Positions 1 through 64,000 of a DNA stretch of 64,000 nucleotides are shown piece after piece (positions within the stretch are counted from its first letter, which is position 1; every line of letters starts with the position of its first letter). The stretch is from Kudoa neothunni (lineage: Eukaryota > Animalia > Cnidaria): the NCBI GenBank assembly GCA_964304625.1, contig OZ199840.1, positions 4,738,966-4,802,965 on the forward strand, in the 5' to 3' direction. A program made the position numbers and the translations under genes. Below the pieces are notes generated by a model that saw only the letters and a list, made by a program, of their open reading frames with translations, had not been told where the DNA came from and did not search any database.

Positions 1-135
1 GATTTAAAGATTTTTAAAAAATTTCATAATGTTTCTCTACGATGGAATAATTCAGTCGCGCATGCGTACTAAATTATACACACAGACAGACACACTAACA
101 GACAAAGGATTTTCTACATATATATATATATATAG
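1..135 (-). mobile_element. Possible Helitron-like non-autonomous element 5' terminus, truncated by the window edge
   Basis: Minus strand reads TCTATATATATATATATG...TTTGTCTGTTAGTGTGTCTGTCTGTGTG: a TC start, (TA)n and GTCT microsatellite, as seen at Helitron-derived ends. A similar end lies on + at ~50565. Confidence 0.35.
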
Positions 136-838
136 AATAGAGGATAGATTAATACAGTAGGCTTGAATATACGGTACTCAAGAGGTGAAATCTCATATTA
201 CCTATTTCTACGTAATAAACAATCGTATCCTATCACGATAAGATGTTAATCAGCTTTAATATATCGAGTAAAACCGAATTATCGTGGTTTGAGAATTAAT
301 TGAACTATATGAATTTCAAGTTGGTTAACAGAATTTTTTAATATTCATTGGGATTTAATTATTAAAATTATATCTGTGCGTGTGTAAATTCATACGCATG
401 CATACGAACAATACTTAAAAATGGGACGGACCATTAGCGTTCTATGTACAAATATATTTATTGATTTATTTATACAAGTAATGTTTGAATGAAAAACTTT
501 CGAAGAAATATAGTCAATTTCAATGACTCAAATTCGATAAAAGTTTTTAGAATTGTTTCTCGATTGACCTCTCATCATGTTGATTACGATTGTTGTTTCA
601 CACAAAGTGATGATTAACGTTTATAAAGGGGATCTTTGTATCGGATGGTCAATGTAGGAGAAAAAACATAGTTTCTGTAATAGATGAGATAGGTTAAATA
701 TTTTGTTTGAATAGTAAAGGCCTATACAATCACACCAGAGTGATTCTCAACGTAAGTCTATTTGATTGACTTATTCATTCCACATAATCCAAATCAACAG
801 TCGTTAGTTAAAGAGTTAGCGATTAACCGTTTACTAAA

Positions 839-1216
839 ATGAGCGATCTGTGCCCAGTATGCGAGAAGAGAGTTTATCCTTTGGAAAAACTAAGTATCGA
901 CAAACAAGTATTTCACAAGGGTTGTTTCAGATGTCATGAATGTAAAGGCACCCTAGGGTAGGTTGATCTATTGTGTGATTAGATATTGGTAAGAGTGTTT
1001 CTAAATATAACTCATATTATCAGAAAAAGAGTTTTTATTAATATTACCGGTTTGATAACTTTATTTAAATGTAATATCTTTAGAATCAATAATTTCTCTC
1101 CATTGAATGGGAAATATTATTGCACCAATCATTACCGTCAACTGTTCAAATCTCAAGGGAACTATGATAAGGGTTTTGGTGATTCGTGTCACAAAGATAA
1201 ATGGGAAAACAAATAA
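839..1216 (+). CDS. LIMD2: Single LIM-domain protein, LIMD2/EPLIN-like, ~83 aa, 2 exons (839-957, 1084-1216)
   Basis: Spliced translation MSDLCPVCEKRVYPLEKLSIDKQVFHKGCFRCHECKGTLG|INNFSPLNGKYYCTNHYRQLFKSQGNYDKGFGDSCHKDKWENK. It has the full LIM Cys/His pattern and the QLFKSxGNYDxGFG tail typical of LIMD2/LIMA1. GT-AG intron 958-1083. Confidence 0.85.
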
Positions 1217-2055
1217 AATTTACACACAGCATTTTGAGTACTGCTTCGAAATATATCCATGATCAAAGTTTTGTGGATGTAGCTTATAGTTGAATTCCAA
1301 ATTATTTTTTTGCTAAAATGTTACTGTTTCCTTATTTGTGTAATTAATTTATTCAACGAATACAAACATTGGTTCGATAGTTTTTTACAATTATTTTCTT
1401 ATCAAGTCAGATATGACCATCCATATTAAATAATAACCGGATATAATAGATAAATTATTACATTCGGTTTTTATGTGCTGTTTAATTCAAAAAATTAGGC
1501 CAATAATTCTCTAAAAATATTTTCTCAATAATATTGCACCTAGGATTATTTTGTTATAATTTAAACAAAGTATTAAATAATATAAACAATCACGTGATTG
1601 ACTAATTTTACACAGTTAAGTCTATGTACATCGTGTACCTTTTTATATCTTGATTTCAATTAAATTGTAACACCTATAACTGAGAATAATTATAAAAAAT
1701 ATTAAACATTATAATATTTAAAGATGTCATAACTTCGTGAATAAATATTTAATTTAGTTTCCTACTATGTCACTCTGAGAGTTATTTAAAGAACGCTGTG
1801 GCTATGTCTCAGACTGCGAATTTCTCGAAAAGTACTCAACATAAGAAACTTAGAATTTACGAATCGTTATAAATTAGTTTAACTTAAGTTACCCTTAAAT
1901 TTCAATATTTTTCATAAACGACAATAACACAAGTACAAGTACCGGGAGTGACAATATTTTTCATATATTAAAAAAATTTAAAAAAACAACAATTAGAATT
2001 AAATAATTTTTGATCGATCAAATCATGCTTTGAGCGCGAATTCTGTTCTTACAGT

Positions 2056-2322
2056 TTGGCCGGACACGCGTTAAGTTCAAACATATTTACACTTGGAACA
2101 CGATTCGTCACCTTCGAGGATCTTGATAATGCCATTTTGGATTACGAAAAATCAAATTTTTATAACTTTTATAATAGCAACCGAGGACTATTTCGAATAT
2201 GCGAGGCAGAATTATTAAATCAATCAACCCGGCTTTACGTTATTATGAGATTACTTACTGTTGTATTTTCAGTGGTAAAAACAAACCGAAATCTTGTAGA
2301 AGTTCAAATAAACCAACTTTAA
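2056..2322 (+). pseudogene. Remnant resembling the N-terminus of a MULE/ZSWIM3-type protein
   Basis: LGTRFVTFEDLDNAILDYEKSNFYNF resembles the G.xF.sF.eL...i..Y motif at the N-terminus of Mutator-derived proteins. It is truncated and followed by a hAT insertion. Confidence 0.35.
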
Positions 2323-2617
2323 GGGGAGAATTCCCTGTTAAAATATCACCTAGATTCTTTATAATTTTAATATTTTAAATAAACCTTCTATTAGTTGTAC
2401 TTAAAATCCAAATTACAAGCTCTATTAAAAAAATAATAATGAACAATTAAAAAATTATTGATAATTTAATTACAATTATTATTTGAGCGTTTGAAATTCT
2501 TTTCGATTTATCTGATCGGTAGAATCGCGTGTAAGGGGTTACAGAGTCTACTGCATGGCAGTGTTGTTTGCTTGCTAATTTTGTGAGGATTACTGGAAAT
2601 AAATATTGGCCCTTTGA

Positions 2618-4361
<1,744 letters not shown>

Positions 4362-5330
4362 TTATAGACAATTTTAGATTCTATCAAACAAATTTAATTA
4401 TGGAACTAATTCAGATGTGCAATATTAAGCTTACGTTTTTCCATCATATTCGCAATTTCTTAATCCTATCAAGGAGTTATCTCATCAAATAAAAACGATT
4501 ATAACGAATAAACCTCAAAAAAATTAAGAAGAAATACTAGAAATTATTATGGAGAGTCTCGTAGAAGCTACCTCTCCAAACTGTCTCAGTTATTCAAACC
4601 AAGTTGAATCCTATTTTACATGGTGTTTGAATGTGGAAGAAAACAACAAAGAATTAAAATAATTCATTTCTAAGAAAGTTGCATTTTGACTTTACCCTAT
4701 TGAATTTAGATCTCGAAATACTGTATATTTTTCTCGCTACGATAAAAATATGATTCTAAATCTCTAATTATAATTTTACTGAGCTAATTTCCAATTATAT
4801 TGTGATAAGATTGTTACAACTAAATGATTTATATATATTCTGGTCTGCCAATTAGTTTAGCAAGTCTATCCCAATTGAAAACTCATTCCGGTTAACCATC
4901 CGTAATTTACAATAAATCAGTTGACCCTGATTTAAAGACTAGCATGCAATGAAACAAAGATTTTAACAATTTTTGGAAAAAAGATTTAGGATAATAAAAA
5001 TTTCTGTTTAATAAGTAAATTTTGAATCATTTTTATAAACATGAAAATAAATATATCTAACTTAATTTGATTTTATTTATTCAAAATTAAAATATCTTTA
5101 ATAACAATACGCTTAAAAATTAAGATAATGTTCAATTTAATAATAAACAAAATTAACACACAATGTTATTCGAGAAACTCTCTATGTGGATCGAATTTTA
5201 TTGTGCAATACAAATTTTCTTATAAAAATAACTCCCTAAATATATGTATAAAGCTTATAAACTCACGAGAAATAATAAAATTATGGCAATCATAGAAAAG
5301 TGTGAGATAACCAATGTTGATTGTATATTA

Positions 5331-5497
5331 CGGTTGAACCTCAGTTTTATGAAAATAGGGCTATCTGAAAGATATTTTAAACTTAATTTGGGCTTTATTG
5401 AAATTACATGTCGATAAACGTTCGATCAACCGGAACTTCGCTATCCGGAAAGAAACTAGTTGGTCCCAAATTTTCAGGATAATCAAGGTTCGACTGT
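5331..5497. mobile_element. Tigger/pogo-like MITE
   Basis: Imperfect TIRs TA|CGGTTGAACCTC ... AAGGTTCGACTG, ~170 bp. Confidence 0.45.
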
Positions 5498-6010
5498 GCA
5501 TTGGTAAGTGGAAAATATATTGCAATATTTTTGGGCAAACTCTAATATGTACAAATTTGACTCGTTAGAAAATTTTAAATTAAGTTATTAACGAAATTAT
5601 TATCTAAAACTGATAGAACTGTTTATATGATTGTATTTGTTGATAATAAATAAAATAGCTCGTAGAGAATTTTGATATAATCGTTAATATTTATAAGGAA
5701 TTTAGATGAGTTAATGTTAACACTTAACACTAGGTAGTTTCAGTGTTTTAAATTAGACTTAATCTTTAAGAATGTTTATTTACTTGGTTTCATGGTAGCA
5801 AACCAAGATATACCAATCTCTTAATTGGATATACTTAAATCACTAAAATCAAGAAATAAATTTTTGAACTAATCGGTTTAAAATAATTTAAAACAAATAG
5901 ATATGGGTATATTAGATGTAGATCAGAATTTTCTGTGTGGAAAAACACTATATTTGTAAGAAGTGACTTTTGTTATGAGATTGTCAATTATGTAACAATG
6001 AAAAAATTTG

Positions 6011-9000
6011 ATGACTGTTGCCAAGGAAAACTTGGTTCCAAAAAAACGATTTCACATTGAAACATCACGGATGGAATTTGTAGAAAACTTTGATTACCAA
6101 CCTTTGAAAAGAACTCGGAACAGAATATCACCCGAAACCAAATGGAGAATAATTTCCGCTTTAAAAGTAACTCAATCAATTTTCTAATATATAGCTACTG
6201 GGTTTAGGTTAAAAGTTATCGTGAGGTAGCAAAGTGTTTTGGACTTCCAGTAAAAACAATACAAACTATTTATCAAATATACAAAGCAAGCAAAGGCAAC
6301 ATAACTCTTCGACGGGATAAACTCGCTCGATCCTATTGCAACATACATCAGCAGGCTTTTCTGAATAGACTTCTTGACGTAGATTGTACCTTGAGTTTGC
6401 GAATGCTGCAGCGAATATTTTACAATAAGTATTCGCAGAAAATAAGTCTACCAACAATTTCGCGCTATGTGGACCATTTTAAATTTAACATAAAATTTTC
6501 AGTTGCCAGAAAAAAATACAGAGGTGACCTTGAATCATTCAACCCGAAGTAAACATGCTTTGATTTACTTTGCGAAAAATTAACTGATTTTGTTAAGATT
6601 ATCCTTTTTGTTTGATCCTTATTTTTCTCCCGAATCGTTTAGCAGCAAGTTAGTTCTTTTTAATGTGGTCCAGATAATTGTTACCACACGTGTCAAATGT
6701 AAATACATCAACCACAAAACCAACAATCAAGAATCGGATGTGTGCTACGAAAACAAAGAGTACAATGTATTGCTGGGTGTGTGCCAAGAGAGGGTGTTAG
6801 CAGCCGTACTTAGAGAGAACATTGGTTTTAATGGTGAGGAAATAATGACCACTATACAGGAGTGTGCTCGAATCTACTTCCCTGACATTATGAAACAAAA
6901 AGTCATTGTTATTGGGCCGGGAATACCCTGGGGGATAAACCACCTCAACGATCTCTATTCTATCACCTATGCGAATTCGGGTGGATACATGAAAAAAGAC
7001 TACGGGAACTATGATTTACGATTTTCTATCGCTAACCATCTCAACAACAACGATTTATTTGCTATCGATGGGTTCTACAACACCATATATTTTATGAAAC
7101 CGATTATCCATCTAATGAATCATGTTGTAAAGCGTATCAAGTGTATTCCTCATTCCAATTTGAATTCAATATCGACCATGATTTCCACCCAAATTAAAAA
7201 CTTGTCCGAAAAACGTCCTAGGAAATATTTCAAAAGTCTCGGGTTCTTTCTCAACATTGTAACATCCGGGTATCAATTGTTTGAGACTGATAAAAAGAAA
7301 AATAAATCACACGGTACATCTTCACAGCTGGAGTCATCGGACGTAAAAGAATTAAGTTCACAACTGACAGACGATACAAGCCACTCGACCCAACTAACTA
7401 AACCACACAAAATCAACTATTGTGAACTTACCATAGATGATATTTCTTCTTCGTTGTCCTCATCAGAATTCAACGAAGAAAACGGACGTCAAACTTACGC
7501 TACCATAACTGAGAATTGCGACCATTTGTTCGCCAATAAGACTGTTTTTGTGAAAAGAAAAAATTCTGTTGATTATGAATCTGCTGAGATTCACAATGAC
7601 GGAATTATCTATAGGAAATTCAAGTACACAAGTGAAAATGACAACTCTACTTCTTCTCTGTCAGTAAATCAAGATGAAAACTTTTCTTCAATCTTGTTGA
7701 ATTCCCAAGTACCTTCGACTGACCACGTTGGGTTGAATAGTTGCTGTGGTTTTACGGTCAATTTCTATAAAATGGAAAAACCTCTACAATCAATATCTAC
7801 AATCCAATTGGTGGATGGTATATCTCTATTCTTGAGAAATTTTAGAAATTATTAAATTTATAATTGACAGATAAACACGTCAGGTGTAATGGCTGCGGAA
7901 AAGCTGTTCCCATCGATACCGAGATCAATTCAGACAACCTTTTATCAACGGCACCTGGTCACGACAATAACTATGGAGATTTGTTTCCTATAAATAAATT
8001 CTACGATCTTATGTTTGACTGCGAACAATATCCAATAGAAAAAGTTAGAGAGATAATAAGTAATACTAAGGCTGAATGTGATAAAAAATTTAAACCGGAC
8101 AGTCCTTTGGTGACTAATATTCAGCACAATTGGATAAATGAGGCACGGCGCAAATTGGCCATTAAAAAGCCCAATCTCCCACCTTCCCAATTTAGACTTT
8201 ATCTACAAAGTTTAATCAAACCACAAAAATCAATAGAAAATTTATTGGAGAAAAAATTGGTGAATTCGCTGTTGGTAGAACCTCCAAGTGAAGGCATTCA
8301 AATAATCACTGTGTTTGGTTGCGATCTAACTAGAAACAGAGCTCAATCATGGAGAGTGGATAAAGACGATCAAAATTGTAAACCAAATATTAACTTAAAT
8401 GATATATGTTTTTTATAATATTTTGTTGGATATAGTTTTTAAACAGGATGATAAAAAATTGGCTAATATAGAGATAAAAGTCAGCCGGATATGCAATGAA
8501 AACGGCACTGATACATCAAACTCATCCTCACTCCCGAAGACAGATCATACTAGCACATCAGAAAACACTGGATTGATAGACTTTGTTTCTGAGCTCAAGA
8601 CAGTTTGTCTGTCACCTGCGGATGTCAACTTGCAACAACATTACAATGTGATACTTTGGGATATTATGAAACAACAACCGTCTCCAGACTATAAGGTTAT
8701 ACCTGGTATCACTGACCAAAACAACCTAAAAATTGCCTCCGCTATCCAAGATCTACAACTTAAGAATGATCGGGAGAAGGAAGATATTCTTAACAACATA
8801 CAAAAATTGCTCCATGAAAATAACATGTTAATCAATCAATATTACCTCTCCAAAAAAGCGGCTAACACAAAATCCGACCCTGACCGTAGCAAAGTTGTTA
8901 ACGATAATAGTAGTATTTTTTATATTTGGCTCTTTGGATGTACTAATTATAAATTATAAGATGGCAAGCTTGACACACTTGATGGTCTTATTGATTCCTT

Positions 9001-9202
9001 CGACTTGAATCATTCTCCAATTGAGGGAGATAACAATACGGAAGGCGAGATGAAATTTGGAGAATTTCTTGATTTTGTTGAAGGTGTAGGCGCAGATATT
9101 GTTGCTGTGGAGTTTAATTCATTTGGCAAAAGAACTTTGAGAAAGGAAATTCCCTCGTATACTAATAATAACAACAAGAATAATAAAGGAAGTCCCGAAT
9201 AA
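6011..9202 (+). CDS. Intron-containing host gene derived from an IS630/Tc1-type transposase: bipartite HTH, degenerate DDE domain and long C-terminal extension, ~979 aa
   Basis: Exons 6011-6166, 6208-6548, 6598-7817, 7871-8377, 8436-8909 and 8961-9202 join with compatible phases through GT-AG introns of 41-58 nt into one uninterrupted frame (2940 nt). N-terminus: KRTRNRISPETKWRIISALK-VKSYREVAKCFGLPVKTIQTIYQIYK...FLNRLLDVDCTLSLRML...ISLPTISRYVDHFKF. Next region aligns by eye to the DDE_3 fold (NKEYNVLLGVCQERVL...GFNGEEIMTTIQE...KVIVIG). Confidence 0.75.
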
Positions 9203-11900
9203 AAACACAAATTTTGAGGTTTAGAATTGGTACCGTGAATGGGTTCCAATTCCCCTTTTCTCAATAAAGCTGGAAGAATGCTTTTATATTCATATATTTC
9301 TTCTCGGAGAAAAAATTGTAATCAGCTCATGGCTTTAAAATAATTCAAATTATTCCATGAACCAAAACAAATCATTTGAAAAAATAATAATGTTACAATT
9401 ACTTTAAATATTACGTTAGAATAATATGATAGAATGACTCTTAGTTTTATTATTTTTAGAGTTTCCTTTTTTTCGCAAAAACTCATACTTCATGACTTTT
9501 TTCCTATAAATACTAAATAATTAAATTTATAAAAAATAATAGAGAAAATTTTAAATATGTAAGCACAATAAAATAAATTTTATAGCTTTGCAATTGAGTT
9601 TGGAATTACATTATATTGATTCCTGTATATGTTTTAATGTGGAGCATTTTTTGGTCTAAATAATATACAGTCAGTCTGTGGTCGGTTTTACGCACCTTTT
9701 AAAAAGTAAAACAATTTGAACGATCAAATGTGCAACCGAAATATAATATTTTTTTGAATATTTTATTATAGAATTTAGATCCAAATAATATGATATGATT
9801 AAGAAATTTCCAGATTGTTAATCACGTGACTGGCGATTTTACGCACTTTTTTGAAAAAATAGATGAATTTTGATTAATGTTCGAATGGATTAAAGGAAAT
9901 AATAAAATACATCCACAATAACTCTCCCAAATTTGCCTAATTTGTTAATATAAAGCACCAGATATATCCTTCATATCCAACTATTGTGGCACTTTAAAAA
10001 AACCAAATAAAATTGTTTATATTATTGAACACGAATCGATTATTGTTGTGAGATGCGAATTAATAAAAATGAGTTTTTTTTAAATAGCTACGTATATTAG
10101 TACATGCACGCGCAACCAAATGTATAAAACTAGACGTTACCAATTGCACACACATTTTTCCACGATCCTGGAGGGATCACTCAAAACCTATTAAAGACCG
10201 TGCGTTTATTTAAAAAATATAAAATTTTTTATTAGTTTTTGCGTATTTAATTATGTTATTAATAAATAATTGAATAATTTTTATATTATGCGCGCGCATT
10301 GACATCGTTCCCTGACTTTATTCAGATAAAGAACCTGAATATATTATTTAGAAATTCTAAAATTAATTATGGAGTATAATCTATTTATAACTCCAATTAT
10401 TTTATTTGGAATATATGTACAAAATGAATTATTGTAATAAATAAAATACAGATTGTTATGCATTTATTGAAGTCACAAATGTGTAGTTTTAATAATCAGG
10501 AAATGAATGTTCGTTATCACAGAAATAATATCAGAATAAATTTAAAATTATTAAAAATATGAAGAAATGTTTGTTATTATTTTTGTGTAAAAATAAATTT
10601 GGTATTAAATAAATATTAATTGGAATTAATTAAAAGTTACTCTAATTAAACTAGTGTGTAACACTGAAAATAAAAAATCATTAATAAGGTTTAACTTGGA
10701 TATGACATAATTTTTTTTGCAATGAAAAGAAAAATGTAATAAAAAGAACTTGAGAAATACAGTATTTCAACATCAACTTGCAATGGACCGGCACATGTAT
10801 TAAAATAAAATGTCTGGCGCTATACTTGAGTGAGATTAAAAATTCCAACTATTTTGACGATGATTTATCAAAAAATATTATTATTATTATTCAATATAAA
10901 GAATACGAAAGCAGCTATTATACAATTTTGTCATGTTAGATATGTGCTCGCGATCTCGTAAATGTTAGGTAATCGGGGAGGGTGTAACACCTGAAAATCA
11001 CTACCTTGTGCATATTTTTTCTTGCTCATTTTTTTACGATTGATTATAATAAAATTAATGAACACCGAAAGCAAAGACACAGCCGAAAAAAACATTTCTA
11101 AGATTTAACAATTCTTCACCCGAACATAGTCAGTAAACGTGCAATCCCCAACTTGATACAATAAACATTGTGTGATATCTTCTTCTTCCTACTTCTAAAT
11201 TCTAAACTTATTTATTATCATTAATTATATTTTTTTCCTATTTAAATATAACAACGTTAAATGGATAAATTTTAAAAATAGGTTTCTCGCATATTTCACA
11301 AAAACATACTATTTTTGATTTTACAAAAATGTTATTTTAACTCTTAACCACAATATTTATGTTTATTGATGCTATTTTTAGTTTTTAAATTTTTTATGGT
11401 ATTTTTATATATACGCAAGAGGGTTATACGTGGATTTTCATGAAAATTTATTATCCAGCAAATTATATATGCTAAAATGAACGATTCAAAGAGTTCAATA
11501 TATTACAAGACATAATAAATAAATAAATAAATTTTTTTACAAATAATATGTAGAAAGCTGTTGATATAACAAATAGTTTCTCTTAAATAAAAGTAGGAGT
11601 AACAATTAAATATTGGTATAAATGTCTACAAAGATTGTTATGTATTTGCTTGATTTTATATGCTGACTATATTCAAAAATATTTATTATTAAAATTCTAG
11701 AACTACCAGGTAATAGTATAGATTTCCTATGCTATAAAAATTGCATTATTTCAACTAAAATTATAAAACCGGTGACAATAATTATATAACTTTAAAAGGC
11801 GTTATTGTTTGATTTATATATCAGTTTCATAGTTGTAAAGTTCTTATAAATAAATCTTTTATGAAATAAGATTTTTATCTACTATATCTACTTTATATAC

Positions 11901-13420
11901 CAGAGGAGGTCAGACTTGCCCAGATCGAGGGCCAACTTTTCAAGAGCCACGTGACATTAAAATGATTTTAATATAATCATTTATGTATCTCTTCCTTATT
12001 TGAAACGTACATTTTTTGAATATATTTTGTGAATATTAATATAAAATATTGTAGAATTATAAATAAAGGTTTTTAATTTTTTCTTATTCCGTTAATCACT
12101 AGAAAACTTAAATATAATTTTTACAGATGTAGTTTGATGATTTTTCCGAAAAAGTAAATTAGTATTTAATAATCCAATAAGCCTTTTCTCTATGAAATAG
12201 GTCGCGAAAATAGTAAAATTTACTTCATAAGTAATCATGTATGGTAGTCCGACAAAACATAAAATTAAATATTTACGAATAAAATAATAACACAGGAATT
12301 TAACGCCTTCGTAAACAATTTTTTTATGTTTCTGCATTATTCGTGAGCTGGAGGTAATCGGGTTGGTATGCCGTTAAGGCTGTATGAATTAGTTCCCTCA
12401 GGTGTTTGTGAGTGATGGATCTGCGAAGCGTCGATTTTATAGACTTCATCGTTGAATAAATAGACTCACAACAGTAAATTGTTCCAAAGATAGAATACGT
12501 TTGAGGCCGATTTCTTTTAATTTTGAATATTTAGATTTTGGAATTAAGAACCATCTTTAAAAATTTAATGCGTGTTTTATTCCTCCGATACCTATCACTT
12601 TGGCAATAGATAAACATTAGTTGATATTGTATTCCCTAATGAAACTAGCAATAATTCTAATTTGCATTAAATCGTTTTCGCAATATCAAAATTCCAAAAA
12701 GTGATTGATTAGAAAATAGTGATTAGAAAATAGTGATTAGAAAATAGTGATTAGAAAATAGTGATTAGAAAATAGGGATTAGAAAATAGTGATTAGAAAA
12801 TAGTGATTAGAAAATAGTGATTAGAAAATAGTGATTAGAAAATAGTGATTAGAAAATAGTGATTAGAAAATAGTGATTAGAAAATAGGGATTAGAAAATA
12901 GTGATTAGAAAATAGTGATTAGAAAATAGTGATTAGAAAATAGTGATTAGAAAATAGTGATTAGAAAATAGTGACTAGAAAATAGTGATTAGAAAATAGT
13001 GACTAGAAAAAAGTGATTAGAAAAAAGTGATTAGAAAAAAGTGATTAGAAAATAGTGATTAGAAAATAGGGATTAGAAAATAGTGATTAGAAAATAGTGA
13101 TTAGAAAATAGTGATTAGAAAATAGTGACTAGAAAATAGTGATTAGAAAAAAGTGATTAGAAAAAAGTGATTAGAAAAAAGTGATTAGAAAAAAGTGATT
13201 AGAAAAAAGTGATTAGAAAATAGTGATTAGAAAATAGTGATTTTGTAGGCTAAAAGTTTGATAAGGGGGTTACACGAGTTCAGGCAGAAGATTGACACCG
13301 GTGTATATCATAGTGACGATCGGTTAATGTTAACATTCTCCCTTATATGCTGCATCATATGTTAATTAAACAATGTCGACTATCTTTATGAGTAAAGTTG
13401 GTGTTATTTTTTTTAGTGTT
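11901..13420 (-). mobile_element. Internally deleted hAT element (GTF2IRD2/EPM2AIP1-like transposase)
   Basis: Minus strand ~12330-12500 encodes the hAT dimerisation motif IFGTIYCCESIYSTMKSIKSTLRRSITHKHLRELIHTALTAYQPDY. Weak N-terminal remnants lie at ~13300-13400. A hAT-like terminus CAGAGGAGGTCAGACTTGCCC...GAGGGCCAAC starts at 11901, preceded by TTATATAC (nnnTAnnn). Confidence 0.7.
12707..13242. repeat. 14-bp minisatellite (GATTAGAAAATAGT)n, ~38 units
   Basis: Directly visible tandem array with recurring single-base variants (TAGG, GACT, AAAAAAGT). Confidence 0.97.
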
Positions 13421-14286
13421 TGCGCCAATACCCTCCTTATATCGGATGTTTAAACATATTTGACTTCATAAGCATGTTTTGAAAGTTCTACCAATGGTTT
13501 CCGATAGGACAAAAAGTCTTTGTTTGCATCATTAATAGCGAACTGGTAGAGAATGCTATAATCAGATAGATTGAAGCATTATAATAAAATCCGTATGTAC
13601 GTAGATTTCGTTGAAATTGCCCAAAATGTTGAATTTTTAATGATTAAATCCAATTATTCAAATTATTCAAATCATTTATGTTGATATTGGCGCGAATTGT
13701 ATGTGTTTTTGAGAAAGCGCGCACTAAATTTTATGCTGGCCCAAGAGATATTAAGTTGGATAATAAAAATCAATTTTCGTAAATTTTGTCCCATCACTAT
13801 ATCTTTTTATATTTTTTCTCTCTCAAATAATTTTACATAAACGTTTTGAATTGGGCCAGAACTCGACTCGGAAAAATAAGGGGCCAATAAAATGACGGTT
13901 AAATAGCACTTTACGGGAATTTACATGATTTGGGAATGCAAAAAAAATGACACTGATATTTAATTATTTAGCGTTGATGTCAGGCTATGGAATTTTTAAA
14001 TGAACGCCTGGATTGGTACACTCCTTCACAGAAATGATCATAATTTAAATTTCATACTCCAAATCGTTAAAGTATGATGCTTAAAATTTTGTAGTTATTT
14101 TGCTTCAATGGGTTTAATTAGGGACTTCAGTATATTTTTGAATGTTATTAGAAAGCGTTATCTATGCGAAATCTTTCCCATCCAAAACTGGGCAATCTAC
14201 GCTAGTTAAAATAAACGCAACTCTCTCGCGCGCACGCACGCACACCAAAGTATCAAAGTATGGAGGGAAATACCGGCAGCGGCGGA

Positions 14287-15249
14287 ATGTCATTCTCCCA
14301 CTTCTTGAATGCACATTGCAGAAAAAATGAATTAACACCTCAAGTATACATTTTTCTAACAACAATGACAATTTAATTTAGATCAAAGGATGGATTTATG
14401 AAAATAACCAACGAAACGAAGAGAGTAATCGACTGAAATCATTTTACAACACTCTAACTGAAATAGAAACTCACACAACAATAGCTCATAAAGTCGATTG
14501 TTTGTAGTAGGAGTTTAATTTTATTTAACTACACAGATAAAATTTAAAACCACATGTAACAACCTTATTCTAAGTTATCGAGATGCACTTTCACCTTCTA
14601 CTCTAAGTAATTGAAAATGCGTAGTTTATAAGCAGACTGAATTTTTATAGATAAATTGTGTTTTGATATGAAAGAACTTTTGAAAATCCTAATAAGATTG
14701 AAATCTCAAACACAACAACATTCAGATTCTTCTAAGCAATCACATAAGCATCATTTCTAATTTTCAAAGCCAACTAAATTCGTATAAGAAACAGAACCTT
14801 TGGCTTTGGATCCATCCTAGTTATAAAAGGTTGGCATTTGTATGTTGTTGTCGAATTTTATTTTGTATAGAAAGTTTATGGAAATAATCAAATACATGTC
14901 CAATATTTGCAGATTGACATCTCCACTTTCTTCAGATCCGAACGAAATCAACAAAGATCGTATAGTTTTGTAGGTGTTTTGATTTTAATTGAATCAATAA
15001 TAGAAACGTTGACCAATTTCGAAACCCCAAATCTTAATGTCTTGCTTGATGGTGATAGTTTTAATCACACGGTAAGTTTAATTTGATTGTTATTTGACGT
15101 ATATGATTTGTAAATAGCTGGAAAAATTAGAAATATTCACCTCTTACATATTGTCGCTTCAAAATTTATCGGAAGTTTTCATCCAGCTGAAAAATGTGAT
15201 GTCTGAAGAAGGAAAATCCCAACCGAATTCTTTCGATATTGATAGATGA
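14287..15249 (+). CDS. Multi-exon gene, divergent VPS28-like (ESCRT-I) candidate, with one apparent +1 frameshift
   Basis: Hand-spliced: MSFSHFLNAHCRKNELTPQ|IKGWIYENNQRNEESNRLKSFYNTLTEIE...HK|IKFKTTCNNLILSYRDAL...ISIISNFQSQL...WIHPSYKR|LTSP...|LEKLEIFTSYILSLQNLSEVF...DR*. FKTTCNNLILSYRDAL resembles VPS28 YTAACSRLLVQYKAAF, and IHPSYKRL resembles IQPDLREL. The frame break lies between 14702 and 14760. Confidence 0.5.
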
Positions 15250-15392
15250 ATTTATTATTTACATTCACGTAATATTTTTTCTTTATTATAACAAAATCAT
15301 GTATATAAAAGCTCACTGTTTTCAATCCAAATAAGGGACACAATTAAAAGTATTAAACAATCTAGAAAGATTAATTTTAATTATTCAACTAT

Positions 15393-18300
15393 CTAAATTC
15401 CAATTCGGATGATAAATGTGAGAACAAATATCACCAAAACTATTCCTCCAATGGTTGACATCGCAATGGTGGCTCTTCTGTATCTGTAATAGTTGGCGGA
15501 ATTTGGCTTCCTAAAAGATTAAGATATTAAAATCTAACGATAATTTTTTTATTATAATTACAGGCAAAACAACTCATCCAAAACCCAAACTGGATTTTCA
15601 TAGTTTTTACAGTTATGACTAGCGTAGTCGTAAGACATACAAAAGGTGCCGTTGCCTATGTAGTTAGGGGCACACAAACAATCGTAATAACCCATTGAAT
15701 TTAAACATATGGCGTTGCTATCACACACGTTTGTTGTTTCACATTCATTTACATCTTAAATTCAATGTAACTATATTTAAAAACTAATATGTTTCTTTAC
15801 CTTTGATGGAGGTTATGTTCACCACAACTAACAGGACATTTGAACTGAATGAATAATTTGCTTCAATCGACAAGTTCGCACTATTTATCAAACTTTCCCA
15901 GGTGTTCAGAACAAGCTCGCTCATGTCATGGAATTTATATTCTGTGTATATTTTGTTCGCACTAATAATTTATTATAACATATAAGGAGAATATTTATTT
16001 ATGTATTACTCTATCAGAGTGGATTCGATTGAAATAAGTGAGGTGAAACTTGAGAACAGGGGATCCAACTATTATTCAATTAATTTATTTATTTGTATCA
16101 AATTATTTTTACCATATCTTTAAAATTATCTAACACTTCTGGAACACCTATTTATTAAAGTATAATTTATAATCTTAGTTAATATAACAATTACTTGTAT
16201 TCTGGGGAAGTATCGTATAATTTTCACCAGTTATGGTGTTAACTAACTGTATCGTCCATTCTTGATAAAATCTCGAAAACACTATGAAATATTGCGTATT
16301 TTAAAGTCATGTAATTAGTAAATCATACGCGTGCAAATTCCATATAGTTCCTCAACATTTGGTCTTATCAAACACTCGCATGATACATTGCTTGTTGCGC
16401 CCACTGGATAAGATATATTTGCAAAACATGAATCAGAATCTTATTTATTCATTAGTTCACATAATTAAATATATTACGGAATTACCTATGTTAGTAATAA
16501 CTTGGGTTACATTGAGAGGGAAGTCCGAATCCTGAATTAACAGCATTTTAGCTATGTAATTTTCGGTAACTGTTGGATTATATTCGTTAGTCGCAACATA
16601 TATCGTCAAATTGATCACAGTAGATCCGTTTCTATTCAAAAATTAAATTTAAATTTTCGTTAATAGATATTTGTTACGTTAATTCATTCACTCTTGAACA
16701 GATTGATGTGAATGAACCATCAAATATTTTGATAATCTAGTAGTTATAGGTTATTCAATATTTATAATTTTTTAAATTTACATAAGAATTGACTCTTTCC
16801 ACAAAGTCCGTAGTCATGGAGTCTGATATGTTATCATAATTAGTATTATATTGGTTAAATGTTGATAACAAGTAATTAATGGACTCGTATTCTAATAAAA
16901 ATTAACAGAAAGAATTTGTATGGAGTTTATTACTTGGTGTAGCGCAAGAAGTGTCTGATATAATTGTGTTACAAGTACATCGGCCCGGATCCGTAGTACA
17001 GTCGGGTTCTGGGTTGCAATCTACATTTATAATATTAAAACAATAAAACACGCATATTTATATTACCTATGGTTGTCACGGATGAAGATGTTGTTGTAGA
17101 ACTTGAGGTGCTCAACGAGCTCGACGAAGTTGTTGAACTAATCAAAGACGACGAGGAAATAGAACTTGATGCAACTGACGAGGAGGATGAGCTTGAAACA
17201 ACTGAACTGGAAGTTGAGCTAGATTGAGAGGAAGTAGGGCTTGTTGAAGTAGAAGGAGATGATGTTGAGCTTGTAACTGAACTTGAACTAGTCAAAACAG
17301 ATGATGACGTTGAGCTTAATGAACTAGATGGGGATGAAGTTGAGCTTAATGAACTAGATGGGGATGAAGTTGAGCTTAATGAACTAGATGGGGATGAAGT
17401 TGAGCTTAATGAACTAGATGGGGATGAAGTTGAGCTTAATGAACTAGATGGGGATGAAGTGGAACTTATTGAAGTAGATGGAGAAGAAGTAGAGGTGGTA
17501 GAAATAGATGATGTAGAGCTTGATGAACTAGATGGAGAGGAGGTGGAACTTATTGAAGTAGATGGAGAAGAAGTAGAGGTGGTAGAAAGAGATGTTGTAG
17601 AGCTTGATGAACTAGATGGAGAGGAGGTGGAACTTATTGAAGTAGATGGAGAAGAAGTAGAGGTGGTAGAAATAGATGATGTAGAGCTTGATGAACTAGA
17701 TGGAGAGGAAGTGGAACTTATTGAAGTAGATGGAGAAGAAGTAGAGGTGGTAGAAAGAGATGTTGTAGAGCTTGATGAGCTAGAAGAAGAGGAGGTGGAG
17801 CTTATTGAAGTAGAAGTAGAGGAACTAGAGGTGGTAGAAATAGATGATGTAGAGCTTGTTGTGACTGAACTTGAACTTGATGAAGTAGAAGGTGTCGAGC
17901 TTGATGTGACGGAACTGGATGAAGTAACAGAACTTGAACTAATAGATGAACTAGTAATGATAGAAGTGGAGCTTGAAATTAGCGAACTGGAACTAATGGA
18001 AGAACTGGTGGAAGAAACACTAGTGAGGGAGCTAGTTGATGGGATAGATGAGCTCGACGATACTGAACTAAGTGTTGAACTTGTTATAGAGGTGAATGCC
18101 TCAATAGGCATGAAAAACAATCCAGGAAAAACTCCTAGCAAAAGTGTGGATGTACCAAAAGAAAATTTTTCTTTGATTATGCTCAATAATGTTAAACAGA
18201 TAAGGTTGACGAAAATCCAAATTAACTCTGTATGTACTGCCCTCTCTCGCTCAAGAGGTTCAAAATTGAACACCGGCTTGATTGATGAGACTGCTATCAA

Positions 18301-18463
18301 TACTGTGCAGAAAAGAACTAAAATTATTTTATTTAGTTGATAAATATTTAAAATTATTTATTTTTTAATTTATTTAAAATAATAAGTTTATAACAATACT
18401 AATCTAGTAATAGACAATTAAAGCAAAAAGGATCTTACTTTTACAAAGTCCTGAGAGATACAT
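15393..18463 (-). CDS. Transmembrane mucin-like protein M1: signal peptide, ~350-aa Ser/Thr tract, Cys knot, SEA, Cys segment, SEA-like, Ca-EGF, TM
   Basis: MYLSGLCK|ILFCTVLIAVSS signal; S/T repeat ORF 17035-18300; SEA with NGSTVINLTIYV (GS cleavage-type motif); DVNECETTNVCDSNAICLNSMGYYDCLCAPNYIGNGTFC; TM exon KPNSANYYRYRRATIAMSTIGGIVLVIFVLTFIIRIGI*. The 5' exon structure is less certain. Confidence 0.85.
17310..17850 (-). repeat. Coding tandem repeats in the mucin tract: 30-bp unit (SSPSSSLSST) x5 plus alternating ~84/87-bp units
   Basis: TGAGCTTAATGAACTAGATGGGGATGAAGT is repeated, followed by longer units starting GTGGAACTTATTGAAGTAGATGGAGAAG. Confidence 0.9.
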
Positions 18464-20124
18464 AATTTATTGAGCTGATGAGCTACTTCCTTTCAACACT
18501 CATATAGTTTCTGGATGATCTTAAATTTACAGCTGTTCAGAAATTTTTCTTCTCTTAATCCGTTATTAATGTTAAACAAAATAATTAAAAGTAACAACTA
18601 TTGATTTACAGTTGTTCCTCTGTTTAAACCGACTATTTGTAAATTACATAAGCATAGATATTCGGGTTTATGTTTTAAATTTAACCATAAAACTCATTTA
18701 TTTGTTCCTCTAGTAGAATAAATTCCGATATAATAATTTAATTAAACTAAATTAGCGCTGACTGCCCCCCTCGCCGTGGATCGGGAATATTTTGTATTGA
18801 CAACTTTTTCTCAAAACATTCAAAATATATACAAATGATTTTAAGAAATAAATAGAAAGAACTAAAATTTTTTTTAAAAATATCATATTTACAAAAAAAT
18901 CGGATAGCGAAAGTAAAATCTTGATTATTTCAGGGAGAGTATGCCGGCTACGGCACACAATAGCAATTTTATGATCCACAAAATCAATCAATACTTGAAA
19001 ATCATTGTCGCATTTCTTTGAAATCACGATTTTTTTCATTTCTCAAAATATGTTATCTAAAGTAATTTTTTATGCTACTATTATAGGAAGATTATAAAAA
19101 TAGCAAAAACTGTATAAATCGACGTTAACTTTGGACGGTTAATTTCCTTTGCTCAAGGTAATATCCTTTAGTCGGCATTAATTTGAACAAAAATCTTATT
19201 TTAAAAATTTATGTGGTCCCTTTATATTCTCCTGAATGTTTCACATAATTAGACAAAATATTAACTGCATGTCTTATATTAGAGAAATTCATATAGAATT
19301 CCGTAGAAAACTCTATCCCTATTGAGTAAACTTAAATCGAAAAAGAGTCGGGAAAATTTAGAGGTAGTTGTTCTTTTGAGTGCCCCTTACAAATTAAAAA
19401 AAAATATAGCATCTGTATGATGAAACAAATGAATGTATTTATAATACGAGGATATATATATATATTGGAAAAGATGATGGAGTGTCAGAGTCAAATTGTT
19501 GAATAAAGATGGATAAATTGTTAAGTAGTTGTCAATGCTCCTTCTAAAAGCTGGCCTTAATCTCACAAATCGACAAATTAATTATTACATTATTATTGGT
19601 TAAATATCTTCTTGAACATTAAAGACTGTTAATGAGAAAATATTTTAAAATGTAGGATTGTTGCATTAAAATTTCTGTGTTCAAGGGTAAATTGATCAAC
19701 AGTGTGTTTTTTAAAAAGAATTTATTTTGGACTAGTTTAATTCAAAAAATAATAATCTTTGGTTTTAATAAATACTCTACATAACACTGGCAAAATGATG
19801 AGAAATTATGAAAACCAAAAATAATATTATATACAAATACAACAAATATTGTTTTAATATTTTGGAAAAACTCGTAATATATCGCCTCATGAATAGAGCA
19901 ACACGAAGGTTGCAACATTTTATACTTTGTTTAATATTAAGCCATAGATGGTTGTAAATAATTGTCTTATTGTCAAAAGCACCTGAGTTCAATAATTCAA
20001 GTTAAGATACAAGAATTAAACGTGGAAGGAACTTTGAAAGACTCTCTTCGAAGAGCTATTGCAAATAAATATCGATTTAAATGATGTAATTGTTTATTCA
20101 AAACAAACATTTCGCTAGTAGCCT

Positions 20125-20580
20125 GGACATTATGGCATAATGGAGTTAGGTCGGGATAGCATACCATGAAGTTGCAAGTTCGAAGCCTAGTCCGGTCGTT
20201 CTTGTACTCCTAATCCAAAATTAAGTAGGAAGGTTGTAGTAATCGCAAGGATCTACGATTTCTCGTGGTTTTGCTTGTAGCTGGGAGGGGAGCCTGGTGG
20301 AAAGGTAGAACTCGGGCGCTCATAAACGCCGGGGTACAGGAACGAAACATAACCCAGTAGGGGATTTCAGTAGAGCCGACACCCCTATTCAGACGACTTC
20401 CCCAGACTAATTCTAGGTTAGTCCAGGGTATGGTTTGGGTGGTGGTTGCTCAGAAACGAAGATGCAATGTGAGCTAAAATCCCACACTACCACATAAACG
20501 TAAGTCGCCTTAATACGACGCCGCGGTGCTTAAGGCGTAATTGGAGAAGGCCTAACCAGCCCCCAACTTCACAACCTAAC
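20125..20580 (+). mobile_element. tRNA-headed SINE-like element (or Pol III ncRNA)
   Basis: GC-rich island with A-box TGGCATAATGG (20133-20143) and B-box AGTTCGAAGCC (20177-20187) at tRNA-like spacing. The ~390-nt body has hairpins (GACTAA..TTAGTC, CGCCTTAA..TTAAGGCG) and no ORF. Confidence 0.6.
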
Positions 20581-21236
20581 AAGTTATTTACAGGGTTTGA
20601 CCATGTAAATAAAAAAAGATAAAACATTTCTCTAAATATAAATCTTAAATATTAGGTGCCAGTTTTATTCCAGAACCTTAATGAAAAATGTTTGATTATT
20701 TTATTATTATCCAAATTTCGCAGTTAGAGTCCCCACATAGAAACTCTATTATGTGATAATCACTCTAAGTTATATATGTTTTCAGCTATTTTAATTCAGC
20801 TTTAACTAAAAGGACAAAAATATTATTTTACGTTATTTTTCGTGCTATTATAATTTTATTAATAATTATAATAGTACGAATACGATTTAAATCGTAAATT
20901 TTGTTTAGAAAGAATTTTGAATAATTATAACTCTAGACCGCCGATTTAATTTCTATACAATTATTTTACTTTTAAATGTTTGATTTTAAGTAAATTAATT
21001 ATAAATCCTATTAAAAATTATTAATAAAATTTTAATGATTATTTTCATTTATCTAAAATAAATTAATTTACCATTATTAAATATGTTTATTAAATTAATA
21101 TATTAGTTCTTAAAAGATATGATTATGATTAAAAAAAATCGCTACATTCAATAACATTTTCAATAATATATTTCGAAGTTCCTAAAGGTAGTTATTTATT
21201 GGTTTAGCTAATATTGTCTAATTATTTGACGTAAGG

Positions 21237-24157
21237 TTATTCACGTCGTTGTCGAATGGCCCATCCAGCCAATATTAGTAATGCCAAACATGCGAGAATA
21301 CACATGACGATGGCAAGATCGCGATATCTGTAGTAGTTATCGGCATTGACGGCCCTAAAAAAATTTTAAAAATCCAACCGAGAAAAACGAAAAAATCTTA
21401 CAAGCAATATAGTTGATTGATAAACCAAACTTGTTGTTGGCTACTTTTGCAATAGTCATTGTTATTATCGTAAGGAGTGCAGATGACTCCATCACCAACA
21501 TAATTTGGTCCACACACGCAAAAATATGAGCCCATCGTATTGATACAGATGGCATTCGCGCCACATACATTTTCCGTTTCACATTCGTTTGCATCTATTG
21601 CAAAATTGTAAACAGAATCGGGAAATGATTACCTATCAATTCTTCTTTATCTATCACAGTTACAAGGATATTAGATCCAAAGGTGAAATTGGCGGTAGTG
21701 TTTAGATTGGACTGGCTGATCAAATCTTCCAAACTATTCAGCACAAAATCACTAAGTGTTGCCAACTTATATTCCGCCAATATTGTGTTTGGGCTGTTGA
21801 ATACAATCATATAAATATAATATACAAAATTCTATATAACCTACCCGATTAGTGTTGCTTTTATTCCTACCATTGGGGAGAAGAAAACAAACAATGGATG
21901 AAGCTATAAGGAAATGTTATCTTATAATAGTGAATAATGAATTACCATGGCTATGAATGCTTCCTCTAGAGCTACTTGATCTAAAAATGATATCCATCAC
22001 CTTTGAAACGTCCATATTCAAAATTTACCTGTATCATTTGGATAAACTATATAGCTCGTTCTTGTCCAATTATCTGACAGTGAGAGAACCCATGTTTGAT
22101 AGAATCTGGCAAAATCTAAACGCAAAGATAATTTACTAATTCAAAATAATAGCTGAAAGATTTCTATAGAATATTTTATTAAAATTTTATAATTACAATA
22201 AGTTAGTTATATCTTTTGATATAACTTAAAATTAAGATTTTGTTAAAATTAACTAGATAACTGAGATAAATTTTTAATAAATGTAAAAGATTACATAGAC
22301 AAACACCGAAAAACTTTCCTAGATTTGGCTTCACATAACATTCACATTCAGTGCCGGTCTCGTTAGACACTGGATAAGATATATTCTCAAAGCAAACTCC
22401 TAAATCTGAAAAAATTTTTTAATTGCTTATTTATTCAGTTACAGTTTGTTATATTTATGTCTATAATGATGTTATTCTCCGGGAACGTTTGAAGAAGTAG
22501 AGATTTTGCCATTTTATTCGCCGACACAACTGGACTGTATAATTCAGAATAGACAAATATTGTTACGTTTAATATGATGCTTCCATTTCTTAATAGTTAT
22601 TAGCATTACATACATACATACATACACCAAAAATATCTCTATTAAGTATCTGTGATGATTACATTATTTCGTTTACCAACGAGCACACCGAGTAATAAGT
22701 TGGGTCAACAAGTGATATCACCTTGAATATATTTAGTTGATTAGTCCTAATAATGTGAAAGCAGATAAAGAAGAGATACCAAGGAATTAAAGTTATTAAT
22801 CAATTCGGCATTCTTAGCACTTCTCCATCGCTTTTTCCAGATGTCTCCATTTTTCGTTTTGTTTGTTTCAACCAAATAATGAAGAGGAACGTAACCTAAA
22901 AAAGTTAGTGAACGGATACTTCTATAAAGTGAAAAATCACTTCCCGATTCACAAACTTCTCCAGACGGAATGAAATTACAATTGCACACAGATCCTCCTA
23001 CGGAACAAATTTCCGATGGAGGACATTGGACTAAATTTATCCAATAATAAGCCTTAAAATGTATAAAAGTATTGCTATACTGGCTGATGTCGTGGTGGTA
23101 ACAGTTGTTGATGACACAGAGGTAAAATCGCTAGAAGTTATATCGGTGGTGGTAGTTTTCGTTGAAGTGGTATCGGCGGTGGTAGTTTTTGTTGAAGTGG
23201 TATCAATGGTTTCAGTTGTAGAAGTAGTGATTATAATGGTGCCAGTGGTAGGTATGACTGTGGTGGAGGGGACAGTTTTTGGTCTAGGTCTCACTCTAGT
23301 CCTAGTTCTGACCTTACTTCTTCTTTTAGGGCCACTTTTAAAAATTCCATTCGCGTTGGTGACGAGTGTTGAGGTAGAAGTTGTCACAACTGTGGCTGAA
23401 CGAATGATAGTTGTGAGTAAACTTTTGGGTCCGATCCTAAACCTGGCATCATTGTTATCAACTTTAAAAGATTTTAAAAGTCCATTAAGAGAGGTGAGTG
23501 CTGTTGTAGAAATAGGAATATCTGTGGTGGGAATAATTGAGGTGAGAATATCTGTGGTTGGAATAATTGAGATTGAAATAGTTGGGGTCGACATTATGCT
23601 TCTAAATCTGTTTCTGACTATACTAAGGGTGGTCAATGATGACGCAGATTTTAAAATTCCATTTTGTTCTGTGGTAAATGTTGATGCAAGTGAAGAACTT
23701 GTTAGTATCGAGTCTGTTTTAGGAAGCTGATCCAAAGGCTCATTAAAGAAGGTAACAATTGAAGTTGACACTACATATATGTGACCATTGGATTAAATAT
23801 GAGATATTTTTTTACCTGATTTTGCCACTGGAATTTCCGAAATAAGGGAAGTGTCCGGTGAATCAACAACTCTACCTGCAACAATATTTGGATCTGCGGT
23901 TAATCCATCGATCAAAAAATAAATAATCGAGCCGGTTTTTAAATATTGATTCTGTATTTTTGTTGAGGCTAATAAACCGGAAAATAGATTATGAATGATA
24001 AGGTCTCTTCTTCTAAAATTGATATTTTCATTGTAATCAAGCATAAAAGTGAAAATAGTGCAAATTGCTATGAACGATTTCACATAGGAAAAATTATCTA
24101 TAAATGAAATGATTATTGCATGAAAAATCAAATAAAGATACTTTTATTGGTAATCAT
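21237..24157 (-). CDS. Transmembrane mucin-like paralog M2 (Thr-rich tract, SEA, Ca-EGF, TM)
   Basis: Thr-rich ORF 23037-23771; SEA motif NGSIILNVTIFV; EGF exon ANECETENVCGANAICINTMGSYFCVCGPNYVGDGVIC; TM exon AVNADNYYRYRDLAIVMCILACLALLILAGWAIRQRRE*. The intron positions I checked match M1. Confidence 0.8.
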
Positions 24158-24370
24158 ATTCTAAAACTAGGATATATTTACTAATAATACCAATTTGGTT
24201 CAACTATATATCATAAATGAGAACAGTGTAAAATGAAGTTATTAAAATGACTATTAGTTATTTATAATAGAGAAAATTATGTAAATATTAAATATAATAT
24301 GATATAAGGCTTTATCAATTGTTTTAATCGAAATAAAAAAAATGAAAAATACTTTATACAACAATGAAGA

Positions 24371-25940
24371 TTATAACAGTTTGGATCTATAAGTATTTAA
24401 TATTGTGGGCTGTTTCGCGTAGTCAACTGGGAAAAGGCTATATTTAATGATTGATTCTAACGCAAATTGTCCAAAAATTTTGTTATCGTAATGCTTTATG
24501 TCATGAATATTTCGCCATAATATTTTAATGACGTTTAGCGAGCTAGGAGAAAATTGATACTTCAATAACCCGCTGTTAGGTTCAACTGGATTAAAATGAA
24601 CGTTTAGCATATCTAACGCATAAGTAGTAAATTTCGATCAAAGTTTAAATCTAAAATAGGTTATTGTTGATGCATATTCGTAATTAGAGTTCGTATATAT
24701 TTACCGTCGTTGGCACAGTTCATAAAAAGGGGGATAGAGGATTATAACTATGGATGCTTACCAATTATAAACTCCCAAGAAGATATCATCTTGACAGAAT
24801 TATCTAAATATAATATACTTTTCATTTATTTTTAACATAATATCTCGTGAGAAATTAATCTTTCAGTTGAAATATTTAATGAACTAATAAGAAAAGTAAG
24901 ACTTTTGTTTTATTTAAAATTCTATATTTTGAATTTTAAATAAGAATAATTGTTATATAATTATAAAAATCAACTTTTAATATTTTTAACTTACTATCAA
25001 CTTGAGCTATACTCCTGTGAATAAAAATAATGAGTCCAAATGTAAACTAATACTACGTATATTATCAAAATTACGCAATATTATCACAAACGAATGCTTG
25101 AAGTGATTATCACCGTCTCTTGTTGATAAAATACTAATTATTGCAATTTTAACTTTCAATAATTGATGCTTAATATTAAGCAATAATAATCATTAAACCT
25201 TTCTTTAATATTGAAATATTTTATGAATTTTTATCTTTTGTAATTATTTTACAACAGTATTAAAGGGGAATCTCACATAGTCAAATCAAAATATTGATAA
25301 GAATTCGTTAGTTTATGATAATATACGCATTTTAATGTAGAATTAACTGATACCATAGATATTTAGCTTGAAAATTAATTATACACCTTCAGAAATTTTT
25401 TAATTACAATAATCTTATTTAATTTATTTGATATATTGTTGGCTTTTATAAAAAAGTAACAAAAATTATATTTATAATTATTAATAACCACTTAATTTAG
25501 AAAAAAGATTAAACTAATAAAATTTTGAAAATCAGCACTATATATTGAATTATTTCGAATATAAATATTCATTGATTAATAAATTAGAAAATAAATAATA
25601 TAAATAAGATTTTTTGTTGAACTTAACCATTTATGGTTCGAATTTAGTATATGACGATATTCGTAATAATATATTTTATGAAATATTGACGCATTTCTAA
25701 ATATGAAAAATTCCAAATTAATTCTATGGTATTCTGGCCAAAAATGACGATTATAAATAATCCAATTATATAATTTAAATGTGTGAGAATACAATTATTA
25801 TTATATTTACTATAATTATTTATCATATAATTAAAAGTTTTTACTAAATTTAAATTAATTTTATATTCAAATAAAATGAGAAAATAATAAGATGAAGAAA
25901 GTACTATAAAATTAATTATACCATTAAAAATGGAAGTGAA
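24371..25940 (-). CDS. Possible additional multi-exon membrane-protein gene of unknown function
   Basis: Exon-like segments with GT/AG borders and hydrophobic stretches (25644-25826, 25020-25200, 24700-24800, 24371-24650). A clean frame needs several indels. Confidence 0.3.
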
Positions 25941-26203
25941 AATATTAGTCTAAACTTTATATAAATTTCTAAGCAATTTTCCATTGTAATAACTCTTATA
26001 TGGTTTTCGACTATATAAAAATAATTAGTACAAAACGCTTAAAAATTTATATAAAATTTTACTACTTTTTCCAATGTTTCAGACCTAAATAATCATAATA
26101 ATAATACAATGTGGGTGAATATGTGCTATATCCTTAATATTAAAAATCACATAAAATGCAGGACATGTATCAGAAGAAATAACCTAGTTGTGGGTGGACA
26201 CCT

Positions 26204-28053
26204 TTATTTTTCGCAGCGTACACTTTCATATGGTATAAGAATGTGAGCAAGCTTATGATCACGAAAATTAAACTAAAAGCTACACTGGATACATAATACA
26301 TCTTGTAGTTGTATGAAGTGTTTTCCCTATAACGAATTCAAGCCAATGATAACTATTTATTATTGCATACAAGCAAAATGTAGTGTTGAATAAGTGCAAT
26401 GGTATACTATCCCTATTGCATGGACTAAAATGCGGGAACGAAAGTTTCTCGCAACTAATTCCGTCTCCAAAATATCCTGGTTTGCATTCACAAGCATAGC
26501 TTCCCACAGTATTAATGCAAAACGCATTATTACTGCATTTGTTTTCTTGATCACATTCATTTAGGTCTATTTAATAATAATAATAACAACAACAGATAAT
26601 ATTATTAATATACCTTCTATAGATGATATTTGATTAACCGATTCTATAGTTACAGTGATGTTGGAATTGTTATGTGTTATGTTTAGAAATAGACTAGAGA
26701 GTTTATTGTTGCTTAATTTGTTTAGTAGGAAAAGGATGTTATCGTCCAACCACATCAAAGAATAGTCAATAAAAAATTCATTCCCGCTATTAAATTTAAA
26801 CATCATCCTAAAACTTAAATATAGAATCAACTACCTTGTATTCTTGATTTCAATATTTTTTACTGGAAAATTAATTTTATAAAGTTCTCTCAGGTACTAA
26901 ATAATATTTTAATAAAAATAATATTTATTTTTTTACCTCATTCGTTATTTTATTAATAATTACATTAGTCACTAAATTTATTCATTAATAATAAAAAAAA
27001 TATCTCAAACAATTTATATTACATTCACTGTCTTGAGGTTGAGATAATATAATCTCACTGTTATTTGTATTTAATCCGACTAGGAATCGTTGTTCAAATC
27101 GAAATACCCCTAAAAAGTGTAAGAAAAATTTACATACACAGTTACTTGTACAACCAATTTCATATTGGTTTATATTTGGTTGATTAGCACATTCACAAGA
27201 GGTTTTATTTTGTAACAGCCCATTACTGTTATAGATACAATTCAGTTTATTTTTATTGCTGTCTATTTAATTTTTTATAAAATAAGTTTACATAAAATGA
27301 TGTCACTTGTTTCTAGGTTTATATCATTAATTGTATAATTTGCTATGGTACCATTACGACTTCTGAGCAATCGTAGTAATCTAGTAGCTTTAATAGGACC
27401 TAATTTCATATTTTTCTGTAAGTATAATTTAAAACTATAGTTAATTGATCCATTTCTAAAAAATTAATGTATACAAGAATATAATAATTAGATACTTTAT
27501 GGAGGTGAGTTCAACACAAACAGTTGGGAATATTTGGTTGCTGGCACTGATTAGCTATATCATTTTAATTCATAATAGTTCAAATATATAATGAAGGACC
27601 TCGTTGTTTATTAATCGTGCGAAATCCTTGGTTATAGGATCGCTTAAATTGGTGGTATATTCTGTTATTGATGATGGTGATGTATCCAACTTCAACATAA
27701 ATGTCCAATAATTGAAGTCTACATGTATAATTGTATCATTTATTTCAAATATCAAATAATAAAAACCTTTTCCATTGCACATTTCACTCTCTACTAATCC
27801 CCTACACACACATATATCTCCATCCTCATCACAGTAAGTTTGAGGCCTACACTGAGTTTGGTTGGTGACAGTCAGGTAGGTTGCTGTTAAAGCTGGTCTA
27901 CTGGCATAAACTAACATGAATGAATTTTCCAGTAAGATCAAAATCAAAAATTCTAACACCAATATAACTATAATTAATTATATTATATTATTGGAAAAAT
28001 TATGTGCAATATCTATAAGGAGTACTCTTAATTTTACTACCACTGTGAACCAT
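26204..28053 (-). CDS. SEA/EGF transmembrane paralog M3, lacking a long mucin tract
   Basis: MVHS|VILVLEFLILILLE signal; CRPQTYCDEDGDICVC knot; NGSINYSFKLY SEA motif; NECDQENKCSNNAFCINTVGSYACECKPGYFGDGISC; conserved phase-2 intron after FCL; TM exon ENTSYNYKMYYVSSVAFSLIFVIISLLTFLYHMKSVRCEK*. Confidence 0.8.
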
Positions 28054-28244
28054 TCAAAATTTATCAACTAACCAAACCAACCTATCGTAGGTCTTATATA
28101 GTTGCTCGTGATCTTATATTTACGCAAAAAATAAAACTTCAATAAATTTTGTGAAATTTGAATAAATTAGGAAAAAATTGATAAAAAATGAAACACTTGA
28201 AATATAACAAATTAATCTTAATCGAATTAATAAGTAAGTGTGTG

Positions 28245-28911
28245 TTAATCCAACTGCTCGTTTTCAATATAATGTTTGTACGCAGAATAATCCATATATG
28301 AACTGACTTCATTTGGATCGAATTCAGCTATTTTGGCAATCCAACCTGTAATCAATTTTAAATTGATATTCTAAGTGTGTATCAAAAATACCTTTTTCAT
28401 AAGGATCTCTATTAAGTAGAGTGGGATTTTCCACGAGTTTTGAATTAACCTCAACTATTTCTCCAGAAACCGGCATAAACACATCTGTTGCTGCTTTTGA
28501 ACTCTCCAAAACGCAAAACTTTTCTAAAATTATTTGAAGGTAATTCATGATTTCTTTTGAAAATACCTCCTTTTTGATACTTTTGCCCAATATTTGGCAA
28601 ACTAACAAAGGTTAAATCTCCGATATTGTCCTTCAATATGTGTATTTGAATTTATGTCACTTATTCGTAGAAATAAAATCACTTGAGCGTAGCTACTAAT
28701 ACCAATTGGATATGGTTTCGTTTTAATGTCGATCCATTCGTGGGTTTTGGTGAATTTTCTAGTTGCTTGACAACAAGTATAATACGTTTATTGAGTTGCT
28801 ACTACTGTGTTTATCGTTGGTTAAAAAACGCCGTTGAACACTTAAAATTTCCCAGTCAACTAATCGATAGATTTTTTGTGGAAAAATTAATTTTTGCATA
28901 CCACCAGCCAT
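28245..28911 (-). CDS. GCSH: Glycine cleavage system H protein (lipoyl carrier), 6 exons
   Basis: Spliced: MAG|VDWEILSVQRRFLTNDKH|TTRKFTKTHEWIDI...IGISSYAQ|DNIGDLTFVSLP...|EKFCVLESSKAATDVFMPVSGEIVEVNSKLVENPTLLNRDPYEK|GWIAKI...*. Lipoyl-Lys motif ESxKA is intact. Confidence 0.93.
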
Positions 28912-30765
28912 ATTTATTTTAAAAGTTAATCTCGCGAAGATGGGTGACAAATTACGACGGATTTAGACAGTGATAAAAAATGTGTGCTATTCTCTTTTCT
29001 ATTAAAAAAACTCGTTAAATGAGGTATATATTACATTGTAAAAATTTTAAATTAACTTTTCAATAAAGTGAAGAAGTTATGGGCAGATTTTGTATAAATG
29101 GAATATAGATCTCTTTTATTAAATTCCGTATATGTTTAAACTTTAAAAAATATTCTTATTTCATGTTTATGATATCTATTAGATAAAAAATTTAGATTTA
29201 GAACTCGAGTTTGCGCATTGGTTGGATGAAAATTGGGTATTACATTTTTACGTCAAATGTTGCACATTGAACATATCGCTGTATTTCTACCAATCTATAT
29301 GCAGTGAAGTTTTCTATCATCATTATACGAATTTTTTATTGGTTTATATAATTTTATAATAAATTAAGGTTCTCCTTAGATATCAATGTCAATATCAATA
29401 TCAATTACCTAATGATCAAGTAAATTTAAAGTTTCATACTATTTCTACTTTTTAATATACTAAGAAACTTGATTTTTTACATTTAAATTTCGTCAATCTT
29501 TAATGTTCGGAATCGGCATTCTTCGGGAGACGAATATGTATTTATTTTGATTACAGTAAATAAGGGGGTTTTCGTGTATTAATAAAAGTTGATGTAAACA
29601 TAAAAGATTAGGATTTTTACGAAAATTTGTTAAAAATCATTATTGAATTGTACTTGATTTAAAATTTCCCACAAATTTAACAATTAATCGATTTTTCGAA
29701 CGATTTTGAAGGAAACGTTATAAGAGCGTAAGCGCACACGTAAAGAGAGATTTATTGAGGGAAATTTGTAGTCGTTGGAATTGTAATAAACAAGTTATTC
29801 TTTATGTTTGCGCGTTGATTATTTTTTCTCAAACATTCATAATGAAGACTATGAAAATATAATGCAAACAAAATAAATTGAAAGTGTATATTTTTTAATT
29901 AAAAAATAATATTTTTACTAATAACTTATTTTTAAGTGTATAAACATAAAAACTGTTAAAAAAGAATATATTATTAATTAATAAAATTTTAACTATAAAT
30001 CAAATGCAATCCCCATTTGAATATCATGAAGAAGAAATATTTACAGGTATTCTATACAAGAAGTCATATATTGATTAATTATTAGAATTTTTATCGTTTT
30101 TACATTAAACGTATAATTAAATATGGTATTATTTCTGACTATTTTGTTGATTTTTCAAATATATATATATATATATATAAGTTGTAATATATGCTGATCG
30201 TAACCTCTGTATGATTGATGATAGATAACGATTATTCAAAGAATTTAGATTATTCACAAAAGTCGTTTTATCTAATTAATTTTCTCTTTATATTTAGAAT
30301 TGGTTTTAATAACAATTCTATGAATCTTGTCATTAATATATAATAAAATTTTATGTAAAATGTAAAGATTAGTTAATATGACTAATAAATTTAAAAAAAA
30401 TAATTATAATGTTTGAACTTATAAAGTAAAAAATAACCACATGTTTTTAATTTTAGATAATTAAGGTTAAGGTTAAAGTTAAAGTTAAAATTTATTACTG
30501 GTATGTTAAAAAAAAATAAATCAATTGGGTTAAATCGAGAAGAAACAAATGATTTATGAGAAAGAAACAAAAGGAATAAGCAATTTTCACAAATTTCTTG
30601 GGTCCTAAACATGCCGTTAGTTAACTAATAAAGTTGGTCGGGTAATAAATTATTTAAAATGATCGTGCTAAAAAATAACGAATATAATAAAATAATAAAC
30701 TAGTCTAAAAATTAGTTTGTCAGAGAATGCATTAAAAATTTCAATTTTAATAATTAGAGTATGAT

Positions 30766-33023
30766 CTATTTTTTCTTGAATACCATGAAACCAATAACAC
30801 ATATCAACAAAGCTATAATAATTCCACCAACAATCAGCCTAAATAATATTTGAATTCAATCATTAAACAATCGAAATTACATAACTTTTGTTCCGCCGGT
30901 AGAAGCACTAAATAAAGTTAATGTATTATGGAATTAATGAATTTAATACTATCTTACCCATCCGAGGCTCCTAAAATAATCATTAATGAATTATATTAGT
31001 CACAATCAGTACAATTTACCATTCTCATGAGTTTCTGTTGTAACAACGCTGCTTTGTTGATCAGATATTGGAGCTGAAAAGTCAATTATGACTGGCTCGC
31101 TAAAATATCTCGCTTGAACTATCATTGATCCATCTATGTAAGATAGAGCGTTGTAAAATGTGACCTCTTTGTTGCACTTCCCCTCCCAGTCAGTTGTTTT
31201 ATCATATACACCATATAGGAATTGTATATCTCCTTCCATCGTGTCCACGAAAGTAAAGTCACATATATGCTCATCACCTGAAGGTTCCAAACCTGTTGTT
31301 ACGATTAAATCAGCATTATTCCATGTGTATGTCACATTTAGTTTTTCCAGTTTAGCACCTTTATCAATGTCATTCATGTTCATTTAATAATTTTTACTAG
31401 TTTTAACGGTCACTATGTTTTTAGGTAAGTCGCCAATGTATTTGTCAAAAAAATATTTGAATTGATATTCGGTATCGGAAGAAAGATTTTTGATTGTCAT
31501 CGGTTCTTCACATAAACCATAACAGTCATTTGATTCTTCACATTGAGAAGGGCTGAATTCATTTTGACCACTTAGTTTTTGGAGAATTTTACAATAAACT
31601 CCATCAAATTGAGTCACATTTGGAGCTATGGTCATTATTACGTGTTCGTAATATGATGTTATCTTCGGAGCTTTTGTCATGTTATAACTATCTATATTTA
31701 GATTAGGATAAATTATTTATATGGTTTAGTGCCTGTCGTAAAAATTTTCTCCGCAATGTAGGATTTATCACCACCACTGTAGGTCACCTTTACAATGTAT
31801 TTGGTGTTTTGTTCCAAACCATAAATTGTTTCAGTTTCTTGGCAATTAGTGGGGCATGGTTGTTTTAATTCAGCATCACACTTAGCATCAATATTAACCT
31901 TTGGGTAATCTTGTTTTTTTAATTCAATTGTGCAAGTTGCACTAGTTAAATCATCCTTTAATTCTCCAACAGAGATAACAGCAGTGGAATCAGTAGGTTT
32001 GATTGTAAGTTTACCTTTTCCAACTATTTGATTTTAATTTATAGTATATATAATAAGTAATCACTTCTTAGTGTCTTTTCCACTCCTTCGTGATTTCTAG
32101 TTGACACTTTCACTTTAAAATCCTTATCTGTATTTTCAGTATAACTTTTTTCCATGACAACTTCAGTACATAACTGATAACAATCACCACCGCCAGTTAT
32201 ATCACAAGAACTTGAAAATTGTTCGCTATTCATTTTGATTTCGAATTTGCAAATTTCATCCGGAATATCTTCATCAAAAACAATTTTTATCTTGTTACTT
32301 TGATTCTCAATTTTTTCGATATGATAAGGATATTTTACCAATGGATTAAACTCCATAATTTTGTTGTTTTGTCTATACAGGTGGATATTGGGTTGGATAC
32401 TTCCACAAGAGAGTTTGATTGCGTCACTACTCATGGAATCGAAGAATCCAGTGAGTTTATTTTCAGCGTTACATTCAGTGTCATTTCGTGGAACGAATTT
32501 ATCCAGGATTTTATCTCCACTGGTCAGTTTACAAGTTTGGGGATGACTGCAAATATTTTTTGTCGTGAATTCAATTGAAGTTGTATTAACGTTAAATAGA
32601 GTTTCAGGTGTTTTATCCGAAGCTACAGAAAGATTAAATCAGAATTCTCCAAAGTGACTTACTATGAACCACTTTGAGAGTTTCAATGTCAGATTTTGAT
32701 TTTACTTGCACATAATAGACAGGATCAGCAGTTCCTGTTGATATGGTGTATTTTCCATTGCATGGTATAATATGAGTATTCATTTCTTCAGAACCACTTT
32801 GTTCATAGTGATAGAAATGATCATTTTTTTCCAGTAACCTGACTTCGCATTTTTTTCCTGAGGATCCCTCAAGTTTTAGATAGATTAGATCCTCTGAATT
32901 TTCTTGATCACGCTCAACATAGTATTTATGTGACTGGACTAAAATAATGTAACCTAAATACAACAAATTCTAAAATATACTGCTGCAGAAAAATGCAAAT
33001 AATAATAAAGCAATCATCCGCAT
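30766..33023 (-). CDS. Single-pass surface protein with ~6 Cys-containing FN3-like modules, copy 1
   Basis: Signal MRMIALLLFAFFCS; FN3 signatures IYGLEQNTKYIVKV and IKNLSSDTEYQFK; phase-1 introns between modules; 13-nt micro-exon 30958-30970; TM LIVGGIIIALLICVIGFMVF followed by KKK*. Confidence 0.8.
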
Positions 33024-33473
33024 TCCTATTTTTTATTTTAATGAATACACCAATTCAACACAGATTATTATTTAATATGATTATAACTATCGATATATGT
33101 GAATTAAACTAACGTTACGTTCGGCTAATTCGTAAATTTCATGTAAAAAATAGTATCGAAAAATATATAAACACAAATGAAAAAATTTCTAATGCCTAGT
33201 TGGATCTGATGTTGTGAAATTGTATTTATTATCCAATTCCAAGTTATTTTAGATGTGGATTAATGATGAGGCATTGACAATTGGAACTGAGAAAAATATA
33301 TACTAATATATAATTCATAACAAATTATTAAATTTATAAATTTATTTAATAATTAAATAACTATTAGTAAGATTTTTATTAAGGAAAATAAATCAATTTA
33401 CTTTTAAACTCTAAACAGATCAATTATGTATTGGTAACGTTGTACTTTTATCAATGGATTCAAGTTTAAGTTT

Positions 33474-35317
33474 GGCAGTGTCTTTTTTGCCGGACACACC
33501 TTTCCTCCTAAAATAATAATTCAACCGATACCGTTTTTTTCTAAAAATATCCTTCATAAATGCAGAATATAAATTTAGTTTTATTTATTTTTTAGTTAAC
33601 CGTTAGGCATCCAAATGCATCGAAAGATATTTTTAGTTCTCGTATAAGTATCAGTGCAAAATACTTTAAGTTTTCGATAAATCAATGTATATTTACCTAA
33701 TAAAACTCATTTTATGTAGTATGGCGACATAAACGAGTAAAATGATCTTATAAATTTTGCTGTAATGTTGATATTTTCAAGTTCAATCATTATAGAAGAA
33801 GAGTTTGATCAAACGCTACTTATGCAAGATATTACACCAGATCTTGAGGTTGGTGATATATTCCTGAAGTATGGAATGTCTAAAGAATCATTGAAAATGT
33901 ACCAAAAGCGGATGCAAATTTTTTATTGGATAGGATGTTCTAGATAATTTTCCACATTAAGAGATTTACCAGTGATTTGCTAATTTATTTATCAAGTATG
34001 AGGACAGAGCGAGCGAGTAGGCAGTTAGAGAGCTAAAAATCCGAATTGTTTAAAAATTAAACTCAGACATTAACATAAGATATAACACATCATTAACGTT
34101 ATTAGCGTAAAATATTTTGGCAGATGAAATAAATAATTAAATCGACTCTTATTCCAATAGTTATACTTGTTTCTTCTACATAAGTATGAATATAAAATGC
34201 AGACGTATTATCTCTACTAGAAAGGAAATGAATATGAATTTATAGCACTAAAAAATTTGTAATTAGAAGAGACACAAAAATTATTATCTTTCATATATTT
34301 AAAGGACCAAAGATATACATATTTAGAATCATTCGTGTAGTGTGCAGCCAGTTATTATAGAAATTTCGAGTCAAAGATCTTCTTCGAATTTTACATTTAA
34401 GCGATATTTGAAGCTAAAATTTTTTTAGTGAAATAACATCATTGAGGTCTGAAAAAACAGGGACTCAAAATGATTTATTAAACGACATTTTGGATGAATT
34501 AATCTCGCTTATTTTCAATGGAGATTTTTTGGATAACGTAGCTCATTTCTTCCACTATTCATACATCAACGTAATTTAGTCCAAACCAACGTCTGAATCT
34601 ACTTTCAGCAACAATCAAGAAATTTCAGATCCAAAATGTAATTTGAGTGCCTTTAGTAACATTCTTATTTTACACTTCGTTACTGAGGAACCATGAACGG
34701 AGAGGGTGGGAATACAAGAAGCAGTTCAAGATAGTGGCACATCATAAATAACTGATATGGGAATCTTAGATATTTTGAATGATTCTACAGTTAAATATCC
34801 GTCTTTGATAGCTATGTGAATTTTATCCATGCTGCAAAATTCATGAAATTATAGGAATAAATTTGCCAACAGTAATGAAGTTGAGAGGTAGACCAAAATT
34901 TTTATTATCAACAGCTATTGATTTTAGTATAAAAAACTCTTTTATTATGATGACAATAATGTAACACAATGTCGACAGAGGATTCAAACAATTTTATGTG
35001 ACTTACACAGTATCATTTATTTACAAATTAAAAAGTAGAATATTCAATATTTTATTAAATTTTAATATTTTATAAATCATTCCGTGAGATATTTATCTTA
35101 TTGTAAGAATTTTAAAAACTAATTTGCCAAATAGTTATATTACACCTTGATTTTGTTTGGACTTTATTGATAAAAATTAGTAATTTTAAAGTGTATCCCT
35201 GAATTAATGAAACTAAGTTTATATTCTGCATTTATAAAGGATATTTTTTGGACAAGATCGTATTGGTGTAATTATTATTTTAGGAGAAAAAGTGCGTCCG
35301 GAAAAATAGACACATCC
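33474..35317. mobile_element. Mutator-like (MULE) element with ~120-bp TIRs and 9-bp TSD; interior decayed
   Basis: GGCAGTGTCTTTTTTGCCGGACACACC...ATAAATGCAGAATATAAA is the inverted match of the 35210-35317 end. Flanks are TTTAAGTTT and TTTAAGTTA (8/9). Confidence 0.8.
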
Positions 35318-35952
35318 TTTAAGTTATTGTATAAATAATTCGAAATTCATAATTACAACGTGATTTTTATATGACACATAGTATAGAATTATTCGATTCA
35401 CTAATTAAGAACACGCTAAGTCTTGTTAATGAGTTATATTTGCATTGGTGCTTGTAAATTAACTACTTTATAACATGATATTTGTTATTAATTAATTTTA
35501 AATTTCAACGGCGTATTAAGCTTATATTAAGAATTTCCTAGATAGGGATCACAAAGTACCTTTAAATATTAAGATCACTTATAAAAAACATTAATATTTG
35601 ATTTCATAAAAAAAATTTATAATACAGAAAATTTAAAATAAAGTTTAAAACTATTTAAAACGACTAATCATTGCATTAGCCTACACAAACCATACGTCAA
35701 CGCCAACAGAATATTTTTGTTAATTAGACCGTAATTCATTAAATGCATTTCAGAGAATAGAAGTTATTCGAAGAGATCACAGTGTTTGAAAACTAGAAAA
35801 AATATTAAATATTTGTATAATGTATAATTTTACATTAAATAACTAACCTTTTTAAGAAATGATATTATCCAGCTTAATTCGAATTACCATTATTTTATAA
35901 AAAAGGAAACGAATGTAAGATAAAATTTTATTAACATGAATGATATGTCAAT

Positions 35953-36500
35953 TTAACCTTCTAATAGACCGAAAATCGATTGCACTCCGATGGACTCTGG
36001 GGTAATTTTCTACCCCAAATTCTTATTTTATCGCTTTTTACAAAAAATCCGTAAGATGAAATATTAAAGATTTCGGCGGATAGACAAAAAAAGAATAAAA
36101 GTTAGAACACAAATAATTCGTTAATAATCCCACGAATATTCCTTTTGTCAACAACCGTCGTAGTAGTTTTTAATTCTGATTTCGATTGGCTGTGTGTTGT
36201 TCTAATTAAAGCATTTAAAATTATAATATTAATCTACATAATTTTTTAGTCTATTTGTAGGCCACAAATAAACCGCATTTAATGCAAACAAGACTCTCAA
36301 TAATTTATTGCAAATTGCACACACAACGTTGGTTTTTTAATCCATTTTCTTGGAATAAAAATTAAAGGCGGTATAAGACTTGATTGTCATGATTCACTCC
36401 TTTAGTAGGGCATATAATAACTTTGCCATCGTTTAAAGAATTCCTCTGAAAAATATCATTCTCAAAAAACGTTTTTATATAGAATCACGTGATCTACTTA
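35953..36500 (-). mobile_element. piggyBac remnant
   Basis: TTAA-CCTTCTAA terminus. The subterminal AAAATCGA(T/C)TGCAC(T/A)CCGATG motif is shared with 42525. Minus-strand fragment KGVNHDNQVLYRL resembles the piggyBac GGVD..DQ region. Confidence 0.45.
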
Positions 36501-36734
36501 CAGTTTGTAACGTTGTATCGTAAAATCTAGAAAATAGTAATTCCTAAGACTTAACATTTATTCCAAAAATTGTTATTTTAATTTTAGCAAAAAAATTGTT
36601 ATTTTATTTTAGTATGTAAATAAAATTATTCTGAAGGAATACGAGCAATCTCAGAATGTTTGAAATTATAAATAACAAATCATACAATAAACAAAGTCTC
36701 ATTGGGGTTGATTTCTAGCCCAAATCCATAGGAG

Positions 36735-39074
36735 CAGTGGTTCCCAACCTTTTTGACACGCGTACCCCCTATTAGCTAAGCTAAACGAATACGAACCTCA
36801 AGCATTTCATTTCATGTAAATTTTTGCTAGTAATATTTTTGTTAAAAAAATATTGTCTTATATGCTAGATTTCCATATACATTCACAAGTTTTAGCTCTA
36901 ATTAAACAATAATTTTCACTAAAAGCGCTTTTTAATAAAAATATTCTTGAGGTAATCATCTTAAAACAAAATGTTTATTTCGATAAGCATTAAAAATGTA
37001 ATAGCGATTTTAAAAATAAGAAACCTACAGGTATATCTTGGTTAATACTGAGGCGACATTTTACAACTTCGTTGAAATCTGATTATAGTAATAAAAAAAT
37101 AATAAACAAACTATTGAAAAAAATAATGTTTTTTATTGAAGTGTAGTGTTTGTTATTAAAAAAAATAAATTCAGGTTTTAAAATTTATAATATACAAAAA
37201 TAGTACTCATTTTTAAAGAACTCCGCGATATCTTATCTTTATGACTAAAACGAATGAGTGATTTACTAATATTATAAAATATAACTTACAGTTAATGAGA
37301 CTTATGACTGTGTTTAATTTAAATGAATAATTCGAACTGAAGAATTGCTTTGAAATAGAAACTAGCACATCATGTTCTGGATTTAGTCTATTGCAGAATT
37401 TGTGTTTGATATGAACCAGTGTGTAAAATCCAAATTCGCAAAAATATGTTGTTGTGAATAGTATTATTTTTTAACGTCTTTTCTGTGAGTTTTTAGGAAA
37501 AGTTTTTTAATGGAGCACCAAAATTCTCCAATATATTTTATTTTTAATTCGTGACGCAAGATTTCCATTGATTGTAGCTCAATCAGTTCTTCCTTCAAAG
37601 TATCGTTGTCAGCCTTGGTGCTGATGTCAAATATAATTGTATTTCGCATCCAATTATATTTGTGAAGATTGCTCTGCTCGTGGTTGGAAATAACGTTTAA
37701 CTGAGTATTTTAATATTGTGAGATGATTTGAAATTTCTTCTGACGATACTGTTGGCAATTTAATGGCATCAGTTTGTAGCATCTCTTCAAGTTGTGGAAA
37801 GTTCACATAATTTTCGGATAAAATCCTACTCTTCCAGAACGTAAGTTTTGCTGTGAAAGAGCGCATTTTTTCAGAAACGTCAATTAAAGTAACCATTTTC
37901 CGCTAGATATACAAATTGAAGTTATTGGGATGCTCAGACATAAGATAGGTATGCCATTACATAATTGAATATTTTGTCGTCAAAATATTTATAACGATCG
38001 TTATTTCTTTCTCTAAGAAACATAGCAACTTCATCTTTGAGAATAAATAATCGTTTGAGGCATTGACCTTTAGATAACCAACGAACTTCGATATGGTAGA
38101 ATGACACATCATAATCTTTTTTCATTTCTTGACAAAGAATTTTAAAAAGTCGATGGTTATATTCCTTGGATTTAATTTCATCCACCATCTTCATTACAAC
38201 GTCAAGAAAATCCTTTATTGTCGATGGGAGAGTTTTTGAAGCTAGGACATATCTATGGAGGAAACAATATGTTACCAAAAGGTCTGGTACTTTTTTTTAA
38301 CAAATGCACCAAAACCAGACTTTTTCCCAAGTAACGAAGGTTCCCCATCTGTGCACATGCTACATAATTTCTTAGTACACTCAAAATTTTGTTTCTTAAA
38401 AGAATCCTCCAACAATTAAAAATATCTGAGTCTTTCACTCCTTTTAGTAATTTTTGACAAAATAAAAACTCATCTATGAACTTATCCTCGTGAGCATAGC
38501 GGACTAAAAATAAAGTTGGCCGCACTGAGATACATCGGTTGATTCATGAAGTTGTAAACTATACGTAAACGGAGTGTTCTGTAATTCCGTGAACATTTGA
38601 TTCAAAATGTTTTGAGACATATCAACTATTCTACCTTTAATTGTGTTATTTGATAGAGTGATGACGTCAATTAGTTTCCCTTGTTCTTTCGCACACGGTT
38701 TTATCAGTGTTTCGGCAATTGTGTGTTCTTTTTTTGTTTTGCTATATTGTAGGAAATTTTATATAATGCTTCTAGACATGGTTTTGTTGACTTTACAAAT
38801 CCAAGCATGTGTAAAGGTTTTGACTTTTCAGAATATTCTTTTTTAGTGAAGATCATCGATAGAACAATTAATGAGAGCTGGGTGGAATGAATTGAAATGT
38901 TTTTTTTTTAATTTTGACGGTTTTAGATTTGTATTTGACAAAATTTTTCCACAAACGAAAATACGAAACAATGTGGTTTTTGTGTGTGTCATCCTTTTCG
39001 GATATATATTCCAAACCAAATGAAATATATTCTTCGTTATATTGTCGCTCCTTTAGATAATTCATTGTTGTCAT
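36735..39074 (-). mobile_element. Decayed hAT (Buster; ZBED8/SCAND3-like) transposon
   Basis: TIR CAGTGGTTCCCAACCT at 36735. Minus-strand fragments YCFLHRYVLASK, HIEVRWLSKG and LKEELIELQ, with many stops and frameshifts. Confidence 0.87.
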
Positions 39075-40410
39075 CTATAATAATAATAATAATAATAATC
39101 ATAATTTTAAATGAATTAACTTATTCGAAAAATGTATATAAGGATGTTAAACTGACAGGTCGTTTGTAATAAACGATTATTCATGTTTATTTGAGGTATA
39201 AGAATAAATATGTTTAAAAATTATTTTTGCTTTGTTCAGTATTAATTAATCAATCAAGGTAATAATTAAAAAAATCTTACATTATAGTCTATTATAGAAG
39301 AAGATAATATAAAATCGAGATAAAAAAATTGTGAAAATAATAAATGATACCATAATATTATCATAATATAATAACAAAGATAAGAGCCAAAAAAATGCTT
39401 CAAATGGTGAATTTAAAGAGATGATTTAAATTTTTGTTTCGAAAATCTACGATTCGATTAAAAATATTATGTCGATATTGACCATTTGAATGTGAAGAGA
39501 GAGTGTTTAAGGTTTTTTAAGTAGCATAAATTGATGAACGAATCAAAAAATTCGTATTCAACTAGTAAATTAGAAAAAAAATCCTATAAGAAATTTTTGG
39601 TTAAAATATTAATTGAAATCGTAGTTAGTGAATATTTATGCTAGATTGAGAAATTAGTATATATATTTGAAGAGTTAAGAATTAGTCTTTACACCAATCA
39701 AAATCTGGTCACGTGAACCTGAGAATAGATACAAAGGCGCGTTATCTGATCCAAATGAAATATAAAAAGCAAAACATATTTACTCTATAATTAAGATAGA
39801 AATCACTAATTTATAAAATATCTTTCAGAGAGTTAGAACAAATTGATGTACATTACAATTTAAACCAGATAGAAAATCGGAACGTTATAAATCATTGAAG
39901 CCATGATGCTGGAAAATATATAACACGGACGAATGAATTCTACAATAAAAAAAATTATAATAAATGATAATTTTTATTATAGTTTATTAATTAAAATTAT
40001 CATAATTGCACTTAATTTTTTCCACCCCCTGAAAGATACAAAAAAATTCAGAAAAATCACTTATATTTACTCAATAGATAGAAAATCATAAAAAATGATA
40101 TTAATAAGTCAAAAACCACAGAATAAATAAATAAATATAACGAAGAACTACGAAAGTAATTAACACCATAATTCGCGCGAGTTGCAGAGAAAACGAGAAG
40201 AATAAGTCACTATTCGTTGTTTGCATATTACACTAATTCTAAGAGAATCAATAAATATATGTGGCCGAATTTAATTAGTTTCATCAATTAAACATTTATG
40301 GAGAGACAAAACAACATAGATGATAATCAACAAATAAATCCCAGATTATTAAAAAAATAACACCACGTTTAATAATACATTTATATTGATTCTAAATAAT
40401 CCATATTAAT

Positions 40411-42142
40411 TTATTCCATACGGTTAACAAAAAACTGAGCCAATAATTTGTATTGTGGAATACAAGCAGTATTTTGAGTGGATTCAACAGTTTCGAATAT
40501 ATTCTCCCCACTATCCGAACAATTAACGACCAAGGGATCGAACGGAAACGTAAAGCATTGATGTTTGTCTTTAAGTGATTGATTTGAATTGGGGAATAAT
40601 TCGATATTGTTCTACCGAATTAGATTTAAACCACACATACACAGACAAACATTCTATTTGATTACACTGCAGTTCGAACATTTAAAATAGGCCATATTTT
40701 CACAAACACATGACACACTCAATTTGACTCTATTGATAAAGTTCAATTCTTTACGGACATCTTGAAGTGATACTTCCTAGGAGATTAAATAGGATTATTA
40801 AATTGCATATTAAAGGATTAGAATATTGAAAACCTGTGGTGTAGACACCAGCATAACGGTTACGTTAGTTAAGAAGCGCAGGTATTGGCTTAGTGTGATG
40901 TGTTCGTCACTGGTCCCAGGCGGGGTGTCAATCACCAACACATCCAATCCATCACCCCAATCCACATTTAATAACAATTTTTTAATGAGGGCGTTCTTTT
41001 TAGGACCTCTCCAAATAACCGCATCATTATCAGAATTCAACAAAAATGCAGTTGACATCACAGCGATGCCATCATCATTAAGCTATACAACAATTCTAAG
41101 CCCGGCTAATACTTTAATGTAAATTTACGATAGGGCAATATCCTGAACCACTTTGATGAATCTAAATAAAAATTTTTACAAAAATATTTTATGGGTGAGG
41201 GTTGTTGGTACAATAATGGTTAACCCCTAAAACCACATGTACTTATGTCAATATAATTTTAAATCAAAGCATCACTCATAAATTAATTATATATCATTTG
41301 GGATATTTATTTATTATTTTTAATTTATTTAATATATTTTTAATTTTTTAACTTTGATTAGAAAATACATAATGTTAATAAATTATTGAGTTTTTGTATT
41401 TGTGCACTAATATAAAATATTAATCTGCTTCACGCATGCGCCGATTAATTATTACCCTCCCGCGGACGATTTATTAGTGGTTTAAATTAAAAAATTATTT
41501 TCATTATTTGACATATTAATCATATTATATACGCCGATGAGATGGACAAATTAATTATTGTACCAACAACCACCTCATGAATAATTAAATCTGATGATGT
41601 AGATGATACATCTCCAGAAGCTCCTAGAATACAAGGAATAGAAGGTCCACACAGATCCAAATCAAGCACTCCAACCTATAAATTTAAATTTGATTAAATT
41701 AATTTGATTAAATTTATTTATATAATTTTATAAATGTAAATATTGCAGAAATTTTGAAACACATAATCAAATGATGCAAATACATTTAACGAATGAAAAT
41801 GAACTAAAGATCTTGCCAAGTTAGCTGTCATCGTACTTTTACCTACTCCACCTTTACCCGACATCACAAGGATGATTTGCTTGATTGGTTCCAGAATTTT
41901 GGCAACTTCTTGAGCCTCTAAAAACAAATATAATATTTTAATTTATTCCAATTAAATATAACCATTTAGAAATTGTTCTTTTAACTTTACTGCTTCATTA
42001 GACGAACATAATGATTGATTAGGGCATCCTTCACAAGCCGCTGACTTTCCTGCAGTGGAAGATCCTACACCCGGGCAGTCTGAATAAAAAAAATAATTTT
42101 GTTTTGCTCAATAAAATGCTTGCTTTCAGGCTCTGGCTCCAT
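40411..42142 (-). CDS. NUBP1: Cytosolic Fe-S cluster assembly factor NUBP1 (Nbp35)
   Basis: MEPEPE|[25 protein letters not shown] (N-terminal Fe-S motif diagnostic for Nbp35), [51 protein letters not shown]. The first intron is GC-AG (42080-42123). Confidence 0.93.
41200..41571. mobile_element. MITE with 18-bp perfect TIRs (Merlin-like GG ends) inside a NUBP1 intron
   Basis: GGTTGTTGGTACAATAAT ... ATTATTGTACCAACAACC. No TSD recognised. Confidence 0.7.
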
Positions 42143-42524
42143 TAAATTTAGGTATCAAAGAATGAATTGAGTAAGAAATGCGCATGTGCAGAATACACAT
42201 TATTGTGCATAATTTGGTTGATTAAAAAATTTTTTATATTAAATTATTACTTATTCATTATAATAGAGTAGTAAATTGTGAGAACGTATATAATAATTAC
42301 TGTTCACGTTTTATAAAATAATAGAAAATTTATTTAATTGAAAGTTGGGACAGATTTATCGTAAATTACAGACAATTGATAATATTCTAGAGATTTAATT
42401 AATATATTTATAATAAATAATATTTATATTTAAAGTTAATTTTGTTTAATTTGTATTATATTAATGTAAAAATTGAATATAGATTAAAAATATTGAATTT
42501 TTATATAAATGTGATCATGATTTT

Positions 42525-43660
42525 TAACCCACTAATTAATGTACTAAAAATCGACTGCACACCGATGAATTTCAGGGGAAAAAACTAGCCCAGATTTTTA
42601 TCTCTTCATTCGTACCATAAAAAATATTTATTTTCGGAAATTCAAATAGGCTAGATTCAACATGTAAAACAACTAACATTAGAATAGTAATACTCATAAT
42701 CTTACGCATACTATAGACCGTAATCGTTAAAATCTGCAATGAAAATTTTTGATTAAATTTTAAGGATTGAATAGATTGGACTTTTCTATCATGTAATCAA
42801 TATTTTAATTATTATTTGCGAAACAAAATAGAACATTTAATGAGAATAAGATTCACAAACACTCAGAATGTATTTTGCAACAGTTTCATACATATGAGAC
42901 AAGCAGTAGTGTGGGGTTTTTTATCGATTTGCCATAAAAAACATCATAACCTTGAAAATATTGTACATTTATTTGGTGTGTTGAGTTATGATAGAATAGA
43001 TAAGGTTGATCTCTTAGGATTTTGGGTTTCACGGGTATTTTTTCCATTAATGGAATGATATAATACCTTTGCCTTATTTTCAAAAACTTCCTCCTAGCCA
43101 TATTATCTCCCAAGTTTTTTGGTACTTGGAAAACGCATCTTTAAATAATAAATCCATTAAATAGAAAAACAACACCATTGGCCGTCATTATTGATTGCGG
43201 GTTTACTCGAACTCTCAAAGTTTTCAATTTAATCAGATTCTTACGACATAACTAATAGTTGTAAAGTATTCATAATAATTTCAAAAAAGAATTTGATTAA
43301 TCAATTTAATTAGTATTGGTGAAATCCATCCACATTATCGTTACGATAAAATTAAAACAGGAAGTCACGAAGCCACTGCTAGAGGTAATAACTGTATAAC
43401 TTCAAATTTATCCATCAGATAAATTAAAAATTTAATATATGTAATAATTATTGTTTTATCTGCCAAACGATGTGAAAAAAATCTGGGGGAATTTTTTAAC
43501 CCAAAAATTCATTGGAGTGTAATCTTATTATAAATTTTGTGGAAGATTAAAAAAAAATTATATTCTATGAGAGGAAACAATTCATGTTTAAAATCAAAAA
43601 CTTCTTTTTGGGCTAAAAATTTTACCCCAAACTCATTAGGGGGCCAATGAAATGATTTAA
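42525..43660 (-). mobile_element. piggyBac remnant
   Basis: TTAA-CCC start; ORF MGDNMARRKFLKIRQRYYI resembles piggyBac MSRxRF..I; an inverted copy of the subterminal motif lies at ~43485-43525. Confidence 0.55.
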
Positions 43661-44702
43661 AAAATCCTTAATACCTTTTAAAATTAAATATATAGTTTTT
43701 AAGAAATAACAATAAAATTATTTAAATATGTAAATTATGATGTAGTTGATTTTTTGGTTGTTATTTATTTTCGTAAACTAAGTTTAATCATAAACAAAAT
43801 TGATCAGTCTAAATAAATTAAAATGAATTAAAACATATTTTTGAATATAATAAGACAGTTGGACTTTAGAATAGACGAATAATATTGAACAAAATTTACG
43901 TAGTTACTTTTGCTGGATAAACTTTATATTTTAAAATTAGGAAATATTTAAATCATTAATAAGGATGTGTATTAGCTCTTATTTGATACAGGTAGGATCC
44001 AAGAATCCTCGTTTGTAATAAATAATGTATATATCTATTAAAAGGTAAAATAGTTGGTCAAAATTTTGTTTAAATTCAGCAAATACATTTATACAATTGT
44101 TTGAAATATTTTCACAATTTTTTATTAATTTAATTAACTTAAATTTTAGTTTGTTAATATGAAAAATATTATTTCCATTCACGATTTAAAAAAAATATAA
44201 TTGTGACATGTTTTTAATAGTAAAACATAAACTGGGTAGTGAATCTCAATACTCTCATACAATAAGAGTCTATTCATTCATATTAGACAAATATACATTA
44301 ATATTAGTTGGAAATTCAGTTGTTGATTTACACATCTCCGCATTATTTATATAGATTGAGAACTAGAAATAGACGTTTATTAACTTGTATAGTTTTGCCA
44401 ATCCATATAATCCTTCTTTCAAGATGAATGAGGTTGCCAAGCTCATGGATATCGATTAAGAGTTTGTTTATCGAAATTAACTTGTCATTGATATAACAAT
44501 TTTAATAATAATTAAAATAATTAAAAATTACGAGCTACTACAAATACAATAATTAAAATTTTCATAATTTATTATTTAAATTCGCATAATGATGAATTTC
44601 GTCTGTTACTAAAATCTTTTAATTATGAACGAAACAATTTACTCAATTTTCAATTTCATTAAGTAATCAAAAATTTTTATCCTAATGATATATTTAAAAT
44701 TA

Positions 44703-46346
44703 CCGTATATACTCGAATATAAGTCGCAGTCATAAACGATAAATTTATTAAAGCTTAAACTTTTAGAAATTTAAAAAGTATGTTTTAAATAAAATCTGAT
44801 TTTTTTAAGACAAAATAATAAAATGATTATCACAAAAATATTAACAGACTATTATTATTCATTGTCGTCGTCAACGTCCTTAGCTGACGAAAACTCATCC
44901 TCTTCAACATGACGTACACTTTGTTCTGATATCAAAGTATATCGTCTTCAGTTCCGTCCATCGCATTAGGAATGCCACATTTTTTGAACGATTTCTTAAT
45001 TATATCCGTGTCTATGGAGAGTCAAGAATCTTTTACTCATTTAGATACCAATGCTAATGCAGATCTCTTAAAATTTCCTGATGCTGTCTTTTTCGCCATT
45101 CCGCCTGACTTCCATTTGATCCATTGGTCGCGTACGTTATTTGAATGGATAATTGAAAGTAACATCTAAAGGTTGTAATATTGAGGTTTAGTCCGAGGGA
45201 ATAATAGCAGTATCTGATTTAACGTCGTTTTTGACATGTTGTTTGACATCATGAACGAGATGAGCTCGGAACATATCCCAAACTGACAGACTTGGTTTTT
45301 TATCCAAATTACCACCTGGGCGACGAGACCATACTTTCTCCATCCAAATATGAAATCCTTCCACATTCATCCATCAATTCCATCGTTTCTCGTGAACATG
45401 AAAAACGACTTCAAGGGTGAATTTTTCTTTTGGAAACGTTTTCCGATAAAAAATTATCATTGGAGGCAATTGAGTTCCATCCGCCATACAGGTTAAACGG
45501 CAGTAAATTATGTTTTTTCATGACCAGTTGTTCTAACCGTCACGTTTTTTGTTCCTATATTATCAACTGTCCGGTTACCAGGAACATCAAAAACATAGGT
45601 GTTTCTTCCATGTTTCCAATCCGACTAGGATCATAATTTATCTTTTTCCTTATATCTATAACATATTTATAAAAGTTGATAATCTTGTTTTCCAAATCGG
45701 ACGGAAGTTTTTGACAAATTTTGGTTCTTATCTAAGAGCCTAACCATGCCTGTTCATAAGACGCGTGTACCATCCGGCATATGCATTAAAGTTTAAATCC
45801 TTTATAATATATTTGGATTTTAATCGAATCGCTCCGCGCGTCACTACGTATCTGCATTGTCCCATTTCATTTATCCACATGTTTAACTCTTCCTCTTCGC
45901 GGATAAATTTTGACGTCATTCCCCTATTGGCTTTTTTTGAAACTGATAATTCTTCCAACTGCAGACCAGCTTTTCTTCAATCGCATACCTGCTTTTTGCT
46001 AAATCCATTTTTATTAGCCGTAAGTCGATTGTTGTTACGTTCGATAACATATTTTGCAACCTCTAATTTGAATTTGGCGTCATAGCAATGTTTTATAATG
46101 GAACTCATTATCCTAACATCAGTGGAATATATATTAAATATCAACAAAGAAATTCCGTCGTTTAATTTAACAGTATTTTTTTATATAATGATAAAAAGTA
46201 AAACATAAACTTATAACGGATGATTTATATACTCAACTAACTATCAGCCTAATTTTTACGTCGATGTATCGTGTATAAGACGCGTGAGGTTTTTGAAGTA
46301 GAATTTTTTGAAAAAAAAAGTTCGACTAAAACACGAATATGTATGG
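44703..46346 (-). mobile_element. pogo (POGK-like) transposon, full extent but inactivated
   Basis: TA|CCGTATATACTCGAATATAAGTCG ... CGACTAAAACACGAATATGTATGG|TA. Encodes Brinker-type YDAKFKLEVAKY, a CENP-B HTH (VTRGAIRLKS...AGWYTRLMNRHG) and DDE_1 VWDMFRAH, with stops and frameshifts. Confidence 0.9.
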
Positions 46347-47878
46347 TACATTAAGGCTTTTTACTGCCTATTTCAAATATAATATAACTAAGGTTAGAAT
46401 AAAAAATATTTATAGTAAATTATGTAGTTATGAAACACAGATTGGATTAATTTGTAGCTTAATTAAATAATTTTCAAAAATTAGGGAGTAAATTGTGAAG
46501 GTTAAACATTATTTAAAGATGCTTATTAAAAAATAATAGGCTGATGTAATGAGTGTCAAGTATTGCTGATTCAAAGCTTTGTCTTTTCAAATCTGAATTA
46601 AATGATACTGTGAATTGAAATTGTTTCATTAAAAATAATATTTTTAAAAAAATCGGTTGCCTACTGTAGCAATAACATGAATACGTCATTGCTTGTTTTT
46701 AGTTCAATATTATTCATTAAGGTTAATGTTATAAATTCATATTACTTATCAATAGGAAAATAATTATTTGATTTAATAAAATTTTAACTTTAAAATTTAT
46801 TATTTAAAATAAAATTTCTAAAGATTTTGTTTTTTATCTAATAAAAGAACCGTTAAATTATTTTAAGTCTATTTCTCAATAAAAATTCAAGTTTACTACG
46901 GTTTATTAAAGACAACAATATTTATCACAATTGATTCGTTGAGCGTACTTTCTAATATTTAGTATTTATATGAGTTAATAATGATATAAATAAATAATAT
47001 TGTGTTAATTATTATTTTAAATTGGAAAATTATGCGATAAAATATGAAAAAGCTGGAAACTGTAATATAATTATTTTTTTTTAAATTATCATTGATAAAG
47101 TAACAACGATTTAAATAAATTAATTTAATTCGTGCTGTCTTAATTCATTTTAGTCTAGAAATATTTTTTATTTTTCTCATTTAAAGTATAATACTTTTAC
47201 AGTATAGTGAATATAATCATTAAGATTATAATTAATGGCTCGATTACATTGTTCTTTAAAATTTTAATGTTCAACCCAATTCTATTCTTCAAATTCAAAA
47301 AATTCTTACATAGAAATGATAATGACGTAATGTAAAAAATTAAAATAAAATTTTAAAATATTTAATTTTCTGTTATACAAAAAAATTTTACAATATATTT
47401 ACCTTACTTTTAATATAATATTGTATATATCTTTAATTTGTTATTAGTTCTATATAAATATTACATCACGTGATTTATCATTAAATGTACTTGGTAGTGA
47501 AAATAAAAATTATAATTATTTTATATCATTTGAAATATTGATGGCACAATATAAATCAAAAACAACGATGTGGTTCGAAATTATTTTTTAAATAATGAAT
47601 CCGAAACCAAATGTTTCAGAATATTCGAGCGATTAAAATCACTTTTGTTTAAAAACCAAAATTAAGTAAACGAATTTTTAATATATTTCGACTTCCGAAA
47701 TAGTTGCTAATAGTTTAAAAAGTCAATACATATAATAGATTGCAGATTAAAAATTAGGAATGGCGTCAGAGAAACAATGGAAATATAATAATAATTAATA
47801 TCTATGATAAATTCTCGTTTATACGTGAGCAATTATGGATTTGCTTTTCAATAAATGCTCAAATAAAAATTTTTAGGT

Positions 47879-50153
47879 TTATTTTTTCTTGAATACCATG
47901 AAACCAATAACACATATCAACAAAGCTATAATAATTCCACCAACAATCAGCCTAAATAATATTTGAATTCAATCATTAAACAATCGAAATTACATAACTT
48001 TTGTTCCGCCGGTAGAAGCACTAAATAAAGTTAATGTATTATGGAATTAATGAGTTTAATACTATCTTACCCATCCGAGGCTCCTAAAATAATCATTAAT
48101 GAATTATGTTAGTCACAATCAGTACAATTTACCATTCTCATGGGTTTCTGTTGTAACAACGTTGCTTTGTTGATCAGATATTGGAGCTGAAAAGTCAATT
48201 ATGACTGGCTCGCTAAAATATCTCGCTTGAACTATCATTGATCCATCTATGTAAGATAGAGCGTTGTAAAATGTGACCTCTTTGTTGCACTTCCCCTCCA
48301 GTCAGTTGTTTTATCATATACACCATATAGGAATTGTAAATCTCCTTCCATCGTGTCCACGAAAGTAAAGTCACATATATGCTCATCACCTGAAGGTTCC
48401 AAACCTGTTGTTACGATTAAATCAGCATTATTCCATGTGTATGTCACATTTAGTTTTTCCAGTTTAGCACCTTTATCAATCTCATTAATGTTTATCTAAT
48501 AATTTTTACTAGTTTTAACGGTCACTATGTTTTTAGGTAAGTCGCCAACGTATTTGTCAAAAAAATATTTGAATTGATATTCGGTATCGGATAAAAGGTT
48601 TCTGATCGTCATCGGTTCTCCACATAATCCATAACAATCAACGGATTCTTCACATTCGGACGAACTGAATTCATTTTGACCACTTAGTTTTTGTAGAATT
48701 TTGCAATAAACTCCATCAAATTGAGTAACTTTTGGTGCTATGGTCATCTGGACATGTTCGTAATATGATTTTATCCCTGGTGCTTTTGTCATGTTATAGT
48801 TAGCTAAATTAAATCTAAGAAAAACTAAATATTGCATGTATCACTTGTGGAAAAAAGTGTTTCCGCAAAAAACGATTCGCTATTAGTACCACTGTACGAT
48901 ACTTTAACAATATATTTGGTGTTTGGTTCTAAACCATAAATAGTAGCGGTATCTGGACAATCTGTTTGGCAGGAAGTTTTTAATGCGGCGTCACATTTTG
49001 CATCAATATTAAGCTTTGGGTAATCTTGTTTTTTTAATTCAATCGTGCAAGTTGGACTAGTTAAACCATCCTTTAATGCTCCAACAGAGATAACAGCAGT
49101 GGAATCAGTAGGTTTGATTGTAAGTTTACTTTTTCCAACTATTTGAATTGATTTGATTTTAATTTAAATTATATATAATAGATAATCACTTCTTAATGTC
49201 TTTTCCCACTCCACCGTGATTTCTAGTTGACACTTTAACATTAAAGTCCTTATCTGCTGAGTTGTCGAAGTTAAAACTCATTGTTACTTCAGTGCATAAT
49301 TGATAACATTGCCCGGTGTTAAGAACAGAACACGCAGACTCATAACTTCCGGTTCCTTTCTTTCTGATTTCGAACTTGCAAATTTCATCCGGAATATCTT
49401 CATCAAAAACAATTTTTACCTTATTTTGTTCACTAGTAATTTTTTCGATATGGTAGGGGTATTTTTCCAATGGATTAAACTCCGTAATTTTATTGTTTTT
49501 TTTTATACATGTGGATATTGGGTTGGTTATTTCCACAAGAGAGTTTGATTGCGTCACTACTCATGGAATCGAAGAATCCAGTGAGTTTATTTTCAGCGTT
49601 ACATTCAGTGTCATTTTTTGGAACGAATTTATCAAGTATTTGATATCCACTGGTTAGTTGGCATGTTTGAGGATGACTGCAAATATTTTTTGTCGTGAAT
49701 TCAATTGAAGTTGTATTAACGTTAAATAGAGTTTCAGGTGTTTTATCCGAAGCTACAGAAAGATTAAATCTGAATTCTCCAAAGTGACTTACTATGAACC
49801 ACTTTGAGAGTTTCAATATCAGATTTTGATTTTACCTGCACATAATAGATAGGATCAGCAGTTCCGGTTGATATGGTGTATTTTCCATTGCATGGGATAA
49901 TATGAGTATTCATTTCTTCAGAACCACTTTGTTCATAGTGATAGAAATGATCATTTTTTTCCAGTAACCTGACTTCGCATTTTTTTCCTGAGGATCCCTC
50001 AAGTTTTAGATAGATTAGATCCTCTGAGGTTTCTTGATCACGCACAACATAGTATTTATGTGATTGAACTAAACTAATATAACCTGAATACAACTAATTT
50101 TAAAATATACTGCTGCAGAAAAATGCAAATAATAACAAAGCAATCATCCGCAT
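47879..50153 (-). CDS. FN3-like surface protein, copy 2 (three homopolymer frameshifts: assembly error or young pseudogene)
   Basis: Same exon structure as 30766-33023. Relative to copy 1 there are 1-nt indels at ~48298, ~49206 and ~49500. Confidence 0.75.
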
Positions 50154-50469
50154 TCCTATTTTTTGTTTTAATGAATACACCAATTCTATACAAATTAAAA
50201 TTTAATATGATTATAACTATCGATATATGTGAATAAAACTAGATTTAAGTTCGGTTAATTAATAAATTTCATGTGAACAATAGTATTGAAAACTAAATAA
50301 ACAAAAATGAAATATCTTAAATTTCTAGGTCTACCTAATCAACGTAGGTAACTTATTTTGTTATAAAATTTAAGCTATATAAAATATGGAATAATGAAAC
50401 TCTGATCTTTATAATTATGTAGGATTCTCCAGGTAGAATTTTGATAGGGGCGAGCAAAATAGTATTTAA

Positions 50470-53400
50470 CACCCTAACGATACTGGGGCAAATCGACCCC
50501 AAAATAGAATTAAATAACGTATAACTTTTTCTCCATTAGTTCCAATGTTCTTGAGCTAAAGCAATCTACTATATATATATATATATATATAAAGTTGAGA
50601 TGTGTCCGTGTGTACGTCAAATTTTTTCGAAACTTTTAAACATTAAAGATATGGGAGAAATTGTTTCCATTGTCGTGGCGTCACGAAAAGCTCGAAAAGT
50701 AAACAGGAAATTCTTTTTTTACCGTGTATAAATTTGTTGACCGGATTAAAAAAGTTTCATTGGAGGATTATCCTCGATACAATAGGATTAAAATCGCTTA
50801 TTTCAAGATGATGGTTAATGTTAACGTTCTCCTTACATATTGTAATCAAACGATAATTTTCTGTTATCTTCTATCAGTATATATTAATTGGGAGAGCGTT
50901 TTATAAGGCATACGTAAATACATTTTATTTGATTAACCTCCTGTACTGAGTGAAAAAAAATTACCCCATGCCGAGGCCGGGCACTCAGCGACACCAGAAG
51001 AAATCAATATTAATGAGATTTTACTCCGCTTGAATTATTATCAATTAATTTATCATACAGTATTAAGCTAATGAAAACCAAAATTTAACTGAATTCTTAT
51101 TTCCTTCATTATAAAAAGTGGCACTGTTTGTTAGCCGCAACATTTTGTACACGGGATGAAATGCATGGGTTTGAATCGGTAACATTTCGACAATGGTGAT
51201 TGCTTTGTAGATATAAATCATACTCCAATAAAAAACCTTTAAAAAATCAAAATTTTAGCATGATATACATTATCAACAACAAACCACACATCGAAACACA
51301 ACATATGGTCGTTGTCGGTATAAGCAAATTTTTGATCCCAACGACGCAGGATTTTATATCTTTGCTGTTTGTTGAATTCTTCAGTCATAATATGTTGCAT
51401 TTTAAAATTTACACGCTTTATGATTATTTGCTGACACTATAATCCTATTTATTTGAATTCTATGCCTCCATTTCTCAGTCGAGTTTATTTCCTTTTTTAA
51501 CTTCGATCATTAAATTTATTTGAAAAACGAAATTTAATAGTTTAATTTTTGATTTTGCGGATGAATCAACAATAATATTACAAATTATAAAAGCAGTTTA
51601 AATGTAATATCAGAAAATTACGTATATCAATAGTTATGATCTTTAACAACCGTTTTTTGGAGATATATTCAAATTTTTAAAACATTTATATATTCTTTTT
51701 ATTAATGAATCTTTCAAATCAACATCTGAGGGAAACATTCCTTATTATTTAAAATACAATAAATATTACAGACAGTTAATTGTTCATTATAATTGATATT
51801 TTATTATCAACAATTCTTTTGCGGGTGATTTAAATTTTTTAAATATTTTAAACGATCTAACTCTTAAACGAGAGGTTTGAATATGTATATATAAATTTTG
51901 AAAGATTTATTTCCGTATATAGTTAAAAATTTGTTTTAAATCCCATATAGTTTACTTTTAGAGAAAAAAACGTTACTTCCTTTTTCATTTATTCACTTAT
52001 TTCGTGAAATCACTGTATGGGTTAAAATCATATAATTTTAAAATACTTTAAACTACACTAATTATCGATTCAGATGTTAAAGGTTTATTTTGGATTTAAT
52101 CAGCGAATTAAACATAGGTTGAGTCATAACGCGATATCAATAATAAAAAAATAATGTGACGTATAGATTAATTATTGTGTCTTATATTTAAAAAATTAGC
52201 ATCAATGTTTTACTGGTATATTGACGACGCTATTATATTCACAGAAGATTGAGAACATAAAAAAACAAACACAATTTTTTTAAAATTATATAGGAATTAT
52301 TTGTCGCATTGCGTACAATAAATAATGTTCTTATGTTTTCTATGGTTGGAAATAAAAAAAATATCTGTGATTTTTTGTCTTGGTTTCTTGGAAAAAAACA
52401 TCATTTCCTACTAAATTGTTGCGAAGAACTCAATTTGAGTGACGAAGAATCATTGTTGGTACTTCCATCAAATAGACGGAATCCATGATTAATGTAAATT
52501 GGCAATCTTTCTTGGTTATTTGGCGCCGTGATACATATTCAAGCGTTAATTCAATGGATGACTGCCGTATAAAAAATTGTCTCCGATTTCTACTTGACTG
52601 TTGCCATTCAGGATGTTTTTTAATCCATAAATATAGACAATAAGTGAGCTATATCGAGCTAGTCCATAAAAATTTTGAATGACCATCTTCTCGTAGCTCT
52701 GATGCAGGAACATTGGGTGGTCATTTTGTCTGCCATATCAACATTATTCATTGTTTTGTTGTAGTGCATGATGATGTTGTGCCTCTTTTGGTCTTTGTCA
52801 TGGATATAGATACCATGGTGTTGACTTGACAAGAGGTTTACGATGTAGTTTTTTGGGCACTTACGAGATCAATGTGAGATCCTAATTGAAACCAAGAATG
52901 GGTGAAAAAACATCTCATTTCCATGACTCGAGAAAATTCTCCGGAATTTCTCTTTTGTTTGCCCTCATAGTTCCCGTAGAGTTAACCCATTGCACAAGAA
53001 TCCCTGATCAAGAGGAACAGAGGTGAAAAAATTGTCCGTTGTAACACCTCGTTAGGTGTCATAAAACGGAGAAAACGAGAACATTCACTACCCGTGCTCC
53101 TTGTTTTAATCTCTAACGCCGCCAAATACCAGAATATGGTTGAATCTTTAGGAGATATGAAGTTTCGGTATCCACGGCGGCCCACAATTTGATACCATAA
53201 CGACCTGGCTTACTCTTCATATAGACTTTGAAAGAACATCTCCCTCTAAGTTTAACCAGTCTCTCATCAACCGTTAGATACGATCCATGCCAATGATATT
53301 TCGAAAAGTTCGCATTAAATATGTTAAAAACTTTTCGCATTTCCTCAAAACTATCTTTCGATATCTGTTTCCGTGTTTGCCTAGTATCATTACTACCAAA

Positions 53401-54444
53401 CATTTAGACCTGGTAAATATGATTGAAACGATCTCTAGAGATCGTCGAAGAATTATAAAATTGTTTGAATAAGGGTTCGGTATCCCATACACTTCTGAGA
53501 CTTATGCATGAGCCATTCGCTCGGCCTGAAGCGAGTGAAAGCCCTATAAAGGCTGTTAGTTCATCAATTAAAACCTCTCCTTCGAATAAACTTTTGTATT
53601 GTTGGCGGTATTGATTTTTACATTTGATTAACTCGGCAAGGATATCATTTGAAATAAATAGTCTAAATGCATCAGTTATTGTTTCAAAATTGACTTCATT
53701 ATTTCGAAAATCTATTGAAGGTTTAGGAAACACATTATGGGGACGTTCTCTTGTTCGTAATCGGTGTTATATTGCACTCAAAACCAGGTCGAGAAATTAG
53801 CACATCAGGATTTTCATTGATAGGAACCGAGTCTAAGTCATCCGAAAATTCTTCAATCTCGCCTTCATTACTTATATCTACAATATAATCATCAGATGTG
53901 ATTTCACTGGACTCAGAAAATTCATATTCTGAAACATCATCGTCGGCACTTGATGAATCTTCAATAAGTTGATTTATCTTCTCAGATATAATTTTTTAAC
54001 ACAATAATTATTTTTATTATAAAAGAAAATTATTATAATTGAAACGTATTAATTTATTTAAGTAGTATCAATCAGTAACAAAAAGTTTTCCACTGGCGGA
54101 AGATTAACACTCATAAATCTATAAACAATCATGCTGCTGTAAAATTTTAACATTACTGATAATAATATAATTAATTATAAACTATTAAAAATAAATAAAT
54201 AAAATTTTTTTCAAAATTAGACAAGGATATTCGAACGTTAGCATTAATTTTTAAAAACGTGCCATTTTGCAACGCAAATATTTTTACAATAAAAATATTC
54301 AGTAACTTTTATTATTTATAATGAGGCCTCAAAACATCAAGGTGGCATTCAGAAAATTAGAGATAAAACAATTGATTTTTCTCTGAATTACGAATAAAAT
54401 TCGCCTTTTGAGGTCGCTGGGTGCCCCACCTCGTACAAACAGGT
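50470..54444 (-). mobile_element. Decayed piggyBac (PGBD4-like) transposon with a nested insertion
   Basis: YLTVDERLVKLRGRCSFKVYMKSKPGRYGIKLWA (53113-53403) and an acidic N-terminus near 53800-53990. TTAA at 50466-50469 and 54445-54448 flank degenerate GGGGCA..CGACC termini. A Helitron-like end at ~50565 lies inside. Boundaries are less certain than the transposase call. Confidence 0.8.
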
Positions 54445-55617
54445 TTAATGTACTTTGAAAATTCTTTTAATAATTTTCATGCATTAAAAAGATTCGAATG
54501 TGTTAAATTAATTATTGAATGGTATTGTGAGTTTTAATCAGGTAGATTAGAATATATAAATTTAGACCCAAATCTTCATAAATAATTGAAGCTGCCCGTA
54601 AATTTAAACTTTCAGCGATTAAATTCTGTAACGACGTTTTAATTGTAATTTACGAAAATATTTAAATAATTCAGCTGGAAATTTTTTGGCTGCGTAACTG
54701 TGTTGTAGTCAAAAGTATGTTATAATTTATGTCGGTTAAAGTGATATAAATTTGTTTAAAAAAATAATTATCTTAAGTAGTCTTCTAGCTACATAATTTT
54801 TGCCATTTTATGATCTTTACAAAATGTTCATAATTTTAATTTCATATATCATAATTGTTTAAGGTATAATCTTTAAAAATATTTCAGATTCGTCCTTTCT
54901 GTTGGTTAATTGAGAATATAAATGTATTTTTAAATGATTTTAAAGTGACTCTTCAGCTCAAAATATTTGTATAACCGGGAAACGGCAGGATTGCGCGCTT
55001 GTGATTTATAAATGTAATTTGCAAATATTGTAAAGCTTCCAAAATCAGTAGTTTAAAAATAATATCATTTGATATTCAGGTCCAATATAATTTTTAAAGT
55101 GAATACGATCAAAAATGATTAAGTGTATCAGATTACGTATTAAAATATAGAGTAGTTAATAGGTTTTATGAAACTCCTTGGAACACGGAATGTATGTAAA
55201 ATTTGGAACTACCACGTTTACGAAGTTATTAGCGCACGTATCTAATAATGTACATACCTATTTAAGATATTTGAATTTAATAATAAAAATATTAATCATG
55301 TGATGGGTTGATAAGAATAAAATTTGAATTATGCCTAATATAAACAAAAATATTGTCAATAATAAATTGATGATCAGATATTACATAAAACTGACACGTT
55401 GTAAAATTTAAGTATGTTGATTAATGAGGTAAAATATTGTTTGATGTTTGTTGAACTAAAGCTGATTTTAAAATCGTCAAAATAATTGAAAAATATATTT
55501 TTTTAAAAGTTGTATAAATTAACTCGTTAACATTAAGTTTTATAAAAATTCATGTAAAATAAATTACATCATTCTATAAATTAAAAAAATTTATATTTAA
55601 TATCTAATATCTAATTA

Positions 55618-56834
55618 CATTAAGGTCTCGATATTGTCCACCAAATCGGGACCTGAGCCCTCATTTTCCAATATCGATATTTCGCGCATGCGCAACTAGA
55701 ATAAATTCTTTATTTTTTAACGAAAAAATGATCCATCTTATTTGTATTTGAAATAAAAGATGCGATAGGAATCGATGGAATAATGCGCGAACTTTTGATC
55801 AAGAGTTTTTAAAATATCATGAAGATAGTTGAAGACATCCAACCATTTTTTGATTGTTAATATTTGACTGAAACTTCAAAAATTCCTTTAAAACAGGGGG
55901 TCTCTTTAAATTTACCAATGACATTACATGGGAATTTTATCTTTATAAATTAAACACTCTATAATTCTATTACAGGTTTTTTGATTGCTTCATTTCTTTT
56001 TAATTCAACCCCTTCTTTATATAATATGTTGGTTGAGTGCATTGTTCTTAGGAAAGAGCGGTCTCACCGAGATTTAATATGCTTCATTATTCATATCTAC
56101 TTTATACCTAATAAAATTTGATTACGTAATCATTAAGATTGTTATCATTAACTTCCTCCTTCTCCAGGAAGAGTGAATTTTTAAACAACAGAGAATCGTG
56201 AAATTTCTAAGAAAACCTTGTGTTCCACTAATACCAATGATTTAAGATCTTAAGATCGTTGGCAAAACGTTTTACCTTATCATTGATAAAACTCTAGAAT
56301 TTTTATCTTTTTTGGTGTTCTGACACAAAAAAGGTCATATAACACAGTTTGAAGTGGATGTATTTTTTATTTGTAATTCATTCACTAAGGGAAACAACGT
56401 TTGAGTTCATTATACCAGATTTATTAGATAAAATTCAATTTAGAGGAGAAAAACTAATTTTAATTTGAATAAAACTCACAATAACAGAATTCATGATATT
56501 CTATTGCGCTATAAACTAATTTTTTGGCATTTAAAATTGAGATAATAGAATCAAATATTAAACAGTTCCAAAATTTTTCTCATCTTTCACAATATCGAGT
56601 GTTCGAATGTGTAATTTAATGGATTAATCGGATTAAATTGGGAAGAAACCACTGCCCAATAGAAAGATCCTGAATTTTACGAAAAAAGCATTTTTTAAAT
56701 GTTATTTCGTATTTTTGTATATAACGCTAGAATAGAAGACTATATAAATCGATAAAGTTACAATGTTGGTTACAGAAATTTGAAAAAAATGTCGACTACC
56801 CTATATCGAACCTCGTAATATCGAGACCTTATTG
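55618..56834 (-). mobile_element. Internally deleted pogo/Tigger element
   Basis: TA|CATTAAGGTCTCGATATT ... AATATCGAGACCTTATTG|TA. Minus-strand remnant NGWMSSTIF (DDE_1 type). Confidence 0.75.
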
Positions 56835-57833
56835 TATATTATAATATAAAAAGAAATTTAGTTTAAAACACTAATAATCAATAATATATACAAATAATAA
56901 CTTAATAATCATATAATAATTAAACATTTGCGTTTAATAATCTGACGAAAAATAATAATATTAAAATTTATAAATTTTTCATAAAAAGATTAATATAATA
57001 ATCAACATTTTTCTTAGTAAAAAACTCCGAAAAGTATCTATTTATGAACTAAAACAATGTGGATGGTTGTTATTTTGATAATTATACTTTATAAATACCG
57101 ACTAATTTAAATTTCAATAAAATAAACTCAGTACATATAGCGCAAATATTATCTATATCTATTTTAACCAGTTAAACCTTGATGATATTTCGCAGAATTA
57201 ATCTGTTCATTATTTCCCTATTGTTTAATTACTTTTTTCTATTAAGAAAAAATATTCTTGTTATTCATTTGGTTATATTTCTCTCTTCGAATTAACAGTA
57301 GAACATAAATCCTATCAGAGATTATGACAGTCATTTAAAATATTGAATTTTTCCTTATCGAGTTATTATCGGAATTTAAATAAAGATATCTACAAATCTC
57401 TTTTAATTTGTATTAGTCCACAATTATTGAAAAAAATTTAGAATTATTATATCGAAATCAAAATATTATTAATCAATCAGAGATAATAAAAAAATTGATA
57501 TAATTAATATTAGTTGAAACAAAAAATATTACTTGTGAAAAAATCGAATAAGTATGTTGGTTAACTAAAAACGAGTACGACCAAGATATTAATATTTTTA
57601 GTATCTTTGATTATTAGTTTAATCAATTATTTTCCGACGTATCCGACAAAAGACATTTGAAATGATAATTACAAATTACCCAAAAACAAATAGTTTTTTA
57701 CCTTTCGAAATTGATTAATCACATATCTCTCAATAACTTATCTACATAATATTCATATATCTTATCACTGATATAATGATAAAGTTATATTTTAATAAAC
57801 CGATTACATGGATTAACCTTTACGCTTGGTAAA

Positions 57834-58819
57834 ATGATTGGAGGGGTGCTTGTATGCTTAGGTAACTAAACCCTCGACGACTTTTGTATCATAATATAGT
57901 TATTTTTGCGCTAAACTCATTAATTCTGAATTGGAAGTAAATTAAACATTGTGATGTGATTGTTAAAATATTATTTAGACCGTACAAAACCAAAAGGCTC
58001 CAAATTTGACATTATCGCCAAATGCTACAAGCCAAATTCGTCAGGTTCTTTTCTACTTGCAAAGCCATGAATATTTCTCTGGATCTGAGGATGTAATAAT
58101 AGCTAACAAGTTTCCGCCTAATTGTTTTAGTTTCAAGCAATCGATTCCATTCTTAATAACCCAGGAAAATATATCAATAAATTGAATAAGCGAATAATAT
58201 GTGAAAATTATGCAAAATGTGAAAATAATATAAGTATATACCGAATAATTAAATATTTGATAATAAATATTAATAGTTGCATCATTGACAATTTCACTCC
58301 TCTGCATTCCTTGTAGGGTAAATAATGTTCATAAATTAGTAATTCAATGATAAATCTAATATAGATAGTCAAATACAAAGCTTGTATGTATACTGGAGAA
58401 ATGTATGGAGACGAAAATGTATTCGATTATAAATTATGATTAAATATTATCCGATATTTTTATTCAGATCGGGAAACTGTGTAAATTTGAAAGTTACAGC
58501 AGATGTGTCGAATTGAATTTTGCAAAAAACATTCATATGAATCAATTAACGGTATGGATAATATGCTGTTTAAATAATTTTATTAAAATTGTTTTTCGAC
58601 AAATTAGCAAAAATTGAAGCTTTAGGTAGTCAACCACCACAGGAAACAGAAGCATGTGGTAAATTTATATACATATATTATATATATATATATATGGGTT
58701 AAACTTATGTAGTATGCAAAAACGCCCCACTCAGTGTTCCATTTCAAGCTCATGGCACAGTGAATTATCAAGAAAATGGTCAAATAACTGTGCAAGTTAA
58801 TGGAGTTTCCAGTTCATAA
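57834..58819 (+). CDS. Secreted Cys-rich protein of unknown family, paralog A (9 exons, two -1 indels)
   Basis: MIGGVLVCL|VIFALN...|TVQNQKAPNLTLSPNATSQIRQVLFYLQSHEYFSGSED|FQAIDSILNNPGKYINKLNKRIICENYAKCENN|IASLTISLLCIPCR|...|VCKNAPLSVPFQAHGTVNYQENGQITVQVNGVSSS*. Matches paralog B exon for exon. Confidence 0.72.
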
Positions 58820-59410
58820 ATACCTTTGAGGAGATTTATTGGTCTACCTCCAAAAATAGCGTCTTCACTCATTCGAACTTTATTTTTACGAGATATGATA
58901 TATTTACAACGATTTATTACTCGCAAAAATTATATATATATATATATATAAATTAAGGGTGCTTTTTATAAGATATGCCTAATACAACATTATTCATTCC
59001 TGGATTTAACTATATTCGAAATTTAAACATACTTTGAAAGATCTATGATTGTTTTAATTATGTAAAATAATTAAAGGTTGGTCAATTACTTATAAATTGA
59101 TAGTGAAGGATAATATCTGATAGATATAAGCATAATAATATTTGGACTGTATTTTTAGATTTCTATTGAGTGCACCCTCCACTTTAAACATTCATTAATT
59201 AAATTTGAAATAGACGTAACTTTATTTAACTAATAAAGCAAATTTATGTCTACAATTTAAGCAGTTGTTCAGAGGAAAATTTATTTTAAATTAATATGGG
59301 TTTAAATGAAATTAATATTAATAATAAATATGAATATAAGTAGTTTATACCATTTTAATAATCTCCCTTAAATTATGATTATTTCAATTTCATTAATAAC
59401 AGGTATTTAA

Positions 59411-60392
59411 CCTTCTAAGTAGATGAAAAATTTACACCCTCCAAATAAAAATGGAGTAGAAATCTACTTCACTATTTAATTTTCTATAATTGCCTAAAAT
59501 AAAATTTATCATTGACTGTCAAAGTATAAGAAAAATTTATTGAGTAAATTTTGAATAAATGACCAATTATTAGAGTTTTCTTCGGTTTACGCATGCGCGT
59601 ACATTTATTTCATTACGTTTCTTTGGAGTATGATTATATTTATAGGTGTATTTATGCGGTTTTTTAGTTTTATCATTTAATTCAAGTTTTATAGCAGTAG
59701 TAGCCGCCAATTAATTTATCTTATTTTAAACAACGCAGAAAACACAAAATGATGGAAAACAGTGTTAATTTCACCAAAAAGTTATCATATATGTATTTAA
59801 GCTCTTTCTAAAACACAAAACTTGTCAAAATGTTGAATAATTATATCAAATAGTTTTTTAATGCTGTCCACAATAGGAAATTAAGGACATTGATTAACAG
59901 TTTTCACATATGTTTTTAGATATCTTTTACAATGTATAAATAAGCAAAATGATGAAAATTCATCGTATTTTGAATAAATGGTAAACGAATAATAAGAGAA
60001 TGAAGAGCTATATCATTGTATTCTAGTAGGAACGAAATGCTTATATCTGTGTTGCGCATGCGGACTGACATCGCATGTGTAGTGTTTAGTTATTTATTCA
60101 TTATTTACTCGATAGAAATTCCGAAAATTTTTAAAAGTCATATTTATCAATATTTTAAATAATTTTATGAAAGAAAAAGATGGGGTTGATTTTTCCCCAG
60201 TTTTATTTGGAAAAAGTTTTTACATCAACTTTTTTTTATGACAAAAAAAAATTTCAACTCATTTTTCTGAAAGACATCATAATGATAAAAGATTACAAAA
60301 ACTGGAGAAGAGGAGTTATGTACCATTTATACTCTATAATATTGTTGGAGAAAAACACTTGGGCAGTATTCTATCCCATTTAATTTAGAAAG
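59411..60392. mobile_element. piggyBac-like non-autonomous element
   Basis: TTAA|CCTTCTAAGT ... ATTTAGAAAG|TTAA. Confidence 0.45.
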
Positions 60393-62622
60393 TTAAAATA
60401 TGAAAAACTCATTATATTTGTATAGAATAATTTTAGATGTTACAATGAAATTAAAATATATTCTATTGAATTTAAATTGGTTAATAAACATTTTAATTAT
60501 TAAAGATTAATAATGCATTTATTTTAAGTAGAAAAACATAATATTTATTAATATTGAGTTAAAGATTTAGTTATTATAACATTACAGTCAGAAATTCATA
60601 ATTTCATGTATTAAAAAGTAGATAAATGCATAAAACAATTATTTCAAAAATAATATATAATTTTTTTAAAATAAACAATCATTTAAAGTATAAAAAGATT
60701 ATTTTTTATAGTTAAATATATTTTATTTAATTAACTTCTAATTACCCATGACAGATTAAGGTTATTTTAACTTTAAGGAAATTGATAATGAGGTTTAAAA
60801 CATGGGGTAATGTTTTCTAAAGATATATAAGTTTTAATGTGACTATTGTGTACATAATTGTGGAGAAATTCTTTCTCTTGGAATTATTCTTCATAATTAT
60901 ATAGCGAAAATCTCCAAAAATGATTTATTTGTAATACTCCAATTTTTATTGATTTTCTGTGGATATTAAGTGGAAAATATCTAATTTCTAAAGAACAAAA
61001 TAATCATTTGGAAGAAATTTAGTCGAAATCGAATTACATAATGTGTAAAAAAAATGTAAAGTGATATAAACAGTAATAATAATAAGAAGAAGAATTATAA
61101 ATATTAACTTTAATGAAAATTTTTTGATTGGTCACGATGAATAAATCAAAGAATAATTTTTGATGAAAATTGAGGTTAATTCATTATTTTTAAAGTAACT
61201 TTTTAACTTGTGACTTAAAAAGCTTATTATCTCTACCATCAACCTTATAGAAGTGTTATAAATAATTTTTAGAAATATAAAGTATATTACCTTAATATAT
61301 TTAATAAGAAAATTATTATAAACAGTCATTAAATGAGATTTATATATAAAAATATTATTGATGTATTATAAGAAATTTTAAATATTTATTTAAATTGAAA
61401 ATAATAATTATATTGAATATAAAATTGTAATAATATAATTTGTTTATTTATTCCGCATTATGTGTTAACTAACGTAATTAATTAGATACTTAATTTTAAA
61501 ATATCATGGTTATACTTCAAACATTAATTTTAATAATTATATTAAATAACAATAAAATATTTAATGGATAACATGGAAAAAATTAGTTCATCATATCCAA
61601 AAATTTAAAGTATAGTTATCTATTTGTCTAAATGCATGTTCTATGAATTTGTAGGTTATCACTGACAGAATGTGAAGTCAACAAAAATTATTGAAATTAT
61701 ATTTTACAACGGAATGATATAAACTGTAGTAGCTACTCAAAGTATTTGCTCGTCAGTAATATGATTAAAAACAACGTAAATAAGCCAAAACTTTTATTAA
61801 TTAATCTTTTTATTGTTTTATTGAGAATATATATTATAATTTCAATATATTATCCAATTAAATAAAATTTAAGAAATTTAATCATTTATACAATTTATTT
61901 GATCAAGCACTTTTTTTACGAGATATCTTTTCTTGTTAACCAATATTAATTCAAATATATATCAGATTATTTGATAATAAATAAAATAACCTTTAAGTAA
62001 ATTGTTTGAAATTACTTTCGGGATTTAGTATTAATGATGATTATATGTTTATTTTAGGTTATCTATATTTGTGACTAATCATATTAGAACGCATTATTAT
62101 TAGAGTTGTGTAACTATCGATTTACGTATTTGATAAGCTAATCTATTTCAACAAAATATTTTAAATTATTAGATCAATAAAGTTTTGAAATAGATTAAAT
62201 ATTTTTTTACATTTTATCACATATGATATAATTATTACATACCATTAATAAATAGGTAAAGATCTTTTTTTATTATTACAACTGATTCATTAATGAAAAG
62301 TAAATAAAATCATTGAGTAAACATATTTAAGTAAAAAAGTTTTTAATTATTGACAAATAATCAAACGAATATTAATCTTGTAAAACATTTTTCCATAGTA
62401 TATGACATTACAAACTATTGATAAATATAATAAATATTTAAAGCATTGATTGAATTACGGAATGATACATAAAAGTATAATCATCCCTGTCATTCTGTTT
62501 GATAAATTAACACAATTATTTCAAAGAAATATCTATTCGGTATGTATCATTTGTTATCTGTATTTACCGAGATAAATATTTTATATAAATTGATAAATCC
62601 GATTATACAAAAATTGTGAAAA

Positions 62623-63605
62623 ATGGCAGGAGCGATTTTTGTGTGCCTAGGTATTTTTTAAATCATGATCTTCGTTATATTGAGTATAGCTTTTGTTTAT
62701 CTGAATTCAATAACTCCTGATCAAGACGTGAGAAAATTGTTTGATTTACGATTAATTAAATGTTTCTACAGGCTGTTCAATCGACGGATCCTGCTCAACT
62801 AACTTTATCCCCAAATGCTACCAAACAATTTCGACTTGCACTTGATTACCTTCAAGGACATAATGATTTTCAAGCTACGAATTTCGTAAAAATAATTTGA
62901 TATATTTTCTAAATATATTTAAGTTTAATATAATCAATGCTCTGGGCGATAATCCAGATAAATATATTAATAAATTCAATAAGCAAACTGCTTGCGAAAG
63001 ATACGCTAAATGTGTTGATAACACAAGTATATATATATATATATAATATCTATCAAAATATTCAATAGATTTTATTATTAGTTTTATATTTCACGTTTTC
63101 ACCCTTCTGTATTCCATGCAAAGTACCTCATATTTTATGTGTTAGTTCTTAAGGAATAATAACCAATAGTTGGTTGCAAAAAAAAATTGTATTATAGTTA
63201 GGAAGGAACGTAGAACGTTGTCGGTATCTAACCTTATAGTTTGTCAAATATTTGGTATTTAACATATTTAGAATCACAAGGTCTGTAATTATCAAAGTCA
63301 CACCAAATGTATTAATATTGGAGCATGCAAAAATAAATCATTCAGCGATGTTAAAGGTACAATAAATTATATCCAATATTAAATACGTTAATAATGATAT
63401 TTTTAATCCAAAAGAAAATTTGGAAGCTTTAGATAATAAACCACCACAAGAAACATGCTGTAAGTGAGTATTAAAAGGTTCTAAAATATATTTGTTTAGT
63501 GTGTAAAAATGTGCCTTCAAAAGTAACATTTGAAGCAAAGGGCAGGTGGATTATCAACAAAGTGGCCATATAAGCGTCCAACTCACTGGGGCTTCCGATA
63601 ATTGA
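62623..63605 (+). CDS. Secreted Cys-rich protein of unknown family, paralog B (~205 aa, 9 exons)
   Basis: MAGAIFVCL|AFVYLNSITPDQD|AVQSTDPAQLTLSPNATKQFRLALDYLQGHNDFQATNF|FNIINALGDNPDKYINKFNKQTACERYAKCVDNT|ILYFTFSPFCIPCK|LVAKKNC...|NHKVCNYQSHTKCINIGACKNKSFSDVK|ENLEALDNKPPQETC|LCKNVPSKVTFEAKG... One G is missing at ~63541. Confidence 0.75.
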
Positions 63606-64000
63606 ATACTTCTGATGAGAGTTCTTCATCTACTACTTAAAATAGACTCTTTAAGTTTCTCATAACTACAAAATATTTTCTCGAACTAAATTTTGTTACT
63701 TGAGCATTATGTTATTCTACATTAATTCTTTATAAAAATTTCAAAAATTATATTTTTTTGGCTAAACTACACAATACACAATAAGAGACCGCTTCGGCAA
63801 ACGTAGGACAACGACCGAGAAATGAGTTTCCCACTAAAAATCTTTTATCTGGAAAATGTTGACACCATAAAAGCTATCGATTATGGTTTTTTTAATAAGA
63901 TACAATGCATTCTATAAAAACCCTTCAAAATCTCGGCCTTATTTATTCACAGAAAAAAGAGGTAAATGTGGTTGCTGGATACGAGAAATTTTTGATAAGT

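Follow-up and report, generated by a model that had tools for sequence, protein, structure and literature searches.

Domesticated transposases are well known. CENP-B, Jerky, TIGD, POGZ, and the fission-yeast Abp1/Cbh proteins are ITm transposases that were turned into non-cutting, sequence-specific DNA-binding proteins of the host, often in small paralog families. In human SETMAR (Metnase), the Hsmar1 transposase is joined to a SET domain; this added domain, whose function is known, lies on the N-terminal side, and of the three acidic residues, two persist (DDN), along with a residual nuclease activity. The PgmL proteins of Paramecium, which belong to the piggyBac superfamily, form a small transposase-derived paralog family that was retained after the loss of catalytic residues, and they take part in programmed DNA elimination together with a domesticated partner that is catalytically active. 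To my knowledge, full-length derivatives of the Tc1 branch that have the DNA-binding domain together with a retained dead core are uncommon.

I analyzed a window of 64,000 nucleotides from Kudoa neothunni (contig OZ199840.1, positions 4,738,966 to 4,802,965), in which all positions are counted from the first letter. A locus in this window is on balance best explained as a host gene derived from a Tc1-type transposase and as one of five old paralogs. Several of its traits recur in an intron-bearing Tc1 family found in the same genome. In both, a bipartite paired-like HTH comes before a predicted RNase H-like core, the linker is equally long (about 45 residues between HTH2 and the D1 position), two introns agree in position and phase, and a KR-rich basic motif lies ahead of helix 1. 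In contrast to that family, it lacks the DD34E triad (N, G, and I stand there instead), a DDE_3 profile match, TIRs, and TA-flanked ends; it exists as one copy, the sequence of its core is so diverged that it can no longer be recognized, and it carries a tail of about 600 residues. As in SETMAR, the DNA-binding and catalytic-fold domains lie inside a larger multi-exon gene, and the transposase domain of Metnase is among the best structural matches. Unlike in SETMAR, none of the three catalytic positions is apparently acidic, and what has been added is orphan sequence on the C-terminal side. The pogo-derived proteins belong to the pogo/Tigger branch (DDE_1, CENP-B-type HTH) and are conserved across wide taxa, whereas the present family belongs to the Tc1 branch and has no homolog in the databases searched. 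The PgmL family resembles it in being a group of transposase-derived paralogs with catalytic residues lost, although the superfamily is piggyBac rather than Tc1, and no counterpart of the active PgmL partner or of programmed DNA elimination is known for the present family. New here are the four divergent paralogs, the sharing of introns 1 and 2 with the intron-bearing Tc1 family, and the tail unique to this copy.

The predicted six-exon gene

As shown in Table 1, the forward strand from position 6011 to position 9202 can be read as six exons of 979 or 980 codons in total (2937 or 2940 nt, free of stops). The stop-free blocks extend over 6002-6184, 6208-6549, 6584-7852, 7864-8415, 8399-8956, and 8960-9199, and one short GT-AG intron with a GTA-type donor fits each of the five block junctions in phase (41-58 nt). 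Exon 1 starts with the first in-frame ATG past a TGA codon at 5999-6001. The two protein lengths are due to an alternative donor of exon 5 at 8910, which gives 979 residues rather than 980, and the splicing of intron 5 takes out an in-frame TAA at 8957. The GC content is uniform among the six exons (0.353-0.371), while it is 0.17-0.29 in the introns and 0.25-0.27 in the flanks. Thus, the intact six-exon frame claimed in the preliminary description of this DNA is present in the sequence, and it is likely that the region is one gene with the splicing predicted here. Zero reads on 5500-9700 came from three RNA runs that carry this species label but may not contain the organism. An Rfam search for SL1 gave no match in this genome, and the control genomes gave none either.

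Table 1. Features of the locus (positions in the window; the exon-intron structure is predicted)
Feature	Positions	Strand	Description
Exon 1	6011..6166	+	52 codons, ends in phase 0; PKKR and KRTRNR basic motifs; helix 1 of HTH1
Intron 1	6167..6207	+	41 nt, GTAACT..TTTAG, phase 0, GC 0.29
Exon 2	6208..6548	+	Remainder of HTH1, HTH2, start of linker; Tc1-type paired-like DNA-binding domain
Intron 2	6549..6597	+	49 nt, GTAAAC..GTTAAG, phase 2
Exon 3	6598..7817	+	Putative dead RNase H-like core at about 6641-7243, then Ser/Asn/Thr-rich tail
Asn (N22) at D1 position	6662..6664	+	Strand beta1; model strand 18-38
GPGIPW motif	6914..6931	+	In place of Tc1 'DNAxxH'
D157	7067..7069	+	Directly after strand beta5 (154-156); S, S, A, C in the paralogs
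PIIHLMN	7100..7120	+	Start of the helix that bears the third catalytic residue in Tc1 (NPIE)
Intron 3	7818..7870	+	53 nt, GTATAT..GACAG, phase 1, GC 0.19
Exon 4	7871..8377	+	169 codons, orphan sequence
Intron 4	8378..8435	+	58 nt, GTAAAC..ATATAG, phase 1, GC 0.17
Exon 5	8436..8912	+	Orphan sequence; coiled-coil-like stretch by eye
Intron 5	8913..8960	+	48 nt (51 nt from 8910), GC 0.21, TACTAAT branch-like motif
Exon 6	8961..9202	+	Acidic stretch, then Asn/Lys-rich end; TAA stop at 9200
AATAAA	9263..9268	+	61 nt past the stop codon; likely polyadenylation signal

The tail of about 600 residues, encoded by exons 3-6, is found in this copy only among the five paralogs. By eye, its complexity is low, part of it resembles a coiled coil, and it becomes acidic toward the end. 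Database and homology searches were run exon by exon. The Ser/Asn/Thr-rich tail of exon 3 had no match in any search run. Exon 4 had no match in Pfam or the ESM Atlas and no paralog in the genome; exon 5 likewise had no paralog in the genome, and Pfam gave only sub-threshold noise for it.

Paralogs, flanking repeats, and the intron-bearing Tc1 family

Is the gene single, as was expected in the preliminary description? In the AT-rich genome of 40 Mb, the locus is the sole DNA match to itself, so the expectation holds for the DNA of the locus. The picture had to be corrected at the level of the family, since the gene has four divergent paralogs. The other four are about 20-25% identical (25% in protein for the nearest one) and keep open frames of about 180-420 codons. 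Domain order, intron positions, and the invariant motifs are common to the five, while the four end shortly after the core without downstream open blocks. Two of them, L017 and L018, stand in tandem at a distance of 6.5 kb, and L018 has stops in the core region. No homolog outside this genome was found in the protein libraries searched. Thus, an open frame has been kept over a long divergence, with 980 stop-free codons in the present copy. Elsewhere in the genome, contig 4 (18.2 kb, 43% GC, with TGA read as sense) looks mitochondrial, and its first 10 kb gave no tRNA or Rfam match.

No TIRs were found around the gene, in agreement with the preliminary description, or around its paralogs; the search gave only AT-rich pairs at chance level. 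With the same tool, real Tc1 copies were found to have TIRs of 48-56 nt that start with TACAGT and show 92-93% complementarity. A weak inverted pair at 5735/10651 with CAGTG was considered as a relic of TIRs and rejected, being at chance level among 18 similar AT-rich pairs. Two TIR-like ends close to the gene, at 4725 and 10758, both face away from it. Neither TIRs with a TA target duplication nor multiple similar copies are present, and the coding sequence is transposase-derived with the hallmarks of an element lost. The transposons of the window had been described as riddled with stops, which was not confirmed; Tc1 queries found just one Tc1 fragment there, at 4361-4725, which is truncated and frameshifted. 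This fragment lies 1.3 kb upstream of the gene and belongs to the intron-bearing Tc1 family.

This family, represented by L003, L004, L009, and L012, has three exons and is multi-copy, with TIRs and intact copies. Related Tc1 elements occur as hundreds of dispersed copies in the genome. It was found that intron 1 of the gene coincides in position and phase with intron 1 of the Tc1 copy L009 (1028-1066), and that intron 2 agrees with intron 2 of L009 (1420-1457) in phase and in its place in the linker (about 20 residues before D1). By eye, intron 2 is apparently common to the paralog L017 as well. Since the positions and phases match, introns 1 and 2 were inherited rather than gained. Introns are not evidence of domestication here, because introns 1 and 2 also occur in a multi-copy Tc1 family bearing TIRs. 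The intron-bearing Tc1 family, or a close relative, is the likely ancestor of the gene, and this transposon lineage looks still active in the same genome.

The DNA-binding region, the core, and the catalytic positions

The PKKR motif and both HTH blocks were located in exons 1 and 2, the two 5' exons in which they had been claimed. The best Pfam match of exon 2 is HTH_SB, which is weak (E 2.4e-4) and under the cut-off of that family. A stronger signal came from the profile of the five-member family, which matched the local Tc1 transposases in hhalign with 95.6% probability (E 1.3e-8, score 60.9, 98 columns), while the scores of 60 column shuffles did not exceed 22.6 and the reversed template scored 13.7. 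The family HTH also matched exon 2 of the intron-bearing Tc1 family (93%, E 3e-7). The identity of the HTH region to the Tc1 family is only about 14-18% in the profile alignments, and a BLASTP comparison of exon 2 with an intact local transposase was collinear but weak (E 0.022). For exon 1 alone, hhalign against both Tc1 profiles is uninformative at that length, and a score test anchored at the exon end was used in its place. The last 20 residues of exon 1 matched the ends of exon 1 in four Tc1 copies with introns at a score of 15.0 (shuffle p 3.5e-4), which none of the 829 other 20-mers of the protein equaled. Thus, the gene has the bipartite paired-like HTH of IS630-Tc1-mariner transposases.

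The core was modeled with AlphaFold. A first run with a two-sequence alignment was too poor for searching (pLDDT 41.8). With a five-sequence alignment, which contained no Tc1 sequence, the model reached a pLDDT of 64.3 and a pTM of 0.66, with values of about 80-88 in the core itself. The Foldseek matches of this model at ranks 1-16 are the catalytic domains of Mos1, SETMAR/Metnase, and Sleeping Beauty (E 4e-4 to 4e-3). In VIA-align, Metnase gave a Z of 10.2 with 154 residues aligned and Mos1 a Z of 9.9 with 177 residues aligned. The ESM Atlas clusters closest to the core are DDE_3, while an ESM Atlas feature search with the core gave no usable match. The model points to an RNase H-like core of the Tc1/mariner type at the level of the fold only.

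The sequence of the core gave a different picture. Even with E 10 allowed, none of the five paralogs had a DDE_3 match in Pfam, and Pfam searches of the six exon pieces and all paralog cores yielded sub-threshold HTH_SB alone. Against three Tc1 core profiles, hhalign gave probabilities of 0.4-6%, in the same register each time and never significant; the core score of 25.2 is barely above the best of 60 shuffles (23.4). There was no BLASTP match between the core and the intact local transposase, no phmmer match of exon 3 among 1.84 billion representatives, and no match of a five-core profile in a library of 5.8 billion, and the profile found only noise among PDB sequences. The Tc1 HTH and DDE_3 matches predicted in the preliminary description were thus obtained for the HTH and, through Foldseek and VIA-align, for a fold of the Tc1/mariner type, but not for the DDE_3 sequence profile. 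Its claim of a Tc1/IS630 ancestry stands with the HTH homology and with a core predicted to fold as a Tc1/mariner-like RNase H domain. The gene very probably descends from a Tc1-type (IS630-Tc1-mariner) transposase.

What remains of the active site? In the profile alignments, N22 falls on the aspartate of the 'DE' motif in Tc1, a position held by N, N, N, and G in the paralogs. The D2 position is occupied by G106 of GPGIPW, directly after strand beta4 (102-105 in the model). No other block of the family is as well conserved as this motif, GP[GN]I[PL][WC], with G, P, and I invariant in 5/5 paralogs. The catalytic E maps to I170 (7106-7108) in the profile alignments, within a helix of the model (167-179). 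Three separate hhalign comparisons align the P of PIIHLMN to that of NPIE, and this region has no acidic residue in any plausible register. The pairings N22-D1, G106-D2, and I170-E are collinear and agree with beta1, beta4, and the helix 167-179 of the model. Since the core has no significant DDE_3 sequence match, the mapping at the residue level depends on low-confidence alignments and a medium-confidence model (pLDDT 64). So mapped, the acidic DD(34)E/D triad is absent, and in the registers examined, no acidic residue lies at, or 1-2 residues from, the three sites in the present copy. The other paralogs retain acidic clusters near the site (WLDED, EEI).

Two of the three catalytic assignments in the preliminary description, N at 6662 for D1 and G at 6914 for D2, were found at these coordinates, and all paralogs are non-acidic at both. 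The third assignment, in which the E was replaced by the D at 7067, is disfavoured. This residue, D157, follows strand beta5 and is S, S, A, or C in the paralogs, and the profile alignments choose I170 instead. Thus, D157 is probably not the catalytic equivalent. It can be said with good confidence that the protein does not perform DDE catalysis.

Rival readings and the possible role of the gene

The paralogs of about 400 residues come to an end soon after the core, and no open blocks lie downstream. The model may thus be mis-joined, with the Tc1-derived gene ending in or soon after exon 3 and blocks 4-6 being a separate downstream gene or alternative exons. The joining of exons 4-6 to exon 3 is a prediction from the sequence, and exons 4 and 5 have neither paralogs nor homologs. 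Nevertheless, this division is unlikely. Block 4, with 184 stop-free codons, opens only 11 nt past the close of the exon-3 frame, its first 50 or so codons contain no ATG, and an in-phase GTA..AG intron of 48-58 nt is present at every junction. The six exons share a GC content of 0.35-0.37 with sharp dips in the introns only, and in a search that covered the DNA past the stop codon of the gene, the sole AATAAA is the one after exon 6, at 9263. It is even less probable that the locus is a silent relic, that is, an old immobilized Tc1 copy or an unexpressed pseudogene whose open frames have no function. The genome is full of Tc1 copies, no ortholog was found outside it, and the paralog L018 has stops in its core region. 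On the other hand, about 7% of random codons are estimated to be stops at this composition, and an exon of 406 codons, or 980 codons in all, is unlikely to be open by chance. In addition, five paralogs at about 20-25% identity share their domain order, intron positions, and motifs, which is unlike neutral decay. I conclude with fair confidence that the gene is a maintained host gene.

Could the protein still cut DNA by means of other residues, as a non-canonical nuclease or transposase? The RNase H-like fold seems to be kept in the model, and acidic clusters persist close to the former site in the paralogs. However, there is no acidic residue at, or 1-2 residues from, the mapped sites in the present copy, which is also single and has no TIRs and no recent copies; such an activity is very improbable. 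A more plausible but still tentative alternative, which is a sub-case of the best explanation, is a dedicated inhibitor of transposition in a related Tc1 family, poisoning transposase multimers or competing for TIRs, in place of a general regulator of the host. A Tc1 family resembling the ancestor is abundant, with intact copies, and its fragment lies close upstream of the gene; judging from the sequence, the DNA-binding domain was kept while catalysis was lost. A shared DNA specificity is doubtful, however, because the HTH is so distant in identity from the Tc1 family, and a long unique tail would be unnecessary for simple competition.

As a host gene derived from a Tc1-type transposase, the locus would encode a protein that is unable to cut DNA and is kept by selection as a DNA-binding protein. 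The pair of paired-like HTHs would read DNA, the dead core may be a scaffold for dimerization or DNA clamping, and the tail, in this copy only, may recruit partners. The likeliest targets would be sequences resembling the ends of related Tc1 elements, which the protein may mark, repress, or use as regulatory sites. Its DNA binding, its targets, and its role as a repressor are all pure conjecture, and binding to DNA like the Tc1 ends is possible but rather doubtful. I speculate, somewhat more tentatively still, that the five-gene family is a new non-catalytic use of the Tc1 core, in which the active-site loop, rebuilt as the invariant GP[GN]IPW motif, has a function of its own (for example, as a surface for contacts with protein or DNA), and that the family acts on the ends of the Tc1 lineage with introns from which it arose and which is still active.

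These results have consequences for annotation. Host genes and transposons cannot be told apart by introns in this genome, and neither Pfam nor sequence searches among billions of proteins can detect the family. Since the likely ancestor, with the same two introns and with intact copies bearing TIRs, is present in the same genome, the element and its host-gene descendants can be compared directly. Such a comparison could show which residues changed, how the active-site loop was replaced, and whether the descendants still recognize the ends of the element. If the proposed origin is true, the ancestor and the derivative in one small genome would be a 'before and after' pair for the change of a transposase into a host regulator or repressor.

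Structure and setting of the predicted gene

All frame-keeping GT/GC..AG pairs of 30-150 nt were listed at each junction of the six stop-free blocks shown in the table, and every junction proved to have a single short intron whose donor is of the GTA type. At the sequence level, the blocks join via these in-phase GT-AG introns into the six-exon open frame that the preliminary description had proposed. The predicted gene has 2937 or 2940 coding bases and no stop codon, with a TAA at 9200 and an AATAAA at 9263. The GC content is 0.353-0.371 in the six exons, 0.17-0.29 in the five introns, and 0.25-0.27 in the flanks. A possible upstream ORF of 20 codons (5998-6060, +) begins with an ATG at 5998; it runs in a different frame across the proposed start codon at 6011. 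Searches and folds of the target were run exon by exon.

Features of the target gene, the Tc1 copies and the paralogs (unprefixed positions are those of the window)
Feature	Position	Strand	Remarks
Stop-free block 1	6002-6184	+	
Stop-free block 2	6208-6549	+	
Stop-free block 3	6584-7852	+	
Stop-free block 4	7864-8415	+	
Stop-free block 5	8399-8956	+	
Stop-free block 6	8960-9199	+	
Intron 1	6167-6207	+	41 nt, phase 0
Intron 2	6549-6597	+	49 nt, phase 2
Intron 3	7818-7870	+	53 nt
Intron 4	8378-8435	+	58 nt
Intron 5	8910 or 8913 to 8960	+	51 or 48 nt
Tc1 fragment	4361-4725	+	tblastn residues 100-195; 1.3 kb upstream of target, same orientation
Intron-bearing Tc1 copies	L009:893-2505, L003:1311-2855, L004:1250-2567		~1.3-1.6 kb
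L009 intron 1	L009:1028-1066		39 nt, phase 0; between helices 1 and 2 of HTH1
L009 intron 2	L009:1420-1457		38 nt, phase 2; in linker, 19 residues before D1
Paralog L002	C3:9.547 Mb		
Paralog L017	C2:6.773 Mb		tandem with L018 (pair spans G000:C2:6.766-6.773 Mb)
Paralog L018	C2:6.766 Mb		tandem with L017
Paralog L019	C2:9.433 Mb		

The assembly comprises 40.26 Mb in four contigs (17.2, 12.0 and 11.0 Mb, and 18.2 kb), and the window (G000:C3:4738966-4802965) is AT-rich (~28% GC). The introns in gene structures are of the GT-AG type and 38-58 nt in length, indicating that the source is a eukaryote. The smallest contig (G000:C4, 18,219 bp) has 43% GC as against ~28% in the nuclear window, shows long frames only when TGA is read as sense, and carries a very divergent cytochrome-b-like frame. 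Its first 10 kb (1-10000) gave no tRNA with ARAGORN and no Rfam family. The contig is probably a mitochondrial genome that evolves rapidly. Within the window, 16000-18340 shows a strong GC skew (0.37) and has a long minus-strand frame of 421 residues as well as a plus-strand one of 293. The 421-residue frame has no Pfam match, and the region is probably a repeat or a coding region of biased composition.

The DNA-binding head and introns 1 and 2

The only Pfam signal in exon 2 was a sub-threshold match to the Sleeping Beauty HTH (E 2.4e-4). When the five HTH blocks of the target family were aligned with eight local Tc1 transposases, hhalign gave a probability of 95.6% (E 1.3e-8, score 60.9, 98 columns), the match running from the end of HTH1 through HTH2 into the first part of the linker. 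No score above 22.6 came from 60 column shuffles of the HTH alignment, and the reversed template scored 13.7; the target head is a homolog of the Tc1 paired-like domain, in agreement with the Tc1-type bipartite HTH recognized earlier.

Of 436 candidates in the genome, at least 150 are scored DDE_3 matches; intact transposases without introns, 322-366 residues long, are among them. Several such intronless Tc1 families, with frames in this range (e.g., L010, L022, L023, L024, and L029), coexist with an intron-bearing one. The latter, an abundant family (L003, L004, L009, and L012), has three exons, an intact DD34E triad (IDESGF / MDNVxFH / NPIEE), TIRs of 26-56 nt starting with TACAGT, and two introns of ~38-39 nt as measured in L009.

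It was found that introns 1 and 2 of the target agree with those of L009 in both phase and position. In the profile alignment, the exon-2 blocks of the two families are paired from column 2 of each onward (93%, E 3e-7). The 20 residues that close target exon 1, with the exon end as anchor, scored 15.0 against four Tc1 exon-1 ends (shuffle p 3.5e-4), and the 829 other 20-mers in the protein all scored lower. From HTH2 to D1 there are 46 residues in the target and 45 in the intron-bearing Tc1 comparison, and the paralog L017 apparently has both introns at matching places, as judged by eye. Because position and phase are shared, the two introns were inherited from an intron-bearing transposon and not gained after domestication. 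The presence of introns does not speak for a host gene in this genome.

The Tc1 fragment upstream of the target is the 3′ part of a DDE exon of the intron-bearing family, truncated and frameshifted, followed by the right TIR of that family at 4666-4725. On the other side, a stretch of ~26 nt at 10758-10783 (+) partly matches that TIR start (TACAGTATTTCAACA...) and points away from the target. The 15-mer search behind this match was at chance level overall (3 found, 3.6 expected); the match may have arisen by chance or may mark the left end of a further decayed element.

The core and its former active site

Sequence searches of the core were negative: exon 3 had no match among 1.84 billion representative proteins, the five-core profile had none in a 5.8-billion library or in PDB sequences, and DDE_3 matched no paralog even at E 10. 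The hhalign comparison of these cores with Tc1 cores was not significant (0.4-6%; score 25.2 against a shuffle maximum of 23.4). A core model built from the five-sequence alignment without any Tc1 sequence reached pLDDT 64.3 (80-88 in the strand-rich half) and pTM 0.66. In Foldseek against PDB, ranks 1-16 were all catalytic domains of Mos1, SETMAR/Metnase, and Sleeping Beauty (E 4e-4 to 4e-3, probability 0.99-1.0, TM 0.42-0.54), followed by other DDE transposases (Tn7 TnsB, P element) and retroviral integrases. VIA-align gave Z 10.2 for Metnase (154 aligned, rmsd 3.5), Z 9.9 for Mos1 (177 aligned), and Z 10-11 for integrase cores (120-138 residues aligned). The closest ESM Atlas clusters were DDE_3 (TM 0.53-0.56). 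Thus, the predicted core fold is clearly of the Tc1/mariner type, and together with the head homology it gives a Tc1/mariner architecture. The expected structural match to such transposases was obtained; the expected Tc1/DDE_3 kinship stood in the HTH profile and the fold, while a DDE_3 sequence match did not appear.

The local Tc1 enzymes are of the DD34E type (D189, D272, and E307 in L010). Three greedy profile alignments of low probability gave one collinear register, with N22 as D1, G106 as D2, and I170 as E. In the core model, N22 lies within strand β1, G106 after strand β4 (102-105), and I170 at the start of helix 167-179, downstream of strand β5 (154-156). This register and its fit to the strands support the N at 6662 and the G at 6914 that had been read as D1 and D2. 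The paralogs have N/N/N/G at D1 and invariably G at D2, within GP[GN]I[PL][WC]. This block is better conserved than any other in the family and stands in place of the Tc1 DNAxxH motif. The D at 7067 (D157), previously taken for E, directly follows β5 and is S/S/A/C in the paralogs; therefore, it is not likely the equivalent. Residues 168-176 of the target include no acidic residue in any register. The active-site positions of the target are non-acidic. One reservation is that, in the four other members, acidic clusters (WEKE / WLDED / WLNED / CNDSD) follow GP[GN]IPW, and EEI occurs in β5. The target lacks these clusters flanking the former active site.

The family and the possible role of the target

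A genome search that started from exon 3 and went on with a profile enlarged step by step revealed four paralogs and no further ones, in all of which an HTH block precedes a core block. The target thus belongs to a five-member family. L017 and L018 share 35-48% identity, have the same orientation, and are separated by 6.5 kb. Stop codons were reported in the N-terminal part of the L018 core; this copy may be decaying into a pseudogene or may have extra introns. At the DNA level, the genome contains no match to the 3.8-kb target locus other than the locus itself, as expected for a single copy, and for exons 4 and 5 there is no paralog. Neither the target nor its paralogs are flanked by TIRs, whereas the same tool found TIRs of 48-56 nt starting with TACAGT (92-93% complementary) on real Tc1 copies, which upholds the earlier report of their absence around the gene. 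From about residue 215 in exon 3 to the protein end, the ~600-residue tail has no Pfam, Atlas, or paralog match. By eye, it is rich in Ser, Asn, and Thr, looks coiled-coil-like over a stretch of exon 5, and is acidic over part of exon 6. Since the paralogs stop soon after the core, the tail is specific to the target copy.

These results showed Tc1 descent with a retained head and fold but non-acidic active-site positions, a single copy without TIRs, and a five-member family with inherited introns. The protein would bind DNA without cutting it: the HTH pair would recognize DNA, the dead core would serve as a scaffold, and the tail would contact partners. Among candidate targets, Tc1-end-like sequences are the most obvious, but this assignment is rather doubtful because the HTH has diverged to ~14-18% identity; a dedicated transposition inhibitor is a rival reading of the same protein. 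A non-canonical nuclease is another rival, very unlikely in view of the non-acidic positions described here.

The locus might also hold two genes instead of one. Since block 4 starts 11 nt past the close of the exon-3 frame and its first ~50 codons lack an ATG, one predicted gene is the economical reading. A silent relic is a further, unlikely rival. RNA runs not shown to contain the organism gave no reads at the target locus, which speaks neither for nor against its expression. The paralogs are only ~20-25% identical to the target and have nevertheless kept long open frames; with ~7% expected stops per codon, this would require selection for coding capacity, not youth. The feature is real and well delimited, and its preliminary description is largely right, apart from the uniqueness of the gene, the origin of introns 1 and 2, and the third catalytic residue. 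The target is a further case of the known domesticated transposases, and its main appeal is that the ancestor element and its derivatives stand side by side in one genome.
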